In this document: positions 1 to 64,000 of the stretch, one piece after another
Numbering within the stretch: position 1 is the first letter of the stretch
Layout of the letters: every line of letters starts with the position of its first letter
DNA from: Candidatus Sulfobium sp.
GTDB lineage: Bacteria; Nitrospirota; Thermodesulfovibrionia; Thermodesulfovibrionales; UBA6898
Reading direction: 5' to 3'
DNA length: 64,000 bases
Assembly (NCBI GenBank): GCA_037380845.1
Contig: JARRRI010000035.1
Location: 1-64,000, forward strand
Program-made: the position numbers and the translations under genes
The notes under the pieces: generated by a model
Database searches by the model: none
The model's input: the letters and a program-made list of their open reading frames with translations, nothing else
What the model was told of the DNA's origin: nothing

Positions 1-413
1 ATAATCAGGTGGCGGGCAGTATCGAGAAGCTGTGCGTCAACCCTCTCCAGAAGCTGTCCTTTGTATTGCCCATAAAGCAGGAGACAGAAAGCGGCTATAA
101 TTATCACTACGGCGCCCGTATAGAAGAGTGTCAGGCGGAGCCTGAATGTTTTAATAATCATGTCGTTTCATGGTTTGCCAAAGGTTCTTAGACGGAAAGC
201 GGATATGCAGAAAGCCGCGCTCTCCCGGCAGAGGAATTGCTGCTGCATGCCTTCTTCGAACCCATTCAGAGGAATGGCCAATACTCGTCATACGTTCGGA
301 ATATTATAAAACGAAAGCCCTCCAAAAATCCCGAAAACCTGGTGTCGTCCATAACTCGCGAGACATTCCGGCGATGACTCCGGCCTGTGAAAGTCCGTCA
401 TCCGAAAAAAGAG

Positions 414-441
414 TTGACTCGGTGGGAATTTGTGATAACCT
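414..441 (+). promoter_or_regulatory. Putative sigma70 promoter of surface-protein module 1
   Basis: TTGACT-16nt-TAACCT with TG extension; conserved in paralogous copy at 3273-3301. Confidence 0.5.
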
Positions 442-555
442 TCTATGAGCATGTCCGATATGATGTATTGCATAAAACTCTGTTTGCCTTACCGGCCAGG
501 CACACACAGCATTTGTTTTCAAATCAGATTCTAAATAAACAAAGGAGGAAGCGAG

Positions 556-2787
556 ATGCAGCAGAAGAGAGTTTACCGAGGGTACGGGGCAGTGATCTTC
601 GCGTTACTGGTGACGTTGATTCTTACGGGGTGGCTGACAACACCGGCGTTTGCAGCCGGACAGATCAACTTCTCACTGTGCATAAATGACAACGGCGCAG
701 GTTCGAAACACGACGGCACAATAGACCTTTGCGACTGGTCTAACGGGGCTATCAATACGGTCAACTCCGATTATGCCGAAAGCGATGGGGTTCCTCCAGC
801 CTTTGGCATCGCCATGGCCACGCCGGTCCCGATAGCATCAGACACATTCGACAGCGTATCAGGCGCGGAGCATCCCCCTTTCCCGGAAAGGGCCATGCTC
901 GTCGGGTGTAAAAGTTTGAGCGGTCTTGCAGACGGCTGCACTAACTTCAGCTATAGTATTTCCCATATTCCGTCGACCACCTGCTACCACAACTGCGGGA
1001 CGAGCACCGCTCAGGTCACTGTGGGTTTCGACACGGTTTCCGGCGGAGATCATCTCATAACAATATATTTCTCCGGTGAACTGTCGGCCGCTTCATTCTG
1101 GGGTGCCGGGTTCGGAGCCAGTTCCGCTCCGGGGGCCTCCTTCCATATGAGGCTGACAGAGGTCGACGGCGGCTCTGTGGGAAATCAGGACAACCAGATC
1201 CAGGTCCCGAAGGAGGCGCACAACGCCGATCTGGCGATCACGAAGACGGCTCCGGAAACAATCGTCGCAGGGAACGAACTCACCTATGTAATAAATGTCA
1301 CCAACAGCGGTCCCGACGCTGCTACGGCCGTTGTCGTTGACGATACCCTTCCGCTTTCGTCCAATGTGACTTACGTTTCTTCCTCTCCCAGCCAGGGCTC
1401 CTGTTCCCTGTCGTCCAACGATCTCTCATGTGATATAGGGCTCTTAAACCCTGGCGGAACAGCCACCATAACAGTAGTCCTCGATGTTGATTCCGCCACG
1501 GCAGACGGCACTCAACTCATCAATACCGCTACTGTAACCGGCAACATCACGGACCCGACTCCGGGCGACAATACCGCGCAGACAACGACAACCGTTACCG
1601 CGCCACCTCCTCCTCAGGTCGACCTGTCGGTTGAAAAAACGGACAATCCGGACCCGGTGACCGCAGGGGATAACCTTACTTATACGGTTACCGTTACAAA
1701 CAACAGTACTGTGAATAGTGCGACCGGCGTCACTCTGACGGATTCTCTGCCGCCGCGGACGACCTACATTTCGGCAACCCCCAGTCAGGGCTCATGCAGC
1801 GAGACCGGCGGTATAGTTACGTGCAATCTTGGAGGTCTTGCAACAGGGGCTTCAGCTACGGTCACCATAGTCGTCAATGTGAAGGCGTCGACGCCGGCGG
1901 GAACAATTTCCAATACGGCAACGGTGACGGGAGACCAGCAGGACCCGAACCTCACAAATAATTCGACGACTGAAGAGACCACAGTAGTATCAAACCCCGA
2001 CCTGTCGATAACGAAGTCCGACAATCCGGACCCCATAACTTCCGGCGATCAGCTCACTTACACACTCCACGTGGCCAACAGCGGTCCCTCGGACGCCTTC
2101 GGCGTAACGGTTACCGACACCCTGCCCTCGGAAGCTGCTTTCATCTCCGCATCAACAGGGTGCTCCGCCGTCGGTCAGGTCGTCACCTGTACGATATCAC
2201 AGCTGCCGGTCGGCGGGAGCCAGGACTTCAATATCGTTGTCCTGGTTACGAGTGCATCGCCGACTATCATCACCAACACTGCCACTGTAACAGGCAATTT
2301 CACGGATCCAACTCCGGGCGACAATACGGCAACTGCCGATACGACCGTGAATGTGCCCGAGGTGCCGGCTGATGTATCCATAGTCAAGACTGCGCCGGGA
2401 ACGGTAGCCATGGGGTCTTCCTTCAACTATTCGCTGACCGTCACCAACAACGGTCCGGGGACCGCTACACATGTGACCGTCACGGACGTGCTTCCGAATG
2501 AAGTTTCCTTCGTTTCCGCTGCGCCCCAGAGCGGTACATGTGCGGTGGCGAATGATGTACTTACCTGCGAACTCGGTGACATGTCAAACGGGGCGAGTCT
2601 GAACATCACGGTAACGGTACAGGCAGACCCGGCATTTTTCGGTACTATAACGAATACCGGGGTCGTGGCAGCCGGAGGAGACGACAACCCGAACAATAAC
2701 CAGTCCACCGTTAACACGACAGTCCCTTCTCCACCACCGCCTCCTCCTCCGTCATCTCCGTTGGCGGTCCCGACCATCAGCGAATAG
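556..2787 (+). CDS. Secreted DUF11-repeat (Ig-like) surface protein; C-terminal IPTL-CTERM-type anchor cut off by an in-frame TAG (reading frame continues to 2859)
   Basis: AGGAGG RBS, signal peptide, four DLSITK..GD.LTYT..V.N.GP repeats, Pro linker, VPTISE*GMILFMLLAGAGALSSLLKKGRT. Confidence 0.85.
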   Translation: MQQKRVYRGYGAVIFALLVTLILTGWLTTPAFAAGQINFSLCINDNGAGSKHDGTIDLCDWSNGAINTVNSDYAESDGVPPAFGIAMATPVPIASDTFDSVSGAEHPPFPERAMLVGCKSLSGLADGCTNFSYSISHIPSTTCYHNCGTSTAQVTVGFDTVSGGDHLITIYFSGELSAASFWGAGFGASSAPGASFHMRLTEVDGGSVGNQDNQIQVPKEAHNADLAITKTAPETIVAGNELTYVINVTNSGPDAATAVVVDDTLPLSSNVTYVSSSPSQGSCSLSSNDLSCDIGLLNPGGTATITVVLDVDSATADGTQLINTATVTGNITDPTPGDNTAQTTTTVTAPPPPQVDLSVEKTDNPDPVTAGDNLTYTVTVTNNSTVNSATGVTLTDSLPPRTTYISATPSQGSCSETGGIVTCNLGGLATGASATVTIVVNVKASTPAGTISNTATVTGDQQDPNLTNNSTTEETTVVSNPDLSITKSDNPDPITSGDQLTYTLHVANSGPSDAFGVTVTDTLPSEAAFISASTGCSAVGQVVTCTISQLPVGGSQDFNIVVLVTSASPTIITNTATVTGNFTDPTPGDNTATADTTVNVPEVPADVSIVKTAPGTVAMGSSFNYSLTVTNNGPGTATHVTVTDVLPNEVSFVSAAPQSGTCAVANDVLTCELGDMSNGASLNITVTVQADPAFFGTITNTGVVAAGGDDNPNNNQSTVNTTVPSPPPPPPPSSPLAVPTISE

Positions 2788-2921
2788 GGGATGATCCTGT
2801 TTATGCTGTTGGCCGGTGCCGGAGCCTTATCCTCCCTTCTCAAAAAGGGGAGGACTTAGGCGGTCAATGTCAATCTTCATGCTTCGGCGGGTGCTCTCTT
2901 AGCCGCCGGGACTCAGCAGAT

Positions 2922-3060
2922 CTCAAGGCCCGGGAATCCCGGGCCTTTCTTTTTCGCCGGACCGCCGCCCCTTCAAAAGCGGCAGCCGATTGCAGGCGTC
3001 CGGCTGTCTCTGTTAAAGTTGAAAGGTACTTTTCAAAAATACCACAGAAGACTGCAGGAA
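2922..3060 (+). repeat. ~140-bp trailer repeat, copy 1 (copy 2 at ~4303-4439)
   Basis: Near-identical sequence from ctcaaggcccggg to gaagactgcaggaa after both IPTL-CTERM genes. Confidence 0.9.
2925..2954 (+). terminator. Rho-independent terminator
   Basis: AAGGCCCGGG-AAT-CCCGGGCCTT hairpin plus T-rich tract. Confidence 0.8.
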
Positions 3061-3272
3061 AGGAAAAGCCCGGGTGCGGAAACCTCTTGACAGAGGGAGT
3101 GCTGCGGAATGTGTAATTCTCATCCCTTCGAACGGATGGGCAATGCTTATCATACTTTCCGGCTGTTATAGAATGAGCCGTACAAAAATCCCAAAACCTC
3201 AGCCTCTCATAACCGCGTCATACACACCGATAATAAAACCTCGCTTTGAACATCTCCGACCGGAAAAAAGAG

Positions 3273-3301
3273 TTGACTTGGCCGAGGATATTTGATAGCC
3301 T
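3273..3301 (+). promoter_or_regulatory. Putative sigma70 promoter of module 2
   Basis: TTGACT-17nt-TAGCCT with TG extension, homologous to 414-441. Confidence 0.5.
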
Positions 3302-3413
3302 TACTAAGAATGTGTTCGACCCCACGTTTTCGTCAGACCTCCGTTGTTTGACGCGCGGCATGATAGCAATGACCGGATTTGCAGCACATTCCAAATAAGC
3401 GAGGAGGAACCAG

Positions 3414-3512
3414 ATGCACAAGAAGAAACGTTACCGAAGGTACGGGGCGGGAATCTTCATTTTAATCTTGTCGTTTATTCTATTTGATGGGGAAAGGGAT
3501 GTTTCATCCTGA
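3414..3512 (+). pseudogene. Orphan signal-peptide fragment paralogous to the N-terminus of 556..2787
   Basis: GAGGAGG RBS then MHKKKRYRRYGAGIFILILSFILF..* versus MQQKRVYRGYGAVIFALLVTLIL. Confidence 0.65.
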
Positions 3513-3574
3513 AGAAGAGGGGTGGGACAAAAGAAAAATTTCTTTTGAATTTATTTTGAACAAGGGGGAATAAG

Positions 3575-4249
3575 ATGCGAACAAAGATGATAACACGATG
3601 TCCGACGGTCGGGAGCCCCATTGCCGTAGGGCAAACGGGCTTGAACTGGTCTTTCACGATAACAAACCAGTCGTCAACGCCGAATGATGTGGACACCATA
3701 CAGGTCACCGATGCCATCACTGCTAATACCGGCATCTATTTCACGACGACCTGCGGCAGTTCAGGGACCCCGGCGCTACCCTGCCCCGGAGGGGCGCAGG
3801 AAGCACCTAATACAATCACGATAAACCCTCTGATCGCAACAGGCCAGGCGGGAACCGCCTGTGCCGGCGTCACCTTCACCGTTGCTCCCACGGCGAATCC
3901 GAACGAATATTCATTTACCCCGTCTTCAACGGTTGTCCTCGGAGACAGCAGCACCGGCGGAGCTGCGGCGACATGCGTAGTGAACTTCACAGTTGACGTC
4001 AACACCCAGCCCGTAAACGATTCCTCAGGCAGCGCCGGCCTGCAAACCTCTCAGCTGGCACGGGTGAGCATGGCGGACACTGAAACGGCAGAAACCGGGT
4101 TTGCTTCCGGTTCTTCGACGGTCACGGTCACTTTTACTCCGCCGCCGCCGGTGTCGGTTCCGACCATGAACGAATGGGGGATGATCCTTTTCACGCTGCT
4201 GGCAGGGCTCGGCGCAGTATCTGTGTTACTCAGAGAAGGGAGTGCTTAG
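3575..4249 (+). CDS. Thr/Ser/Cys-rich IPTL-CTERM-type surface protein lacking a hydrophobic signal peptide (possibly damaged)
   Basis: C-terminal PPPPVSVPTMNEWGMILFTLLAGLGAVSVLLREGSA sorting motif. Confidence 0.7.
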   Translation: MRTKMITRCPTVGSPIAVGQTGLNWSFTITNQSSTPNDVDTIQVTDAITANTGIYFTTTCGSSGTPALPCPGGAQEAPNTITINPLIATGQAGTACAGVTFTVAPTANPNEYSFTPSSTVVLGDSSTGGAAATCVVNFTVDVNTQPVNDSSGSAGLQTSQLARVSMADTETAETGFASGSSTVTVTFTPPPPVSVPTMNEWGMILFTLLAGLGAVSVLLREGSA

Positions 4250-4302
4250 CCGGTCAGTCTTTATGCGCGGGGGAACTTAGCCCGCCGCAGATAAAATTCA
4301 TA

Positions 4303-4439
4303 CTCAAGGCCCGGGAATCCCGGGCCTTTCTTTTTCGCCGGACCGCCGCCCCTGCAAAAGAGGCAGCCGATTGCAGGCTTCCGGCTGTCTCTGTTAAAGT
4401 TGAAAGATGCTGCTGAAAACACCATGAAGACTGCAGGAA
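4303..4439 (+). repeat. ~140-bp trailer repeat, copy 2, including terminator 4306-4335
   Basis: Matches 2922-3060. Confidence 0.9.
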
Positions 4440-4449
4440 GTGAAGAGTC

Positions 4450-5985
4450 GTGATACTCCTGATCCATCCCCCCGCAGCCAAACCCTCCGAGCCGCCTGCC
4501 GGCATCGCGAGGCTGGCAGGCATGCTGGACAGCTACGGTGTCGAGCACGGCGTCCTTGACGCAAACCTGGAGGGTCTGCTTTATCTCCTGGGAAGACCGG
4601 CGCCGGCCGGAACGGCAGGTGACGCATGGTCGAAGAGGGCCTTTCGCCACATAGACTCCACCCTGAAATCGCTGAGACGTCCCGGCCTGTACGATAATAT
4701 CGACCGCTACGGGAGGGCAGTGAAAGACATGGGGCGTGTACTGAACAGAGTTTCACCTCCTCATATTTCGCCGGGCATCGTCAATTACGAGGACAAGGAC
4801 CTTTCCCCTTTAAAAAGCGCCGACTTACTCACTTCGGCGGAAAGGCCGGACATGAACCTCTTCTATCCCTACTTCAGCTCCAGGCTGCGTGAACTGTTCC
4901 GGAGGAAGGCGCCTTCGATGGTGGGGATTTCCCTGAATTACCTGAGCCAGGCACTGTGTGCCTTTTCCATCATGGGTCATCTAAGACGTGAATTCCCGGG
5001 GATAAGGATCGTGCTCGGAGGGGGCCTTGTCACCTCCTGGATGAAAAACTCCGCATGGCGGAATCCCTTCGCCGGCCTCGTCGACCATCTTGTCGCGGGT
5101 CCCGGAGAAATTCCACTTCTCTCCCTTCTTGCTCTGCGTGTGCGGGATGGACAAATCGCCCCTCCCACGTACGGTCCTTTCCCCCGGGGTGACTATCTTT
5201 CGCCGGGTTTCATCCTGCCCTACGCCGCCTCGACCGGCTGTTACTGGCACAAGTGTTCCTTCTGTCCTGAGAAAGCCGAGGGCAACCCATACCGGCCCCT
5301 TCCGCCCGTACGCGCCGTGGCAGAGCTGCGAGAGCTTGTCCGGGAAACAGACGCAACACTCGTGCATCTTCTCGACAACGCAATAAGCCCGGCCCTTTTC
5401 GATGCTCTTACAGGCGAAAATGTGTCCTTTCCATGGTATGGCTTTGCCAGAATAGGTCCACGGCTCGCCGACCCCGACTTCTGCATTGCCCTGAAAAGAT
5501 CAGGCTGCGTCATGCTTAAGCTCGGCATCGAGTCCGGGGACCAGGCCCTCCTGGATTTAATGCAGAAGGGGACTGACGTTCAGGCCGCATCCAGGGCCCT
5601 GAGGAACCTGAAAAGAGCGGGGATAGGCTCCTATGTCTACCTCCTGTTCGGAACGCCCGCTGAGACAGAGGCAAGTGCCCGCAGGACACTGGAATTCACG
5701 ACAAGGCATGCCGACTGTATTGACTTTCTAAACCTCGCCATTTTCAACATGCCTGTGTGCGGCGCCACGGATCACGGAATCAGGACCATGAAGTTCTACG
5801 AGGGGGACCTCTCACTTTATACCGACTTCATTCATCCGAAAGGATGGGACAGGAAGCGTGTCCGCCTCTTCCTTGACAGTGAGTTCAGGCGTAATCCGGC
5901 CGTTGCTGCAATCCTGAAAAACGACCCTCCGTCATTCACTTCGAATCACGCAGCATTCTTTGTGACGGGATGCAGACAGCGATAA
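4450..5985 (+). CDS. B12-binding-domain radical SAM protein
   Basis: CYWHKCSFC CxxxCxxC motif, LGIESG, N-terminal cobalamin-binding-like region. Confidence 0.85.
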   Translation: MILLIHPPAAKPSEPPAGIARLAGMLDSYGVEHGVLDANLEGLLYLLGRPAPAGTAGDAWSKRAFRHIDSTLKSLRRPGLYDNIDRYGRAVKDMGRVLNRVSPPHISPGIVNYEDKDLSPLKSADLLTSAERPDMNLFYPYFSSRLRELFRRKAPSMVGISLNYLSQALCAFSIMGHLRREFPGIRIVLGGGLVTSWMKNSAWRNPFAGLVDHLVAGPGEIPLLSLLALRVRDGQIAPPTYGPFPRGDYLSPGFILPYAASTGCYWHKCSFCPEKAEGNPYRPLPPVRAVAELRELVRETDATLVHLLDNAISPALFDALTGENVSFPWYGFARIGPRLADPDFCIALKRSGCVMLKLGIESGDQALLDLMQKGTDVQAASRALRNLKRAGIGSYVYLLFGTPAETEASARRTLEFTTRHADCIDFLNLAIFNMPVCGATDHGIRTMKFYEGDLSLYTDFIHPKGWDRKRVRLFLDSEFRRNPAVAAILKNDPPSFTSNHAAFFVTGCRQR

Positions 5986-6013
5986 GCCCGATCCCGGCGT
6001 GCTAAAATAAAGA

Positions 6014-7510
6014 GTGGAGAAAGAACTGAACATCCCTGAGATCCTCGAAGGACAGAATAAAAAGCTTTCAATCCTTTACGAAATAGCCCTCACCGTCGGT
6101 AAGTCTCTCGACTTGAAGACAATTCTGGACGACGTGCTGCAGAAGATAATAGACTTTATGGGCGTTGATGCCGGGGTTATATACGTCATAGATGACGAGA
6201 CCCTGGAAATGATACCCGTCTCTTTCAGAAACCTCTCCAGGGCTGTAGTGACCGACCTGTGCGAAAACAGGGTCAGGGTCGGGGAGTGTATGTGCGGGAC
6301 CATCGCACAATGCGACAAAGAGGTAGTCATCCTCGAGAAGGCCTCGCAGGACCCGCGGTTTACCAGGGGGGTGCTGAGGAAAGAAGGTATGGAGTTCTAC
6401 GCAGGCCTCCCGCTTAAGGCGAGGGGAAGGGTGGTAGGCGTTTTGTGCGTGATTACACATTCACACTATTCGCCGGACTCCGAGCTGCTCGACATACTCA
6501 GGGCGGCAACCCAGCCGATCAGCCTTGCCATAGAAAACGCCCGTATCTTCGAATCCGCAAGGAAAGAAGCGGAAGCCAACAGCCGGTATTTCAACTTCGA
6601 TGGGATCATCGCCAGCAGCCCGAGGATGATGGATGTCCTCGGTCTGGTAAGGAAGATCACGGACGTCCAGTCCAGCATCCTCATATACGGCGAAAGCGGC
6701 ACGGGAAAGGAGCTCATCGCACGGGCAATACATTTTAACAGCACCAGAAGGGACAAACCGTTCGTAGCAGTAAACTGTGCGGCGATCAATGAAAACCTGC
6801 TTGAATCCGAGTTGTTCGGATACGTCAGGGGCGCATTTACGGGAGCCGTCTCCGACAAGGAGGGTCTGCTTGATGCCGCAAACGGCGGCACCATCTTCCT
6901 CGACGAAGTGGACGCCATGAGCAGAAACCTGCAGGTCAAGCTTTTGCGGGTACTCCAGGACGGCACATTCATACGGGTCGGGGGCACCCGTCCGTCCACG
7001 GTCGATATCAGGGTCATAGCCGCAACGAACCAGGACCTCGAAGAAGCTATCAAAAAGAAACAGTTCAGGGACGACCTTTATTACAGGCTGAACGTAATCA
7101 AGATAGACCTTCCCCCCCTGAGGGAGAGGTCCGAGGACATCCCCCTCCTGGCAAGGTATTTCATGGTCAACTTCGGCAGGAAGATGGGAAAGAATATACG
7201 CGGTATAGACAGAGACGCGATGGAGGCCCTGATGACTTACTCTTGGCCCGGCAACATAAGGGAGCTGCAGAATACACTGGAGAGGGCCGTGGTAGTCTCG
7301 GAAGCGGATGATATCCAGCTGTCGGATCTGCCCCCGGCTGTCGCTGATTCCGTAGCGGAGCCAGGACACGGCATTCATGACTGGACCCTCAGGAAGGCGG
7401 AAATGGAACACATACGTAAGGTCCTTAACCTCGCCGGCGGCAATAAGAAGAAGGCGGCCGCCCTTCTGGGCCTTGACTCATCGACTCTGTGGAGGAAGCT
7501 GAGACGATAG
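6014..7510 (+). CDS. GAF-domain sigma54-dependent transcriptional activator (Fis HTH)
   Basis: GESGTGKE Walker A, ESELFG..GAFTGA, FLDE, C-terminal HTH. Confidence 0.95.
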   Translation: MEKELNIPEILEGQNKKLSILYEIALTVGKSLDLKTILDDVLQKIIDFMGVDAGVIYVIDDETLEMIPVSFRNLSRAVVTDLCENRVRVGECMCGTIAQCDKEVVILEKASQDPRFTRGVLRKEGMEFYAGLPLKARGRVVGVLCVITHSHYSPDSELLDILRAATQPISLAIENARIFESARKEAEANSRYFNFDGIIASSPRMMDVLGLVRKITDVQSSILIYGESGTGKELIARAIHFNSTRRDKPFVAVNCAAINENLLESELFGYVRGAFTGAVSDKEGLLDAANGGTIFLDEVDAMSRNLQVKLLRVLQDGTFIRVGGTRPSTVDIRVIAATNQDLEEAIKKKQFRDDLYYRLNVIKIDLPPLRERSEDIPLLARYFMVNFGRKMGKNIRGIDRDAMEALMTYSWPGNIRELQNTLERAVVVSEADDIQLSDLPPAVADSVAEPGHGIHDWTLRKAEMEHIRKVLNLAGGNKKKAAALLGLDSSTLWRKLRR

Positions 7511-7548
7511 GAAACGTTTGTCCAAATGCAGGGCCAGTCTGTACCGTC

Positions 7549-7646
7549 TTGCATTTTGCAATCCGTCAAACATACTCACAAAGGGGTCTGGACTGCCGGC
7601 GGGCTATATCAAAGGGTTCTGCGTCGCAAAGAATTGCATTTTGCAA
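7549..7646. promoter_or_regulatory. Two identical palindromes TTGCATTTTGCAA (7549-7561, 7634-7646), candidate activator binding sites
   Basis: Exact repeat 85 bp apart between the activator gene and the OsmC/DsrE operon. Confidence 0.6.
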
Positions 7647-7736
7647 CCCTTTTTGCGTCTATGGGCACGCCCGTGATAGAACTCCTGTCGTAACTCCCCG
7701 AATTTAAGTACATCTTAACAGATGGGAGGTAAAGAA

Positions 7737-8288
7737 ATGGCAACTGTCAAAGCAGAAGGCAAAGGACTTGTAAACGGACTCGACACGGGACAGCTCATGA
7801 ACGTGGTCAAGACCGTCAAAGAAAACTGGGAAGCAGGCAAAACAACCTGGAAGGCGTCCACAACCTGGAAAGGCGGCTTTAAAGTCGAGACCTGCTCCAG
7901 GGAATTCAGTCTCCTGGCCGACGAACCGGAGATGTTGTGCGGGACGAATACGGCTGCAAACCCCGTGGAGATGGTTCTTCAGGCTTACGGGGCGTGCCTG
8001 ACCATAGGATACGCGATGAACGCTGCAGTCCGCGGCATCCGTCTTGACGACATCAGAATCGATTTGGAAGGCGAGATTGACCTGCCCGGCTTCCTCGGTC
8101 TGGAGCCTCCGGAAAGCCTCCATATGGACAAGCTGCCCGGCTACAAGACTATCACGGCCAGGGTGCATATAAAGAGCGACGCAGACCACGAGGTCCTTCA
8201 GAAACTCCATGAACAGGTCATGAGCACCTCTCCGGTGGGGGTAACTCTCGCGCGTCCGGTCAAGATCGAGGCGCACCTGGAGTCATAA
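7737..8288 (+). CDS. OsmC-family protein
   Basis: GGAGG RBS; DEP..L.G...AANPVE..L.A.GAC motif; SPV near C-terminus. Confidence 0.85.
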   Translation: MATVKAEGKGLVNGLDTGQLMNVVKTVKENWEAGKTTWKASTTWKGGFKVETCSREFSLLADEPEMLCGTNTAANPVEMVLQAYGACLTIGYAMNAAVRGIRLDDIRIDLEGEIDLPGFLGLEPPESLHMDKLPGYKTITARVHIKSDADHEVLQKLHEQVMSTSPVGVTLARPVKIEAHLES

Positions 8289-8708
8289 ATGCAGGAACTG
8301 CTGAACATCTCGGAACAAAGAAAGCCGGAGGCGCCCCTGGAAGAAGACGTTTTTATTGTCCTCTGTGCCACGGGGTTCGAAAATACGGCCCGGGTCCGCT
8401 CGGCCCTTATGTTCGCCGCTCTTGCCGCATCGGCCAATTACAGGACCGTCCTTTACTGTATCCAGGGTGCTGTAGACGTGATGGTACGAGGAGCGCTCGA
8501 AGGATTGAGAGACAGGGAGCAGGGAGTTCCCACCGTCGCAGAGAGGCTCGAAGAGGCCCTTGCAGCGGGAGTAGAAATACAGTGCTGCACGCAGACCATG
8601 GCAAACAAGGGTATTACCGAAGCTGATCTTCTCCCGGGAGTAAAGCCGGCCGGTGCGATGAACCTGATCGCCATGACTTCAACTGCCAAAGGGTCTCTTA
8701 GCTTCTAA
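8289..8708 (+). CDS. DsrE/DsrF-like family protein
   Basis: GVEIQCCTQTM...GAM pattern typical of DsrE-like proteins; abuts the OsmC gene. Confidence 0.75.
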   Translation: MQELLNISEQRKPEAPLEEDVFIVLCATGFENTARVRSALMFAALAASANYRTVLYCIQGAVDVMVRGALEGLRDREQGVPTVAERLEEALAAGVEIQCCTQTMANKGITEADLLPGVKPAGAMNLIAMTSTAKGSLSF

Positions 8709-8759
8709 CCTCTCCCCTTCCCCCCCATTCCCGTGGTCAAAGAAAAGGGGTGAGGCGAA

Positions 8760-8788
8760 GCCGGGGGGACACCAAAGTCCCCCCGGCC
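8760..8788. terminator. GC hairpin between convergent genes
   Basis: GCCGGGGGGAC-ACCAAA-GTCCCCCCGGC. Confidence 0.45.
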
Positions 8789-8874
8789 CCTCCTAACCTG
8801 GACTATTCAGAGGCGAAGGGAGTTTCCTGACCGCATCTGAAGATTATGAATAATGTAGGGTCCGGCGCTCCGGA

Positions 8875-10074
8875 TCAGACCGGCGTATAGTCCTTGCCCA
8901 GGAGACCCTTGCCTATTATGACCTTCATGACATTCATTGTCCCTTCCGCACCCACGATGTAGGAAGCGACGCCCCTCAACCCTTTTTCGATGCCGGCCTC
9001 CCTTGTATAGCCGTATGCCCCGTGCCAGACCATCACGTCCTTAATAATCTCGAAGGCCGCCTGTGGAGAAGTGAGTTTTGCGACGGCCACCGCCGTATTT
9101 ATCTCCTCGTGACTGAACATATCCTCCTGATAGAAACGGTCGAGCATCCATGCGGCCTTACAGACAAGCATTCGCGCAGATTCGAGCTTCGCATAATCTT
9201 CCGCGAGCTGAAACTGTATGCCTTCGAACTTTCCGAGCGGAGAACCGAAAACTTTCCTTCTCTTTATATGTGCGATGCCCGTTTCAATCGTCTTCGCCGC
9301 GGCCCCGATACACGCAGCAGCCACCAGCGTGCGGGCACAGTTGAACCCCTCCATGGCATAATAGAACCCCCGGTTCCATTCTCCTATAAGGTAGTCGTCC
9401 GGTATTTCCGCTCCGTCTATTCTTATGAAGCCGTTGGATATCCCTTCCCTGCCCATCTGGCGGGAGGCGATAACCTCAACGCCGGTCTTCTCTCCTACCG
9501 GCAAATAGCAGAGTGAGAGTCCTTTATGCCCGAGGTCCGGCCCGGTTTTCACAACAGTTACGTACCCGCCGCCGCTCTCTGCCGCTTCTCTCACCCCGCT
9601 TATATAGGTTTTCGTACCTCTTACCGTCAACCGCCCGTTGCTCCTGACCAGGGAAGTCGAGGTAGACGCTATATCGGAACCCCCGGTAGCCTCGGTCGAG
9701 GCTATCCCCAGAAAGGATTCCCCCCTGGTCACTTTGGGGAGGATATCGTTCTTTGCCTTTTCTGTCCCGTATCTTTCAAAAAGGAAACCCCAACCCGCCT
9801 CAACAAGATAGTAAACTGCGACGGCCATACTCGTATCTGCCCTGGCTATCTCCTCTGCGGCGATGGCCGCCTTCATGAAATCTGAGCCGGTGCCTCCGTA
9901 ATCCTTCGATACAGTGATGCCGAGGAGACCGAAGGCCCCCATTTCAGAGATCAGGCTGCGCGGTATTTCCCCTTTTTCATCAATCTCGTCAGACAAGGGT
10001 GCGATCTTACTCTCGCAGAAATGCCGCACAGACCTCCTGAATTCCTCTTCCTCCGGCGAGAACCCAAAGTCCAT
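8875..10074 (-). CDS. Acyl-CoA dehydrogenase
   Basis: TEATGGSD, GTKTYISG, HGAYGY, GAEGT motifs. Confidence 0.92.
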   Translation of the reverse strand: MDFGFSPEEEEFRRSVRHFCESKIAPLSDEIDEKGEIPRSLISEMGAFGLLGITVSKDYGGTGSDFMKAAIAAEEIARADTSMAVAVYYLVEAGWGFLFERYGTEKAKNDILPKVTRGESFLGIASTEATGGSDIASTSTSLVRSNGRLTVRGTKTYISGVREAAESGGGYVTVVKTGPDLGHKGLSLCYLPVGEKTGVEVIASRQMGREGISNGFIRIDGAEIPDDYLIGEWNRGFYYAMEGFNCARTLVAAACIGAAAKTIETGIAHIKRRKVFGSPLGKFEGIQFQLAEDYAKLESARMLVCKAAWMLDRFYQEDMFSHEEINTAVAVAKLTSPQAAFEIIKDVMVWHGAYGYTREAGIEKGLRGVASYIVGAEGTMNVMKVIIGKGLLGKDYTPV

Positions 10075-10148
10075 TTGATGTCCCTCCCAAAGCTGATATA
10101 CTTTGACTATTCACACTATATCACAGAACAGGGTCAGCCGGAGGTATC

Positions 10149-11315
10149 ATGTCTGTGGATGTTGTTATCGTCAGCGGGGTAAGGACGCCGGTGGGAAAAT
10201 TCGGCAGGTCCCTCAGAGACATTCCCGCACCCCGCCTGGGCGCTGTCGTAGTTGCCGAAGCTCTCAGGCGGGCGGGTGTCCCGCCCGATAGAGTCGACGA
10301 GGTAATAATGGGCAACGTTATAACGGCCGGTCTCGGCCAGAACCCGGCGAGACAGGCGGCTATCTTTGCGGGGCTTCCCGTCGAGATAGGGTCCTACACC
10401 GTTAACAAGGTCTGCGGCTCCGGACTGAAGGCCGTCATGCTCGCAGCACAGGCGATAAAGGCCGGCGACGGAGACATTATCGTTGCAGGGGGGATGGAAA
10501 ACATGAGCGCTTCCCCCCATCTTTTGAAAAGCCTGAGATGGGGCCTCCGCATGGGACACGCATCCGCTCTGGATGCGATGCTGACCGACGGTCTCTGGGA
10601 CGCTTACAATGACTTTCACATGGCGATAACGGGAGAAAGAGTGGCGGCAAAATTCGGCATTACCAGGAAGGAAGCCGACCGGTTCAGTCTGGAGAGCAAC
10701 AGGAGGGCCATGACCGCCATCAGCCAGGGGAGGTTCGAAGAAGAGATAATCCCGGTCGATCTTGGGAATGTTTCCGTTGACAGAGACGAATGCGTGAGAG
10801 AAGATACCTCCATGGAGAAACTTTCAAAACTCCAGCCGGTCTTCCGGAAAGACGGCATCCTTACCGCGGGCAACGTATCGAAGCTGAGCGACGGTGCGGC
10901 CGCCCTGGTAGTCATGTCAGGGGTAAAGGCAAGAGATCTGGGCCTGACGCCACTCGCGAGGGTCGTTGATTACGCCGTCGGCGGAACCAGACCGGAAGAC
11001 GTAATGGAGGCGCCCATCCCCACTGTGAGAAAGCTTCTGGGGAAGACGGGGTTCACTATCCCGGATATCGACCTCGTAGAACACAATGAGGCCTACGCCA
11101 CGGCCTCGCTGGTGATAGAGCGCGAACTGGGCATCCCGGAGGAAAAGATGAACGTCAACGGCGGGGCGGTAGCCATCGGCCACCCGATAGGTTGCAGCGG
11201 GGCCAGGATACTTGTCACCCTCCTGTACGCCCTGAAGGACAGAGGCCTCAAGAGGGGACTCGCCACACTCTGCCTCGGCGGGGGGAATGCACTGGCGATG
11301 ATCGTCGAAAGATAG
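10149..11315 (+). CDS. Acetyl-CoA C-acetyltransferase (thiolase)
   Basis: NKVCGSG, NEA, GHPIG, CLGGG motifs. Confidence 0.95.
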   Translation: MSVDVVIVSGVRTPVGKFGRSLRDIPAPRLGAVVVAEALRRAGVPPDRVDEVIMGNVITAGLGQNPARQAAIFAGLPVEIGSYTVNKVCGSGLKAVMLAAQAIKAGDGDIIVAGGMENMSASPHLLKSLRWGLRMGHASALDAMLTDGLWDAYNDFHMAITGERVAAKFGITRKEADRFSLESNRRAMTAISQGRFEEEIIPVDLGNVSVDRDECVREDTSMEKLSKLQPVFRKDGILTAGNVSKLSDGAAALVVMSGVKARDLGLTPLARVVDYAVGGTRPEDVMEAPIPTVRKLLGKTGFTIPDIDLVEHNEAYATASLVIERELGIPEEKMNVNGGAVAIGHPIGCSGARILVTLLYALKDRGLKRGLATLCLGGGNALAMIVER

Positions 11316-11317
11316 TC

Positions 11318-12487
11318 ATGGCTTATCTCGATGAACAGAGAAGCATCATCGAAACGCTCTTCAGGGATGCCGGGGATTACCATTCTACCCTTGAATCGTT
11401 TGCCTCTTTTTTCGAAAAGGAAATAGAGCCCGGGGCGAGAAAGGTGGATCACCAAGGGTTGTTTCCGAGAAATAACCTCGCCGAGCTGGCGGAGCGGGGG
11501 TTGTTCGGAATTTCTTTCCCGCAGGAGTACGGAGGTGCCGGCCTCCCCTTTACCGTGTATGTGGCAGCAATAGAGATCCTGGCCAATGCCTGTGCAAACA
11601 CCGCCCTACAGGTATCCATACAGGGGATGATCTGCAGCGGCATAAAGCTCTTCGGCGGCGAAGCCGGGAAAGACAGGTTCCTTAAGGAATACGGCCTGGC
11701 CGCGGGCAGGAAGCTGATATCCTTCGCGCTCACCGAGCCCTGCTGCGGCTCCGACGCAAAAGCCATTCAGACAACGGCCGATCGTTCAGGAGACTCTTAC
11801 ATTCTTAACGGCAACAAAATGATGATATCGAATGCCGGTGAGACGGACTTTGCGCTGGTATTCGCCAAAGGCGTCAACGGTGTTTCGGCCTTTATCATCC
11901 CGTCTGACAGCGGCGGCTTCAACATCCTGAAACCTATAGAAAAGCTCGGCTTCAGAGGAAACCGGCTTGCGGCCATTCATCTGGAAGATTGCAATGTACC
12001 AAAAGAAAACCTGCTGGGAGAGGAGGGGCGGGGACTCGAATACGCCAAACAAATACTTAATTCCGGCCGCATTACGATAGCCGCCATAGCCGTGGGGATA
12101 GCTCAGGCGGCACTGGAAAAATCCCTGCGTTACAGCAGGAAGAGAAAGGCCTTCGGGCAGAGCATCTCGAATTTCCAGCTTGTTCAGCAGAAGCTCTCCG
12201 ATATGGCAACCGAAATAAGCGCCGCGCGGCTCCTCACCTATTATGCCTCTTCCCTTAAGGACAGGGGAAAGGACATGGCCCTCCAGGCCTCCAAGGCGAA
12301 GCTTTTTTCATCGGAAACGGCGCTTCGGGTCTGCGATCATGCGATACAGATACACGGGGGCTACGGCTATACCGACGGGTACGACGTACACAGGCACTGG
12401 AGGGACGCCCGTCTTCTGACGATAGGGGAAGGCACCTCGGACATGCTCCGGCTTCTGATCGCACACCTGTCCATGAAGGAGATTTGA
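11318..12487 (+). CDS. Acyl-CoA (butyryl-CoA-like) dehydrogenase
   Basis: ALTEP..GSD, IQIHGGYGY, IGEGTS; start placed at ATG 11318 after the thiolase stop. Confidence 0.92.
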   Translation: MAYLDEQRSIIETLFRDAGDYHSTLESFASFFEKEIEPGARKVDHQGLFPRNNLAELAERGLFGISFPQEYGGAGLPFTVYVAAIEILANACANTALQVSIQGMICSGIKLFGGEAGKDRFLKEYGLAAGRKLISFALTEPCCGSDAKAIQTTADRSGDSYILNGNKMMISNAGETDFALVFAKGVNGVSAFIIPSDSGGFNILKPIEKLGFRGNRLAAIHLEDCNVPKENLLGEEGRGLEYAKQILNSGRITIAAIAVGIAQAALEKSLRYSRKRKAFGQSISNFQLVQQKLSDMATEISAARLLTYYASSLKDRGKDMALQASKAKLFSSETALRVCDHAIQIHGGYGYTDGYDVHRHWRDARLLTIGEGTSDMLRLLIAHLSMKEI

Positions 12488-12640
12488 GTAATGACCGGGA
12501 CTGGCATGCGTGAAGGGCCCATACGTGCGGCGGGACATCGAGCCCTGCCTGTATAGCCGTCCTATTTGTATCAGAACCACTGAAACTGCGAGGGTCGCGA
12601 CGAATTACCGACAGTGGTTCATAACAGGCTGTAGTTTGGT

Positions 12641-12727
12641 CGTCATTCCCGCGAAGGCGGGAATCCATTTAAGACGGGATGGATGCCTGCCGCAAGCACG
12701 CCCGACCAAGGTCCTCGGGGCATGACG
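12641..12727. repeat. CGTC-type REP palindrome pair
   Basis: CGTCATTCCCGCGAAGGCGGGAATCC with inverted partner ending GGCATGACG. Confidence 0.8.
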
Positions 12728-12782
12728 AATGAGACTACAATACTGTGATCAGTCATGAGATTATATGGGAGGTGACGATAAA

Positions 12783-13631
12783 ATGGAAATCAAAGTGATC
12801 GCCGTAATCGGGGCGGGTGTGATGGGCGGCGGGATTGCGCAGGCGGCTGCCCATAATGGTTACAGGGTGCTTCTCGCGGACGTTGACAGGGAAACGGCAA
12901 GCCGGGGCCTCACAGCCATCGGGAAAAGACTTGAAAAGAGGGTTGCGGAAGGTAAGCTGGACCCGGACGAAAAAGACTGGACGCTTTCACATATAACCGT
13001 CTCTCAGACCCTCCAGGACTGTGAAGGAGCCGGCCTGATCGTCGAGGCAGTTACGGAAAATGAAGACACCAAAAAAGACATATTTCAAAAGCTTGACGGA
13101 ATATGTCCCCCTGAAACGATCTTCGCATCGAACACCTCATCCATCCCGATCACCAGGCTGGCCGCCCACACCCGGAGGTCCGACCGGTTCATAGGAATGC
13201 ATTTCATGAACCCGGCCTATATTATGAAGCTGGTGGAGATTGCCAGAGGCGACGACACATCCGATGAAACTACAGAAGCGGCCAGGACGCTATCGGAAGA
13301 TATGGGAAAAGTTCCTGTTGTTGTCAGGGATTCCCCGGGCTTTGTTTCCAACAGGATACTGATGCCGCTGATTAACGAGGCGGTCTTCTGCCTGCAGGAA
13401 GGGGTGGCATCGAGGGAGGGGATCGACACAGTCATGAAGCTGGGGGCGAACCACCCGATGGGCCCCCTCGAACTGGCGGACTTCATAGGACTTGACACAT
13501 GTCTTGAAATACTCGATATCCTGAAGGCCGGGATCGGCGGGAAATTCAACCCGTGTCCTCTACTGAAAGAAATGGTGGCCGAGGGCAGGCTCGGCAGAAA
13601 GAGCGGGGAAGGATTCTATGACTACAGGTAA
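12783..13631 (+). CDS. hbd: 3-hydroxybutyryl-CoA dehydrogenase
   Basis: GAGVMGGG, SNTSS, GMHFMNP, HPMGP, LGRKSG. Confidence 0.93.
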   Translation: MEIKVIAVIGAGVMGGGIAQAAAHNGYRVLLADVDRETASRGLTAIGKRLEKRVAEGKLDPDEKDWTLSHITVSQTLQDCEGAGLIVEAVTENEDTKKDIFQKLDGICPPETIFASNTSSIPITRLAAHTRRSDRFIGMHFMNPAYIMKLVEIARGDDTSDETTEAARTLSEDMGKVPVVVRDSPGFVSNRILMPLINEAVFCLQEGVASREGIDTVMKLGANHPMGPLELADFIGLDTCLEILDILKAGIGGKFNPCPLLKEMVAEGRLGRKSGEGFYDYR

Positions 13632-14391
13632 AAGCATAGGCATTGAAAGAAAAGAAGGAATCGGCACTATCACCTTCGGCAGACCGGAATCACTCAATGT
13701 CCTTGATACTTCATCACTCATGAGTTTCAGGGACGCCCTGGAGGACCTTGGAAGAGATGACGGGATAAAGGTGCTGATCATAACCGGGAAGACTCACTTC
13801 TGCGCAGGCGCAGACATAAGGGAGCTGAAAGGCAAGGAGGCAGGGTCGGCGCAGGTTTTCGCCGAGCTGGGTCATTCTGTTTGCGACCGGATCGAGAACA
13901 TGGAGAAGCCTGTCATCGCCGCGGTGAGCGGTTACGCCCTTGGGGCCGGCTGCGAAATAGCTCTTTCCTGCGACATACGCATAGCCTCCGGGGACGCGAA
14001 GTTCGGCCAGCCCGAAGTCTCACTCGGCCTGATACCCGGGTTCGGCGGAACGCAGAGGTTGACAAGACTTGTCGGCATTGGGACCGCCAAGGAGATCATC
14101 CTTACCGGACGATTTGTCGGCCCGGAAGAAGCGCACTCTATCGGGCTTATTAACAGCGTAGCAGGAGAGGACGAACTACTCGTCAGGGCCGAGGATATGG
14201 CCCGTCTTCTGGCGCAAAAGGGTCCCGTCGCGCTTAAGCTGGCCAAAAGGCTGATGAACGAGAACCACAGGATCGGGGGAGAACTCGAGATGGAGATCGC
14301 CTTCTTCGCCGACTGTTTCAAAACCGATGACCACCTCGAAGGAATAAACGCCTTTCTCGAAAAAAGGCGGCCGAAGTTCAAAGGCAGCTGA
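13618..14391 (+). CDS. crt: Enoyl-CoA hydratase (crotonase)
   Basis: FCAGAD, ALGAGCE, FGQPEV.LG.IPGFGGTQRL. Confidence 0.92.
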   Translation: MTTGKSIGIERKEGIGTITFGRPESLNVLDTSSLMSFRDALEDLGRDDGIKVLIITGKTHFCAGADIRELKGKEAGSAQVFAELGHSVCDRIENMEKPVIAAVSGYALGAGCEIALSCDIRIASGDAKFGQPEVSLGLIPGFGGTQRLTRLVGIGTAKEIILTGRFVGPEEAHSIGLINSVAGEDELLVRAEDMARLLAQKGPVALKLAKRLMNENHRIGGELEMEIAFFADCFKTDDHLEGINAFLEKRRPKFKGS

Positions 14392-14440
14392 GTCGGTGAT
14401 GCGAGATGAGATTCCCGGCAGTTCCGGTGTCGTCAACTGT

Positions 14441-14524
14441 CTCATTCCCGAGGCAGTAATCGGCAGGCGGCAATCCATTGTCTTAAAAAAGGGAAATTGG
14501 ATTCCCGCCTGCGCGGGAATGACG
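14441..14524. repeat. CGTC-type REP pair between convergent genes
   Basis: CTCATTCCCGAGGCAGTAATCGG.. and GGATTCCCGCCTGCGCGGGAATGACG. Confidence 0.75.
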
Positions 14525-14565
14525 GCAAAAAGATCGAGCGGGTCTGAGGTAGCGCCGGTCCATTC

Positions 14566-15507
14566 TCATCGCTGCGAGCCGGTCAATCCCAGTTGCTTAA
14601 CGAGTGCGCTGACCGACGATACCGACTTCCCGAAATCCTTCTTTTCAGCCTCCTCCAGTTCCAGTTCGATGATCCTTTCCACGCCGCTGCTCGCCAGAAC
14701 AACAGGTACGCCGGCATAGACACCTTCGAACCCATATTGACCCCGGAGGTAAGCCGAACACGGAAGCACCCTCTTCTCGTCGCAGATGATCGATTTGATC
14801 ATCTGGCAGACTGAGGCGGCAGGCGCATAGAATGCGCTCCCGGTCTTCAGATGCGAAACGATCTCGTCCCCTCCTTTTCTGGTCCTTTCTATAAGGGCGG
14901 CGACCCGCTCCGGGGACAGAAGAGAGGTGATGGGAACTCCCTTCACGGTGGTAAAGCGCGGCAGGGGGACCATCCCGCTCCCGTGGCCACCCATCACAAG
15001 GGCCTCGACATCCCCGGGGGACACTCCCATCTCCCAGGCCACGAACCTCCTGAACCGCGCAGAGTCGAGGACGCCGCCCATGCCGACGACCCTGCTCTCC
15101 GGAAATCCCGACACCCTGAGCACCAGCTGGGCCATGGCGTCCATGGGGTTCGTAACCACAATGATCACCGCGTGGGCGGACTGTTTCACAGTTTCCTCCG
15201 CCACCTTGCCGACGATTTCCGCGTTGGCCTTCAGAAGGTCGTCCCTGCTCATGCCGGGCTTCCTCGGAAAGCCGGCGGTAACGACAAGCACATCGGACTC
15301 TGCCGTGTCCTCGTAGCCGTTAGACCCTGTGACCGAGACGGAGGAGCTGTAAAGAGGACACGATTCGGCAATATCAAGTGCCCTGCCCTGAGGCACGCCC
15401 TCAACTATATCGACGAGCATTATGTCGGCGACATTCATATGGGCAAGGAGCATCGCCGTCGTAGCTCCTACGTTACCGGCCCCTATTATGGAGACTTTCT
15501 TTCTCAC
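14566..15507 (-). CDS. mdh: Malate dehydrogenase (LDH-like)
   Basis: GAGNVG, PRKPGMSRDDL, LDSARF, GGHG, GSAFYAP. Confidence 0.95.
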   Translation of the reverse strand: MRKKVSIIGAGNVGATTAMLLAHMNVADIMLVDIVEGVPQGRALDIAESCPLYSSSVSVTGSNGYEDTAESDVLVVTAGFPRKPGMSRDDLLKANAEIVGKVAEETVKQSAHAVIIVVTNPMDAMAQLVLRVSGFPESRVVGMGGVLDSARFRRFVAWEMGVSPGDVEALVMGGHGSGMVPLPRFTTVKGVPITSLLSPERVAALIERTRKGGDEIVSHLKTGSAFYAPAASVCQMIKSIICDEKRVLPCSAYLRGQYGFEGVYAGVPVVLASSGVERIIELELEEAEKKDFGKSVSSVSALVKQLGLTGSQR

Positions 15508-15584
15508 GGCATGGTGGCTTTCAGGTAATGGCAGAGTTTAATACTGTCCGTCCTGCCGGCATCCATCGATAAGACACACCTTTC

Positions 15585-16778
15585 TCACGACGACGCCTCC
15601 GGTTTCCTCGCGCTCACCGGCTCATAGACGCAGCCCATCTTACCGCAATAATTGCCGACATATTCCGCCGTGGGCCTGTAGAGGATCGGCTTTTCCTGGG
15701 CGTCGGCAAACTTTTCCTCTATAATGTGGGCGCACCATCCTGCTATCCTGGATATGGCAAAAATCCCGGTCATGAGGTCCGCCGGTATGCCCAGCATGTG
15801 ATAGACCGAGGCGCTCCAGAAATCGACATTCGTATGAAGGGTCTTCTTGCCCCTTTTTTCGAATTCCGACAGCGCCGCCGTTTCTATCCGGTCCGACAAT
15901 TCGTACCATTTTGTTTCCCCGAATTTTTCACCCAGACGCCGCGACATATCCTTGAGTATCCGTGCCCGGGGATCGTATGCCTTGTAAACTGCGTGACCCA
16001 TGCCCATGATCCTCTTTTTCTGGTCCAGCTGCATCGTTACCCATGCCGGGATGTCTTTCTCGGATTCGACCTCGGTGAGCATCCTCATCACCCGCTCGTT
16101 TGCCCCCCCGTGAAGACTCCCTGAGAGAGCGCCCACACCGGCTGCAACGCCGGCATACATGTGGGCCCTGGTCGAAACGACCTCACGGCAGGCAAAGGTT
16201 GAGGCGTTGAAAGTGTGGTCGGCGTGCAGTATAAGACAGATGTCCAGATCGCTCGCCAGTTCGATGTCCGGCTTCCTGCCCTGCAGCTGCCAGAGAAAAT
16301 TGCCGGCGTGTGAAAGGGAATTGTCCGGAGGCAAAGGGTCGAGACCGTTTCTTATCCGGTGCCAGGCGGCAACAAGGGCCGGTATCCGGGCTATAAGGGC
16401 GACCGCCTTCCTCATGTTCCCCTCTCTGGTCTCATCTGACAGTTGCGGATCCGAGATTGCCAGCAGAGGCATCGCCGCCTGCAGGACGTCCATCGGCATA
16501 GCCTCTTCCGGCAGCTCCCTGAGGCAGTCCAGGACGAAACCCGGAAGTTCTCCGGCATCCCGCAGTTGCTCAATGAAGATACTCATCTCCTTTTCATCGG
16601 GAAGTCTGTCATGGAGAAGAAGCCAGCAGACCTCGGGGAAAGTGGATTTTTCCGAGAGCTCTTCTATCCTGTATCCCCGGTAAAGGAGAATCCCTTTTTC
16701 GCCGTCGATATAGCTGATCTTTGTGTCTGCAACCGTAATGCCCCGCAGACCGGTATTCTTTACACGCACCTCACTCAT
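15585..16778 (-). CDS. gltA: Citrate synthase (or 2-methylcitrate synthase)
   Basis: HADH.FNAST, LHGGAN, GMGHAVYK..DPR, NVDF. Confidence 0.88.
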   Translation of the reverse strand: MSEVRVKNTGLRGITVADTKISYIDGEKGILLYRGYRIEELSEKSTFPEVCWLLLHDRLPDEKEMSIFIEQLRDAGELPGFVLDCLRELPEEAMPMDVLQAAMPLLAISDPQLSDETREGNMRKAVALIARIPALVAAWHRIRNGLDPLPPDNSLSHAGNFLWQLQGRKPDIELASDLDICLILHADHTFNASTFACREVVSTRAHMYAGVAAGVGALSGSLHGGANERVMRMLTEVESEKDIPAWVTMQLDQKKRIMGMGHAVYKAYDPRARILKDMSRRLGEKFGETKWYELSDRIETAALSEFEKRGKKTLHTNVDFWSASVYHMLGIPADLMTGIFAISRIAGWCAHIIEEKFADAQEKPILYRPTAEYVGNYCGKMGCVYEPVSARKPEASS

Positions 16779-18712
16779 TTTTTCAACTCCTGTTTTACAA
16801 AGTTCAATGTGCCGCCGGCGAGCAGATGCTTCCGCTGCCGCTCTGAGACATCGAGTATCGTCGTGACTGAATTGCCATCGACTTCGACCGGGATCTCAAT
16901 GTCGCCCGCTTCAATATGCCGCCTCACATCGGGAAAGACTACTTTCGAACCCTTGCCGAAGCGCCCGTAATCTTCGGGATCGTCGAAAGTAAGAGGGATG
17001 ATCCCCCAGTTGCAGAGATTCGCCTTGTGGATGCGCGCAAAGCTCTTTGCGATCTTGGCGCAGACCCCGAGATATCGCGGCGCAAGTGCGGCGTGTTCCC
17101 TGCTCGATCCCTGTCCGTAGTTCTCGCCGCCGATTACGACAACCGCTCCCTTCTCCTTGCAGTTACCCGCAAAATCGGGGTCGATCCTGGAAAAAACGAA
17201 TCCGCTGATCGCTTCTATGTTGGAGCGGAAGGGAAGTACTTTGCTCCCCGCGGGCATGATGCCGTCCGTCGATATGTTGTCGCCCACCTTAAGGACCACC
17301 TCCGCTTCCAACCTCCCGGGGAGCGGAGGGAATTGCGGCAGAGGCCTTATGTTCGGCCCCCTGATGACCTCGGTAGTGCGAAGTTTATCCGAAGGGAAAA
17401 CGATGGATGACTCGTCTATCAGATATCTTTCGGGGTCCTTTATGCGGGGGTACTTCATCTCCCCTGCAAGGTCCCGGGGATCGGTTATCATTCCCTTTAG
17501 TGCGGCAGCGGCGGCCGTCTCCGGCGAACACAGATAGACCTGATCGTCGTCCGTTCCGGACCGTCCCGGGAAATTCCGGGGGAAGGTCCTCAGGCTGACC
17601 TGACCCGTCCCCGGCGCCTGTCCCATTCCGATGCAGCCCAGACAGCCCGGCTCATGAATCCTCGCTCCGGCGGCCAGCAGAGAGATAAGGCCTCCCTGGG
17701 CAGCGACGTTTTCGAGTACCTGCCTGCTCCCCGGGTTGATATTGAACGCGGTTCCGGGACTGCAGTGCCGCCCCTCCGTAATTTTGGCGGTCACCATAAG
17801 GTCCCTGAAAGAGGAGTTTACACTGCTGCCCACGATCACCTGGTCCACCTTGACGCCCTCCACTTCCCTCACCTTTACGACGTTGCCCGGCGATGAAGGC
17901 TTCGCAATGAGAGGCACGAGAGACGAAAGGTCGATCTCGTCGTATTCATCGTATTCCGCACCACTGTCCGCGTACCACTCCGTCCATGCCTTTCCCCTTC
18001 CCTGTGCGTCGAGATACGAACGGGTGTTTTCGTCGGACGGGAAGACGGTGCCCGTGGCCCCCAGTTCGGTCCCCATATTTCCTATGGTCTCCCGGTCGGT
18101 CGCCGAGAGCGATTTCACACCCTCCCCGTAATACTCTATCACCTTCCCGACGCAGCCCTTTACGCCGTGACGGCGAAGCATTTCCAGTATCACGTCCTTG
18201 GCGCTCACCCAGTCGGGAAGACGGCCCGTAAGTTTCACCCCCAATATCCTGGGGCAGGCAAGATGATAAGGATAACCGGCCATGGCCAAGGCCACATCGA
18301 GCCCTCCCGCCCCTATGCCAAGCATCGACACGCCGGCAGCGCCCGGGGTATGGCTGTCGGCCCCCAGGATTATTTTCCCCGGCGCCCCGAAACGCTCCAT
18401 ATGCACCTGATGGGAAACTCCGTTTCCCGGAGGACTGAAGTGGACCCCATATCGCGCACTGGCGGTCCGGAGATAGACATGATCGTCGGCGTTCTTGAAG
18501 TCGGACTGGAGGGTGTTGTGGTCGACATACTGGGCAGCAAGCTCGACCTTTACCCGGTCGATCCCCAGCGCCTCGAATTCAAGCATTCCGAGTGTCCCGG
18601 TCGCGTCCTGAAGGAGCGTATGGTCGATCCGTATGCCGATCTCCTTTCCGGGAACAAGTTCTCCCTCTACGAGGTGAGCTTCGAGGATCTTATGTGCGAG
18701 GTTTTCTGCCAT
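16775..18712 (-). CDS. Aconitate hydratase (short ~645-aa type)
   Basis: DHN, DSHT, CLGCIG, RNFPGRSG, GQGSSREHA. Confidence 0.92.
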   Translation of the reverse strand: MAENLAHKILEAHLVEGELVPGKEIGIRIDHTLLQDATGTLGMLEFEALGIDRVKVELAAQYVDHNTLQSDFKNADDHVYLRTASARYGVHFSPPGNGVSHQVHMERFGAPGKIILGADSHTPGAAGVSMLGIGAGGLDVALAMAGYPYHLACPRILGVKLTGRLPDWVSAKDVILEMLRRHGVKGCVGKVIEYYGEGVKSLSATDRETIGNMGTELGATGTVFPSDENTRSYLDAQGRGKAWTEWYADSGAEYDEYDEIDLSSLVPLIAKPSSPGNVVKVREVEGVKVDQVIVGSSVNSSFRDLMVTAKITEGRHCSPGTAFNINPGSRQVLENVAAQGGLISLLAAGARIHEPGCLGCIGMGQAPGTGQVSLRTFPRNFPGRSGTDDDQVYLCSPETAAAAALKGMITDPRDLAGEMKYPRIKDPERYLIDESSIVFPSDKLRTTEVIRGPNIRPLPQFPPLPGRLEAEVVLKVGDNISTDGIMPAGSKVLPFRSNIEAISGFVFSRIDPDFAGNCKEKGAVVVIGGENYGQGSSREHAALAPRYLGVCAKIAKSFARIHKANLCNWGIIPLTFDDPEDYGRFGKGSKVVFPDVRRHIEAGDIEIPVEVDGNSVTTILDVSERQRKHLLAGGTLNFVKQELKK

Positions 18713-18764
18713 TATGCAAAGTATATCAGGGAAAAGAGAGAGTGGCTAGAGAGGACAGGACAAC

Positions 18765-18867
18765 TCAAATTCGTCATTCCCGGGTCAGTAATCGGGTCGA
18801 AGCGACTCTCAGCGAAGTCGTAGCGACCCTACGCGGAGACCCGCTTCGGGACTCGCATCGGGAATCC
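18765..18867 (+). repeat. CGTC-type REP with two nested hairpin inserts
   Basis: Base unit CGTCATTCCCG..GTAATCGGG|AATCC interrupted at 18797-18862. Confidence 0.75.
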
Positions 18868-18965
18868 ATGTCTTCAGACAGAGCGGCCACTGCCGGCAGG
18901 ATTGCTATTATTTCTGTGCCGGGTCAATAATTAATGGTGAATCGAGCCTTGCTAATAAGGTCGGC

Positions 18966-19343
18966 ATGAAAGAGAAATCGGGCCGTATTAAGAAGCGCCT
19001 TTACCTCGTTGCAGCCATTATCCTGCTGGCAGGGATGGGGATCTCCGCATTTATATATCTCACGGCTGACAATGATCCCGGGACAGTCCTGGGATATGAG
19101 GTCATAGGAGGGGATGTTTATCCGATCAGGCCGGACGACTCCAAGATGTACAGACATGACCTTGAAGTTTACGGCGGAAAGGCAAACGTGCTGATGGACA
19201 AGTTCATGCGCTGGTTTGCTTCCTTATGGCACGGCAGGTCACTGGCACTGACGATAGCCTGTATTACAGTGTTGATCTCCCTGGGGTTCTTTCTTGTGTC
19301 CTATCACTGGCAGTCCGGGCCGGACTCCGATGACCCGGACTGA
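18966..19343 (+). CDS. Hypothetical two-TM membrane protein
   Basis: Two hydrophobic segments flanking YxHDLExYGGKAN. Confidence 0.7.
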   Translation: MKEKSGRIKKRLYLVAAIILLAGMGISAFIYLTADNDPGTVLGYEVIGGDVYPIRPDDSKMYRHDLEVYGGKANVLMDKFMRWFASLWHGRSLALTIACITVLISLGFFLVSYHWQSGPDSDDPD

Positions 19344-19701
19344 AGAGGCCGTGCGGTCAAAAGACTACTCACCATTCACTTTTCACTATTTACGGTCTTC
19401 AGAACATTTTTCCCTTTACAACCGTAATATATATTTTTTAAACTCAATTCGGGCGGATCGGGAATTTCACACCACCGTCTTTTGGATTCCATATTTTCGG
19501 CAGATGGACCTGGAAGCATCGTTTTGGGGTTTGAAGATTTTCGGATGGACCACGAGGGTGTTCCATAACGGCGGTAGCCTGTCCAAAAACCCGATTAAAG
19601 CGGCCCCTCCTTTCCGCCTAGAGCAGCAAGGCCGCAAAGAAAACAACGCATCTGCATGACCTGTTCTTCATTTTCGTCATTAACAGAAAATCCTTGCAGG
19701 C

Positions 19702-19731
19702 CGTCATTCCCGAGGTAGTAATCGGGAATCC
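19702..19731 (+). repeat. CGTC-type REP (uninterrupted base unit)
   Basis: CGTCATTCCCGAGGTAGTAATCGGGAATCC. Confidence 0.8.
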
Positions 19732-19837
19732 AGTTTTTCACAAGGTCTCCCGGTTGACTTATCCTTGCCATGAACAGGACCGGGATGTGGATACGCATGC
19801 AGGTTTTCATGGGATCAGCGACCGGCCCAATGTCGAT

Positions 19838-21130
19838 TTACTCGTTTTCTCTAAGAAGCGAATCGAGCGGACTCATGGGGACATTTTGCATATCTCTCAC
19901 AACATGCGTATAAATCATGGTTGTCTCGACGCTCTTATGGCCGAGAAGGCTTTGGACTTCCCTTATGTTGACTCCGCTCATGAGAAGATGGGTAGCAAAA
20001 CTGTGTCTGAGAGTGTGGACGGTCGCATGCTTGGCAATGCCGGCCTTTCTCAATGCATTCCCGAAGGCGGTCTGGATAGCCTTATCGCTGACATGGTGCC
20101 TCCTGACCTTTCCGCTTCTGGGATCAACGGAAAGCCGAGCGGAGGGGAAAACATACTGCCATTTCCATTCTTTGGCTGCATTGCGGTACTTTCTTTGGAG
20201 CGCGTCGGGCAGATACACCTCCCCGTGGCCTGCCGAAAGATCTTTCTCGTGAAGTGTCTTCACTTCTTGGAGATGGCTTTTGAGCGAATCCTTGATGGTC
20301 TCCGGAAGTATTGTAGTTCTGTCTTTATCTCCTTTTCCGCTTCGGACAACAATGAGACTTCCGTCGAAATCGACATCCAGGACCCTCAGTCGTGCTGCTT
20401 CCATTATTCGAAGACCTGAACCGTATAATATCCGGGCTATCAAAAGCGACGTTCCTGTCAGGTGGTCTAACAGCGTTCTTACCTCTTCAATCGAAAGAAC
20501 CACTGGAAGTTTGCTGCCCCTTTTGGCCCGGACGGTCGAGGAAAGGTCTCCCATATCCTGTTTGAGCACGTCGCGGAAGAGAAACAACAGGGCGTTGAAC
20601 GCCTGGTTTTGGGTGGAGGCTGAGACGCGTCTGGTTACGGCAAGATGGCTGAGGTAATCTCTGAGGACATCGGAAGTAAGGGCCGCGGATGAGTCCGATG
20701 AAATCTCGCGCATGTAAGCGAAGAACCGTCCCGCCCAGTCGAGGTAAGCTACCTCGGTGCGATAAGAATAATGCTTGATTCTGAGAAGTTTTCGCATCTC
20801 GGCAAGGAGTTCTGTCTTATCGGCAAGACTTCCTTTTGGTGTAAAAGCTTCCCCTTCGACCTTCATGATATCACCGCCCTTAAAGTGATGAATATAGAGA
20901 CGAAGGGCGGAGTCGGCCTGGATGACCTGCCAGTCCTCGATATCTCCCTTATCCCTCAGCATGTCGAGAAAACGGGCGACAGTCACGTTTATGTCTTCAT
21001 CCTCGTTGCCCCTCCGGAATACAAGAAACTTGCTGACCCAATTGGCCAGGAAAGAGACGTGCTTCTTCTGTGCAAGATTCCTGGCAACAAGAAATTCCTG
21101 AAACTCAGGCAGAATCTCCTTAAAGTTCAT
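19838..21130 (-). CDS. intI: Integron integrase with ~100-aa N-terminal extension
   Basis: YGSGLR, GKGDKDR, IntI-specific insert (DL..G.GEVYLPDAL.RKY..A..EW.WQYVFPS), HTLRHSFATHLL, LGH, TTMIYTHV; start at ATG 21130 after GGGGGA RBS. Confidence 0.97.
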   Translation of the reverse strand: MNFKEILPEFQEFLVARNLAQKKHVSFLANWVSKFLVFRRGNEDEDINVTVARFLDMLRDKGDIEDWQVIQADSALRLYIHHFKGGDIMKVEGEAFTPKGSLADKTELLAEMRKLLRIKHYSYRTEVAYLDWAGRFFAYMREISSDSSAALTSDVLRDYLSHLAVTRRVSASTQNQAFNALLFLFRDVLKQDMGDLSSTVRAKRGSKLPVVLSIEEVRTLLDHLTGTSLLIARILYGSGLRIMEAARLRVLDVDFDGSLIVVRSGKGDKDRTTILPETIKDSLKSHLQEVKTLHEKDLSAGHGEVYLPDALQRKYRNAAKEWKWQYVFPSARLSVDPRSGKVRRHHVSDKAIQTAFGNALRKAGIAKHATVHTLRHSFATHLLMSGVNIREVQSLLGHKSVETTMIYTHVVRDMQNVPMSPLDSLLRENE

Positions 21131-21149
21131 GACAATTCCCCCCGACAAA

Positions 21150-21178
21150 ACGGAATTTCGCATAGTGAATAGTTAGCT
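21150..21178 (+). other. Putative attI (core GTTAGCT at 21172-21178)
   Basis: GTT core just upstream of intI, nearly complementary to GGCTAAC ending cassette 1. Confidence 0.7.
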
Positions 21179-21192
21179 CGATGGAATATTAA

Positions 21193-21822
21193 ATGAAATC
21201 GTTCGTAGTTCAATTCTGGAAAGGGATCTTCAACACCTTTCGCTGGGTGTCTGTCTTTCATATTCTGAGACAAATTATTCCGGAGATGAAATCGTCAGGT
21301 TGGGTAGATTTATGGGTTTTATTCAATTTTGTACTATCTTTTGCATGTCTCTTTTTTCTCGTGAATATAGCTTCAAATTGGTTGTTAGTCATCCTCATTG
21401 CGTGGGGCGCTGTAAGAGTTTTTGAAATTATTGTGTATCAAGCAACTGTATTATTATTTGATCCATATGAACAAAAGAAAAGTGCGCCCCCCTATGCATT
21501 AAGAGGTTACAGAAGGTTATTGATACTCATAATCCAAAATTATATAGAAATCGCCGCTTGGTTCGGCTCGTTCTACATCGTGGGCAGAACTTATTTCATC
21601 GATAATAACTGTGTTCTCAAATCGTCGGCTGGTGCTCTATATTACAGCATCGTAACGATGACAACGCTTGGTTATGGCGATGTGACACCAAATTCGGCTT
21701 GGACTCGGCTGCTTGTTTCCGCGCAAGCATTAACCGGTGTATTCATGGTGGCTGTCATTGTTGCCCGGTTCATATCTTTTTTGCCCAAGCCCCAAACACT
21801 CGATGACAGCGAAAAAGAATAA
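21193..21822 (+). CDS. Cassette 1: potassium-channel-family membrane protein
   Basis: TMTTLGYGD selectivity filter with flanking TM helices. Confidence 0.85.
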   Translation: MKSFVVQFWKGIFNTFRWVSVFHILRQIIPEMKSSGWVDLWVLFNFVLSFACLFFLVNIASNWLLVILIAWGAVRVFEIIVYQATVLLFDPYEQKKSAPPYALRGYRRLLILIIQNYIEIAAWFGSFYIVGRTYFIDNNCVLKSSAGALYYSIVTMTTLGYGDVTPNSAWTRLLVSAQALTGVFMVAVIVARFISFLPKPQTLDDSEKE

Positions 21823-21831
21823 TGAAGCAAG

Positions 21832-21919
21832 GGCTAACAAAAAAATCGAGGCGACAGGGAATAAGCTCGGCGGGTTTTCAAAGGCTGATTGCCTCTGCGC
21901 CTCATTTAGCTCGTTCTGC
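21832..21919 (+). other. attC site 1
   Basis: GGCTAAC...GTTCTGC imperfect palindrome, 88 bp. Confidence 0.85.
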
Positions 21920-21942
21920 ATAATAAGTTAGGGGAGAAATAG

Positions 21943-22905
21943 ATGATAATACTTGACGACAAGAAATTAATCGAGACGAAATTTATTAATGAGCAGGAAG
22001 TAGAAGACCTCGTAATTGCGAACTCGGAGCATTTCTTCGGCCCGTCATCAATTCTCGTTCCTAAAAAGAAAATTAGAACCAAAGACGGCTTCGGCACGAT
22101 ACCCGATGGCTTCGCAATAGATCTCTCAACTCGCGTTTGGTATGTTGTCGAGGCGGAGCTCTCTCACCACAATGTTTGGACTCACATAGCACCGCAGGTC
22201 ACGAAGCAGCTCTTAGCTGCGGGCCGCTTGGAAACCCGACAACTTCTCGCAGAAATATTAGTGCAAATGGTAACAGATGATCCAAGTACAAAAGAGAAAT
22301 TTGATGATGAAGGAATCAAGGAAATTGACATCAGAAAGGTGCTCGGCGAAATTCTTGAAAAAGCGCCCATTATTGGAATTCCGATTGATGCTGTTACAAA
22401 TGACCTTCGCGACTGGGCAGCTACTCTAAAGAATAATGTTAAACTGTGGATCGTCAAGAAATACATTCAGTTCGGGAATCTTAAGAGCATCGCTTACGAA
22501 ATACCGGAAGAATATCGCCCTGTGTTCGATACAACAGACAGAGAAGCTCAACCGCAATCCGGCATAAAAACATACGATGTTTCCATATCAGATCTTATCG
22601 AGGAAGGTTTGCTGACGGCAGGCGCAGAACTAACAATGACATACAAACCACGCGGCGGAAAACAACGGACCTTTACGGCCATACTTGAAGCCGACGGCTC
22701 TTTGAGCGTTTTAGATGAAAACTTTCCAAGCCCCTCCTACGCAGCCATATACTGCATACAGAAGGCTGGAAGCGACAGAACAACAGTAAATGGCTGGACA
22801 AGTTGGAAAACCCAAGACGGTAACTTTCTTGCACAGCTAAGATCAGACTACCTTGAAAAGAAAGAAAAGGCTGCAGAACAAGCAAATCAACCCGACGCAG
22901 ATTAA
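21943..22905 (+). CDS. Cassette 2: PD-(D/E)xK-like nuclease fused to a C-terminal RAMA-like domain
   Basis: E..E...IPDG...VVEAEL N-terminus; DLIEEGLL..G...ADG...FPSPS.AA...NGWTSW C-terminus. Confidence 0.7.
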   Translation: MIILDDKKLIETKFINEQEVEDLVIANSEHFFGPSSILVPKKKIRTKDGFGTIPDGFAIDLSTRVWYVVEAELSHHNVWTHIAPQVTKQLLAAGRLETRQLLAEILVQMVTDDPSTKEKFDDEGIKEIDIRKVLGEILEKAPIIGIPIDAVTNDLRDWAATLKNNVKLWIVKKYIQFGNLKSIAYEIPEEYRPVFDTTDREAQPQSGIKTYDVSISDLIEEGLLTAGAELTMTYKPRGGKQRTFTAILEADGSLSVLDENFPSPSYAAIYCIQKAGSDRTTVNGWTSWKTQDGNFLAQLRSDYLEKKEKAAEQANQPDAD

Positions 22906-22960
22906 CCTTGTCTGGTTTTCACAGGCCGCTTGCTTGCGCGGGTTATTTATTCAGTTAGGC
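22873..22960 (+). other. attC site 2
   Basis: GCAGAAC (complement of the upstream GTTCTGC)...GTTAGGC, 88 bp. Confidence 0.85.
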
Positions 22961-22971
22961 AAGGAATCTAA

Positions 22972-23328
22972 ATGAAGGCAGACAATTTCTATCGATTGAA
23001 AGTTCTTGCTGGCTTTATTTCATTCCTTTTTGCCGGCGGGTGGTTATTTTTTGCTGGCAAGTTGAACATTTGGTTGCATTTATATGCTTTTGCAATGATT
23101 TTTATCTTCTTAACCGCCGCACTCTTGCCGGATAGAGTTTATAGTTCGCGTTATCGTCCCATGATCGCGGCCATTTATATTTTTGGGGTATTTATAAGCG
23201 CTCCCGTCATTTATGATGGTATTATCCTGCTTCATGGCATTGACTATCTTGGTCTTTTCGTAGCGAACCTTCATTTAATCGTTCTGGCTTTTTTTATTAA
23301 GGCTTCATTAATAAAGGACAATGCCTAA
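22972..23328 (+). CDS. Cassette 3: small 4-TM membrane protein
   Basis: Four hydrophobic segments; stop overlaps attC GCCTAAC. Confidence 0.75.
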   Translation: MKADNFYRLKVLAGFISFLFAGGWLFFAGKLNIWLHLYAFAMIFIFLTAALLPDRVYSSRYRPMIAAIYIFGVFISAPVIYDGIILLHGIDYLGLFVANLHLIVLAFFIKASLIKDNA

Positions 23329-23410
23329 CAACCGGCTCGAACAGATGGCGCATAAGCTCGGCGGGTTTTGCAATGGTGGTTGCCGCCACTGGTCAGCCAA
23401 CTCGTTAGCT
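23323..23410 (+). other. attC site 3
   Basis: GCCTAAC...GTTAGCT, 88 bp. Confidence 0.88.
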
Positions 23411-23433
23411 GGCAATAAAATGAAGAAAATAAA

Positions 23434-23745
23434 ATGATTTGGCCAACTCAATTGTTGATCGCAACCCTCGCGTTGCTCATGTTATCAATTATTATCGGTT
23501 ATCCCGTCTGCCATGCCGTTCTCGGTCCAATTATACTTTCGAAACGCGGCAAGAGGAGACTTATTGAAAACTACTTATATTTCGGAAACATCATACAGAT
23601 GGAAAACGACATGAAAGAGCTATCGGAGCACAATGACAAGACCGCCCTCTTTGTTTACAGGCTAATAACCGTTTGCAAGTGGTCAATCATTATTAATCTG
23701 ATTCTAGTGATTGCATTTGCCGTCATTAGTGCGACACAGTCATAG
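23434..23745 (+). CDS. Cassette 4: two-TM hypothetical protein
   Basis: ORF fills the cassette; hydrophobic termini. Confidence 0.7.
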   Translation: MIWPTQLLIATLALLMLSIIIGYPVCHAVLGPIILSKRGKRRLIENYLYFGNIIQMENDMKELSEHNDKTALFVYRLITVCKWSIIINLILVIAFAVISATQS

Positions 23746-23773
23746 ATGACAAATAAGGCAAGGGAAAAGATAC

Positions 23774-23866
23774 AGCTAACAACTGGCTCGACGGCCGACC
23801 GGGATTAAAGCTGGTTTGATTTTTGGCAAAGGTGGGTGCCCCGGCGGGTCAGCCGTATCGTTAGCT
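23774..23866 (+). other. attC site 4
   Basis: AGCTAAC...GTTAGCT, 93 bp. Confidence 0.88.
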
Positions 23867-23879
23867 GTGAGGAGAAAAA

Positions 23880-24398
23880 ATGATGCTAGAGTCTATATTG
23901 TTGGGAGTAACCGGAAGTCTTGTTGCATCAATATTATTCTTAATTTTCGCCTCATTGTTTCGCCCGAACCTCACCCTCTCAAAAAATATATCCGTTGGCG
24001 AATATGATGGTAAGCAAATATTTTCTGTCAAAGTGGCCAACTGTGGTTGCCGCTCTGCAATAAACATCAGGGTAGAATTGCAAATTATTGGTACAAGAGT
24101 TGTTGAAGGTGGAAAAGGAAAAAAGATATACGATGTGGAATTATTAAAAAATGACCATCTAATTTTGAAACCATATAGCAAAAACAATCCAATCAACTGT
24201 TCATTTGAATTTTCTACGGTTGCCAATCTTCCCGAAGAATGGAAAAAAATCGAAGAATCAAATTTATTGTTTAGAGTTATAGCTCAGGACTCTTTCACTT
24301 CTTTTTGCAAAGTTTTTGAGCAAGAATACTACTCACCAGCATCAGCTATAAAACAAGGCCGTTTCGGTTTTGGTAAAAATTTAACAATATACAGCTAA
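23880..24398 (+). CDS. Cassette 5: hypothetical protein with N-terminal TM and beta-rich domain
   Basis: GAGGAG RBS; stop overlaps AGCTAAC. Confidence 0.75.
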   Translation: MMLESILLGVTGSLVASILFLIFASLFRPNLTLSKNISVGEYDGKQIFSVKVANCGCRSAINIRVELQIIGTRVVEGGKGKKIYDVELLKNDHLILKPYSKNNPINCSFEFSTVANLPEEWKKIEESNLLFRVIAQDSFTSFCKVFEQEYYSPASAIKQGRFGFGKNLTIYS

Positions 24399-24504
24399 CC
24401 AGTCACTAAACCGGACCGTCCACCCGTCGTGGTTCTTGCCCAGGTTTCCATGTCGCTTGCTTTTGGACATGGCACAGCCCGGGCCGGTTAGCTCTACGTT
24501 ATAG
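24393..24504 (+). other. attC site 5
   Basis: AGCTAAC..CTAAACCGG...CCGGTTAG..GTTATAG, 112 bp. Confidence 0.88.
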
Positions 24505-24551
24505 CAAAAATACATTAAAGACGAATTAAATCCAATCATCGGAGGTTTACC

Positions 24552-24734
24552 ATGAATCAAGATGCGAAGCAGATGCGCGAATTTTGCCAAAAGTGGCTTA
24601 TAGATTCTCGGAAAAGAGAAGTCAATGATCCACAGCTTACAAAGAATATCCTCGCGATAATGAATGAAATGCATAAGCGCCTTACGATACTAGAAGGCGC
24701 AACTCTTCAGTCGCTCGAAGACATATCAGCTTAA
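24552..24734 (+). CDS. Cassette 6 ORF a, hypothetical
   Basis: GGAGG RBS, 60 aa. Confidence 0.5.
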   Translation: MNQDAKQMREFCQKWLIDSRKREVNDPQLTKNILAIMNEMHKRLTILEGATLQSLEDISA

Positions 24735-24939
24735 TGTCATTTTGTTTCTCGAAATACTTAGAAAGAGACATCTTCTGTAATATCTCTTTCAACGGTTCGA
24801 GTGGTTCTTCGAGCAGAAAGTACCACCTTGCCCCAAATGCGGATGTAAGAATCGCTGCGTCTCCGGGGTTCACATTATGTTTTGAGAGTATGTCAGTAAA
24901 CTCCTTGAAAAGCATCTCTGTTGCTTCTTCTTGTCTCAT
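24682..24939 (-). CDS. Cassette 6 ORF b (antisense), hypothetical
   Basis: AAGGAG RBS on the minus strand, 85 aa. Confidence 0.55.
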   Translation of the reverse strand: MRQEEATEMLFKEFTDILSKHNVNPGDAAILTSAFGARWYFLLEEPLEPLKEILQKMSLSKYFEKQNDIKLICLRATEELRLLVS

Positions 24940-24984
24940 GACTATGTTCTCCTTTCAAAAGAAACTTTATATAACGGAGGGTTT

Positions 24985-25341
24985 ATGGGACGCTGGTCAA
25001 CAAAATCAGATTTTGAAGAAAAGTTAAAGGACTTTATCGGAAAGGATATCGAATATTTTGAGGTCGCTCCAGCTCCCGATTGTTGCTCTGAATGTGAGGC
25101 AAGAGCAAACAAAAAGATAAAAGTCAGAACGGCAACAAAAGCCGATATTCCTCCATTCCATGAAGAATGTAGATGCGACATCCTGCCTTTATTTGAAGAC
25201 GAGGAGGCCGGTTGGTTAAAACAACATAAATCTAAATACGACACAGGCGAATTTCCCATGAAAAGGTGTCCTCACTGTAAAGAGTGGATTCCGGGCAATG
25301 CCACGCAATGCAATAAACCAAAATGCGGAAAAGAGCTATAA
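24985..25341 (+). CDS. Cassette 6 ORF c: Cys-rich protein with MuF/minor-head-like motif and zinc ribbon
   Basis: GGAGG RBS; CCSEC...PPFHEECRC; KRCPHC..I...A..C...CG. Confidence 0.65.
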   Translation: MGRWSTKSDFEEKLKDFIGKDIEYFEVAPAPDCCSECEARANKKIKVRTATKADIPPFHEECRCDILPLFEDEEAGWLKQHKSKYDTGEFPMKRCPHCKEWIPGNATQCNKPKCGKEL

Positions 25342-25463
25342 CAAGCGGCTCCACACCGACACGGGTTAAGCGCGCCCTGGTTTTTGCTTGTTCTGTTGTC
25401 TCTCTTCCGCTCAATCCTTATCTCCTGTCTTTTGGCCCGTGCGGGTGAGCCTGGTCGTTAGGC
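25336..25463 (+). other. attC site 6
   Basis: CTATAAC (complement of GTTATAG)...GTTAGGC, 128 bp. Confidence 0.88.
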
Positions 25464-25550
25464 GCTCCCAGCGCACGCCCCAGGCGCATCCCTTCGGGAG
25501 TGCGCAGAGGGGCTGAGCGCAGAAATAAACGATTAACCGTGAGGTGAATC

Positions 25551-25826
25551 ATGAATCTAGCGAATGGATCATTAATCGCACTCATCATAATGTTCTTGGC
25601 CTATTATCTTCATCAAAGCCCCAAACAAACCGAACTGAAAAACGAGAATGCGGAACTCAAGAAAACTATTATTCAACTTGAAACGGAAAATGCTGAACTT
25701 AAGACGAAGAATGCGAAACTTCAAAAGATAATTCTCGAACTTCAAAAAAAGATATCCAAAAAACGAAGAATTATCTCTAGTGGCATAGTCCATAATTTTC
25801 ATGATCCTGACCTCGATAAAATTTAA
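25551..25826 (+). CDS. Cassette 7: TM plus coiled-coil protein
   Basis: GAGGTG RBS; repeated ENAELK heptads. Confidence 0.7.
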   Translation: MNLANGSLIALIIMFLAYYLHQSPKQTELKNENAELKKTIIQLETENAELKTKNAKLQKIILELQKKISKKRRIISSGIVHNFHDPDLDKI

Positions 25827-25868
25827 ACAAATTAATAACCAGAGGAAATAACGAAATGCGCCGGGAGC

Positions 25869-25925
25869 GCCTAACGGGGCCGGATAGAACGGCAGTGCCG
25901 AGTAAAAGATATAGAGTTTCTCAAT
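25869..25925 (+). other. Left half of attC 7, interrupted
   Basis: GGGAGCGCCTAAC is the exact complement of the cassette start GTTAGGCGCTCCC; no right arm before the transposase element. Confidence 0.7.
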
Positions 25926-26841
25926 GGGGTCAGGTCTTGTTTCTTGCAGACAGGTATGAGATGTAGTAATGTGGTTGTATGGCAAGGCCTCTGAGAATTG
26001 AATACGACGGTGCACTTTACCATGTTACTTCCCGGGGGAATGAGAGGAAGCGGATCTTTCGGGACGACGAAGACCGTGCTGCATTTCTTGATACCCTTCT
26101 CAAGGTAAACGAACGGTATAACTGGATGTGCCATGCATACTGTCTCATGAATAACCATTACCACTTGATCATTGAAACACCGGACGGAAATCTTTCACAG
26201 GGAATGAGGCAACTCAATGGAGTGTATACCCAGTTGTTCAACAGAAGGCACCATCGTGTCGGACATTTATTCCAGGGCAGGTTCAAGACGATTCTCATAG
26301 AGAAGGAGGGTTATCTCCTGGAAGTAAGCAGGTATGTTGTGTTGAATCCGGTCAGGGCGAAAGCGGTGGAGCGGCCGGAGCACTGGAAGTGGAGCAGCTA
26401 TCGGGGCACGGGCCGGCATGGGAAAGCGGCATAAGTGCCTCACACGGGATTGGATATTGGGCCAATTCGGAATGAAACGAGGAGAGGCGCAAAAGAGGTA
26501 CAGGGAGTTTGTCTCAGCCGGCATGAGAGGAGGGGAAGGGCTGTGGAAGGAAGTGAGAGGCCAAAGCATCTTGGGGGACAGCCTCTTTTTTGAGAAGGTG
26601 CTCATCCACGTGAAAGCGCACGAAAACATAGAGGAGATACCGAGGCGGCAGCGGTATGTGGGTAGACCGGGATTGTCGGAGATACTTACCGAGAGGAAGA
26701 TAAGAGGAAAGGAGATAAGGGCAGCGGTCCTGGAGCATGGATACAGTCAGAAAGAGGTGGCTGAATTTCTCGGCGTGCATTACTCCACTATCAGCAGAAA
26801 GGTGAATCAAACCATTGATGCAAGAAGAAAGACCTGACCCC
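25926..26841 (+). mobile_element. Y1/HUH (RAYT-like) transposase element with 23-bp inverted ends
   Basis: GGGGTCAGGTCTTGTTTCTTGCA (25926-25948) and TGCAAGAAGAAAGACCTGACCCC (26819-26841); flanked by AAT on both sides. Confidence 0.85.
25979..26837 (+). pseudogene. Y1 HUH transposase with C-terminal HTH, frameshifted near 26410
   Basis: YHVTSRGN, MNNHYHL (HUH), GHLFQGRF, YVVLNPVRA, WSSY; HTH SQKEVAEFLGVHYSTISR in the second frame; one extra G in ACGGGCC explains the shift. Confidence 0.85.
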
Positions 26842-26844
26842 AAT

Positions 26845-26877
26845 ATGGCGTTTCGCTGCTGATGCACCTCGTTCTGT
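26845..26877 (+). other. Probable right half of an attC (R' GTTCTGT)
   Basis: GCTGATGCACCTCGTTCTGT directly before an RBS and the next ORF. Confidence 0.55.
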
Positions 26878-26906
26878 GTAAAAAACCAATAAATAGGGGA
26901 GGAAAT

Positions 26907-27199
26907 ATGATTAAGAAAATCGCAATCGCGGTCGCCGTCCTGACGCTCTTAATATCTTCGCTTGCACTCGCGGGAGATAACAAAACAACTCCAGCTGAAG
27001 AACAGGCAAAAATCCAACAGAGCATGCAAATGATGACGCCGATGTTCGGATTCTTGCGGATCCGGAGACGGCAAATAAAGTGGCCGCTTTCACGAAGAAT
27101 TACTATGATGCGCTTGTCAAACAGGGTTTTACTAAAGAAGATGCACTAAAAATCACCATGTCTGCGGGCATTCCTAAACTGGCGGGCATGCAAAAATAA
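26907..27199 (+). pseudogene. Cassette 8: secreted helical protein, frameshifted near 27050
   Basis: Signal peptide; protein-like text LADPETANKVAAFTKNYYDALVKQGFTKEDAL continues in another frame. Confidence 0.65.
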
Positions 27200-27393
27200 C
27201 AATGTTTCACAGGACAATAAGGGAAAATACAGAGCTATTTTTTATATCGAGGAGAGCAACTATTTTGTGATCTCAATTGCTAAAAGAGAGCAGGTCTGCG
27301 ACAAATGGGAGTGATATCCATCAGGTTAAATAAAGACGAAGAAAAGATATTGAGGAAATTGTCCGATCATGAAAAACTAATGGAGGGACCGAA

Positions 27394-27810
27394 ATGAGAA
27401 AAGCTGTACCGTTATCAATAATCGTTATATTGATGTGTATACTCAATACCCTGGCGCATTCTCAAGAGACAAGAACACATGACGACGACATTCGCTTTGT
27501 CCAAAGATGGCTGTCATTGATAGACCAAAACAAATACCAGGAAACTTGGGGCTCATTTTCCGACATTTTTAAGAAAACCACTACAAAAGAGCAGTGGCTT
27601 GATGACTTAGACAGGTTTCGAAAGCCTCTGGGCAAGTTGTTGGAACGTAAACTCCTGCACGTAACGGAATCTTCTGACGAGCACCTTGGAAAATATTTGA
27701 TCGTGCAGTATCAATCTCTATTTGAAAACAATACATCTAAAGGAGAGGCTATTTCAGTCATAAAGGATAGCGCAAATGGATGGAAAGTATTGGGGTACAC
27801 AATATTTTGA
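27394..27810 (+). CDS. Cassette 9: DUF4019-like exported protein
   Basis: WLSLIDQ.KY..TW...R.PLG....R...Y...FEN...E......WKVLGY. Confidence 0.75.
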   Translation: MRKAVPLSIIVILMCILNTLAHSQETRTHDDDIRFVQRWLSLIDQNKYQETWGSFSDIFKKTTTKEQWLDDLDRFRKPLGKLLERKLLHVTESSDEHLGKYLIVQYQSLFENNTSKGEAISVIKDSANGWKVLGYTIF

Positions 27811-27814
27811 TTTA

Positions 27815-27888
27815 ACCTAACAACTGCATAAACCCGGACTGGCATTCCGCTGCGCTGCATTGCCGGCCGGGTATGCGGAGCGTTAGAT
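27815..27888 (+). other. attC site
   Basis: ACCTAAC..GCATAAACCCGG...CCGGGTATGC..GTTAGAT, 74 bp. Confidence 0.88.
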
Positions 27889-27910
27889 TTCAACGAATAA
27901 ATAAAGGATA

Positions 27911-28111
27911 TTGGAAATAATATTTGGCATTGGATGTGGACTCTGTCTTTTTATAATTCAGTTTAGACACGCTCGCTTCTCTGTAACGAAATTATTCTTC
28001 GAACAGGATGATTATTTTAAAGACAAGATAGATAAGAAGGACAAGAAACTATTGATTACTGCTGGAATATTCTTTGTTTTATTTGTTATTGCACTTGTTC
28101 AGAATTATTGA
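27911..28111 (+). CDS. Cassette 10: small two-TM protein
   Basis: AAGGA RBS, TTG start; followed by ATCTAAC. Confidence 0.6.
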   Translation: MEIIFGIGCGLCLFIIQFRHARFSVTKLFFEQDDYFKDKIDKKDKKLLITAGIFFVLFVIALVQNY

Positions 28112-28117
28112 ATATGA

Positions 28118-28190
28118 ATCTAACAACTCCATTGAGGCCGACGCGGATTAACGCTGGCACCTTTTCAAGCCGGCCTTCTTGCCGGCGCGA
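28118..28190 (+). other. Truncated attC (right arm missing)
   Basis: ATCTAAC complements GTTAGAT; no GTT end found. Confidence 0.6.
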
Positions 28191-28519
28191 GCACTTTCTC
28201 AGAAGCGGGTAGCGGCATGAGGCAGAGCAGCTTATCACTTAAAAACTGCTTTCAGCTGACCAAACATGGTCCTCACTTCACCTCAGACAGGCAAGGCATT
28301 AAACTTTAGTCTTATTTCTTCATTGATACCTCAGGTCAATATGCATAGTGATGCTTTCCGCATATAATGAAGTAAGGGATATCCCGCCTTGAATCCCCCC
28401 GGGCAAAGAAGTCTTGCCTTTCGCTCAAGGGATGATTGTGGCGATTATAGCAGGTGAGTCATTTGTAGTGGCGAACGAATTCCGCGGAACAAAAATCTCG
28501 AGAAAAGGGGTGCCGACAA

Positions 28520-30919
28520 ATGGACTGCAGAGAAATGTATAAAGTTCGTAAAGATTGTTGTGTTTTATGTTTCGTCAAGTGGTTGAGGCCCATGAATTGG
28601 AGGTCTGCGATTATGAGTTGGCGAAATATTGTTTCTCGAGTGCAGGATTCCGTCCCGCAACGGGCGGCCGTTGTGTCGCTGGCATTTGTTTGCCTGATCG
28701 CTTGGGCGGCAAGCGCCGATGCGGCTGGTCTCACAAGAACGCTTGGTGGGATCGTCAAAGGCGCCGGCGGTGCGCAGACTGGGTACGACGTATCCCTCTA
28801 CGCTGCCTTCCCCGGCGGGCCTTTCAATGAACTCCTGGGCAACGACACCACTGACGGCGGGGGCAGCTTCGAGATTAAGTACCGGCCTCTGCCCGAGGGT
28901 CACACGAAACCGGTCCTCTACGTTCTCGCAGAAAAAGGCAAGGCGATGCTGGCCGGTGCGGTCGGTGGCCTGTCGAAGCACGATCATGTCGTCGTCAACG
29001 AACTGACCACGGTGGCGATGGGGACGGCGTTCGCACAATTCATCGATGGTCGCGACATCAGCGGCAACACCTATGGCATGCTCAATGCGGTCGGGATGGC
29101 CGCAAACATGGCAAATCCGAAGACCGGCGCAATCGGCGAGGTCCTGGACAACGGTCCCAACGGCAGCGAAACCTCGACGCGCAAGACGTTCTACTCTATG
29201 GCCAACATCCTTGCGGCTTGCGTCGACAACCCCGTCAATTGCGACGATCTATTCGACTATGCAACGCCGATCGGCGGGCCAGCACCGGCAACTGTGCTGC
29301 AAGCCCTGGCGAACATGACCAGGTATCCTTCGGGACGAACGATCTCCAATGCCGACGGTTTGTTCGGCCTCTCTTTGGAAGACCAGGTTTACGGCCCGGC
29401 GCTATCGTCAAACCCCTCGTCGTGGCTGCTGTTCATCAAGTTTACCGGCGTTATCGGCGATCGCGCCGGCCAATACAGCTCTGACAATCTGTTCAGCGGG
29501 CCCGGCCAGATCGGATTCGACGAGCGCGGTTTTGCCTGGATCAACGATAACTACACACCCTCCGACTTTGACCCTAGAAATCCCCTCGATTTGATCGGTG
29601 ACCCTACCATGGAGCAAATCGGGTGTGCCGGTCTGCGGCTGCTCAAATTTTATCCGTCGGGCAAGCCCTTCCCGGGCGTACCGTATTTCGGCGGCGGCCT
29701 GAGCGGAGCCGGCTTCGGCATTGCCCTCGACCCGCGCGGCAAGGTCTGGGTGGGGAATTTCGGCTTTGAATCGCCGCTTTGCACCGTCCCGCCTTTTCCG
29801 CCTGACTCGGAAAAAATCCCCGCAACCCATGACAGCATCTCCTTGTTCCTCCCCAACGGCACGCCGATCTCCGTCCCCGACGGCTTCACCAATGGCCACA
29901 TCTGGTGGCCGCAGGGCATGGCCGCCGACAAGGCGGGCGATATCTGGGTTGGAAACTGCGGCAATGACACGGTGACGCTGATCCCGCGCGGCATACCCTC
30001 GCAGGCCCGGAATTTCCCGCTCCCCGGCGGACTGGTGGATAAAGGGGGGCCCTATGACCCGCCGATGCTGATGTACAGGTTCAGTACTCCCAGGCCGCTC
30101 ATCAAGCCTTTCGGTCTTGCGCTCGATCCCAAGGGGCGCGCCTGGGTAGTCGGGAATGCCATCGGGTTTAAACAAAGCACGACACCCACAATATACTACA
30201 CCGGCGGCCTCTACCGGATCTCGAAAGATGGGTCGATCGTCACGATAGCGCTGCCCGGGGACCAGCTCTTGACCTTCCCGATGGGCATCGCCGGCGACAG
30301 CAGGGGAAATATGTGGGTAACGAACTCGGATCACGTGAGCGTTCCCTGCGTGACCCCGTTCTCGACGGATCAAGGCGGTGGATTCGGACCGTCGCTGGTC
30401 TATTTCCCGGCGGATAGCAGTGATGCAAGCGGGGCTCGGGTGTTCGGCACAGAGCCTGACAATACGGGCGGGCTCACCATCCCGTGGGGCGATTTTGTCG
30501 ATGGAAACGACACGGTCTGGGTGTTCAATTTCGGCGTCGATCCGAACGATTCTTCATCGCACACCACGCCGCTTTCGCAGTTCTGCGGCGCAGGCAAATG
30601 TCCGGCAGGCTTGAAGCTGGGCGATGCGATCTCTCCTCCAACTGGGTATTTGTCCGATGCCCTAGACCGGGTTACCGGCGGCGGCGTCGATCCGTCGGGC
30701 AACATCTGGATTCTCAACAACTGGAAGAAGCTCGCTCCCCTAAAGGTCGGCGGCGACAATCCACCCCCTTATCCGTCCGATTATCCGGTTTTCGAGCGAA
30801 ATCCCGGCGGCAACTCGTTCGTCATTGTCCCGGGTGCAGCTGCTCCCATCAAGACACCCTTGCTCGGACCGCCGGAATCCTTTGACAACAGCAAACACCC
30901 CTCCCCCGGGAGCCGGTAA
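28520..30919 (+). CDS. Large secreted NHL/beta-propeller repeat protein (true start probably ~28612)
   Basis: Signal peptide, repeated G(I/L)A.D..G..WV.N motifs; GC-rich relative to the cassettes. Confidence 0.8.
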   Translation: MDCREMYKVRKDCCVLCFVKWLRPMNWRSAIMSWRNIVSRVQDSVPQRAAVVSLAFVCLIAWAASADAAGLTRTLGGIVKGAGGAQTGYDVSLYAAFPGGPFNELLGNDTTDGGGSFEIKYRPLPEGHTKPVLYVLAEKGKAMLAGAVGGLSKHDHVVVNELTTVAMGTAFAQFIDGRDISGNTYGMLNAVGMAANMANPKTGAIGEVLDNGPNGSETSTRKTFYSMANILAACVDNPVNCDDLFDYATPIGGPAPATVLQALANMTRYPSGRTISNADGLFGLSLEDQVYGPALSSNPSSWLLFIKFTGVIGDRAGQYSSDNLFSGPGQIGFDERGFAWINDNYTPSDFDPRNPLDLIGDPTMEQIGCAGLRLLKFYPSGKPFPGVPYFGGGLSGAGFGIALDPRGKVWVGNFGFESPLCTVPPFPPDSEKIPATHDSISLFLPNGTPISVPDGFTNGHIWWPQGMAADKAGDIWVGNCGNDTVTLIPRGIPSQARNFPLPGGLVDKGGPYDPPMLMYRFSTPRPLIKPFGLALDPKGRAWVVGNAIGFKQSTTPTIYYTGGLYRISKDGSIVTIALPGDQLLTFPMGIAGDSRGNMWVTNSDHVSVPCVTPFSTDQGGGFGPSLVYFPADSSDASGARVFGTEPDNTGGLTIPWGDFVDGNDTVWVFNFGVDPNDSSSHTTPLSQFCGAGKCPAGLKLGDAISPPTGYLSDALDRVTGGGVDPSGNIWILNNWKKLAPLKVGGDNPPPYPSDYPVFERNPGGNSFVIVPGAAAPIKTPLLGPPESFDNSKHPSPGSR

Positions 30920-30970
30920 CGTGAAGGCTTCGCAGGCGAACCGCGCCCCGCTGTCGAGCTGGGCCTCCGA

Positions 30971-31011
30971 GGGGTCAGAAAATATAAATGGGTCACATAA
31001 TGGGTGACCCC
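30971..31011. repeat. 41-bp mini-element bounded by GGGGTCA...TGACCCC
   Basis: Same terminal motif as the Y1 element; internal GGGTCAC/GTGACCC palindrome. Confidence 0.55.
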
Positions 31012-31062
31012 ATAGACGATCCTCGCCACCCTGCGTCCGGTTCGCTCAACTCGCCGTTCGGC
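31012..31062 (+). other. Right half of an attC (R' GTTCGGC)
   Basis: GTTCGGCGTTT matches, with one mismatch, the complement of AAACGCCTAAC ending the next cassette. Confidence 0.7.
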
Positions 31063-31077
31063 GTTTAGGAGCATCAT

Positions 31078-31728
31078 ATGACCGCTCAAGAACTCGTAAT
31101 TGAGCCGCCGATTAAGGGGCATTGGACAATCTACAACCCCCCGGGCCACCCTCACCTTGCGTTTGATTTTCTTGCAGTAGATGACCACAAGTCTCTTTAC
31201 AGCAAAGGCAATTTCCTGAGGCATCTGGTTTCATTTATTCAGGTCGAGGATACACACACGTGGTCACGTCCCGTATTCTCCCCAGTTGACGGAGTTGTTG
31301 TCGAAAGCCACGGTACTGAAAATGACTGCAAGAGGATATCGTTTATCTACGATCTGTTCTCTCTCCTCATCAATAAACCAAAAGTGGCTGACGGCTTTGG
31401 GGCATTTGGCGGGAACCACGTAATGATTCGAGCGGAAGATATTTTTGTGTTGCTTTGTCACTTGCGGCAGGGATCATTGCAGGTAGGCAAAGGCGATGTC
31501 GTGAAGGTGGGCCGGAAAATTGGGGAAGTTGGGAACTCAGGATCATCAATTCAACCGCACCTGCACCTTCAGGTTATGAGTAATGATCAATACTTTCCTC
31601 TCTTTGTCAACTTACTGCCTTTCAAATTCAACAGAGGCAAGATAAAACAAGGTGGCGGTTGGGAAACAAAGCAGAACTTCGAGCTAAAGAACAGGGCGCA
31701 TTATCTGTTTGAAAGTGAAAACGCCTAA
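31078..31728 (+). CDS. Cassette: M23-family metallopeptidase
   Basis: GNHV.I..HL..GS..V..G..IGEVGNSGSS..PHLH. Confidence 0.85.
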   Translation: MTAQELVIEPPIKGHWTIYNPPGHPHLAFDFLAVDDHKSLYSKGNFLRHLVSFIQVEDTHTWSRPVFSPVDGVVVESHGTENDCKRISFIYDLFSLLINKPKVADGFGAFGGNHVMIRAEDIFVLLCHLRQGSLQVGKGDVVKVGRKIGEVGNSGSSIQPHLHLQVMSNDQYFPLFVNLLPFKFNRGKIKQGGGWETKQNFELKNRAHYLFESENA

Positions 31729-31803
31729 CAACGCGTTCAACTCCGACTCGCAAAAGCGGCGCTTCACCCCCCTTTTGCCAGCAGGTTAACACGAACGTTA
31801 GGC
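31723..31803 (+). other. attC site
   Basis: GCCTAAC...GTTAGGC, 81 bp. Confidence 0.88.
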
Positions 31804-31835
31804 CTCAACTCCATAGACACAAGGAGAAACAGGAA

Positions 31836-32071
31836 GTGAAGCGAACTAACCAAATGGCCGGTTTTCTTACTCTACTGTTGGCGGGCTTTCTGTCCGTTAC
31901 CATTGTTGCGCCAGTTGCGCGTGCCAAAGACGCAACGCTGGAAAAACCGGCTGAGAGTATAACGTCTCTACTCCAACAGATGGTCGGTACGTGGGATGTC
32001 CAGCAGCGCATGTGGCCAGGCCCCGATGCTCATGCAATCAATCTTCCGGCGGCTGAGCTTCATCGTTATGC
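31836..32071 (+). pseudogene. Truncated cassette (secreted protein N-terminus) fused to an attC right arm
   Basis: Signal peptide and MVGTWDV then GCGGCTGAGCTTCATCGTTATGC with no left arm. Confidence 0.6.
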
Positions 32072-32086
32072 GAGAAAGGTGACGCA

Positions 32087-32572
32087 GTGAACGATATTCA
32101 AATTCGCCATGCAGAGCCATTTGACTATGCGCCTGTTATTTCCGTAGTTAACGGTTGGTGGGGTGGTCGAAACATGGCGGATATGCTGCCAAAGCTTTTC
32201 TTCGTCCACTTTCGTCAAACCAGTTTTGTGGTTGACAAAGACGGAAATATTGTAGGTTTTATCGTAGTCTTCGTTTCACAGACATTCCCCAATGAAGCCT
32301 ACATCCACTTTGTCGGCGTGCATCCTGCATTCCGAAAGAAAGGTATAGGGCGTGCACTCTATAAACAATTTTTCGAGGCAGCCAGGAAATTGGGTTGCAC
32401 CATTGTTCGTTGCGTTACTTCACCTGTTAACAAGGAATCTGTTGTCTTTCATCAACGCTTGGGTTTTTCAATGGAGTCGGGCAACAAAGAGATTGAAGGT
32501 ATTCCTGTGGCAGAAGCCTATGACGGAAGAGGTGAAGATCGTGTGTTGTTCTACAAGGATATTGGCACATAA
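32087..32572 (+). CDS. GNAT acetyltransferase (cassette-like)
   Basis: HFVGVHPAFRKKGIGR motif A; N..S..FH..LGF. Confidence 0.88.
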   Translation: MNDIQIRHAEPFDYAPVISVVNGWWGGRNMADMLPKLFFVHFRQTSFVVDKDGNIVGFIVVFVSQTFPNEAYIHFVGVHPAFRKKGIGRALYKQFFEAARKLGCTIVRCVTSPVNKESVVFHQRLGFSMESGNKEIEGIPVAEAYDGRGEDRVLFYKDIGT

Positions 32573-32612
32573 GAATGCCTTGACCAGCAGTGAAAAGGAT
32601 TGGAAAGAGATA

Positions 32613-33017
32613 TTGATACGACTTGAACATAAATTGCCAACGGTTTCCGAATATACATACCTGAGAGATTCTGTAGGTTGGTTGAAAATCGACGAACAGG
32701 CTGCGGAAATTGCTCTAAGCAACTCTTTGTTTTCAGTGGTAGCCTTAGAGAACAACGAGATAGTAGGCCTTGGTCGCATTGTTGGAGACGGTGGCATTTA
32801 TTATTACATTCAGGATTTGATAGTTCATCCGAGATTGCAGAGACAGAGCATTGGCAAGAAATTGATGGACGAGCTCATGACTTACATTAACGCGAATGCA
32901 AAGACGGGTGCGTTTGTTGGCCTGATGGCGGCAAAGGGACTTGAAAGATACTATGAATCATTTGGCTTCAAGGCGCGTAATCAAGACGCCCCTGGAATGT
33001 ATCAGGTAATTGAATGA
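32613..33017 (+). CDS. GNAT acetyltransferase (start uncertain)
   Basis: GRIVGDG..YYIQDLIVHP..Q..IG; YESFGF. Confidence 0.8.
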   Translation: MIRLEHKLPTVSEYTYLRDSVGWLKIDEQAAEIALSNSLFSVVALENNEIVGLGRIVGDGGIYYYIQDLIVHPRLQRQSIGKKLMDELMTYINANAKTGAFVGLMAAKGLERYYESFGFKARNQDAPGMYQVIE

Positions 33018-33073
33018 GTCCTCTTCTTTGTGGAATACCGCAGAAAGCATGTGCTGCCTTTGCTTTAGGAGTT

Positions 33074-33583
33074 TCACCGGCGGTCAACTATCTGTGCAAT
33101 CTCAATATTGTTGCCTTCCGTATCATTAAACCAGGCGCCTTTAAGAGCACCAAATTGAGCAATGCTGTTTACCGTCTTGAGTTGAGGAGTATCATATTCC
33201 AAAAATGCTATATTCTTCGCTTTGAGTTCGCCCACCACCTTCTCAATGTCTTCTACCAAAAATGAGATAACCGTATGATCGGCCCTGGTTGGAGCGCGCT
33301 GGAAGAGATAAATTTGTGTTTGAGCCCCGGCTTCGTAAAGCGCTCCGGGGTTGAGAGGACCGGACAGGCCTGCAGCCACAAGTTTCAATCCCAACGTCTC
33401 TTCGTAAAACTTTCGGGCCCTGGCCAGATCTCCCACCGGCAACATGGTTACAGCTTTTGCATTATTTAGTGTTGAACCCATTGCGTTTGGCGGCATATGC
33501 CCTTCGTGATTCATCTCTCCGAAAACGAGGGCTTGCTTGTGGCTTACATACTCCAAGCCTACCATACGCTGAAAATGTGTCAA
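33074..33583 (-). CDS. VOC/glyoxalase family protein (start probably downstream, ~33484)
   Basis: PV.DL.RA..FY...LGL; AWF.D.EGN..E. Confidence 0.8.
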   Translation of the reverse strand: MTHFQRMVGLEYVSHKQALVFGEMNHEGHMPPNAMGSTLNNAKAVTMLPVGDLARARKFYEETLGLKLVAAGLSGPLNPGALYEAGAQTQIYLFQRAPTRADHTVISFLVEDIEKVVGELKAKNIAFLEYDTPQLKTVNSIAQFGALKGAWFNDTEGNNIEIAQIVDRR

Positions 33584-33792
33584 GACTCGAACCTATTTTC
33601 AAAACAATGCATCCAAGAGGCCCGCGATTCAGGTTTGCAGCACCTGCACTTAAGAATTGACACCTCCTCTGTTTGGTGATATCTGTAATAGAGAACTCTG
33701 TGTATCGAGGGCGGCATGGGCGAAGTGTATAATGCCGGAGTCCATAGATTTAGGTCGCTACGTCACGGACCAATAACCCTGGGGAGCGTATC

Positions 33793-35226
33793 ATGAACGA
33801 AAAGAGAGAAGCGGACATCATCATTGTCGGCGTCGGAACTTGTGGCGAGGATCTTTCCCTGCGGCTCCTCGCCGCGGGCCTCGATGTGATCGGCATCGAA
33901 TCCAGCCTCATCGGGGGTGAATGCCCGTACTGGGCCTGCATTCCGTCCAAGGTCATGGTCCAGGCGGCCGAAGCGGTGTGGACGACCCGCAGAGCCTCTT
34001 TAATGACGGGGATCCCCGGGGTAAAGCCGAACTGGGCCCCGGTGGCGGAGCGGCTACGCTGGATCACCGGAGGATGGAAGGATTCGGTCGCGGTGGAGCG
34101 CTACAATCGGCGCGGCGGCACGATGATCAAGGGCCGCGGGCGGCTGACCGGTCCCCGTACGGTTGCCGTCGCTGACCGTACATACACGGCCCGCCGCGGC
34201 ATCGTCATCGCCGTCGGTTCGAAGCCGTTTATTCCCCCGATTCCCGGAATTCAGAACGTCGATTTCTGGACTACCCATGAAGTGATGAAGATGGACGCAC
34301 TTCCCAAGTCCATGATTATCCTCGGCGGTGGAAATGCCGGCTGCGAGCTGGGACAGGTACTGGCCCGGTTCGGGGTGGATGTGACCATACTCCAGGCCGG
34401 GGACCGCCTCATGTCGCGCGAGGAACCGGAAGTTTCCGAAACGGTGGAGGCTACATTCCGGGATGAAGGCATTGATGTCCGCACGAGAACGCGGGCAGAA
34501 CGGATGGAAGTGCGCGACGGGTCGATTGCGGTCGCGCTCTCCGGCGGAGCGGAAATAACGGGGGAACGCCTCCTGGTCGCAGCCGGACGCGTGATTGACC
34601 TCAGCGGCCTGGGACTCGAATCGGCCGGACTCGACCCCAAGGCGCGGAACATCGAAGTGGACGACCGCATGCGCGCCACCGACGGGATCTGGGCGATGGG
34701 AGACGTCACCGGCAAATCTCTCCAGACCCACGTCGCGGAGTACCAGTCTGCAGTTATCGCCGCCCAAATCCTGGGACAAGACCACCCGCCTGCGCGTTAC
34801 GATGCCGTGCCCCGGGGCATCTTCACCGATCCGGAAGTCGGAGCCGTCGGCATGACCGAGGCCCTGGCTTCGCATGCGGGGATAGACACGGCCGTCGCCC
34901 TTAAGAAGCTTCCGTTGACCTTTCGGGGCCTCATCGACGGGGTGGACCGCGGCTTCATCAAGCTTGTTGCGGATCGAAGCGCCGGCGTTCTGGTGGGAGC
35001 GACGGTAGTGGGCCCGCGCGGCACCGACATGCTCGGCATGCTCAACCTGGCAGTCCATGCGCGAGTCCCGATCGCGGAGCTGAAGACGATGATCTATGCC
35101 TTCCCATCCTACTACGGCACGATAGGCGAGGCCCTTGGCGTCCGGCGGGGCCTCACAACCGTTCTCGACCCGGACTACCGCGGCGTCGAAGCCCTCGATT
35201 GTTTGAAGAAACAGGGAGGTCATTAA
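33793..35226 (+). CDS. Class I pyridine nucleotide-disulfide oxidoreductase (dihydrolipoamide dehydrogenase-like)
   Basis: [13 protein letters not shown] redox motif, GGG..G.E, GDV, FTDPE. Confidence 0.88.
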
Positions 35227-35492
35227 TGCCATATATTGAAATCGATGCCCGAAAGAGACTGGAAAGCGGAAACCGGCCACAGACTGCCGGCGAACTGAAC
35301 TACCTGATTACGAAACTGGTGGATGATTATTTGCTTGAAAAAGGCGAGATACGATACGGTCATCTCAACGAAGCGATCGGTGTACTCGAATGTGCGAAGC
35401 TCGAGTTATACAGGCGCATCGCCGCTCCGTATGAGGACCGGAAGCTTTTGCAGGCCGGTGACGTCTATCATATTCATCCTGAAAAGAAGTGA
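35226..35492 (+). CDS. Small conserved protein (DUF6899-like)
   Basis: MPYI...GELNY.IT...[17 protein letters not shown]. Confidence 0.7.
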
Positions 35493-35498
35493 CATAGT

Positions 35499-38025
35499 TC
35501 AGTTTCCTCCCTTCGATTTCGCCCTGCGCGTGGGGACGGCGTTCCACGGGTCGTCCGGCCAGGGATGTTTCGGGTAGCGGCCCTTCAGTTCTTTTTTTAC
35601 TTCCCGGTAGCCTCCGTTCCAGAAGCCCCTGAGGTCCTGAGTAATCTGGACCGGCCTCCGCGCAGGTGAAAGGAGTTGCAGTAAGACCTTCACCCTTCCC
35701 CCGGCAATTTCGGGAGTATCGGCAAGACCGAACATCTCCTGGAGCTTCACTGCAAGCACCGGCGTTTCGCCGGAATAATCGAGACGCACACTGTGACCGC
35801 TGGGAACGGTTACAGAAGCGGGTGCGCGTTCATCGAGGAGTTGCAATTCCTTCCATGAGAGTTGTGCCCTTAACGCGGGCAGTAGGTCAAGAGATGACAG
35901 TTCTCGCGCACTCCGGACACCCGTCAGCCAGGGCAGCAGCCATTCTTCGGCCGAAGACCTGAGGCGTTCATCCGAAAGGTCAGGCCAATCCTCTTCGGGA
36001 AAAACCCTCCGCACAAGGGAGACACGCGACTTGAACTGTCCTGCCTCCCTGCCGAAGCTAAGCATGCCGTATTCCGACCTGATAGCTTCGCAGAGCAGAG
36101 GGAGACACTCCTCTTCGGACGGACTTAACAACCGTTGGGAGAGGAGGACAGCGCCTATCTTCTCTTCGGCAGTTCCCGTAATTCTCCTGCTTCTTTTGTC
36201 CCATTCCACCCTCCGGACAGTCTCTATCCTTCCCTCGCACTCCTCCCGAACTACTTCCTCGTCAACGGATGCCGCGATGTAAATAATCCCTTCCGCTTTT
36301 TCACCTGCGTCGACGTCAAGTGCAACAATGAATGCGCCGCCGCTCAGGCTGCTTTCAGGGGAAAGTCTCACCCCCCTTCCCTGTACGAGCAGAAAGCGGC
36401 CTCCCCCTTTCTCCCGCTTTTTGGCGACCCTGTCAGGGAACCCTGAAACCAGAAGACGGGACAACGTGTCCGCATCCGGACTCTCCTGATATGCCTTTCC
36501 CGACCTTCCCTGCATAAGGCGCAAAAGCTGCGCTGAGGTCCGCTCTACTGCCAGGAGGGCACGCGGGTCCGAGCCGGCCACTCCCTTCCCTCTTCTCCAC
36601 AGGCCCAGCCTTTCGATTCTTCCCGCCATGTCGGGGTCACCTCCCCGCAAGCCGACCTGCCCGTCCCTCTTCATGACATCCCTCTCCGAAAGCAAGGCGG
36701 CAATGTCCGCACCGAGACGGGGACACCCGAGATCGGAGGCCCTGACCATCAGCCTCGCAAGCCTGGGGTGGATCGGAAGCCGGGCCATGGTCTTCCCTGC
36801 CGCCGTGACGGAAAAGTCAGCGTCAAGAGCGCCGAGATCCCTCAGCAGTCCCCGGGCGGAGTCCCACGCCGCCGGAGGCGGAGGGTCGAGCCAGGAAAGC
36901 GCCCCGGGGTTTTTCACGCCCCACACCGCAAGTTCAAGGACCAGAGACGAAAGGTCCGATGTGGAAATCCCGGGGGGCGCAAATGGGACCATCCCCTCAT
37001 AAGCATGCCGACTGTAAAGGCGATAGCAGACTCCCGGCCCAAGCCTTCCGGCCCTTCCCTTGCGCTGCACCGCGGACGCCTGCGACACGTTAAGGGTCAT
37101 GAGGCGGTTCATTCCCGTCGCGGGGTCATACTGCAGGCGGCGCGTCAGACCGCTGTCTATTACGACGCCGACCCCCTCTATCGTGAGGCTGGTTTCGGCT
37201 ATGTTCGTAGCGAGAATAACCTTTCGTCTGTTCGAAGGGAGAATGGCCCTTTCCTGCTCCTCGAAAGACAGGTCCCGATAAAGCGGATGAAGGGAAACCC
37301 CGTTCTCTCCTTTCGGCAGCAAACCGAGCCTGTCAGTGCACGATCTGATTTCCCCGGCTCCGGGTAGAAAAACGAGTATATCGCCTGCCGTATCCCTGAG
37401 CGCTACTTCCACCGCATCAACCACCTTCTCGGGAAGATGTTTCTCCCGCCCCTGCGGCGAGATAGCGCTCCTCCACCGGGAATGACCTGCCGCCCGCACT
37501 GATGACCGGTGCGTGCCCCAGCATGGAGGCTACAGGGCCGCAGTCGAGGGTCGCCGACATGACAAGTATCCGCAGATCCTCTCTTAGGGCTTTGCGGATA
37601 TCCATGCAGAGTGCCAGAGCAAGGTCCCCCTGAAGGCTCCTCTCATGGAACTCGTCAAAGATGACCATTGCTACGCCCTCAAGGCCCGGATCTGACTGGA
37701 TACGCCGGATAAGAATGCCCTCCGTGACAACTTCTATCCTCGTCGATTCCGAGACCCGGCTGTCGAACCGGATCCTGTAACCCACCGTCCTGCCGACCTC
37801 CTCGCCGAGGGTGCGGGCCATCCACCGGGCGGCCGAAACCGCGGCTATCCTCCGCGGTTCAAGCATTACAATCCGGCCCTGTTGACGCGTTATTGCGTCA
37901 AGCAGAGCAAGGGGCATACGCGTCGTTTTCCCTGCGCCCGGAGGAGCATGGAGGACGGCCGCTGATTTCTCTTCCACGGCTTCTTTCAGTTTGGGAAGCA
38001 CGCCGTCTACGGGAAAGGAATTCAT
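35499..38025 (-). pseudogene. hrpB: ATP-dependent helicase HrpB, frameshifted near 37450 (real or assembly error)
   Basis: GAGKTT, DEFHER, MSAT in one frame; FLPG, TNIAETSLT, QR.GRAGR, YPKHPWP in the other. Confidence 0.88.
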
Positions 38026-38042
38026 GATTCTGCGACACTCAA

Positions 38043-39854
38043 ATGACTTCATCCGCGGCCTCTGATTTTTCAATAATTTATTTTAGTGCTTGCGGGATTT
38101 TTTTCTTTCTGCTCATATTTGCCCTGCCAGGCGTCGCCTTCAGTGCGCAGGAAGGGTCGCAGCTAAATTATCCGTATTCAGTGGTGACCCGGCTTATAAG
38201 AGACCGCCTTGCCGCTTACCGGATCCATCCCCCCGGGCCCCCGGACAATGAAAGGATTTTTTCTCTTGAAACCCTGGAAGTTTTCTACGGAAAAAGGAAT
38301 TATGAGCCGGCGTGGTTCGGAAGAAACAGCTTTTCCGATGCCGAAGAGATGATAAAAGCCGTCAGGGGGTCCGGTAACGACGGGCTTATTCCGGAACATT
38401 ACCATCTCAGAATGATAGAAGACCTCCTCGGGAGGGCTTACAATATAAAGGAGAAAGAGAACTTTGTCGATCCGGAAATCCTCGTAGACCTCGATATACT
38501 TCTTACCGACTCCTTTTTCACACTCGCACACCATCTCTCAACAGGCTCGGTCAATCCCGTGACTCTCGAGCCTGAATGGTCGTTCTTCCCGGACATGGAC
38601 CTCCCCGGGATACTTGCACACGCCCTGGAGGAGCATACGGTCGGGCAGACCCTTCAGGGACTGGCGCCACAGACACGGCAATATGCGGCGTTAAGGAAGG
38701 CCCTTGTGCGTTACAGGGAAATGGCAGCGAAAGACGATCAGCCGCCTATACCGGACGGACGGCTTCTCAAGAAGGGCATGAGATCGCCCAGGGTCGCGGA
38801 GATAAGGGAAAGGCTGGCTTTTCTGGGAGACCTCAATTTGCACACTGAAACTGACGGGACCCTTTTTGACGGCGGCCTTAAACAGGCGGTGGAAAGATTC
38901 CAGGAGAGGCACGGCCTGAAAGCCGACGGCATAGCAGGTCCTTCCACGCTCGGGGAACTGAATGTCCCGATGGGTGACAGGGTAAAACAGCTTCTCGTCA
39001 ACCTGGAGCGCATGCGCTGGAACAACGGTGGTCGCGGCGACCGTTATCTGATCGTCAACATCGCCCGCTTTGAGCTGGACGTTGTGGAACATGATCATGT
39101 CGTACTCTCCATGAAGGTAGTGGTTGGAAAACCGTTTCTGGATACGCCCGTATTTACGGGAAAGATGACCTACCTGGTACTGAACCCGGCCTGGAACATT
39201 CCGGTCAGTATTGCCAGCAAGGAGATACTGCCGAAAGTAAAGAAAGATCCCGGCTATCTCAAAAAAGAGCACATAACCATTCTCCGGGGATGGGGTGGTA
39301 AGGAGGAGGTAATCGACCCCCGCACTATAGACTGGAGTTCAGTCACGGCACGGAAAGCGGACTTCAGATTTCGACAGGAACCAGGCCCGCTAAATCCGCT
39401 CGGTCGCGTCAAGTTCATGTTCCCCAACAAATTCAACGTTTATCTGCATGATACGCCTGCCAGGAACCTCTTTTCGCAGAATGTCCGCACCTTCAGTCAC
39501 GGCTGCATCCGGATAGAAAAGCCGCTTGAGCTTGCCGAGTACTTGATGAAAGGCGACCCTCACTGGACAAAAGAAGACATTACGGCGGCTTTGAAAGACG
39601 GTGAAACAGAGGATGTCCGCTTACCCGGTCCCGTGACTGTGTATCTAGTCTATGTGACTGCCTGGGTTGATGAGGACGGGTCAGCCGAGTTCAGAAACGA
39701 CATTTACGGAAGAGACGCAGACCTCTATTCAGCCATCACGATGAACCCGCTGAAAGATACGACTCAAAAGTTCATAAGTCTCTCATATCTTTCAAAACGT
39801 CACCCGCTTAACCGACAAACCGGTCTCAGCATCCCTACCCCAGTTCCGGGGTGA
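38043..39854 (+). CDS. L,D-transpeptidase (YcbB/LdtD-like) with peptidoglycan-binding domain
   Basis: FQ.RHGL..DG, NPLG.VKF.FPN, YLHDTP, SHGCIR. Confidence 0.9.
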   Translation: MTSSAASDFSIIYFSACGIFFFLLIFALPGVAFSAQEGSQLNYPYSVVTRLIRDRLAAYRIHPPGPPDNERIFSLETLEVFYGKRNYEPAWFGRNSFSDAEEMIKAVRGSGNDGLIPEHYHLRMIEDLLGRAYNIKEKENFVDPEILVDLDILLTDSFFTLAHHLSTGSVNPVTLEPEWSFFPDMDLPGILAHALEEHTVGQTLQGLAPQTRQYAALRKALVRYREMAAKDDQPPIPDGRLLKKGMRSPRVAEIRERLAFLGDLNLHTETDGTLFDGGLKQAVERFQERHGLKADGIAGPSTLGELNVPMGDRVKQLLVNLERMRWNNGGRGDRYLIVNIARFELDVVEHDHVVLSMKVVVGKPFLDTPVFTGKMTYLVLNPAWNIPVSIASKEILPKVKKDPGYLKKEHITILRGWGGKEEVIDPRTIDWSSVTARKADFRFRQEPGPLNPLGRVKFMFPNKFNVYLHDTPARNLFSQNVRTFSHGCIRIEKPLELAEYLMKGDPHWTKEDITAALKDGETEDVRLPGPVTVYLVYVTAWVDEDGSAEFRNDIYGRDADLYSAITMNPLKDTTQKFISLSYLSKRHPLNRQTGLSIPTPVPG

Positions 39855-42762
39855 ATCCTCTCCGCATCGTATTTTCCGAAATGCTCCTGGGGTTCATGAA
39901 ATGTAGAAGATAATCATGACCTCCGGCCTTCGAGCCGACACCGGACATGCCGAACCCTCCGAAAGGCTGTCTTCCCACCATCGAGCCTGTAATTTTTCTG
40001 TTTATGTAAAGGTTGCCGACCATGAAATCGCTCCGCACCTTCGCAATGTTGCCGGGACTTCTCGAAAAGAGCCCGCCGGTAAGGGCATATTCAGTACCGT
40101 TGGCTATCTGCAGCGCCTCATCGAGGTCGCGGACCCTGAAAAGCACAACGACGGGACCGAAGATCTCTTCCTGTGCCGGTCTCGAATCGGGGCTGAGTCC
40201 TTCAAAAAGCGCAGGGCCGACATACAGCCCCTTTTCCTTCACCTCTCTTATCAAGACGGGGGCCCCCTTCTGTCTTCCCAGATCGATGTATTCCTCCACC
40301 TTCCTCTTCGCGGCAACGTCGATCACGGGTCCCATAAAGGTTGCCGGATCTTCCGGCGGCCCTATCCTGATGCTTTCGGCCGCCTCTTTGAGTCTCAGCG
40401 TAAATTCGTCGTAAGTGTCGCCGACCACGATAACCCGGGAGCATGCCGAACACTTCTGCCCCTGGTAAACCAGGGCCGATTCCAGGACCCCCCTCACCGC
40501 TTCATCGAGATCGGCCGTCTCATCTACTATAACGGCGTTCTTACCCCCCATCTCAGCGACTACCTTCTTCACATTCCTCTGGCCCTGACCGGTTTCGCCT
40601 GCCAGCCGGATAATTCTCAGACCCACTTCCCGTGACCCCGTAAATGCTATGAAATCGACATCCGGATGGGCCACAAGATGTTCTCCCACCTCGCCCCCGG
40701 GGCCGGGAAGGAACTGCAGGACCCCTTCCGGGAGGCCCGATTTTTTGAAGACCTCAAATAGCTTCCATCCCGTTACGGGAGAAAGCCCGGAAGGCTTGAA
40801 AATGACGCAGTTGCCGGCGACCACCGAGGCGGAGACCATGCCCGTCGGGATGGCCAGCGGGAAGTTCCACGGAGAAATGACGACACCGACTCCCCGCGGG
40901 GAATATGAATACTCGTTCTCTTCGCCTGGATAGTCCCCGAGGAGGCTTTTCCGGCCCAGTCTCAGCATCTCTCTTCCATAATATTCCAGGTAGTCTATGG
41001 CCTCGGTAATGTCCCCGTCGGCGTCTTTCCAGGTCTTGCCCGTCTCGTATATTTCCAGGGCTGCAAGTTCGAAGCGCTGTTTCCTCATTTCTGCGGCCGC
41101 CCTGAATAAATGATCCGCCCTCCCGGCGGGCCCCACTTTCTTCCAGCCGTGGAATGCTTTCCGGGCTTCGGCTACGGCGGCGTCGGCCTCTTCCCTTCCG
41201 CCGGAAGACACAATACCGATTATCTCATCCGGGTCGGAGGGATTGCCTGACTTGATCTCTTTCCCGGTAAACAGTTCCCTGCCCGCCACTGCCACGGGGA
41301 ACCTGGAACCTGTCTGCGTCTTCACGGTCTGGAGTGCAAGTCTCATCTTTTCCCTGTTCGAAGCGATCGAGAAGTCGGCCGGCGGTTCATTAGTAAATCC
41401 CCCGTCAGCCTTCTCCATAACTTTCCCTCCTGCAGGCGGGGACTGCATAAGCTCGTCAAAAGGGCGGTTTTCAAAAAAAGACTTCCTCAGGAAAGACTCG
41501 TCAGAGCTGTTTTCAAGCAGCCTCCTGATCAGGTATGCCATGCCGGGGATAAACTCACCCACCGCGGTGTAGACAGTCACTCTGCGTCCCATCTTCAGCA
41601 GCGCGCGCCTCACGGGTTCCGCCATTCCGTAAAGCATCTGGAATTCGAACTCGTCCCCGGGTACGTTCAGCATATCGGCCGTCGCAATGGCATGGCTTAT
41701 GGACCTGATATTATGAGTTGCAAAGGCGGGATAAATGTAACGGGTATTCTCAAAGAGCAGTCTGGTCAATTCCTCAAAATTCCGGTCCGTCTCCCCTTTC
41801 TCCATGAATGTCGGCACGGGCCAGCCCTTCTGCCGGTTCACGGCAACTTCGTAGTCCCGGTAAGCACCCTTTACCAGACGAACTAATATACGGGTTCCGG
41901 TCCTTTCGGCCCACTCGATAAGTCCCTCAAGATCATTCCTCGTATCCCGCAGGTAGGCCTGGAGTGCTATCCCCGCCGAGGGGAAGTCCGGATATTCCTG
42001 CAGAACTTTCTTGAACAGTTCGATAGTGAGGTCCTTGTAATAATAATGCTCCATATCAAAGGTTATCGGAATTCCCGCCTCCCCGGCCCTGTCTAAAACC
42101 GGCCTCAGGCCCCGCAATGTGTTTGTTATCGACCCGTCCCAGTCCACGGGGTCCAGCTGGGAGTAGAATGACGATATCTTGAGGGAAATCCCGGGGGGCT
42201 GAGACTTTTCTCCGGACCGCGCCCTGCCGGCCCTTTCGCCGAGATAGTTGAGCAGTTCAATATATCTTTCCCTGTAATCCCCGGCCTCCCTGTCGCTCAC
42301 TACAATCTCCCCCAGAAGGTCTATACTCACGTCTGCGCCCTCTTTCCTGAGCGATTTCATGGCCTTTCCTGAACTTTCGGGGTCCCTGCCCGCAATGAAC
42401 TGACGTGCGAGGGTCTCCACCCCCGTCCTCGCCACCCTGGCTGCAACGAATGAGGAAACCCCTCCCCGCGAAAGACGTTCGATTCCGCGCTTGATAAGCA
42501 GGGGAGCATCGAGGTCGCTGACACTGAAATACTCCTTCAGGACGCGCACTACAAGGTCGTCCGACTTTAATGCCGGCAGCACATCGACAAACCTGAAGAG
42601 CCTGACCTTGAACTCCTCGTCTTTCATAACGCGTTCCATGATCCTGCCTATCCACTTCTTCTTTTCGAAAAGCGAAGGGACCTCCTCTTTCATGTGCCCC
42701 TGAAGCTCAGAGCCCACCTGTCTGATTCTTTCCTCAATGGTCTGACGGCTTTCCGTAGACAT
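39835..42762 (-). CDS. putA: Bifunctional proline dehydrogenase / P5C dehydrogenase
   Basis: RLVKGAY, ATHN, YLIRRLLEN; PWNFP, EMGGKN, GQKCS, EEIFGP. Confidence 0.95.
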   Translation of the reverse strand: MSTESRQTIEERIRQVGSELQGHMKEEVPSLFEKKKWIGRIMERVMKDEEFKVRLFRFVDVLPALKSDDLVVRVLKEYFSVSDLDAPLLIKRGIERLSRGGVSSFVAARVARTGVETLARQFIAGRDPESSGKAMKSLRKEGADVSIDLLGEIVVSDREAGDYRERYIELLNYLGERAGRARSGEKSQPPGISLKISSFYSQLDPVDWDGSITNTLRGLRPVLDRAGEAGIPITFDMEHYYYKDLTIELFKKVLQEYPDFPSAGIALQAYLRDTRNDLEGLIEWAERTGTRILVRLVKGAYRDYEVAVNRQKGWPVPTFMEKGETDRNFEELTRLLFENTRYIYPAFATHNIRSISHAIATADMLNVPGDEFEFQMLYGMAEPVRRALLKMGRRVTVYTAVGEFIPGMAYLIRRLLENSSDESFLRKSFFENRPFDELMQSPPAGGKVMEKADGGFTNEPPADFSIASNREKMRLALQTVKTQTGSRFPVAVAGRELFTGKEIKSGNPSDPDEIIGIVSSGGREEADAAVAEARKAFHGWKKVGPAGRADHLFRAAAEMRKQRFELAALEIYETGKTWKDADGDITEAIDYLEYYGREMLRLGRKSLLGDYPGEENEYSYSPRGVGVVISPWNFPLAIPTGMVSASVVAGNCVIFKPSGLSPVTGWKLFEVFKKSGLPEGVLQFLPGPGGEVGEHLVAHPDVDFIAFTGSREVGLRIIRLAGETGQGQRNVKKVVAEMGGKNAVIVDETADLDEAVRGVLESALVYQGQKCSACSRVIVVGDTYDEFTLRLKEAAESIRIGPPEDPATFMGPVIDVAAKRKVEEYIDLGRQKGAPVLIREVKEKGLYVGPALFEGLSPDSRPAQEEIFGPVVVLFRVRDLDEALQIANGTEYALTGGLFSRSPGNIAKVRSDFMVGNLYINRKITGSMVGRQPFGGFGMSGVGSKAGGHDYLLHFMNPRSISENTMRRGFTPELG

Positions 42763-42960
42763 CCGGCTCCTTTCATCCTTCCGGTGTTATTCCGGGAAAA
42801 ACACCGGAGATTTCTTTATATAAAATCCTATCATACCTCCGTTTCTTTGCAAACAAACCGAAGAGCCATCACTGCGCGCACCAACAAGTTGTATTTGAAC
42901 TGTCATTCAGATAAAATCTTAATGAATTGCCGGAAGAGAATGTCCTGCAAAGGAGGAGTT

Positions 42961-43398
42961 ATGGTACTTCCCGAATATATCACCATCGATGAGGTAAAAA
43001 GGATTTGCAGGGAGCTGAAGATCAGCGACTGGACATCAAAAAGCGAGTCTGAGGTCAGCCCCGAAGAGGCCCTCATCATCCTCTCCGCGGTAAATGCGGG
43101 AAAAATGAACATCCCACTTAATGACTTCCGTCGGGGACTCGAAGTTGAGCTTGAACACGGCCTGATGTATAAAGACGCCAACGTCACTAACAACCACCCG
43201 ATCCTCACGGGGAAGATTGTGCTCGCACATCTGAAAGAAACCATGGATTACTACAGGCGGCTGGACATCGCCGAGCTGGAGGCAGACCTCTTCAAGGCGA
43301 CCCTTGCCGGAGACCCCGGCAAGTCGAGAAAATACCTTAAGAGACTCACGGAGGCCAGGCGCCTCCTGAGCGAAGCGGAATCGGAGCAGATAGGATAG
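42961..43398 (+). CDS. Hypothetical protein (DUF5661-like)
   Basis: AGGAGG RBS; GL.VELEHG...TGKI.LAHL.E..DYY.RL. Confidence 0.75.
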   Translation: MVLPEYITIDEVKRICRELKISDWTSKSESEVSPEEALIILSAVNAGKMNIPLNDFRRGLEVELEHGLMYKDANVTNNHPILTGKIVLAHLKETMDYYRRLDIAELEADLFKATLAGDPGKSRKYLKRLTEARRLLSEAESEQIG

Positions 43399-43444
43399 AA
43401 TAAGTCCGGCACTGTGCCCAAAGACTTTTTTCCAGCCGTTGGTA

Positions 43445-43574
43445 CGCCATTCCCGTGAAGGCGGGAATCCGGGTCTTTCAATGACTTATACTTAACATGG
43501 ATCCCGGGTCGCAGGCCGGACTATTACGGACTCATGAACTTGAAATTCGTCATTCCGGGGCAGAAATCGGGAAT
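43445..43574. repeat. CGTC-type REP cluster
   Basis: CGCCATTCCCGTGAAGGCGGGAATCC and CGTCATTCCGGGG..ATCGGGAAT. Confidence 0.7.
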
Positions 43575-43727
43575 AATCAAGACTGCCCCACATGTGAAGG
43601 CCTTTGCAAGATTCCCCACTCCCGAAGTCTTTCGGGAGTGCTGCATACGGGCCCGCTCGTGACCCTCCTGCCAGCCGCCCTAAAGATATATGTTATTATA
43701 AAAAATCAAAAAAGCGAGGCTATTAAT

Positions 43728-43985
43728 TTGAAAGAAGAACTGATAAGGGAAGAAGAAAAGAGGATGAGACGGCTCAGATCGATCATAAATCTCACGGAGG
43801 CGGTACTGACGCAGTCCGGCTTTTCCCTGCCGGAGGCCCTGCAACTGATGGAGAACACCAAGAAGGCCGCCCTCAGCCTTTTCCCCGACAAGGAGTTCGT
43901 TTACGACCTTGTATATACTCCGAGGTTTCGCAGGATCCTGGAAGAACGCTTTACCATACCGGGCAGTCTGTCCGGCATGAACTGA
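43728..43985 (+). CDS. Hypothetical protein
   Basis: GAGG RBS, TTG start; EE..MRRLR...LFPDKE..YDL.Y.PRF.R. Confidence 0.65.
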   Translation: MKEELIREEEKRMRRLRSIINLTEAVLTQSGFSLPEALQLMENTKKAALSLFPDKEFVYDLVYTPRFRRILEERFTIPGSLSGMN

Positions 43986-44043
43986 ATCCGTCTCAGCGAA
44001 GGTCCGGCTTAATTAACGTCTCACCATATCCGTAAGTCCCGGT

Positions 44044-44155
44044 CGTCATTCCCGCGGAGGTGGGAATCCATTTTCCCCGACAACCCGGATTCTCGATGCG
44101 AGTTTCGAAGCGAGTCTCTGCGTCCCGATTACCACCTCGGGAATGGCGAATTTGA
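44044..44155. repeat. Inverted REP pair; the minus-strand copy carries one nested insert
   Basis: CGTCATTCCCGCGGAGGTGGGAATCC plus reverse complement of the 18765 element minus one insert. Confidence 0.8.
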
Positions 44156-44262
44156 AATGTGAGACTTTAATTGCAAGATTAATGTAGAGAGCATTAATGA
44201 GCATTACGGAGCCGTCAATTGTTCCGCAGTACCACACGGGCAGTTCCATAGCTACCAGCCTG

Positions 44263-44829
44263 CTAAGAGCGCTTGCCCATGGAAAAGGCTTTTCCCAGAT
44301 GTCGCCCCACCCCGTAATAAGTGCGGCTTTCTGGTGTAAATATCGCCGGCCTGAGTTTTTCAATGTCCGGCACTCCGCCCGCATCGATGACCGTCTCATC
44401 CGCCTTTACGTCCCTGATCTCCCCGATGAACTGGGTATGGATGCCGATCTCAACCGTTTTGAGCACCTTGCACTCAATTACCAGGGGGAATTCCTTCACG
44501 TAGGGGGCATCCACGAAGTCGCCCTTCACCGCCGTAAGGCCGGAGACGGCAAATTTGTCCTCGTTCTTCCCTGAAACCGTTCCGAAGTAGTCGGCCTGTT
44601 TGAGATATTCTTCAGAAGGGATATTAATCGTAAACGCCTGCCGGTCCATCACGTTTCCATAGGTAAAGGTTACCTTTCGCAACGACACGGCAATACAGGG
44701 TGGACTCGAACAGCATATCCCGCCCCACGAAGCGGTCATCACATTTGCCTTTCCGCCTTTATCGTAGCTTCCCACCACCAGCACCGGCGCCGGGTAAAGC
44801 AGTGTCTTTGCACCCAGAGATTTTTTCAT
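44263..44829 (-). CDS. Flavin reductase/flavoredoxin family protein
   Basis: NVMTASWGG, SG...DKF, P...EC, H..FIGEI. Confidence 0.88.
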   Translation of the reverse strand: MKKSLGAKTLLYPAPVLVVGSYDKGGKANVMTASWGGICCSSPPCIAVSLRKVTFTYGNVMDRQAFTINIPSEEYLKQADYFGTVSGKNEDKFAVSGLTAVKGDFVDAPYVKEFPLVIECKVLKTVEIGIHTQFIGEIRDVKADETVIDAGGVPDIEKLRPAIFTPESRTYYGVGRHLGKAFSMGKRS

Positions 44830-44928
44830 TTTTTCTGTCCTCCTGAGACTCTTATCATACATGATGGAATCATGGATCCGGCTGTAAATTGCCCTGAAAC
44901 GGTCGTCAAGACTTTCTTCCGGATGATA

Positions 44929-45165
44929 TTAATGCTTGCCCGCCTCGCTCTCTTCTTCCATCCTGTAGCCCATGGTCTTCACGCTGTCCTTCGCTGTTCT
45001 TTCGATGGCCTCGCCCGGGACTTTCGAATCATCATAGGTAATTACCACCTCTCCGTTTTCGGCGGTTACCGATTCGACCCCGTCCATACCTCCCATGAAA
45101 TGCATCAATGCAAGTGAGCATTCCCCGCAGAATTCCTTCTGGACCTTCAGATGCACTCTTTTCAT
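44929..45165 (-). CDS. Heavy-metal-associated (CopZ-like) protein
   Basis: CGEC motif, GV..V, final GY. Confidence 0.75.
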   Translation of the reverse strand: MKRVHLKVQKEFCGECSLALMHFMGGMDGVESVTAENGEVVITYDDSKVPGEAIERTAKDSVKTMGYRMEEESEAGKH

Positions 45166-45204
45166 TAATCACCTCCGAAAAATTCGTGTGACGCCCGCCG
45201 GTTA

Positions 45205-45675
45205 TCAGTGACGTCCCCGTCCCTTTTCGCGCCCGTGACCGCGTTCGTGTCTGTCCCAGTGCCTCTCCCTCTGCCATTTCTTCCAGTTCTTCTTCAGGTG
45301 GCCGTAAGGTATGCGTTCATATCCGGGCCGTAAATGACGAAAATCGTGGGGAACGTGGAGAACAGGACCCGGGACCCGCCGCGGTTCTATATATACCCAG
45401 GGGCCGTCATACCTGTGCGCCCTGTACCAGTAGCTCCTGTAGGGCCTGTACCAATAGCCATCGTAGAAAAATATATCGGCCTTGATGCCCGGAATGAAAT
45501 AGGCGTATGTTCCGGGGATGACGACCACGGACGGCGGCGCGGAGAAGACCACATGCGGCGGTACTATATTGATCCCGACATGTACATCGGTGCCTGCAGC
45601 CTCGCCGTATGGATATGACACCGCCGCAGCCATAACCACCACCCCGAAAAAGAAAGTCAGCAATCCGCGTTTCAT
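45205..45675 (-). CDS. Secreted Pro/Trp/His-rich hypothetical protein
   Basis: AGGAGG RBS, signal peptide, FFYDGYWY..Y.GPW. Confidence 0.75.
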   Translation of the reverse strand: MKRGLLTFFFGVVVMAAAVSYPYGEAAGTDVHVGINIVPPHVVFSAPPSVVVIPGTYAYFIPGIKADIFFYDGYWYRPYRSYWYRAHRYDGPWVYIEPRRVPGPVLHVPHDFRHLRPGYERIPYGHLKKNWKKWQRERHWDRHERGHGREKGRGRH

Positions 45676-45744
45676 ATAGAACACCTCCTTCTTCACATCA
45701 AATTTCTGTTACTCCGGCAGCCATAAAGTGAAACTTCGAAAACC

Positions 45745-45835
45745 CGTCATTCCGGCACATCCGGCCTGTCCCGACCCTCACGGGGAATCTTCTTCGTCCT
45801 TCTTCGGAAACGCGCACACAGATTCGGGGAACGAC
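45745..45835. repeat. Degenerate CGTC-type REP pair
   Basis: CGTCATTCCGGC...GGAATC and AGATTC..GGAACGAC. Confidence 0.5.
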
Positions 45836-46021
45836 AACTTTCATTTTTTTAATGCCGGAGTAATATGTAATATTATCCTACTTTTTTTGTCTTGTTTCCA
45901 CATCCTCCCGAAGTACCTGGTCGCAGGTCCGTAATAAAGAGATCCTGCTCAGCTTTTGACTCCGCGCCTCCGGCGTCTTATACTGAGAAAGAAAAGTTTT
46001 GCGTAAGGAGGTACTCAGGTA

Positions 46022-48688
46022 ATGTCTTTCAAACCCGCCCGGATATTCATCTTGCTGGTCTCTCTTTTCGTGTTGTCGGCTTCTCCGCCCGTCAGCGCCA
46101 ATGACTCCCTTGTCCTCCGTGCGACGCTGAAAAACGGCCTGAGAGTCGTCATCGTACGTAACTCTCTGGCCCCGGTTGTAACGACCGAAATAAACTACCT
46201 TGCGGGCGCCAACGAGACGCCCAAAGGGTTTCCGGGGACTGCCCATGCACAGGAGCATATGATGTTCCGGGGCAGTCCGGGGCTCTCTGCCGATCAACTT
46301 TCTTACATAGTCGCCTCTCTGGGCGGAGATTTCAATGCCGACACCCGGCAGACGGTGACCCAGTATTTCCTGACGGTGCCGGCGGATGACCTGGATATCG
46401 CATTGCACATCGGGTCCATAAGGATGCGAGGTGTATTGGATTCCGAGGAGCAATGGGAGAAAGAGCGGGGGGCCATCGAACAGGAAGTTGCCCAGGACCT
46501 TTCCAACCCGGAGTATGTCTTTTACAAGAAACTCCGGGCCGCCATGTTTGAAGGTACCCCTTATGCCCACGACGCCCTGGGGACCCGGCCTTCCTTCAAC
46601 AAGACGACGGGGGCGATGCTGAAGAAATTTTATAACGACTGGTACGGACCCAATAACGCCATCCTTATAATAGCGGGTGACGTGGATCCCTGCCGCACGC
46701 TTGCCACGGTAAAGGACCTGTTCGGGGATATTCCCTCCCGCCCTCTGCCGGAACGTCCCAGGGTCGACCTGCGTCCTCTCAAGCCGGTCTCCATGGAAAT
46801 GAAAACGGACCTGCCGTATGGTTTGTCTGTCGTGGCCTACCGGATGCCGGGCTTCGACAGCGCGGACTACGCGGCCGGTCAGGTGCTGGCCGACGTCCTG
46901 GACAGCCAGAGGGGCTCCCTTTATGCGCTGGTACCGGAAGGCAAGGCGCTCTCGGCCGGCTTCGATATCGAGACGCTGCCGAGGGCCGGGATGGGTTACG
47001 TGACCGCTGCATTTCCCCAGGGCGGAGACGGCAAAGTTCTCATTTCGACGATAAAGAAGAGAATAGCGGATTACCTGAAAAAAGGTATTCCGGCCGACCT
47101 CGTCGAGGCAGCGAAGCGTCACGAGATCGCCGATGCCGAATTCGGTAAGAACTCGGTCTCCGGTCTGGCTTCCTGGTGGTCTCAGGCCCTCGCCGTCGAA
47201 GGCCGGAATTCGCCTGGGGATGACATATCCGCGATCAGAAAAGTCAGTCCCGGGGACGTCGACCGGGTTGCGAAGAAATATCTTCTGAACGACACCGCCG
47301 TAGTCGCCGTACTAACGCCCCAGGCTTCGGGCAAGGCGGTATCTTCAAGGGAATTCGGGGGCAGGGAGTCTTTTACGCCCCAGAGTACCAAGCCCATCAC
47401 TGTGCCTGACTGGGCAAAAAAGATCACCCAATTGCCGGCCGTACCAGCTGCTACCGTGAAACCGTCGGTAACGGTCCTTCCGAACGGCCTGAAGCTCATC
47501 GTGCAACGGGAGACGGTCAGCCCGACTGTAAGTGTATACGGGCGTGTCAAAACAAACCACGATATGCAGGCCCCGAATGGCAAGGAAGGGATATCAAGAA
47601 TCCTCGGCAACCTCTTTTCTTACGGCACAAAGTCCCTGGGTCGCCTCGCATTTCAAAAGGCTCTTGACGACATTGCCGCCAATGAGTCCGCCGGCACCAG
47701 CTTTCAGCTCCAGGTTTTAAAGGACCGCTTCGACGCAGGCGCCAGACTTCTGGCGGAAAACCTCCTGGAACCCGCCTTCCCCGGGCAGGCGTTCGAGGTA
47801 ATAAGGAAGCAGACAATCGCGGCCCTTCCCGGCGAACTGAAAAGTCCGCGCCATCTCTCACGGCGGGCCCTGCGCGCTGCTCTCTATCCTAAAAATGATC
47901 CGGCCTTGAGGCAGGCCACACCGGAGAGCGTGTCATCAATCAGTCTCAAGGACGTACGGTCCTATTACCAGGGCATATTCCGGCCCGACATGACAACTGT
48001 CGTAGTAATCGGTGACGTTACACCCGCAGACGCCGGGAAAGTAATAAAAAAATATTTCGGGGGCTGGAAGGCTGAGGGACCGAAGCCGAAGACCGACCTT
48101 CCACCTGTACCCCAAAACAAGCCCGCGTCAGTTGCCGTCCCAGACATAAGCCGTTCGCAGGTGGATGTTACGCTTGCCCAGACCATGGGGATAACCCGCT
48201 TCAGCCCCGATTACTACGCCCTCCAGGTCGGAACCCATGTCCTCTCCAGCGGATTCTACTCTTCGCGCCTGTATCGCGACCTGCGGGAGAAGACCGGACT
48301 CGTTTACTCTGTAGGGGCAATTACCGAAGCCGGCAGGACCCGTTCGCTGTTCGCGGTCTTTTATGCATGCGACCCGCCCAATGTATCAAAGGCGCGTGCG
48401 ATCGTGGAGCGTGACCTTATCCAGATGCAAAAAGAGCCCGTCAGCAAAGACGAGCTGAGGCGGACAAAGGCATTGCTGATCCGCCGGATCCCCCTTTCGG
48501 AGGCGAGCATTGACGGGATTGCCGGCAGACTGCTGCATTATTCACTGGAGGGGCTGCCTCTCAACGAGTCTGTTCTCGCCGCAAAACGCTACCGCAAGAT
48601 GACGGCCCAACAGGTAAAGTCGGCCTTCTCACGCCGGGTCCGGCCGCTGGACTTCGTCCAGGTCACCCTGGGTCCGGAGCCGAAATGA
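46022..48688 (+). CDS. M16 (pitrilysin-family) zinc peptidase, exported
   Basis: AHAQEHMMFRGS HxxEH; duplicated L.NGL domains; SSRL...LREK.GL.YS. Confidence 0.92.
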   Translation: MSFKPARIFILLVSLFVLSASPPVSANDSLVLRATLKNGLRVVIVRNSLAPVVTTEINYLAGANETPKGFPGTAHAQEHMMFRGSPGLSADQLSYIVASLGGDFNADTRQTVTQYFLTVPADDLDIALHIGSIRMRGVLDSEEQWEKERGAIEQEVAQDLSNPEYVFYKKLRAAMFEGTPYAHDALGTRPSFNKTTGAMLKKFYNDWYGPNNAILIIAGDVDPCRTLATVKDLFGDIPSRPLPERPRVDLRPLKPVSMEMKTDLPYGLSVVAYRMPGFDSADYAAGQVLADVLDSQRGSLYALVPEGKALSAGFDIETLPRAGMGYVTAAFPQGGDGKVLISTIKKRIADYLKKGIPADLVEAAKRHEIADAEFGKNSVSGLASWWSQALAVEGRNSPGDDISAIRKVSPGDVDRVAKKYLLNDTAVVAVLTPQASGKAVSSREFGGRESFTPQSTKPITVPDWAKKITQLPAVPAATVKPSVTVLPNGLKLIVQRETVSPTVSVYGRVKTNHDMQAPNGKEGISRILGNLFSYGTKSLGRLAFQKALDDIAANESAGTSFQLQVLKDRFDAGARLLAENLLEPAFPGQAFEVIRKQTIAALPGELKSPRHLSRRALRAALYPKNDPALRQATPESVSSISLKDVRSYYQGIFRPDMTTVVVIGDVTPADAGKVIKKYFGGWKAEGPKPKTDLPPVPQNKPASVAVPDISRSQVDVTLAQTMGITRFSPDYYALQVGTHVLSSGFYSSRLYRDLREKTGLVYSVGAITEAGRTRSLFAVFYACDPPNVSKARAIVERDLIQMQKEPVSKDELRRTKALLIRRIPLSEASIDGIAGRLLHYSLEGLPLNESVLAAKRYRKMTAQQVKSAFSRRVRPLDFVQVTLGPEPK

Positions 48689-48804
48689 AGAATGAGACGT
48701 TAATAGTAAATAGTGAATAGTAAGCGGGCAATACGAGATGGAAAAGGTTCCTTGGCCGGGCATGCGCTATGCCCTTAACCCCGTCGGCCGGTTATACTAT
48801 AACT

Positions 48805-49083
48805 ATGGATCAGGACGAACTCGATGAGGTACTTGGGATAAGCCGCTGCGCGCGGTGCGGGCACCGGCTGGAAGGCGAGATAGAATGCCCTTTCTGCTCC
48901 ACCTTCCGCTCGGCCTCCCCGAGGGAGTCAACGCCGAAATGGATATATATAACCGCCTGTTTTCTCACTTCTCCCCTCAGTCTGGTTTCGTTAACAAGAA
49001 GCGACAGACTTAACCTCATCGAGAAGGTACTCGCCTTTTCCGGATGTCTTTTCTGGCTGGGCGTCTTCCGGCTCTTCTTCTGA
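48805..49083 (+). CDS. Small zinc-ribbon membrane protein
   Basis: CARC...CPFC then hydrophobic C-terminus. Confidence 0.6.
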   Translation: MDQDELDEVLGISRCARCGHRLEGEIECPFCSTFRSASPRESTPKWIYITACFLTSPLSLVSLTRSDRLNLIEKVLAFSGCLFWLGVFRLFF

Positions 49084-49250
49084 GCCTCCTTCGCATTTCC
49101 GCCTCCCGGAGCCCTTTGCCACAGTCAGTCCGGACTGGTGAGGCGGATTATTTCGTGGTATAAGTATAACAAGAGCCATATTGGGCTGAATTTCGGCAGA
49201 CAGGCATTATAGGAGAGCACATATGGGTTGGCTGAAAGGGTGGATTTCCG

Positions 49251-49421
49251 ATGACCGATCATGAGCATGCCGTCAAGAGATTCCTTTCCATACTGATGGA
49301 ATCGCCTCTGTACATGACCCTCTCGTTGCAGGAAAGGCAGTCCCTTCTGGAGAGGCTGACGAGGAGTTACCCTTCTTTCGACGAAGAGGATGACGCGGGT
49401 CAGAAAGACAACAGAGGCTGA
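49251..49421 (+). CDS. Unannotated 56-aa protein
   Basis: MTDHEHAVKRFLSILMESPLYMTLSLQERQSLLERLTRSYPSFDEEDDAGQKDNRG; purine-rich upstream sequence. Confidence 0.5.
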   Translation: MTDHEHAVKRFLSILMESPLYMTLSLQERQSLLERLTRSYPSFDEEDDAGQKDNRG

Positions 49422-49495
49422 TTGCTGATCCGAAAAAACGGCTGACAACACGTGCCACCGGATCGCCTTCCGTCGACGGAGAGGTAAAGGCACCT

Positions 49496-50926
49496 TTGCA
49501 TTCCGCGGGTAATAAGCGCGCCGACAACATATTGCTTACATCCAAAAAGATATGTCATTTACTCTTAATGGCCCTGTTTGTCCTTCCGGGCTGTGCCGCC
49601 TACCACCCCAAACCCCTTGACGAACAGGCAGTTTCGGAGCGGCTGAAGTCTCCGGTTACGGAAACCATCCGCATAGAAGCCCTGGAGATAAAACATCCCA
49701 TCCTGAAACCGCAGACTATAGATTTCAAAAAGGGCATATCCGCCGCAGATGCCGCAATTATAGCGGTCATAGCCAACCCTTCCCTGCGGACTGAAAGAGA
49801 CCGCAGAGGAATAGCCGGGGCCCAGCTTCTGCAGGCAGGCATCCTGCCCAATCCGGCCTTTACCTATAGTATGGATTTTCCGACCGGCGGGGCAACCCGG
49901 GGGACGGTCAATGGATACGGTCTCACCCTGGATTGGACGATCAACTCTCTTTTCACCAGGGGAGCCAGAGTTGACTCGGCGCGTGCAGCCGCGACCTCGG
50001 TTGATCTTGAGGTGGCCTGGAAGGAATGGCAGGTGGCGGAATCCGCCAAGCTCCATGTATACAGGCTGGCCTTTCTGGAAAAACAGCTCTCGGTAGCAGA
50101 CGATGAAGTGACAAGGCTCCAACAGAACCTGAAAGCAATAAAGAAGGCGGTCTCCCTGGGAGATATGACAGCTCTGGATCAGGAGGCTGCCGGTGCTGCA
50201 TTCAGGAGCGCCAGAACCTCATTCCTAGACATTGCCAGGCAACTGGAGCAGGAAAGGCTCGCAGTCAACAGGATACTGGGATTTCCGCCAAAATACAACA
50301 TTCTACTTAAGAAAGACATGTCACTGCCCGCCCCGGAAAAACTCCCTCCTCTGAAGGTAATTCTCAAAGGCCTTGAAGAGAGGCGGCTCGACCTGCTGGC
50401 CCTGAGAATGGGGTATCAAAGCCAGGAAGCACGGTTGAGAGCCGCCGTTCTAGGCCAGTTTCCGGCAATAGATATAGGTCCGACACATCTGAGAGATACG
50501 GGTGACGTTGTCACCACCGGCTTTACGGCGTCCATAAGTCTTCCCTTCTTCGACCTCAATCAGGGACACATCGCTATAGAAAAGGCCACGCGCCAGAGAC
50601 TCTTCGATGAGTATATGGACCGGGTTTTCCAGGCAAGATCAGGAGCGGCAAGAATCCTTGCAGATATGCGGGACCTGGAAAAGCAGATCGATGCCGCTCA
50701 GGATACCGTCAAATTATTGAAAAAACTGGTCGACTCCTCCTACAACGGTTTTCTGGAGGGAAACATAGACGCCCTCACCTACTACAACGAGCTGAACCGG
50801 CTTTTTACAAAGAAGCTGGATCTTTTGAAGCTCCAGCAGAATCTGGCCGATTCCGTGGTCGCACTTGAGATCACTTCAGGGGAGCATCTGGGACAAATGG
50901 AAAAAAAGGGGGCAGCGACAAAATGA
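49496..50926 (+). CDS. TolC-family outer-membrane efflux lipoprotein (start uncertain)
   Basis: Lipobox VLPGC, NP.L, AG.LPNP, coiled helices. Confidence 0.88.
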   Translation: MHSAGNKRADNILLTSKKICHLLLMALFVLPGCAAYHPKPLDEQAVSERLKSPVTETIRIEALEIKHPILKPQTIDFKKGISAADAAIIAVIANPSLRTERDRRGIAGAQLLQAGILPNPAFTYSMDFPTGGATRGTVNGYGLTLDWTINSLFTRGARVDSARAAATSVDLEVAWKEWQVAESAKLHVYRLAFLEKQLSVADDEVTRLQQNLKAIKKAVSLGDMTALDQEAAGAAFRSARTSFLDIARQLEQERLAVNRILGFPPKYNILLKKDMSLPAPEKLPPLKVILKGLEERRLDLLALRMGYQSQEARLRAAVLGQFPAIDIGPTHLRDTGDVVTTGFTASISLPFFDLNQGHIAIEKATRQRLFDEYMDRVFQARSGAARILADMRDLEKQIDAAQDTVKLLKKLVDSSYNGFLEGNIDALTYYNELNRLFTKKLDLLKLQQNLADSVVALEITSGEHLGQMEKKGAATK

Positions 50927-52008
50927 AACCCGCATCGCGAAAGGTAATCATAGGTATTGTCATCGTCTGTGTACTGGCCGCAGGCTACTGGTTTTACAGT
51001 CAGAGCAGAGGATCGAAGGCCAAAGTCTCCGGCCCGAACACTTCGGGGCCGGTAGCGACCGTGAAGGTCATCGAGCTCGGAAGAGAAACTATCAGCGCAG
51101 GCATCAGTGCATATGGCGAAGTCGTCCCGGCGCCCGGTGCGATCCGTGTGGTTTCCGTGCCCTACGAGAGCCAGGTCAGGCACGTCATGGTCAGCAGCGC
51201 CCAGAAGATCTCGAAGGGAGAAAGAATCATTGAAATAGGACTGAGCCCCGACACGAGCCTCCGGCTTGATGAGGCCCAAAACGACTACGAAGTTTCACGG
51301 GAAGGCCTCAAACATATGAAAGAGCTCTTTGAACTCAAACTGGCTACCAATAATCAACTCCTCCAGGCCAGGCAGAAGTTCGAGCAGGCCGACCTCCGCC
51401 TGAAGAGCCTCAAACAGAGGGGGGTCAAAGGCAACAGGGTCATCAGCGCCGGCGTCACGGGCCTGGTGCATAAGGTGTATGTGCAGGACGGGACTATCGT
51501 TCCGGCAGGAAATCCCCTGCTCGAAATAGTCGCTCAGGACCGCCTTGAAGTACGCCTGGGTGTCGAGTCCGGTGACGCCGCCCGTCTCTCTTCCGGCCGG
51601 CAGGTCTCTCTCTACTCTGTAAACAAGCCGGCGAAAAAAGCGGTTACAGGCAGTATAAGGAAGATCTCGCAGGCCGTAAACCCGTCGACGAGGCTGGTGG
51701 ATGTTTTCGTGTCACTGCCCGGGCCCGGCGGCTTTCTGCTTGGGGAATACGTCGTGGGCAGGATTCAAATGGCTTCCTCGTACGGCATGGTCGTTCCCCG
51801 CAGTGCGGTGCTTCCCGAAAAAGGTAAACATGTCCTGTACACGGTCCGCAACAGGCACGCAGTCAGGCACGTGGTAAAGGTCGGCATCGAAAGCGGGAAC
51901 CGGGTCGAAGTCTCAGGTGGAGGCCTTAAGCCCGGCGATAGTGCCGTAATTCTCGGCAATTACGAATTGAAGGACGGCATGGCGGTTAAGATGGAGAAGG
52001 CCCAATGA
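50923..52008 (+). CDS. RND periplasmic adaptor (MFP)
   Basis: N-terminal TM, lipoyl-like G..V..G.PL, VP.SAV, GL.PGD. Confidence 0.9.
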   Translation: MKPASRKVIIGIVIVCVLAAGYWFYSQSRGSKAKVSGPNTSGPVATVKVIELGRETISAGISAYGEVVPAPGAIRVVSVPYESQVRHVMVSSAQKISKGERIIEIGLSPDTSLRLDEAQNDYEVSREGLKHMKELFELKLATNNQLLQARQKFEQADLRLKSLKQRGVKGNRVISAGVTGLVHKVYVQDGTIVPAGNPLLEIVAQDRLEVRLGVESGDAARLSSGRQVSLYSVNKPAKKAVTGSIRKISQAVNPSTRLVDVFVSLPGPGGFLLGEYVVGRIQMASSYGMVVPRSAVLPEKGKHVLYTVRNRHAVRHVVKVGIESGNRVEVSGGGLKPGDSAVILGNYELKDGMAVKMEKAQ

Positions 52009-54983
52009 ACTTTACCGGGTGGGTCCAGTATCACCGCCGCTCAATACTTTTCCTTCTGGCGGTGCTCATGATCGGGGGGCTCGCAAGCAGCGTAAAGCTT
52101 CCGGTTTCCCTTCTGCCTAACGTGAGCTTTCCAAGGGTGAGGGTCGACCTGGATGCGGGAGATCGTCCGGCCAGCCGGATGGCCATAGAGGTTACCTGGC
52201 CTGTGGAACAGGCCGCAAGGGCGGTCCCCGGTGTTGTAAGCGTACATTCGACCACCAGCCGGGGAAGCGGCGAGGTGATAGTCGACTTTGGCTGGGGCAG
52301 GGACATGGCCGCGCCGCTTCTGCAAGTGGAATCGGCAATAAATCAGATAATGCCTTCGCTGCCCGGCGGTACCACCTTTTCGGTAATACGGATGGACCCC
52401 ACTATTGACCCGGTGATGGCTTACAGCCTGACCTCCGAGACCCGCTCGCTTACGGAACTTCACGATTTTGCCTTCTATCAGCTCCGTCCGCTGCTGTCCA
52501 CGGCGAGCGGAGTGAAAAAGGTGGGGGTACAGGGCGGGCAGGTAGAGGAATATCGGGTTACCGTCGATCCCGCTAAACTGGCCTCTTACGGCCTTTCATT
52601 GTCCGACGTGGCCGGCAAACTATCCGCTGCAAACGTCATAACCGCCGTCGGCCGTCTCCAGGACCATTACAAGCTCTATCTCGTAATGTCCGATACAAGG
52701 TTTACGGGACTTGACCAGATCAGAAACACCGTCCTTCGCTCCGGGGCGAACGGACCGGTACTTCTGGATGACGTTGCATCCGTCACACGTAGCACCGTGC
52801 CGCAATGGACCCGGGTGACCGCTGACGGACATGATGCTGTGCTCCTGAATATCTATCAGCAGCGGGGTGGGAACACCGTCCGGATAGCCGCTGATGTGAA
52901 GGCGAAACTGGCGTCCTTCAAAGATCAGATACCTCCGGGGATCAGGATCGCCAATTGGTACGACCAGAGCCGGCTCATAACGGCATCCGTCGGAAGCGTC
53001 CGTGACGCCATACTGATAGGAGTGGCGCTTGCGGCCATCATGCTTTTTGTCTTTCTCAGGAACATAAAGATAACGCTCATAGCCATCATCACCGTTCCCG
53101 GAGTGCTGGCAGCCTCCGTACTGCTGCTCTATGTGCTGCACCAGAGCTTCAACATGATGACCTTGGGCGGCATGGCTGCGGCCGTGGGACTTATCATCGA
53201 TGACACGATAGTCATGGTTGAGCATATCGTCAGGCGGCTCAGAGGCGGCAGCCCCGGCGGTCATCACAAAAAAATCATGCAGGCTGCTCGCGAGTTTACC
53301 CCCCCGCTTATGGGGTCATCCGCCTCGACCATAGTCATCTTCACTCCTCTTGCCTTCCTCTCTGGCGTGACAGGAGCTTTTTTCAAGGCCCTTTCCCTTA
53401 CCATGGCCGCCAGTCTTCTGGTCTCCTATTTTGTGGCCTGGCTTGCCGTGCCCCTGCTGGCAGACCACCTGCTCAAGCAGGAAGACGCCGAACAGAAAGA
53501 AGGCGGTTTCATAACAGATATGATTCACAAGGGCTATGAAAATGTCATGGGCCGCCTGCTGGGCCGTCCGGTATTACTGTTACTGCCACTGGCGGCTCTT
53601 TTTGCTGCCGGATGGATGAGCTACAGGCACCTGGGCACCGGCTTCATCCCCAAAATGGACGAAGGGGGATTCGTCCTTGATTACCGGGCAAAACCGGGGA
53701 CATCATTGACCGAGACCGACCGACTTTTACGGGAGGTGGGGGCAATCCTTCGCAAAACGCCCGCAATGGACACATATTCCAGGCGCACGGGCCTCCAGCG
53801 CAAGCCGATAGATGAGGTGATGGACGATGTCCGGCAGCGGGTGGAGCATTCGATACCAGGCTTGCATATAGACCTGCACCAGCTCATAGAAGACATGATA
53901 GGGGATTTTACCGGCGTCCCTCAACCGATTGATATAAAGATATTTTCAGACAAGGGCAAGGTCCTTGGGGAGCTCGGCCCGAAAATAGCCGGCCTGATAA
54001 GCAGGATCCCGGGGGTGGTCGGAGTAAACGACGGGATAATACTGGCCGGTGACGCGCTTGATATAAAAGTGAACCGCGTCAAAGCAGCGCTGGAGGGAGT
54101 GGACCCGGGCTCAGTCACCTCGGACCTTAATGCCCTCATGAGCGGCCTTGTGACGACGAAGGTGGAACAGGGGCCGAAGATGGTGGGGGTCAGGGTGTGG
54201 GTGCCGAAGGATTTCAGGTCAACTGAAAGAGACCTCGCCAGTCTGCAACTGCGCGCACCTGACGGCCATCTCTTTCCACTTGGAAGGATAGCCACCGTAA
54301 CAGCCATCACCGGCCAGCCTGAGATAAGCCGTGACAACTTAAAAAGAATGATCAACGTCACCGGCAGAATAAGCGGCAGGGACATGGGTTCGGTGATGCG
54401 GGATGTAAAAGGGGTCCTTGACCGCCCGGGGCTGCTCCCAAAAGGGGTATATTACAGCCTTGGCGGTCTTTATAAGCAGCAGCAGATAGCCTTTGCAGGA
54501 CTCATGGCCGTGTTTGCCGCAGCCGTTGCGCTTGTCTTCCTTTTGCTGCTCTACCTTTATGAAAGTTTCCGCGTAGCCGCTTCAATTCTGATAACAACTC
54601 TTTTAGCAGTCATGGGGGTATTCATCGGTCTGTTTGTTACCAGGGTGGAGCTGAACATTTCCGCCATGATGGGAATGACGATGATCATCGGGATTGCAAC
54701 AGAAGTGGCGATTTTTTATGTTTCTGAATACTACGACATCGACGAAAGACCTGACAGGAAGGAAACACTCCTTCTGGCAGGGAAAAACAGGATGAGACCC
54801 ATCGCCATGACGACCTTTGCCGCCATACTGGCCCTGCTGCCCCTGGCCCTCGGAATAGGCCAGGGCTCCGCCATGCTGAAGCCGCTTGCAATTGCGATAA
54901 TCTCAGGGCTTGTAATCCAGTTTCCGGTTGTACTGATATTCCTGCCTGTTCTTTTTCACATTCTGCGGGTACGGAAGAGATGA
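52005..54983 (+). CDS. RND efflux permease (AcrB/CusA family)
   Basis: GLIIDD.IV.VE, R.RPI.MTT, PLAIAIISGL. Confidence 0.92.
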   Translation: MNFTGWVQYHRRSILFLLAVLMIGGLASSVKLPVSLLPNVSFPRVRVDLDAGDRPASRMAIEVTWPVEQAARAVPGVVSVHSTTSRGSGEVIVDFGWGRDMAAPLLQVESAINQIMPSLPGGTTFSVIRMDPTIDPVMAYSLTSETRSLTELHDFAFYQLRPLLSTASGVKKVGVQGGQVEEYRVTVDPAKLASYGLSLSDVAGKLSAANVITAVGRLQDHYKLYLVMSDTRFTGLDQIRNTVLRSGANGPVLLDDVASVTRSTVPQWTRVTADGHDAVLLNIYQQRGGNTVRIAADVKAKLASFKDQIPPGIRIANWYDQSRLITASVGSVRDAILIGVALAAIMLFVFLRNIKITLIAIITVPGVLAASVLLLYVLHQSFNMMTLGGMAAAVGLIIDDTIVMVEHIVRRLRGGSPGGHHKKIMQAAREFTPPLMGSSASTIVIFTPLAFLSGVTGAFFKALSLTMAASLLVSYFVAWLAVPLLADHLLKQEDAEQKEGGFITDMIHKGYENVMGRLLGRPVLLLLPLAALFAAGWMSYRHLGTGFIPKMDEGGFVLDYRAKPGTSLTETDRLLREVGAILRKTPAMDTYSRRTGLQRKPIDEVMDDVRQRVEHSIPGLHIDLHQLIEDMIGDFTGVPQPIDIKIFSDKGKVLGELGPKIAGLISRIPGVVGVNDGIILAGDALDIKVNRVKAALEGVDPGSVTSDLNALMSGLVTTKVEQGPKMVGVRVWVPKDFRSTERDLASLQLRAPDGHLFPLGRIATVTAITGQPEISRDNLKRMINVTGRISGRDMGSVMRDVKGVLDRPGLLPKGVYYSLGGLYKQQQIAFAGLMAVFAAAVALVFLLLLYLYESFRVAASILITTLLAVMGVFIGLFVTRVELNISAMMGMTMIIGIATEVAIFYVSEYYDIDERPDRKETLLLAGKNRMRPIAMTTFAAILALLPLALGIGQGSAMLKPLAIAIISGLVIQFPVVLIFLPVLFHILRVRKR

Positions 54984-54992
54984 ATCAGCGGA

Positions 54993-56927
54993 TTACAATT
55001 CCTTAATCTGCCTCAGCAGGGAACGGTATTCTCTACTCTCATCCGTGCTCATTTCTTTCAGACCGAATCTATGCTTTTCATAAATGTCGAGAAATCTTTC
55101 CACCTGCCGCGGTGCCTTCAGCCGCCGGACCTGTTCCCTTATCTCGCCCGCAGTGGTGGCCTGCGATATCCTGAACCCTTTCTTACCCAGCACCCGTCTG
55201 GCCGAGAGAAATTTCGCCGAAACAAAGCCGCACCTTTTGCGTCTTTGACGGAAGGCCAAAAAACAGACCATGAGTCCAAGCATTGCCAAAAGTGGTATGA
55301 AATAAAGGGCCGGCCGGAAACTTACCGGTCCCAGGGAACCTGCTGAGGGAAACCTGAAAGGGACCGAGACAGTACGTATCAGTCTTCTCTGATCTGCGAA
55401 ACTGAAGCCGATCACGTATCTTGCCCACGTCATTCTCAGAGAATCGAGCAGGAGTGAGATCGTAGAGGGTTGCAGCGACGGGACCTGCGGAGTCGGATCA
55501 AACCGCGTCCACATGCCGTTGATCAGCGCCTCCACCCAGGAATGCGCATCGCTCTGACGGACTATGATGTATCCGCCGTATTCGTTTCTCTCGCCGCCGT
55601 AAAAGCCGTTTACAATGCGGGCGGGTATTCCCAGGCTCCGAAGCATCAGCACCATCGAGGTGGCGTAATGTTCGCAATAGCCTTCCTTTGAGCGGAAGAG
55701 AAAATTCTCGATCGGGCTCATTCCGGCAGGAGGCTTTCGCGTCGAGAGCGAGTAGCTGTAATTCCGCTTCAGGTAGTCCTCGATAGACGAGGCCTTTTCA
55801 CGGTCTGTCTTCGCCCCGGAAGAAATCCGCCGGGCAAGAGCAGCCACTTTCCCCATTCCCGGTGGAAGCTGCAGATATGCCTTATCAAAGTTTCCGGGAT
55901 AGCTCCGCGTCACGGCGCTGGAAACCCTATATTCGGCCCCCCTCGAAGATTTTCTGGAGAAGAATATGTCGCCGGAGTCGTCAGCGCTCACCCGGAAAGA
56001 ATCCCCCCGTACAGTCCTGACCCGCGACAGACCGAATATGACGTGTGAATCTACCGGCTCCAGAAATATCTTCTGCTCCACTTCGGGCCCGCGGCTGTAC
56101 CGGGAAATGACATATTCGCCATCCTTCCCCGGGATTCTCCGCCTGGTGGCAGCAGACTTCCTCCATTTCGTCCCGTCGAAGTAATCGAGAGTCAGCCCCC
56201 TCCAGTAATACCGCGCCTGCGAATTGCCATCCACCTCCACTCTCATGACGACCGTGAAATCCCGTTTCACATCCCCGAAGGACCCGAAGTCGACGGTATC
56301 GGAAAAGCCTGTTGTCTTTATTTCACCCCTCTCATGTCCCCTTCCCATGAACCTGTAGGGGGTCCGGGGTACCGCCACAAAGAAAATAAAAGTGCACGTT
56401 ACGATCAGCAACGAGATCACAAAGACAGGCTTCCTGAGGTCCGGTCTTGCGCGGTAATCCTCCTTCAGGAAGTGTGACAACACCATCGCAGTCACAAAAA
56501 GGACCATGAATATTATGAAGACCGCTCCGAAAAGCAGGGAATGCGTCAATTCAGAGGCGATGATCAACTGGAGCAGTGATACGAAGTATACCTGCAGATG
56601 GTCCCACGGTTCCTTGAGGTCGAAACTCTTTATGGCCTGAAAGGCGATTGTCAGATGTGCGACGGAAATGAAGACGTCGCCCGTTACCGCAGATTCAAAG
56701 ACAAACACCGTCAGTGTCAGGACCGAGAACATTCCGACCGCCCATCCGGGCATCGGAGGCCTGTTCTTCAAAAGGCGAAAATAGCCGGGGAAAAGAGCGA
56801 TACCACTGACAGACATCAGCAGACTGACTTCGCCCGTCATGAGCAGGCTGAAGCATCCGGTCAATGCGAGTATTGCAGTAACGAGGTTATAAAGAATCGG
56901 CATACACTGTCGGCCCGGGAGGAGCAA
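54993..56927 (-). CDS. DUF3488/transglutaminase membrane protein (TgpA-like)
   Basis: GYCEHYA, HSWVE, W.RFDPT; N-terminal TM bundle. Confidence 0.88.
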   Translation of the reverse strand: MLLPGRQCMPILYNLVTAILALTGCFSLLMTGEVSLLMSVSGIALFPGYFRLLKNRPPMPGWAVGMFSVLTLTVFVFESAVTGDVFISVAHLTIAFQAIKSFDLKEPWDHLQVYFVSLLQLIIASELTHSLLFGAVFIIFMVLFVTAMVLSHFLKEDYRARPDLRKPVFVISLLIVTCTFIFFVAVPRTPYRFMGRGHERGEIKTTGFSDTVDFGSFGDVKRDFTVVMRVEVDGNSQARYYWRGLTLDYFDGTKWRKSAATRRRIPGKDGEYVISRYSRGPEVEQKIFLEPVDSHVIFGLSRVRTVRGDSFRVSADDSGDIFFSRKSSRGAEYRVSSAVTRSYPGNFDKAYLQLPPGMGKVAALARRISSGAKTDREKASSIEDYLKRNYSYSLSTRKPPAGMSPIENFLFRSKEGYCEHYATSMVLMLRSLGIPARIVNGFYGGERNEYGGYIIVRQSDAHSWVEALINGMWTRFDPTPQVPSLQPSTISLLLDSLRMTWARYVIGFSFADQRRLIRTVSVPFRFPSAGSLGPVSFRPALYFIPLLAMLGLMVCFLAFRQRRKRCGFVSAKFLSARRVLGKKGFRISQATTAGEIREQVRRLKAPRQVERFLDIYEKHRFGLKEMSTDESREYRSLLRQIKEL

Positions 56928-57942
56928 AAGGCAGGTTTGAAGAAGTTAATCGCGACCTGACAACAGAGACACAAAGATCGTCACCGTCGGGCCGGGGACT
57001 GTCCCAGGAGGGTTCCTCCCCGATCACCGCGAGTATATCGAGGATTCTGAGGAAATGGTCCCTCCCTGTCCCGAAAGGTATCACCTTCCGGCATGACATA
57101 AGCCTCACCAGATAGCCCCTGTCGAGCAGATCTCCGGCCAGAGACCCCGCTATGGAAACCGCTTTTTCGAATATACCCGACGAATGTCTTTCACCCCGGC
57201 CCCTGATAACGCGACGACTTTCATCGCCGGGCACACTCAGGTTATCGATTACAACAGTGGCCTTTCTGTATTCACCTTCCGCATATTCTTTCACCATCAG
57301 AGCACCTGTCTTTGCCGTGGCCTTCCAGTGTATCCTTCTGCGGTCGTCCCCATGCCGGTATTCACGCACGGAGTAAATCTCATCCCCGGAGGAACTCCGT
57401 ATGCGGGCCCCCTCGCCCGGATTCCGGGAGGACCCCGCAATCATGTCGTCCGTCTTTACAAGCGCGGGATAAACGAGTATCTCACCCGACACCCCGGCCG
57501 CCCTCCTGCTGTTCAACAGTATGAAGGGAAAACCGCTCTCGATAAAGAAATCCCTGTGTCCATACAGACCCCTCCTCTCAAACCGGAGCGGTATTGCCTT
57601 TTCGGCGGCGCCTCCCGCAGATATCAGCCCGAAGTAAACAGGAGAGACCGCTCCATCGGCCGCAACACGCAGGGAGTAGGAAGGGACAAAGCGCTTATTA
57701 TTTCTGGTTAAAACGGCGGCGTAAGCAGGCTCACCGGCAAAAACCGGTCCCTCGAAAGAGACCTCAAGAGCAAGACCCGATACGTTTACCTTCAACAGGA
57801 CGACCGCCAGCACGGCGACGGAAAACATGAGGGCGAAGATGAGATAGATGAGATTGTTCCCGGTATTGACGGCGGCGACTGCGATAAGCAAGGCAAGGAG
57901 GACAAACCTTCTGCCTTCCCTTGTCGTCTTCATGCCGATCAC
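56887..57942 (-). CDS. DUF58 domain protein
   Basis: REY..GDD.R.IHWKATAK...VKE. Confidence 0.88.
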   Translation of the reverse strand: MIGMKTTREGRRFVLLALLIAVAAVNTGNNLIYLIFALMFSVAVLAVVLLKVNVSGLALEVSFEGPVFAGEPAYAAVLTRNNKRFVPSYSLRVAADGAVSPVYFGLISAGGAAEKAIPLRFERRGLYGHRDFFIESGFPFILLNSRRAAGVSGEILVYPALVKTDDMIAGSSRNPGEGARIRSSSGDEIYSVREYRHGDDRRRIHWKATAKTGALMVKEYAEGEYRKATVVIDNLSVPGDESRRVIRGRGERHSSGIFEKAVSIAGSLAGDLLDRGYLVRLMSCRKVIPFGTGRDHFLRILDILAVIGEEPSWDSPRPDGDDLCVSVVRSRLTSSNLPFAPPGPTVYADSL

Positions 57943-58862
57943 ACCGGGACCGGGATCCTTTCCAGTATTTCACTTATGATCTGCTCGGCATCGGAGATGA
58001 AATTCTTCGTCTTCAATATCAGCCGGTGGCCAAGCACAAGGGGGGCCAGTTCCTTTATGTCGTCGGGCAGTGCGTAATCCCTGCCCTCGTAAAAGGCATG
58101 CGCCTTTATCGCCTGCAGGAAGAACTGCGCGCCCCGGGTACTCACACCGAGACGTATCTTTTCATGTTTCCGCGTGCCGGCGATAATACTCATCATATAG
58201 TCGACCAGACTCTCCTCGACCTTCACACGTCCGGCCTCGTCCTGCATCGACACTATCTCCCGTCTTGAAATTACCGGTTCCATAACTTCGAGGAGCTGGA
58301 AACTCGGCCGGTCGAGAACCGCCTGTTTTTCGTAATCAGGGGAGGGATATCCGAGTTTGATATGCATCATGAAGCGGTCCAGCTGACTCTCCGGCAGCGG
58401 AAAAGTACCGTGGTATTCCATGGGGTTCTGGGTCGCAATAACCATAAAGGGGGCCGGAAGTCCATAGGTTTTTCGCTCCACGGTCACCTTTTTTTCATTC
58501 ATCGCCTCGAGCAATGCCGACTGGGTCTTGGGATTCGTCCTGTTTATCTCGTCGGCAAGCACGATATTCGAGAAAACCGGACCCGGCTTGAATTCGAACT
58601 CGCGCTTCTCCTGGTTGAAGATGCTGATTCCCAGGATGTCGGTAGGCAGGAGGTCGCTTGTAAACTGTATCCTCTGGAAAGAGCAGTCCGTGGCCCTTGC
58701 CAGGGCAAAGGCCAGGGTCGTTTTTCCCACCCCCGGCACGTCCTCGATAAGAAGGTTACCCCTGCCGATGAGAGTCACAATCGCCATCTTGACGGCGGCG
58801 CTCTTCCCCTTGATAACGGAATCCATCCTCGACTGCAGGTGCTTCACAGGCTCATCCAACAT
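57939..58862 (-). CDS. moxR: MoxR-family AAA+ ATPase
   Basis: DVPGVGKT, RIQFT.DLLP.D, DEINR..PKTQSALLEAM, LPE.QLDRF. Confidence 0.93.
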   Translation of the reverse strand: MLDEPVKHLQSRMDSVIKGKSAAVKMAIVTLIGRGNLLIEDVPGVGKTTLAFALARATDCSFQRIQFTSDLLPTDILGISIFNQEKREFEFKPGPVFSNIVLADEINRTNPKTQSALLEAMNEKKVTVERKTYGLPAPFMVIATQNPMEYHGTFPLPESQLDRFMMHIKLGYPSPDYEKQAVLDRPSFQLLEVMEPVISRREIVSMQDEAGRVKVEESLVDYMMSIIAGTRKHEKIRLGVSTRGAQFFLQAIKAHAFYEGRDYALPDDIKELAPLVLGHRLILKTKNFISDAEQIISEILERIPVPV

Positions 58863-58959
58863 TCCGGGTCCTCTGGTCCATCTCACAATAATACTATATA
58901 TGATAAGATATCACATCTCCCCTCTTTTAACAGGAGGGTTATATTGGAGGCGCATCGGG

Positions 58960-60333
58960 ATGAAAAAACCCTGGTCGGGCAGGTTTAAACAAAAAACATC
59001 CGGGTCGACCGAAAGGTTTACCGAATCCATTTCCTTTGATAAGAGGCTCTGGAAATATGATATCCGGGGAAGCATCGCCCATGCAAAGATGCTCGGGAAA
59101 CAGGGGATCATCCCGGCGGAGGACGCCGATAATATCGTGCGGGGCCTCAATGAAATCGCTTCTGAAATAGAAGCCGGCAAATTCAGGTTCAGCAGATCCC
59201 TCGAAGATATTCACATGAACATCGAGTCCGCCCTGACAAGAAAAATCGGTCCTGCGGGCAAGAAACTTCATACCGCCCGTTCCAGGAACGATCAGGTCGC
59301 CCTTGACCTGCGGCTTTACCTTAAAGAGGAAGCCGCCGAAATCATCCGTCTGATCAAAGAACTTCAGAAGACTCTTCTGCACATGGCCGAATCCCACACT
59401 AACACCCTGATGCCCGGCTATACGCACCTCCAGCGGGCCCAGCCCGTTGTCCTTTCTCATCACCTGATGTCTTACGCGGAGATGTTCCAGAGGGACAGAG
59501 AGCGCTTTGAGGACGCCCTCTCCCGGATCGATGTCATGCCTCTCGGCTCATGCGCTCTCTCAGGGACGACGCTCCCTACTGACAGGGCGTTCCTGGCGAG
59601 GGAGCTGGGGTTCAGAAAGATTTCCGGCAACAGCATGGATGCCGTATCCGACAGGGATTTTGCGATAGAGTTCACTTCATGCTCCGCGCTGGCAGCCATG
59701 CATCTGTCAAGGATGGCCGAAGAGCTTGTTCTCTGGTCTACCGAAGAATTCCGGATGATCGAAATATCGGACAGCTTTACCACGGGTTCGAGCATTATGC
59801 CGCAAAAGAAAAATCCCGATGTCGCAGAGCTGGTCAGGGGAAAGACCGGCAGGGTTTACGGCAACCTGGTAGCCCTTCTCACCCTGATGAAAGGACTCCC
59901 GCTCTCTTATAACCGTGATTTGCAGGAGGACAAACTGCCGGTCTTCGACACAGCGGACACTCTGAAGGCATGCCTCACTACGGTCAATGAAATGCTTCCC
60001 GAGACAAGGTTCAACTCCGAAAGAATGGCCGCCACAGCCGGCGAGGGATATTCCACGGCGACGGACATCGCCGAATATCTGGTGAAAAAAGGGGTCCCCT
60101 TCAGGGAGGCCCATGAGGTCACGGGCAGCATCGTCCGTTACTGCATCGACGGGGGGAAGGACCTCCTGTCTCTTGAGTTGGCGGAGCTTCGGTCCTTTTC
60201 TCCGCATATATCGAAGGACATTTATAGAGTGCTTGACCCACGCGAATCGGTTAAAGGACATTCTTCCTCCGGGGGAACCTCACCCTCCGAGGTGAAGAGG
60301 CAGATCAGACTTTTCCGGAAATTTCTCAAATAA
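58960..60333 (+). CDS. argH: Argininosuccinate lyase
   Basis: W.GRF, HTARSRNDQ, GSSIMPQKKNPD, YNRDLQEDK; GGAGG RBS. Confidence 0.97.
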   Translation: MKKPWSGRFKQKTSGSTERFTESISFDKRLWKYDIRGSIAHAKMLGKQGIIPAEDADNIVRGLNEIASEIEAGKFRFSRSLEDIHMNIESALTRKIGPAGKKLHTARSRNDQVALDLRLYLKEEAAEIIRLIKELQKTLLHMAESHTNTLMPGYTHLQRAQPVVLSHHLMSYAEMFQRDRERFEDALSRIDVMPLGSCALSGTTLPTDRAFLARELGFRKISGNSMDAVSDRDFAIEFTSCSALAAMHLSRMAEELVLWSTEEFRMIEISDSFTTGSSIMPQKKNPDVAELVRGKTGRVYGNLVALLTLMKGLPLSYNRDLQEDKLPVFDTADTLKACLTTVNEMLPETRFNSERMAATAGEGYSTATDIAEYLVKKGVPFREAHEVTGSIVRYCIDGGKDLLSLELAELRSFSPHISKDIYRVLDPRESVKGHSSSGGTSPSEVKRQIRLFRKFLK

Positions 60334-60335
60334 GA

Positions 60336-61313
60336 ATGGCGCGATATCCCGATTACTCCCAAAGACCGAGACGTACATTAGCATTGTCCTCCCCGCTGCT
60401 TCTCATAATCATACTATTGACCTCTTCCTGCGGCAAGAAGTCGGCACCCACACTGGCCGCCTACGAAAAACCTCCGGCCCCGGTCCTCCTCCGGGCGGTC
60501 CACAGAGAAGACAGGATTATGCTGTCCTGGAGTTTCCCCGGGGACAGGACCCGCCCGATCTCAGGTTTCACGGTGCTCAAGTCATCAGGCAGGGGCGTTA
60601 AGAAGATCACGGTGGGAAAGGAAAAACGCTCCCTCACGGACACCGGCTTCACCTGCGGCACGGCTTACACTTACAGGATCGTCGCCCGAAGCCTGACCGG
60701 CGTACTGAGTGATTATTCCAATGCGCTGATCTTCACCCCACTGGAACCTCCTCCACCACCAACCGGTCTTTCTTTTAAAATAAGGGACGATACCGTAATA
60801 CTTTCATGGGAGAGCGAGGGTAACAGCATACTGTATAACGTTTACAGAAGCTTTCAGAAGAACGCGTTCGGCGATCAGCCTTCCAACTCAACGCCTCTCT
60901 CAGAGGCTCATTTCAAGGATGTCTTCCATGCAGACAGGACGGTGTACTACACCGTAAGAAGCCTGAGGAACCGCACGACAGAGGATGAAGGCCGCCCTTC
61001 GCCGGAACTTTCGGTCGATCCCTTCGAGCTGGTACCGTCGGCGCCGCGCGATCCCGGATATTTCACTGCGCCCGGCAAGGTCTTTCTTTACTGGAAGGAG
61101 CCCTATGAACGGTGGATCACAGGCTACAGAGTGTACAGAAAAACAGAGGGCGGATCCTATATGCTGATCGGCGAAACGCAGGTCCCGACCTTCATTGACA
61201 GGAACGGAGCTTCAGGGGAAATAGACTACAGGGTGAACGCCGTCGGACCGGCCAGAGAGGGGCCGGGGGTGGAAGTAAAAGGGGTTTTTTTCATACGTAA
61301 TGATATAAAATAA
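60336..61313 (+). CDS. Fibronectin type III repeat lipoprotein
   Basis: Lipobox LTSSCGKK; three L.W...Y.VYR...D...Y.V repeats. Confidence 0.8.
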   Translation: MARYPDYSQRPRRTLALSSPLLLIIILLTSSCGKKSAPTLAAYEKPPAPVLLRAVHREDRIMLSWSFPGDRTRPISGFTVLKSSGRGVKKITVGKEKRSLTDTGFTCGTAYTYRIVARSLTGVLSDYSNALIFTPLEPPPPPTGLSFKIRDDTVILSWESEGNSILYNVYRSFQKNAFGDQPSNSTPLSEAHFKDVFHADRTVYYTVRSLRNRTTEDEGRPSPELSVDPFELVPSAPRDPGYFTAPGKVFLYWKEPYERWITGYRVYRKTEGGSYMLIGETQVPTFIDRNGASGEIDYRVNAVGPAREGPGVEVKGVFFIRNDIK

Positions 61314-61327
61314 ATCTAAGTCGGATT

Positions 61328-63823
61328 ATGGAAAATCCCCTTCGAGTACTGATCATAGAGGATTCCGAGGATGACGTTCTTCTGCTCTTGCGCGCCCTGA
61401 AGAGCGGAGGTTATGACGTCCACTATGAGCGTGTCGACACTGCGGACACAATGGAAGAGGCTCTTGCCCGCAGTAAATGGGGCATCGTCATCTCTGACTA
61501 CATTATGCCCCGGTTCAGCGGCATCGAGGCCCTCAAACTCTTTAAGAAAAAGGGCCTTGATATACCCTTTATAATCGTATCCGGAAAAATCGGCGAAGAT
61601 ATAGCTGTGGAGGCGATGAGGTCCGGCGCTCATGATTACATCATCAAGGGGCACCTTTCCAGGCTGGCCCCGGCCGTTGAACGTGAACTCCGCGAGATGG
61701 AAACCCGGCGGAGCCGCCGGCTGGCCGAACGGGCCCTCCGGGAAAGTGAAGTAAAGATGGCCGCCATCACGGCCGCCGCCACGGATGCCATTGTTATGAT
61801 AGACAGCGGCGGTATAATTTCGTATTGGAATCCCGCCGCCGTCAGGATATTCGGTTACACTGAAGAAGCCGCACTCGGACAGCCGCTGGTCGACCTCCTT
61901 GTACCGGCCCAATACCGCCAGTCTTTCAGTGCGGGCATGGCAAAATTCCTGCGCAATGGCAGGGGGCCGATAATCGGAAATACCATAGAATTGCGTTCCC
62001 TGAAAAAAGACGGCTCGGAATTCCCGGTCGAGGTGTCTCTCTCCTCTGTAAAAATGCAGAAGCAATGGCACGCCGTAGGGATCATCCGCGACATTACCGA
62101 TCGGAAGCGGCAGGAAGAGGAATTGTGGAGGCACCGCAATGACCTGGAAGGACTGGTTGAGGAGAGGACCGCAGAACTGATAAGGACCAACCAGAAGCTT
62201 GAGCGGGAGATCGCGGACCGGAAAATTGCTGAAAAGTCCCTGTGGACGGCTATAACCAAGGTGGAAGAGGAGAGGGCGAAATCCGAGGCCATCATAGCGG
62301 CCATGGGGGACGGCATCAGCATCCAGGACGGCAACTTTAAGATCCTTTATCAGAACCGGATCCACAAGGACCTGATGGGGGACCACGTGGGCGAATACTG
62401 TTACCGGGCTTACGCGGGGCTGGACGCAGTCTGTGCGGAATGTCACATGGAGGCCGCCTTCAGGGAAGGAACGGTTCTCACGGTGGAGAAGTTTGTCACA
62501 ACGGCCATGAGACCCGCCTACCTCGAGATCACAGTTTCACCTTTAAGAGAGGCCGGCGGCGGGATTGCGGCCGGGATCGAAATCGTCAGGGACATCACGG
62601 GCCGCAAGAAAATGGAGGAGGAACTGCGGGAGCACCGGGACCATCTCGATTTCCTGGTAAAGGAACGGACCGCCGAACTGCGAAAGGTAAACCGGGACCT
62701 GCGTGCCGAAATCATGAGGCGCATACAGATGGAGAAGGACCTGATTGAGAGTCAGCGTTTTGTTCGCCGTATCACCGATGCAACTCCCAATCTCCTCTAT
62801 CTTTACGACGTCATTGAAAACCAGATAGTCTACATTAACCCCCTGGTGAACGACCTCCTCGGTTACTCGCCCGATGAAGTCCGGAAAATGGGGAGCAGCT
62901 TTTACAAAACGGTGCTCCATCCCGAAGACTTCGAGGATTACCGGGCGTTCAGGGAACGCGTTTCCCTTGCCAGGGACGGCGACGTTACAGAGCATGAATA
63001 CAGGATGAGGACCAAACGGGAAGAATGGCGATGGTTTTACAGCAGGGATGTGGTATTCAAGAGGACGAACGACGGAATTCTGAAGCTTATTCTCGGAATA
63101 GCCGAGGACGTAACCGAGAAGAAGAAGGCGGCGGACGAGATTAAAAGGTCAAGGGAGCAGCTCCGCAAGCTGTTCGCTCATGCCCAGTCCGTGAGGGAGG
63201 AAGAGAGGACCAGGATATCCCGGGAGATACATGATGAACTGGGACAGGCGCTTACCGCCCTGAAAATGGACCTGTCCTGGATAATCAAAAGGCTGGACCG
63301 GTCCCAGGAGACGCTGCACAGAAAGGCGCGCGACATGTCGAAGCTCATCGATATGAATATACAGGCGGTAAAGAGAATTTCTTCCGAGCTTCGTCCCGGT
63401 CTTCTGGATGTGCTCGGCCTTACGGCGGCGCTGGAATGGCAGATAAAGGAATTCCATCAGAGGACCGGGATAAAGTGTAAACTCAGGGTCACGCCGCCGG
63501 AGATCTCCCCTGACAAGGAAATGTCAACCACCATATTCCGCATATTCCAGGAGACTCTTACGAATGTGGCGCGCCATGCCGGCGCCGGCAGGGTCACGGT
63601 CAGGCTGGAGAGAAAGGCGGGAGATCTGGTCCTGCAGGTAAAAGACGACGGGTGCGGGATCACGGACCGGCAGATCTCAAGTCCCACTTCCATCGGTTTG
63701 ATGGGCATGAAGGAGCGGGCCAACTTCCTGGGCGGCCGGATCGGGATAAAGGGCGAAAGAGACAAAGGCACGACGGTAACCGTAGTCTTCCCTTTTTCAG
63801 ACACTGAAGGTCTGACTCAGTGA
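61328..63823 (+). CDS. Receiver-PAS sensor histidine kinase (HisKA_3 type)
   Basis: N-terminal REC, three PAS, ER.RISREIHDELGQ, QE.LTNV..HA, DDG.G. Confidence 0.93.
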   Translation: MENPLRVLIIEDSEDDVLLLLRALKSGGYDVHYERVDTADTMEEALARSKWGIVISDYIMPRFSGIEALKLFKKKGLDIPFIIVSGKIGEDIAVEAMRSGAHDYIIKGHLSRLAPAVERELREMETRRSRRLAERALRESEVKMAAITAAATDAIVMIDSGGIISYWNPAAVRIFGYTEEAALGQPLVDLLVPAQYRQSFSAGMAKFLRNGRGPIIGNTIELRSLKKDGSEFPVEVSLSSVKMQKQWHAVGIIRDITDRKRQEEELWRHRNDLEGLVEERTAELIRTNQKLEREIADRKIAEKSLWTAITKVEEERAKSEAIIAAMGDGISIQDGNFKILYQNRIHKDLMGDHVGEYCYRAYAGLDAVCAECHMEAAFREGTVLTVEKFVTTAMRPAYLEITVSPLREAGGGIAAGIEIVRDITGRKKMEEELREHRDHLDFLVKERTAELRKVNRDLRAEIMRRIQMEKDLIESQRFVRRITDATPNLLYLYDVIENQIVYINPLVNDLLGYSPDEVRKMGSSFYKTVLHPEDFEDYRAFRERVSLARDGDVTEHEYRMRTKREEWRWFYSRDVVFKRTNDGILKLILGIAEDVTEKKKAADEIKRSREQLRKLFAHAQSVREEERTRISREIHDELGQALTALKMDLSWIIKRLDRSQETLHRKARDMSKLIDMNIQAVKRISSELRPGLLDVLGLTAALEWQIKEFHQRTGIKCKLRVTPPEISPDKEMSTTIFRIFQETLTNVARHAGAGRVTVRLERKAGDLVLQVKDDGCGITDRQISSPTSIGLMGMKERANFLGGRIGIKGERDKGTTVTVVFPFSDTEGLTQ

Positions 63824-63875
63824 TGACATTTTCAACCCCGGCGATGTAAGATAAAAAGCAGCTGGAGGCGTTTAA

Positions 63876-64000
63876 ATGACGAGGATTCTGATCGCTGACG
63901 ACCATACCATAGTACGTGAGGGTCTCAAACAGATTCTGGCCGAGACCAGTGATATGGTAGTGGCCGGCGAGGCCACCAACGGACAGGAAGTCATCGATGA
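63876..64000 (+). CDS. NarL/LuxR-type response regulator (partial, runs off window)
   Basis: GGAGG RBS; MTRILIADDHTIVREGLKQIL. Confidence 0.85.
   Translation, partial: MTRILIADDHTIVREGLKQILAETSDMVVAGEATNGQEVID

Follow-up and report, generated by a model that had tools for sequence, protein, structure and literature searches.

The window (the whole stretch of DNA that was analyzed, 64,000 nucleotides from Candidatus Sulfobium sp.) contains a mobile element that we consider probably to be a frameshift-disabled TIRtron of ~0.93 kb in a chromosomal integron array, with flanks that are non-cognate and with an affinity for arrays that does not amount to attC-specific targeting. Judged from its sequence, the element is a TIRtron encoding a TIRYT with an HTH at the C-terminus and having conserved inverted ends that start with GGGGTCAG. 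The element type is already known; TIRtrons have been catalogued, were never shown to move, and have undescribed targets.

Ends and transposase gene of the element

The element extends from GGGG to CCCC over 916 bp (25926-26841 of the window), and its inverted ends (25925-25948 and 26819-26842) are 24 nt long and 92% complementary (22/24). Within the window, the 13-nt core GGGGTCAGGTCTT has exactly two occurrences, one at each end of the element, and GGGGTCAG, the tip at both ends, matches the GGGGWSAS motif of PMC3733652. AAT flanks the element on either side, the inner T and A of these triplets being also the extension of the inverted repeat. The TIR tips form no self-hairpin, and pairs in the region are between the distant arms only. 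The positions of all features are given in Table 1.

Table 1. Features of the element and the integron array, in window coordinates
Feature	Position	Strand	Basis or remark
intI integron integrase	19841..21130	-	TIGR02249 412.2 bits (cut-off 265); PF00589, PF13495
attC	21832-21919	+	covariance model R1
attC	22873-22960	+	covariance model R1; outside training set
attC	23323-23410	+	covariance model R1
attC	23774-23866	+	covariance model R1
attC	24393-24493	+	covariance model R1
attC	25336-25463	+	covariance model R1
Cassette ORF, 91 aa, coiled-coil-like	25551..25826	+	upstream of element; ORF list and Pfam
Left flank	25869..25925	+	R''-like heptamer GCCTAAC and 50 nt; attC 5' arm weak or absent
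Left terminal inverted repeat	25926..25948	+	tip GGGGTCAG fits GGGGWSAS
TIRYT ORF1	25979..26434	+	catalytic Y1/HUH domain with HYH and, in RYVVLNP, the catalytic Tyr; PF01797, NF047646
TIRYT ORF2	26418..26837	+	C-terminal region with HTH; stop codon within right TIR
Right terminal inverted repeat	26819..26841	+	inverted-repeat search
Putative element tail, ~11 nt	26842..26853	+	contig comparison
Probable attC 3' arm, truncated, L'-R', ending GTTCTGT	26854..26877	+	3'-arm HMM 7.0 bits
Next complete attC downstream of element	27815..27888	+	R1 51.4 bits
attC-like imperfect hairpin	30912..31062	+	after 799-aa ORF; mini TIR element in central loop
Mini element, 41 nt	30971..31011	+	bounded by GGGGTCAG and TGACCCC
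Most downstream complete attC detected	31723..31803	+	R1 62.7 bits

ORF1 scored 50.9 bits with PF01797 (cut-off 23) and 94.3 bits with NF047646 ('REP-associated tyrosine transposase', cut-off 80), and in the alignment with homologues its HYH and the Tyr of RYVVLNP sit in near-invariant columns. It terminates at a premature stop past a +1 frame change, and its alignment to homologues diverges after YRGT; ORF2 aligns with residues ~207-285 of the intact homologues. Among the Pfam profiles, the HTH in ORF2 was matched by HTH_3 (26 bits), by HTH_38 (25 bits, under its cut-off) and by HTH_23 (21.3 bits, under cut-off), and Bac_DnaA_C gave no match. A comparison of the transposase with solved structures, using a single protein or a profile as query, gave no sequence-level match. 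Logan contigs of 4 runs contain the element and the frame change without an indel, and both junctions are bridged. Because of the +1 frame change, the copy in the window is disabled and is an ordinary inactivated member of its family. The TIR-bounded Y1/HUH element and its frameshifted gene, both proposed in the preliminary description, were thus confirmed by the inverted ends, the AAT on both sides, the two profile matches, the split into ORF1 and ORF2, and the agreement of the 4-run contigs across the frame change.

The element type itself is not new but is in print. TIRtrons with GGGGWSAS ends and their TIRYT (TIR-associated tyrosine transposase) were described by Di Nocera et al. in 2013 (PMC3733652), and Quentin et al. 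in 2018 placed TIRYT in subclass 2.1 of TnpA-Y1, marked by a C-terminal HTH extension (Bac_DnaA_C, HTH_23 or HTH_28) (PMC6006769); in both descriptions mobility is unproven. The present element shares with these a single Y1/HUH gene lying between TIRs rather than REPs, the tip fitting GGGGWSAS, a C-terminal extension with an HTH, whose match to the HTH_23 type is under the cut-off, and a gene whose 3' end runs into the right TIR; it differs in that the window copy is frameshifted. A search of the literature did not find the link of TIRtrons to integrons in print.

By name, the closest protein family is REPtron/RAYT (TnpA-REP, NF047646), in which inverted copies of a short repeat likewise bracket the gene, and solo and clustered repeat copies occur. 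Unlike these, the element has no GTAG-type REP hairpin, and its own genome has no large REP/REPIN population; the inventory of that genome consists of 1 full element, a 56-nt relic on contig C5, an end-like sequence on contig C81, and the mini element.

Mobility of the family and structure of the junctions

A homologue search with the transposase yielded at least 8000 candidates, all at E<=0.001, and the best 120 of these were 66-89% identical; 175 of the 390 genomes of the class carry a match, and among the named protein homologues the nearest are from Nitrospirota/Thermodesulfovibrionia MAGs. The arrangement of a gene between TIRs is the same in 73 of 91 homologous loci, which have kept the TIR core (16/20 or better). 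In relatives, a genome has several copies that are diverged or near-identical; in one such genome (G063), 3 copies that are 99.25-99.36% identical over 933 nt lie in 3 contexts, and in run X8 near-identical element ends are joined to other flanks. These comparisons show, at the level of sequence, a mobile family with recent transposition. When the flanks of the G063 copies were searched in the genus for empty sites, only one-sided homology was obtained, and Rfam gave no family match in six loci, solo-TIR modules included.

The longest word common to the cognate flanks at 71 loci was on average 4.97 nt, compared with 4.89 nt for non-cognate flanks, and by this measure TIRtrons are shown to insert without target-site duplication. 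A target-site duplication displaced by a 'tail' was considered and seen at two loci only (L022 and L093), and is not general. What the ends do have is 'stutters', tandem duplications of 6-20 nt across the TIR tip and the adjoining flank, present at 27/71 right ends, 15/71 left ends and either end of 36/71 loci, as against stutter-like duplications in 10/710 control segments (p=3e-33). Outside the right TIR, contigs of runs X8 and X10 match the right end as far as 26852, beyond which they enter a different context, and tails related to 26842..26853 are found at three other loci (L003, L025 and L077); a tail of ~11 nt therefore appears to travel with the element. General insertion into hairpin loops was also considered and dropped, as complementarity of the cognate flanks over the 71 loci was not significant (p=0.069) and the top complementary cases are accounted for by extra TIR copies or terminators.

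IS200/IS605 elements carry hairpins in a subterminal position, lack inverted ends, and insert beside a fixed 4-5-nt target. With members such as IS608 and ISDra2, TIRtrons share the Y1 HUH transposase (PF01797), the lack of target-site duplication, boundaries a few nt away from the recognized end structures and, probably, a single-strand, strand-specific mechanism. They differ in having TIRs of 20-24 nt without a fold of their own, an added HTH domain, and variable flanks.

The integron array and the flanks of the element

The element is held by a chromosomal integron with a cassette array, in which an IntI-type integrase lies beside attCs in one orientation. This context is real, as had been assumed from the start: intI reached 412 bits with TIGR02249, and 8 attC sites were found in the window array using R1, the six of the upstream part (21832..25463, + strand) scoring 46-82 bits. 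R1 was trained on 7 sites, all from this array, and a divergent 5' arm could escape it; a finder combining regular expressions and folding recovered almost no true sites and was discarded. The 91-aa cassette ORF has no homologue in 53 genomes of the family.

The preliminary description placed the element inside a single site, attC7, said to begin normally with GCCTAAC (25869) and to end in GTTCTGT (26871-26877). The normal beginning was not upheld, since GCCTAAC has 7 matches with 5.2 expected, which is no rarer than chance, and lies 43 nt past the stop codon, compared with 0-28 nt in the other cassettes. Moreover, the left 57 nt gave no match with R1 in truncated mode (25780-25924 searched), whereas the corresponding 57 nt of an attC outside the training set (attC2) scored 23.6 bits as a control; the 5'-arm HMM did not match the left flank either. 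The attC-like right arm gave 7.0 bits for 26854-26875 in the 3'-arm HMM, at about the low end of true sites (7.5-18), and a truncated-mode covariance search was negative for this flank as it was for the control half. The right flank does look like an attC 3' arm; all that the left flank shows is an R''-like heptamer.

Excision of the element in silico gives a rejoined site of 91-93 nt, in agreement with the attC-like length noted earlier. With a fold energy of -9.8 kcal/mol, this site is weaker than any of the 8 attCs scored in the array (-10.2 to -16.0), and the duplex of the left and right flanks (-10.6 kcal/mol) ranks at the 20th percentile among pairs of non-cognate flanks. A contig of run X8 diverges at 26854 and has another, canonical attC interior upstream of the right arm; this contig could stem from a different strain or organism that carries a similar attC. 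Because the left flank fails the attC model, the pairing is at the level of chance, and the arm in X8 has a different interior, the two flanks look non-cognate and not like halves of one attC. A clean insertion in one site was therefore given up, halves that belong to different attCs being the very outcome that the preliminary description had named as counting against it, and what remains of the original reading is that the element touches attC sequence at its right arm. Between the neighbouring cassettes no functional (recombinable) attC remains, and the two are therefore fused. The empty allele was sought in vain: the left flank had no match in the 53 genomes of the family, an exact scan of metagenome contigs with the right arm gave 0 matches, and none of the contigs of the 4 runs, which show presence and not absence, skips the element.

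The same array has a second insert. The ends of the hairpin at 30912..31062 pair (R''-like/R'-like), together with an 8-bp L''/L' pair (-19.5 kcal/mol without the insert), and the TIR-bounded mini element sits in its unpaired centre; neither R1 nor the arm HMMs matched this hairpin. The right tip of the mini element and 7 nt of its flank (14 nt in total) are found again at the relic on contig C5. This insert, and the fact that both inserts of the window start 57 nt from the start of an R''-like heptamer (25869 to 25926 for the main element), would fit an element that targets the folded single-strand attC and entered the central loop of attC7, the poor match of the arms being due to decay or to an atypical attC. 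Single strands are indeed the substrate of HUH enzymes, and attC folds as a single strand (PMC8266576). Set against the left flank that fails where a control half passes, the chance-level pairing and the different canonical partner of the right arm in the community contig, we regard attC targeting as unlikely, and the census below bears on it further. Half attCs with no TIR nearby are also present in the window array (28120-28148 and 32046-32070, by the arm HMMs), so that the truncation of an attC need not be caused by the element.

Association with integron arrays

Among the homologues, 9 of 89 copies (5/29 and 4/60 loci) have an attC match of at least 30 bits within 1.5-2 kb. With a baseline of 175 attC matches in 31 genomes (88.5 Mb), the zones of 2 kb around attCs take up at most 0.8% of the sequence (p=5e-8); this baseline may be too low because, of the several hundred candidates in each genome, the prefilter scored 127, and with the baseline tripled the value is p=3e-4. 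Counted by TIR cores, 12/150 lie within 1 kb and 18/150 within 2 kb of an attC, where the genome share within 2 kb is at most 1.33%, and 94,014 nt of array segments contain 7 TIR cores compared with 0.24 expected. Co-orientation with the transposase gene was found for 24/24 attC matches at 16/16 loci (p=3e-5). These results show that in this bacterial class TIRtrons are about ten-fold enriched in integron arrays and always co-oriented with the cassettes.

Could arrays simply gather any mobile element, an ordinary insertion in dispensable DNA having no relation to attC or to single strands? The rve transposases are also somewhat over-represented, 2/74 (2.7%) lying within 2 kb of an attC compared with at most 0.8% of the sequence, and one array segment (L125) has three rve matches; the half attCs free of TIRs in the window array point the same way. 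By Fisher's test against this 2/74, p was 0.056 for 9/89 and 0.018 for 5/29, so the enrichment over another transposase class is modest, and part of the signal may therefore be tolerance of any mobile DNA by arrays. However, TIR elements are present in 5/20 array segments and rve in 1/20, mere tolerance would not give the orientation bias, and two TIR-bounded inserts occur in a single 10.7-kb array. We find a chance neighbourhood very improbable, the least likely of the explanations weighed here.

The co-orientation itself would follow if the TIRtron were cassette cargo, moved within arrays by IntI and not by its transposase, since the 16/16 co-oriented loci show the pattern of cassette genes. 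At seven loci (L027, L064, L084, L112, L113, L117 and L123) an attC lies upstream of the left end at a distance of 28-189 nt, and complete attC-like sites, weak ones of 12.5 and 13.2 bits, follow the right end after 35 nt in L032 and 93 nt in L012. Yet at none of the loci examined do attCs bracket the element with a cassette-like spacing; where an attC is present on both sides, the gap on at least one of them is 365-852 nt. Most copies are outside arrays, and the near-identical copies of G063 are in ordinary contexts. Transport as cargo is accordingly hard to sustain, if somewhat less so than chance.

Concerning attC targeting, for which a census of homologues had been suggested, the outcome was divided. 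The enrichment near attC and the strict co-orientation speak for it, and truncated attCs are directly adjoined by three of the other copies (L031, L077 and L110) and by the mini element of the window. On the other hand, no attC lies within 1.5-2 kb of ~90% of the copies, the place of the element with respect to attC differs between loci (after L'', at the centre, before L', at R', or 28-852 nt off), and the flanks over the 71 loci are not hairpin-like (p=0.07). Array copies are mostly 28-852 nt from an attC, and the positions in the window, L031, L077 and L110 differ. Because ~90% of its copies lie elsewhere, the family favours arrays and is not attC-specific. A paralogue on contig C22, beside an attC-like CTATAAC...GTTAGGA, was rejected as an array copy, as the surrounding 7 kb consists of ordinary genes without an array; the attC model reported no match on C22.

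The elements that do target attC, the IS1111-attC group and the group IIC-attC introns, insert at a defined attC position, using a DEDD transposase with guide RNA or a retro-homing ribozyme (PMC11187229, PMC7923331). TIRtrons resemble them in lying inside integron arrays, in a fixed orientation to attC, and in being able to inactivate attC, and differ in their varying position, in having most copies outside arrays, and in using an HUH enzyme.

Returning to the preferred reading, a TIRtron with array affinity, in the most likely history the element came into the array within or beside an attC, and a deletion or rearrangement beside it then removed the rest of that site; since no empty site was found for any copy, we infer both steps. 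In transposition, the HTH would bring the enzyme to the 13-nt core that is conserved in the TIRs, and one strand may then be nicked by the HUH/Tyr center at the boundary of the G-run. Strand-specific transfer of a single strand would leave no duplication and fix the orientation, and repeated nicking, short extension and resealing could give the stutters. Arrays would be favoured as DNA that is dispensable and rich in extruded single-stranded hairpins, attC not being read as a specific target. As a more far-reaching and tentative proposal, which we hold to be possible rather than probable, TIRtrons may be active single-strand HUH transposons with a strand-specific preference for arrays via extruded attC hairpins or nearby single-stranded DNA, and nick-and-copy events at the G-run tips may produce stutters and adjacent deletions, and through these truncated attCs, fused cassettes, and solo TIR modules at cassette starts.

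Relative to the descriptions in PMC3733652 and PMC6006769, the present analysis adds sequence evidence of recent TIRtron transposition, an end signature (stutters and no target-site duplication) that limits the possible chemistry, the ~ten-fold and strictly co-oriented association with arrays in one bacterial class, and several truncated attCs right beside elements. With one small gene and 24-nt ends, the TIRtron is a tractable system for an HUH enzyme with an added HTH acting on inverted-repeat ends. If the association is causal, TIRtrons would be a new kind of element that interrupts attCs, fuses cassettes, and limits shuffling in sedentary chromosomal integrons, and if the proposal of single-strand, array-preferring transposons is true, they would be a previously unrecognized force remodelling and 'freezing' these integrons.

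The element and its relatives

The cassette array lies on the plus strand, with the integron integrase facing it. A covariance model of attC (R1), trained on seven attC sites of this array, recovered all seven across the 64-kb window together with an eighth site that was not used for training (attC2), and no further attC above noise. With its 24-nt inverted ends and Y1/HUH gene, the TIGR02249 integrase and eight attCs scored by R1, the observation of an element within an integron array, made in the preliminary description, was largely confirmed.

Features of the window and of two further contigs of the same genome (G000)
Feature	Position	Strand	Details
Integron integrase	19841-21130	minus	TIGR02249, 412 bits (cut-off 265)
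Second cassette	21943-22902		320-aa protein; RAMA domain PF18755, 71.8 bits
attC2	22873-22960		R1, 46 bits; untrained
attC, one side of the element	25336-25463
Inverted ends of the element	25925-25948 and 26819-26842		24 nt, 92% complementary
ORF1	25979-26434		Y1/HUH domain: PF01797, 50.9 bits; NF047646 'REP-associated tyrosine transposase', 94.3 bits (cut-off 80)
ORF2	26418-26837		HTH
Right-flank arm	26854-26875		3'-arm HMM, 7.0 bits
Small ORF	26907-27149
attC, other side of the element	27815-27888
Half attC, 5' arm only	28118-28181		arm HMM 10.9 bits (28120-28148); CM 9.9 bits; no TIR nearby
attC-like hairpin	30912-31062		-19.5 kcal/mol without its insert
Half attC, 3' arm only	32046-32070		arm HMM 13.2 bits; no TIR nearby
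Right-end relic	C5:25806-25861		56 nt
Second TIRYT paralogue	C22:84880-85990	minus	intact; own ends GGGGACGTTGTT / AACAACGTCCCC

The interior of the element is a single gene split over two frames. When aligned with intact homologues of 281-292 aa, ORF1 diverges past YRGT and ORF2 picks up a few residues on, a +1 frame change; ORF1 retains the HYH motif as well as the RYVVLNP tyrosine. Contigs of four public marsh-metagenome runs contained the element without any indel and bridged both junctions; therefore, neither the frameshift nor the junctions are artefacts of the window's assembly. The window's copy is inactivated. In contigs of all four runs, 36 extra nucleotides were found at 27050 relative to the window, and the small ORF probably stems from a deletion in the local assembly or from a minority variant.

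The element is of a known kind, the TIRtron, a unit bounded by terminal inverted repeats (TIRs) that encodes a TIRYT transposase; both names come from Di Nocera et al. 2013 (PMC3733652). Its TIR tip, GGGGTCAG, matches GGGGWSAS, given in the text of that paper as the motif common to TIRs, and the 13-nt TIR core occurs twice in the window, at the two ends of the element. According to the text of Quentin et al. 2018 (PMC6006769), 20 of 26 described TIRYTs fall in TnpA-Y1 subclass 2.1, with C-terminal HTH domains; passages in both papers leave mobility and targets open. The TIRYT family is large, with at least 8000 scored candidates (all E ≤ 0.001), the best 120 of the 8000 being 66-89% identical and many of them on contigs of about 1 kb. 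Matches at E ≤ 1e-40 were found in 175 of the 390 genomes of the window's class, and the nearest homologues, by source name, were from Nitrospirota/Thermodesulfovibrionia MAGs.

Besides one full copy, the window's genome contains the C5 right-end relic, the C22 paralogue and, on C81, an end-like sequence. The relic's tip together with the 7 nt of flank next to it forms a 14-nt sequence that recurs at 31005-31018, on the right side of a mini element in the window, which suggests that a short tail moves with the right end. The C22 paralogue is about 40% identical over 131 aa; just upstream lies an attC-like CTATAAC...GTTAGGA with no array around it, and about 3.4 kb away a solo TGACCCC tip adjoins a duplicated gene start.

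The flanks of the element and attC

The element had been described as apparently inserted inside one attC. The right-flank score was obtained with an HMM built from 22 attC 3' arms, with which the true sites of the array scored 7.5-18 bits, and this arm was closely similar to attC 3' arms from other genomes. Judged by its sequence, the right flank appears to be attC; the truncated mode of R1 is powerless for right halves. The left flank differed in this respect. GCCTAAC, its R''-like heptamer, occurs no less often than chance predicts, with 7 matches where 5.2 were expected, and lies 43 nt past the stop codon, whereas the R'' box at other cassettes overlaps the stop or comes at most 28 nt after it. 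The 57 nt of left flank matched neither the 5'-arm HMM nor R1 in truncated mode, with which the left 57 nt of attC2, as control, scored 23.6 bits, and the case for this flank as attC appears weak.

Pairing of the two flanks did not exceed chance, as their duplex (-10.6 kcal/mol) ranked at the 20th percentile among non-cognate pairs; the rejoined site folded at -9.8 kcal/mol, and the eight scored attCs at -10.2 to -16.0. Furthermore, a contig of run X8 attaches the sequence from 26854 onward to other upstream sequence resembling a canonical attC interior of the same type. An empty allele was sought in 53 genomes of the family, in the contigs of four runs and by an exact scan of metagenome contigs, and none was found. 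Most likely, the left flank and the right one do not belong to the same attC, an outcome that the preliminary description had itself named as counting against its reading. The earlier interpretation was partly right, as the element does adjoin what looks like an attC 3' arm, but a clean insertion into a single attC is not supported.

Association with integron arrays

We examined 91 loci (the window, 30 from the class-wide search and 60 fetched further), and TIRs matching at 16 or more of 20 positions were present in 73. The attC counts cover 89 of the 90 homologous loci, L030 being left out. R1 matches of at least 30 bits were found within 1.5 kb in 5/29 loci (filters off; L002 and L030 omitted for size) and within 2 kb in 4/60 (default filters). 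As a baseline, 31 genomes (88.5 Mb, summed sizes) contained 175 attC matches, and at most 0.8% of sequence was within 2 kb of one. The proportion of 9/89 is significantly higher (p = 5e-8; p = 3e-4 with the baseline tripled), although most of these homologues have no such attC match within 1.5-2 kb. In a second, independent count, a TIR-core pattern matched 157 times in 11 genomes, compared with 31 for the reversed control, and among the 150 cores listed, 12 had a listed attC no more than 1 kb away and 18 no more than 2 kb away (genome share at most 0.68% and 1.33%). Array segments picked by attC matches alone (94,014 nt) had 7 TIR cores, where 0.24 were expected. In the 31 baseline genomes, 2/74 matches of the rve transposase domain were within 2 kb of attC (Fisher, p = 0.056 against 9/89 and p = 0.018 against 5/29). 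These counts indicate that arrays draw mobile DNA generally, and TIRtrons more.

All 24 attC matches in 16 loci were co-directional with the transposase gene (p = 3e-5 for 16/16), and the same direction held for the window and for two array segments, L110 and L117. Position was variable, 28-189 nt downstream of attC in seven loci and 35-852 nt upstream in others. Four cases directly abut a truncated attC: the window; L031, where the 5' arm is missing and a 27.7-bit match to the 3' two-thirds of attC starts 5 nt past the right TIR; L077, where the 5' arm is kept and the 3' arm is missing; and L110, where a 330-bp copy with an internal deletion occupies the expected place of the R' box. In the attC-like hairpin of the window, a 41-nt insert, GGGGTCAG...TGACCCC, lies in the unpaired centre and starts 57 nt from an R''-like heptamer, as does the full element; since R1 and the arm HMMs miss this hairpin, its likeness to attC is one of structure. 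The two half attCs without TIRs count against truncation by TIRtrons. The targeting of attC, as first proposed, is partly right: the family has a ten-fold, co-oriented association with integron arrays, but it is not attC-specific.

Some further features of arrays were observed. The window's array appears to be decaying, from its two half attCs, and its second cassette encodes a RAMA domain, which is associated with restriction and methylase systems. In L064 (G166:C21), 77 nt downstream of an attC, the TIR tips are mutated with loss of the G-run and C-run, and this copy is probably immobilised.

Junctions and a proposed mechanism

Contigs of X8 and X10 carried the right end through 26852 followed by another flank, and in one X8 contig a further, different flank precedes the left end at 25926. 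We conclude that the mobile unit extends from 25926 to about 26852, an 11-nt tail moving along with the element, and that the community contains a second copy. Genome G063 had three copies in contexts unrelated to one another. Over 933 nt these copies are 99.25-99.36% identical, and beyond the TIRs they have just 6 nt in common on the left side and 3-4 nt on the right one, which indicates that the family moves. Insertion leaves no target-site duplication, as cognate flanks have no more sequence in common than non-cognate ones, and the flanks were not generally hairpin-forming (p = 0.069). Beside one G063 copy, an unrelated repeat of about 760 nt (L086:4080-4840; at least 6 copies, 99-100% identical) probably represents a different insertion sequence.

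Short tandem duplications (6-20 nt) across the last TIR bases and the adjoining flank, here called stutters, were found at 27/71 right ends and 15/71 left ends (36/71 loci at either end; controls 10/710; p = 3e-33), and not at the window's copy. Long runs of tip-plus-flank units beside the TIR ends in L084 (right; six GACCCC-ATGACC-like units), L075 (right) and L080 (both flanks) are an extreme form of this stutter. In genus g83, cassettes that are otherwise unrelated begin with a solo TIR and then a conserved module of about 130 nt (L112:2773, L113:641(-), L123:4810). The module matched no Rfam family; TIRtron decay may have left it behind as a promoter or leader, or it may be a non-autonomous element.

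At the level of sequence, the family displays Y1/HUH catalytic residues, an HTH, a conserved 13-nt TIR core, duplication-free transposition, boundaries slightly outside the TIRs, stutters and attC co-orientation. In a mechanism built on these, the enzyme would dock on the TIR core through its HTH, with the tyrosine nicking a single strand at the G-run boundary; transfer of one strand into a single-stranded target would account for insertions that show a strand preference and lack a duplication. Repeated nicking, repair synthesis of a few nucleotides and resealing may produce the tip-plus-flank duplications, and aberrant or one-ended events may cause adjacent deletions, which in arrays would be one-sided attC truncations. 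Cassette arrays might be favored for their dispensability and for the extrusion of attC sites as single-stranded hairpins, and the fixed orientation could reflect the polarity of both partners with respect to replication.

We found no mention in print of the array association, the attC truncations beside elements or the end stutters in the literature searched, which included passages of PMC3733652 and PMC6006769. The array association, repeated attC truncation and end stutters merit a proper census.
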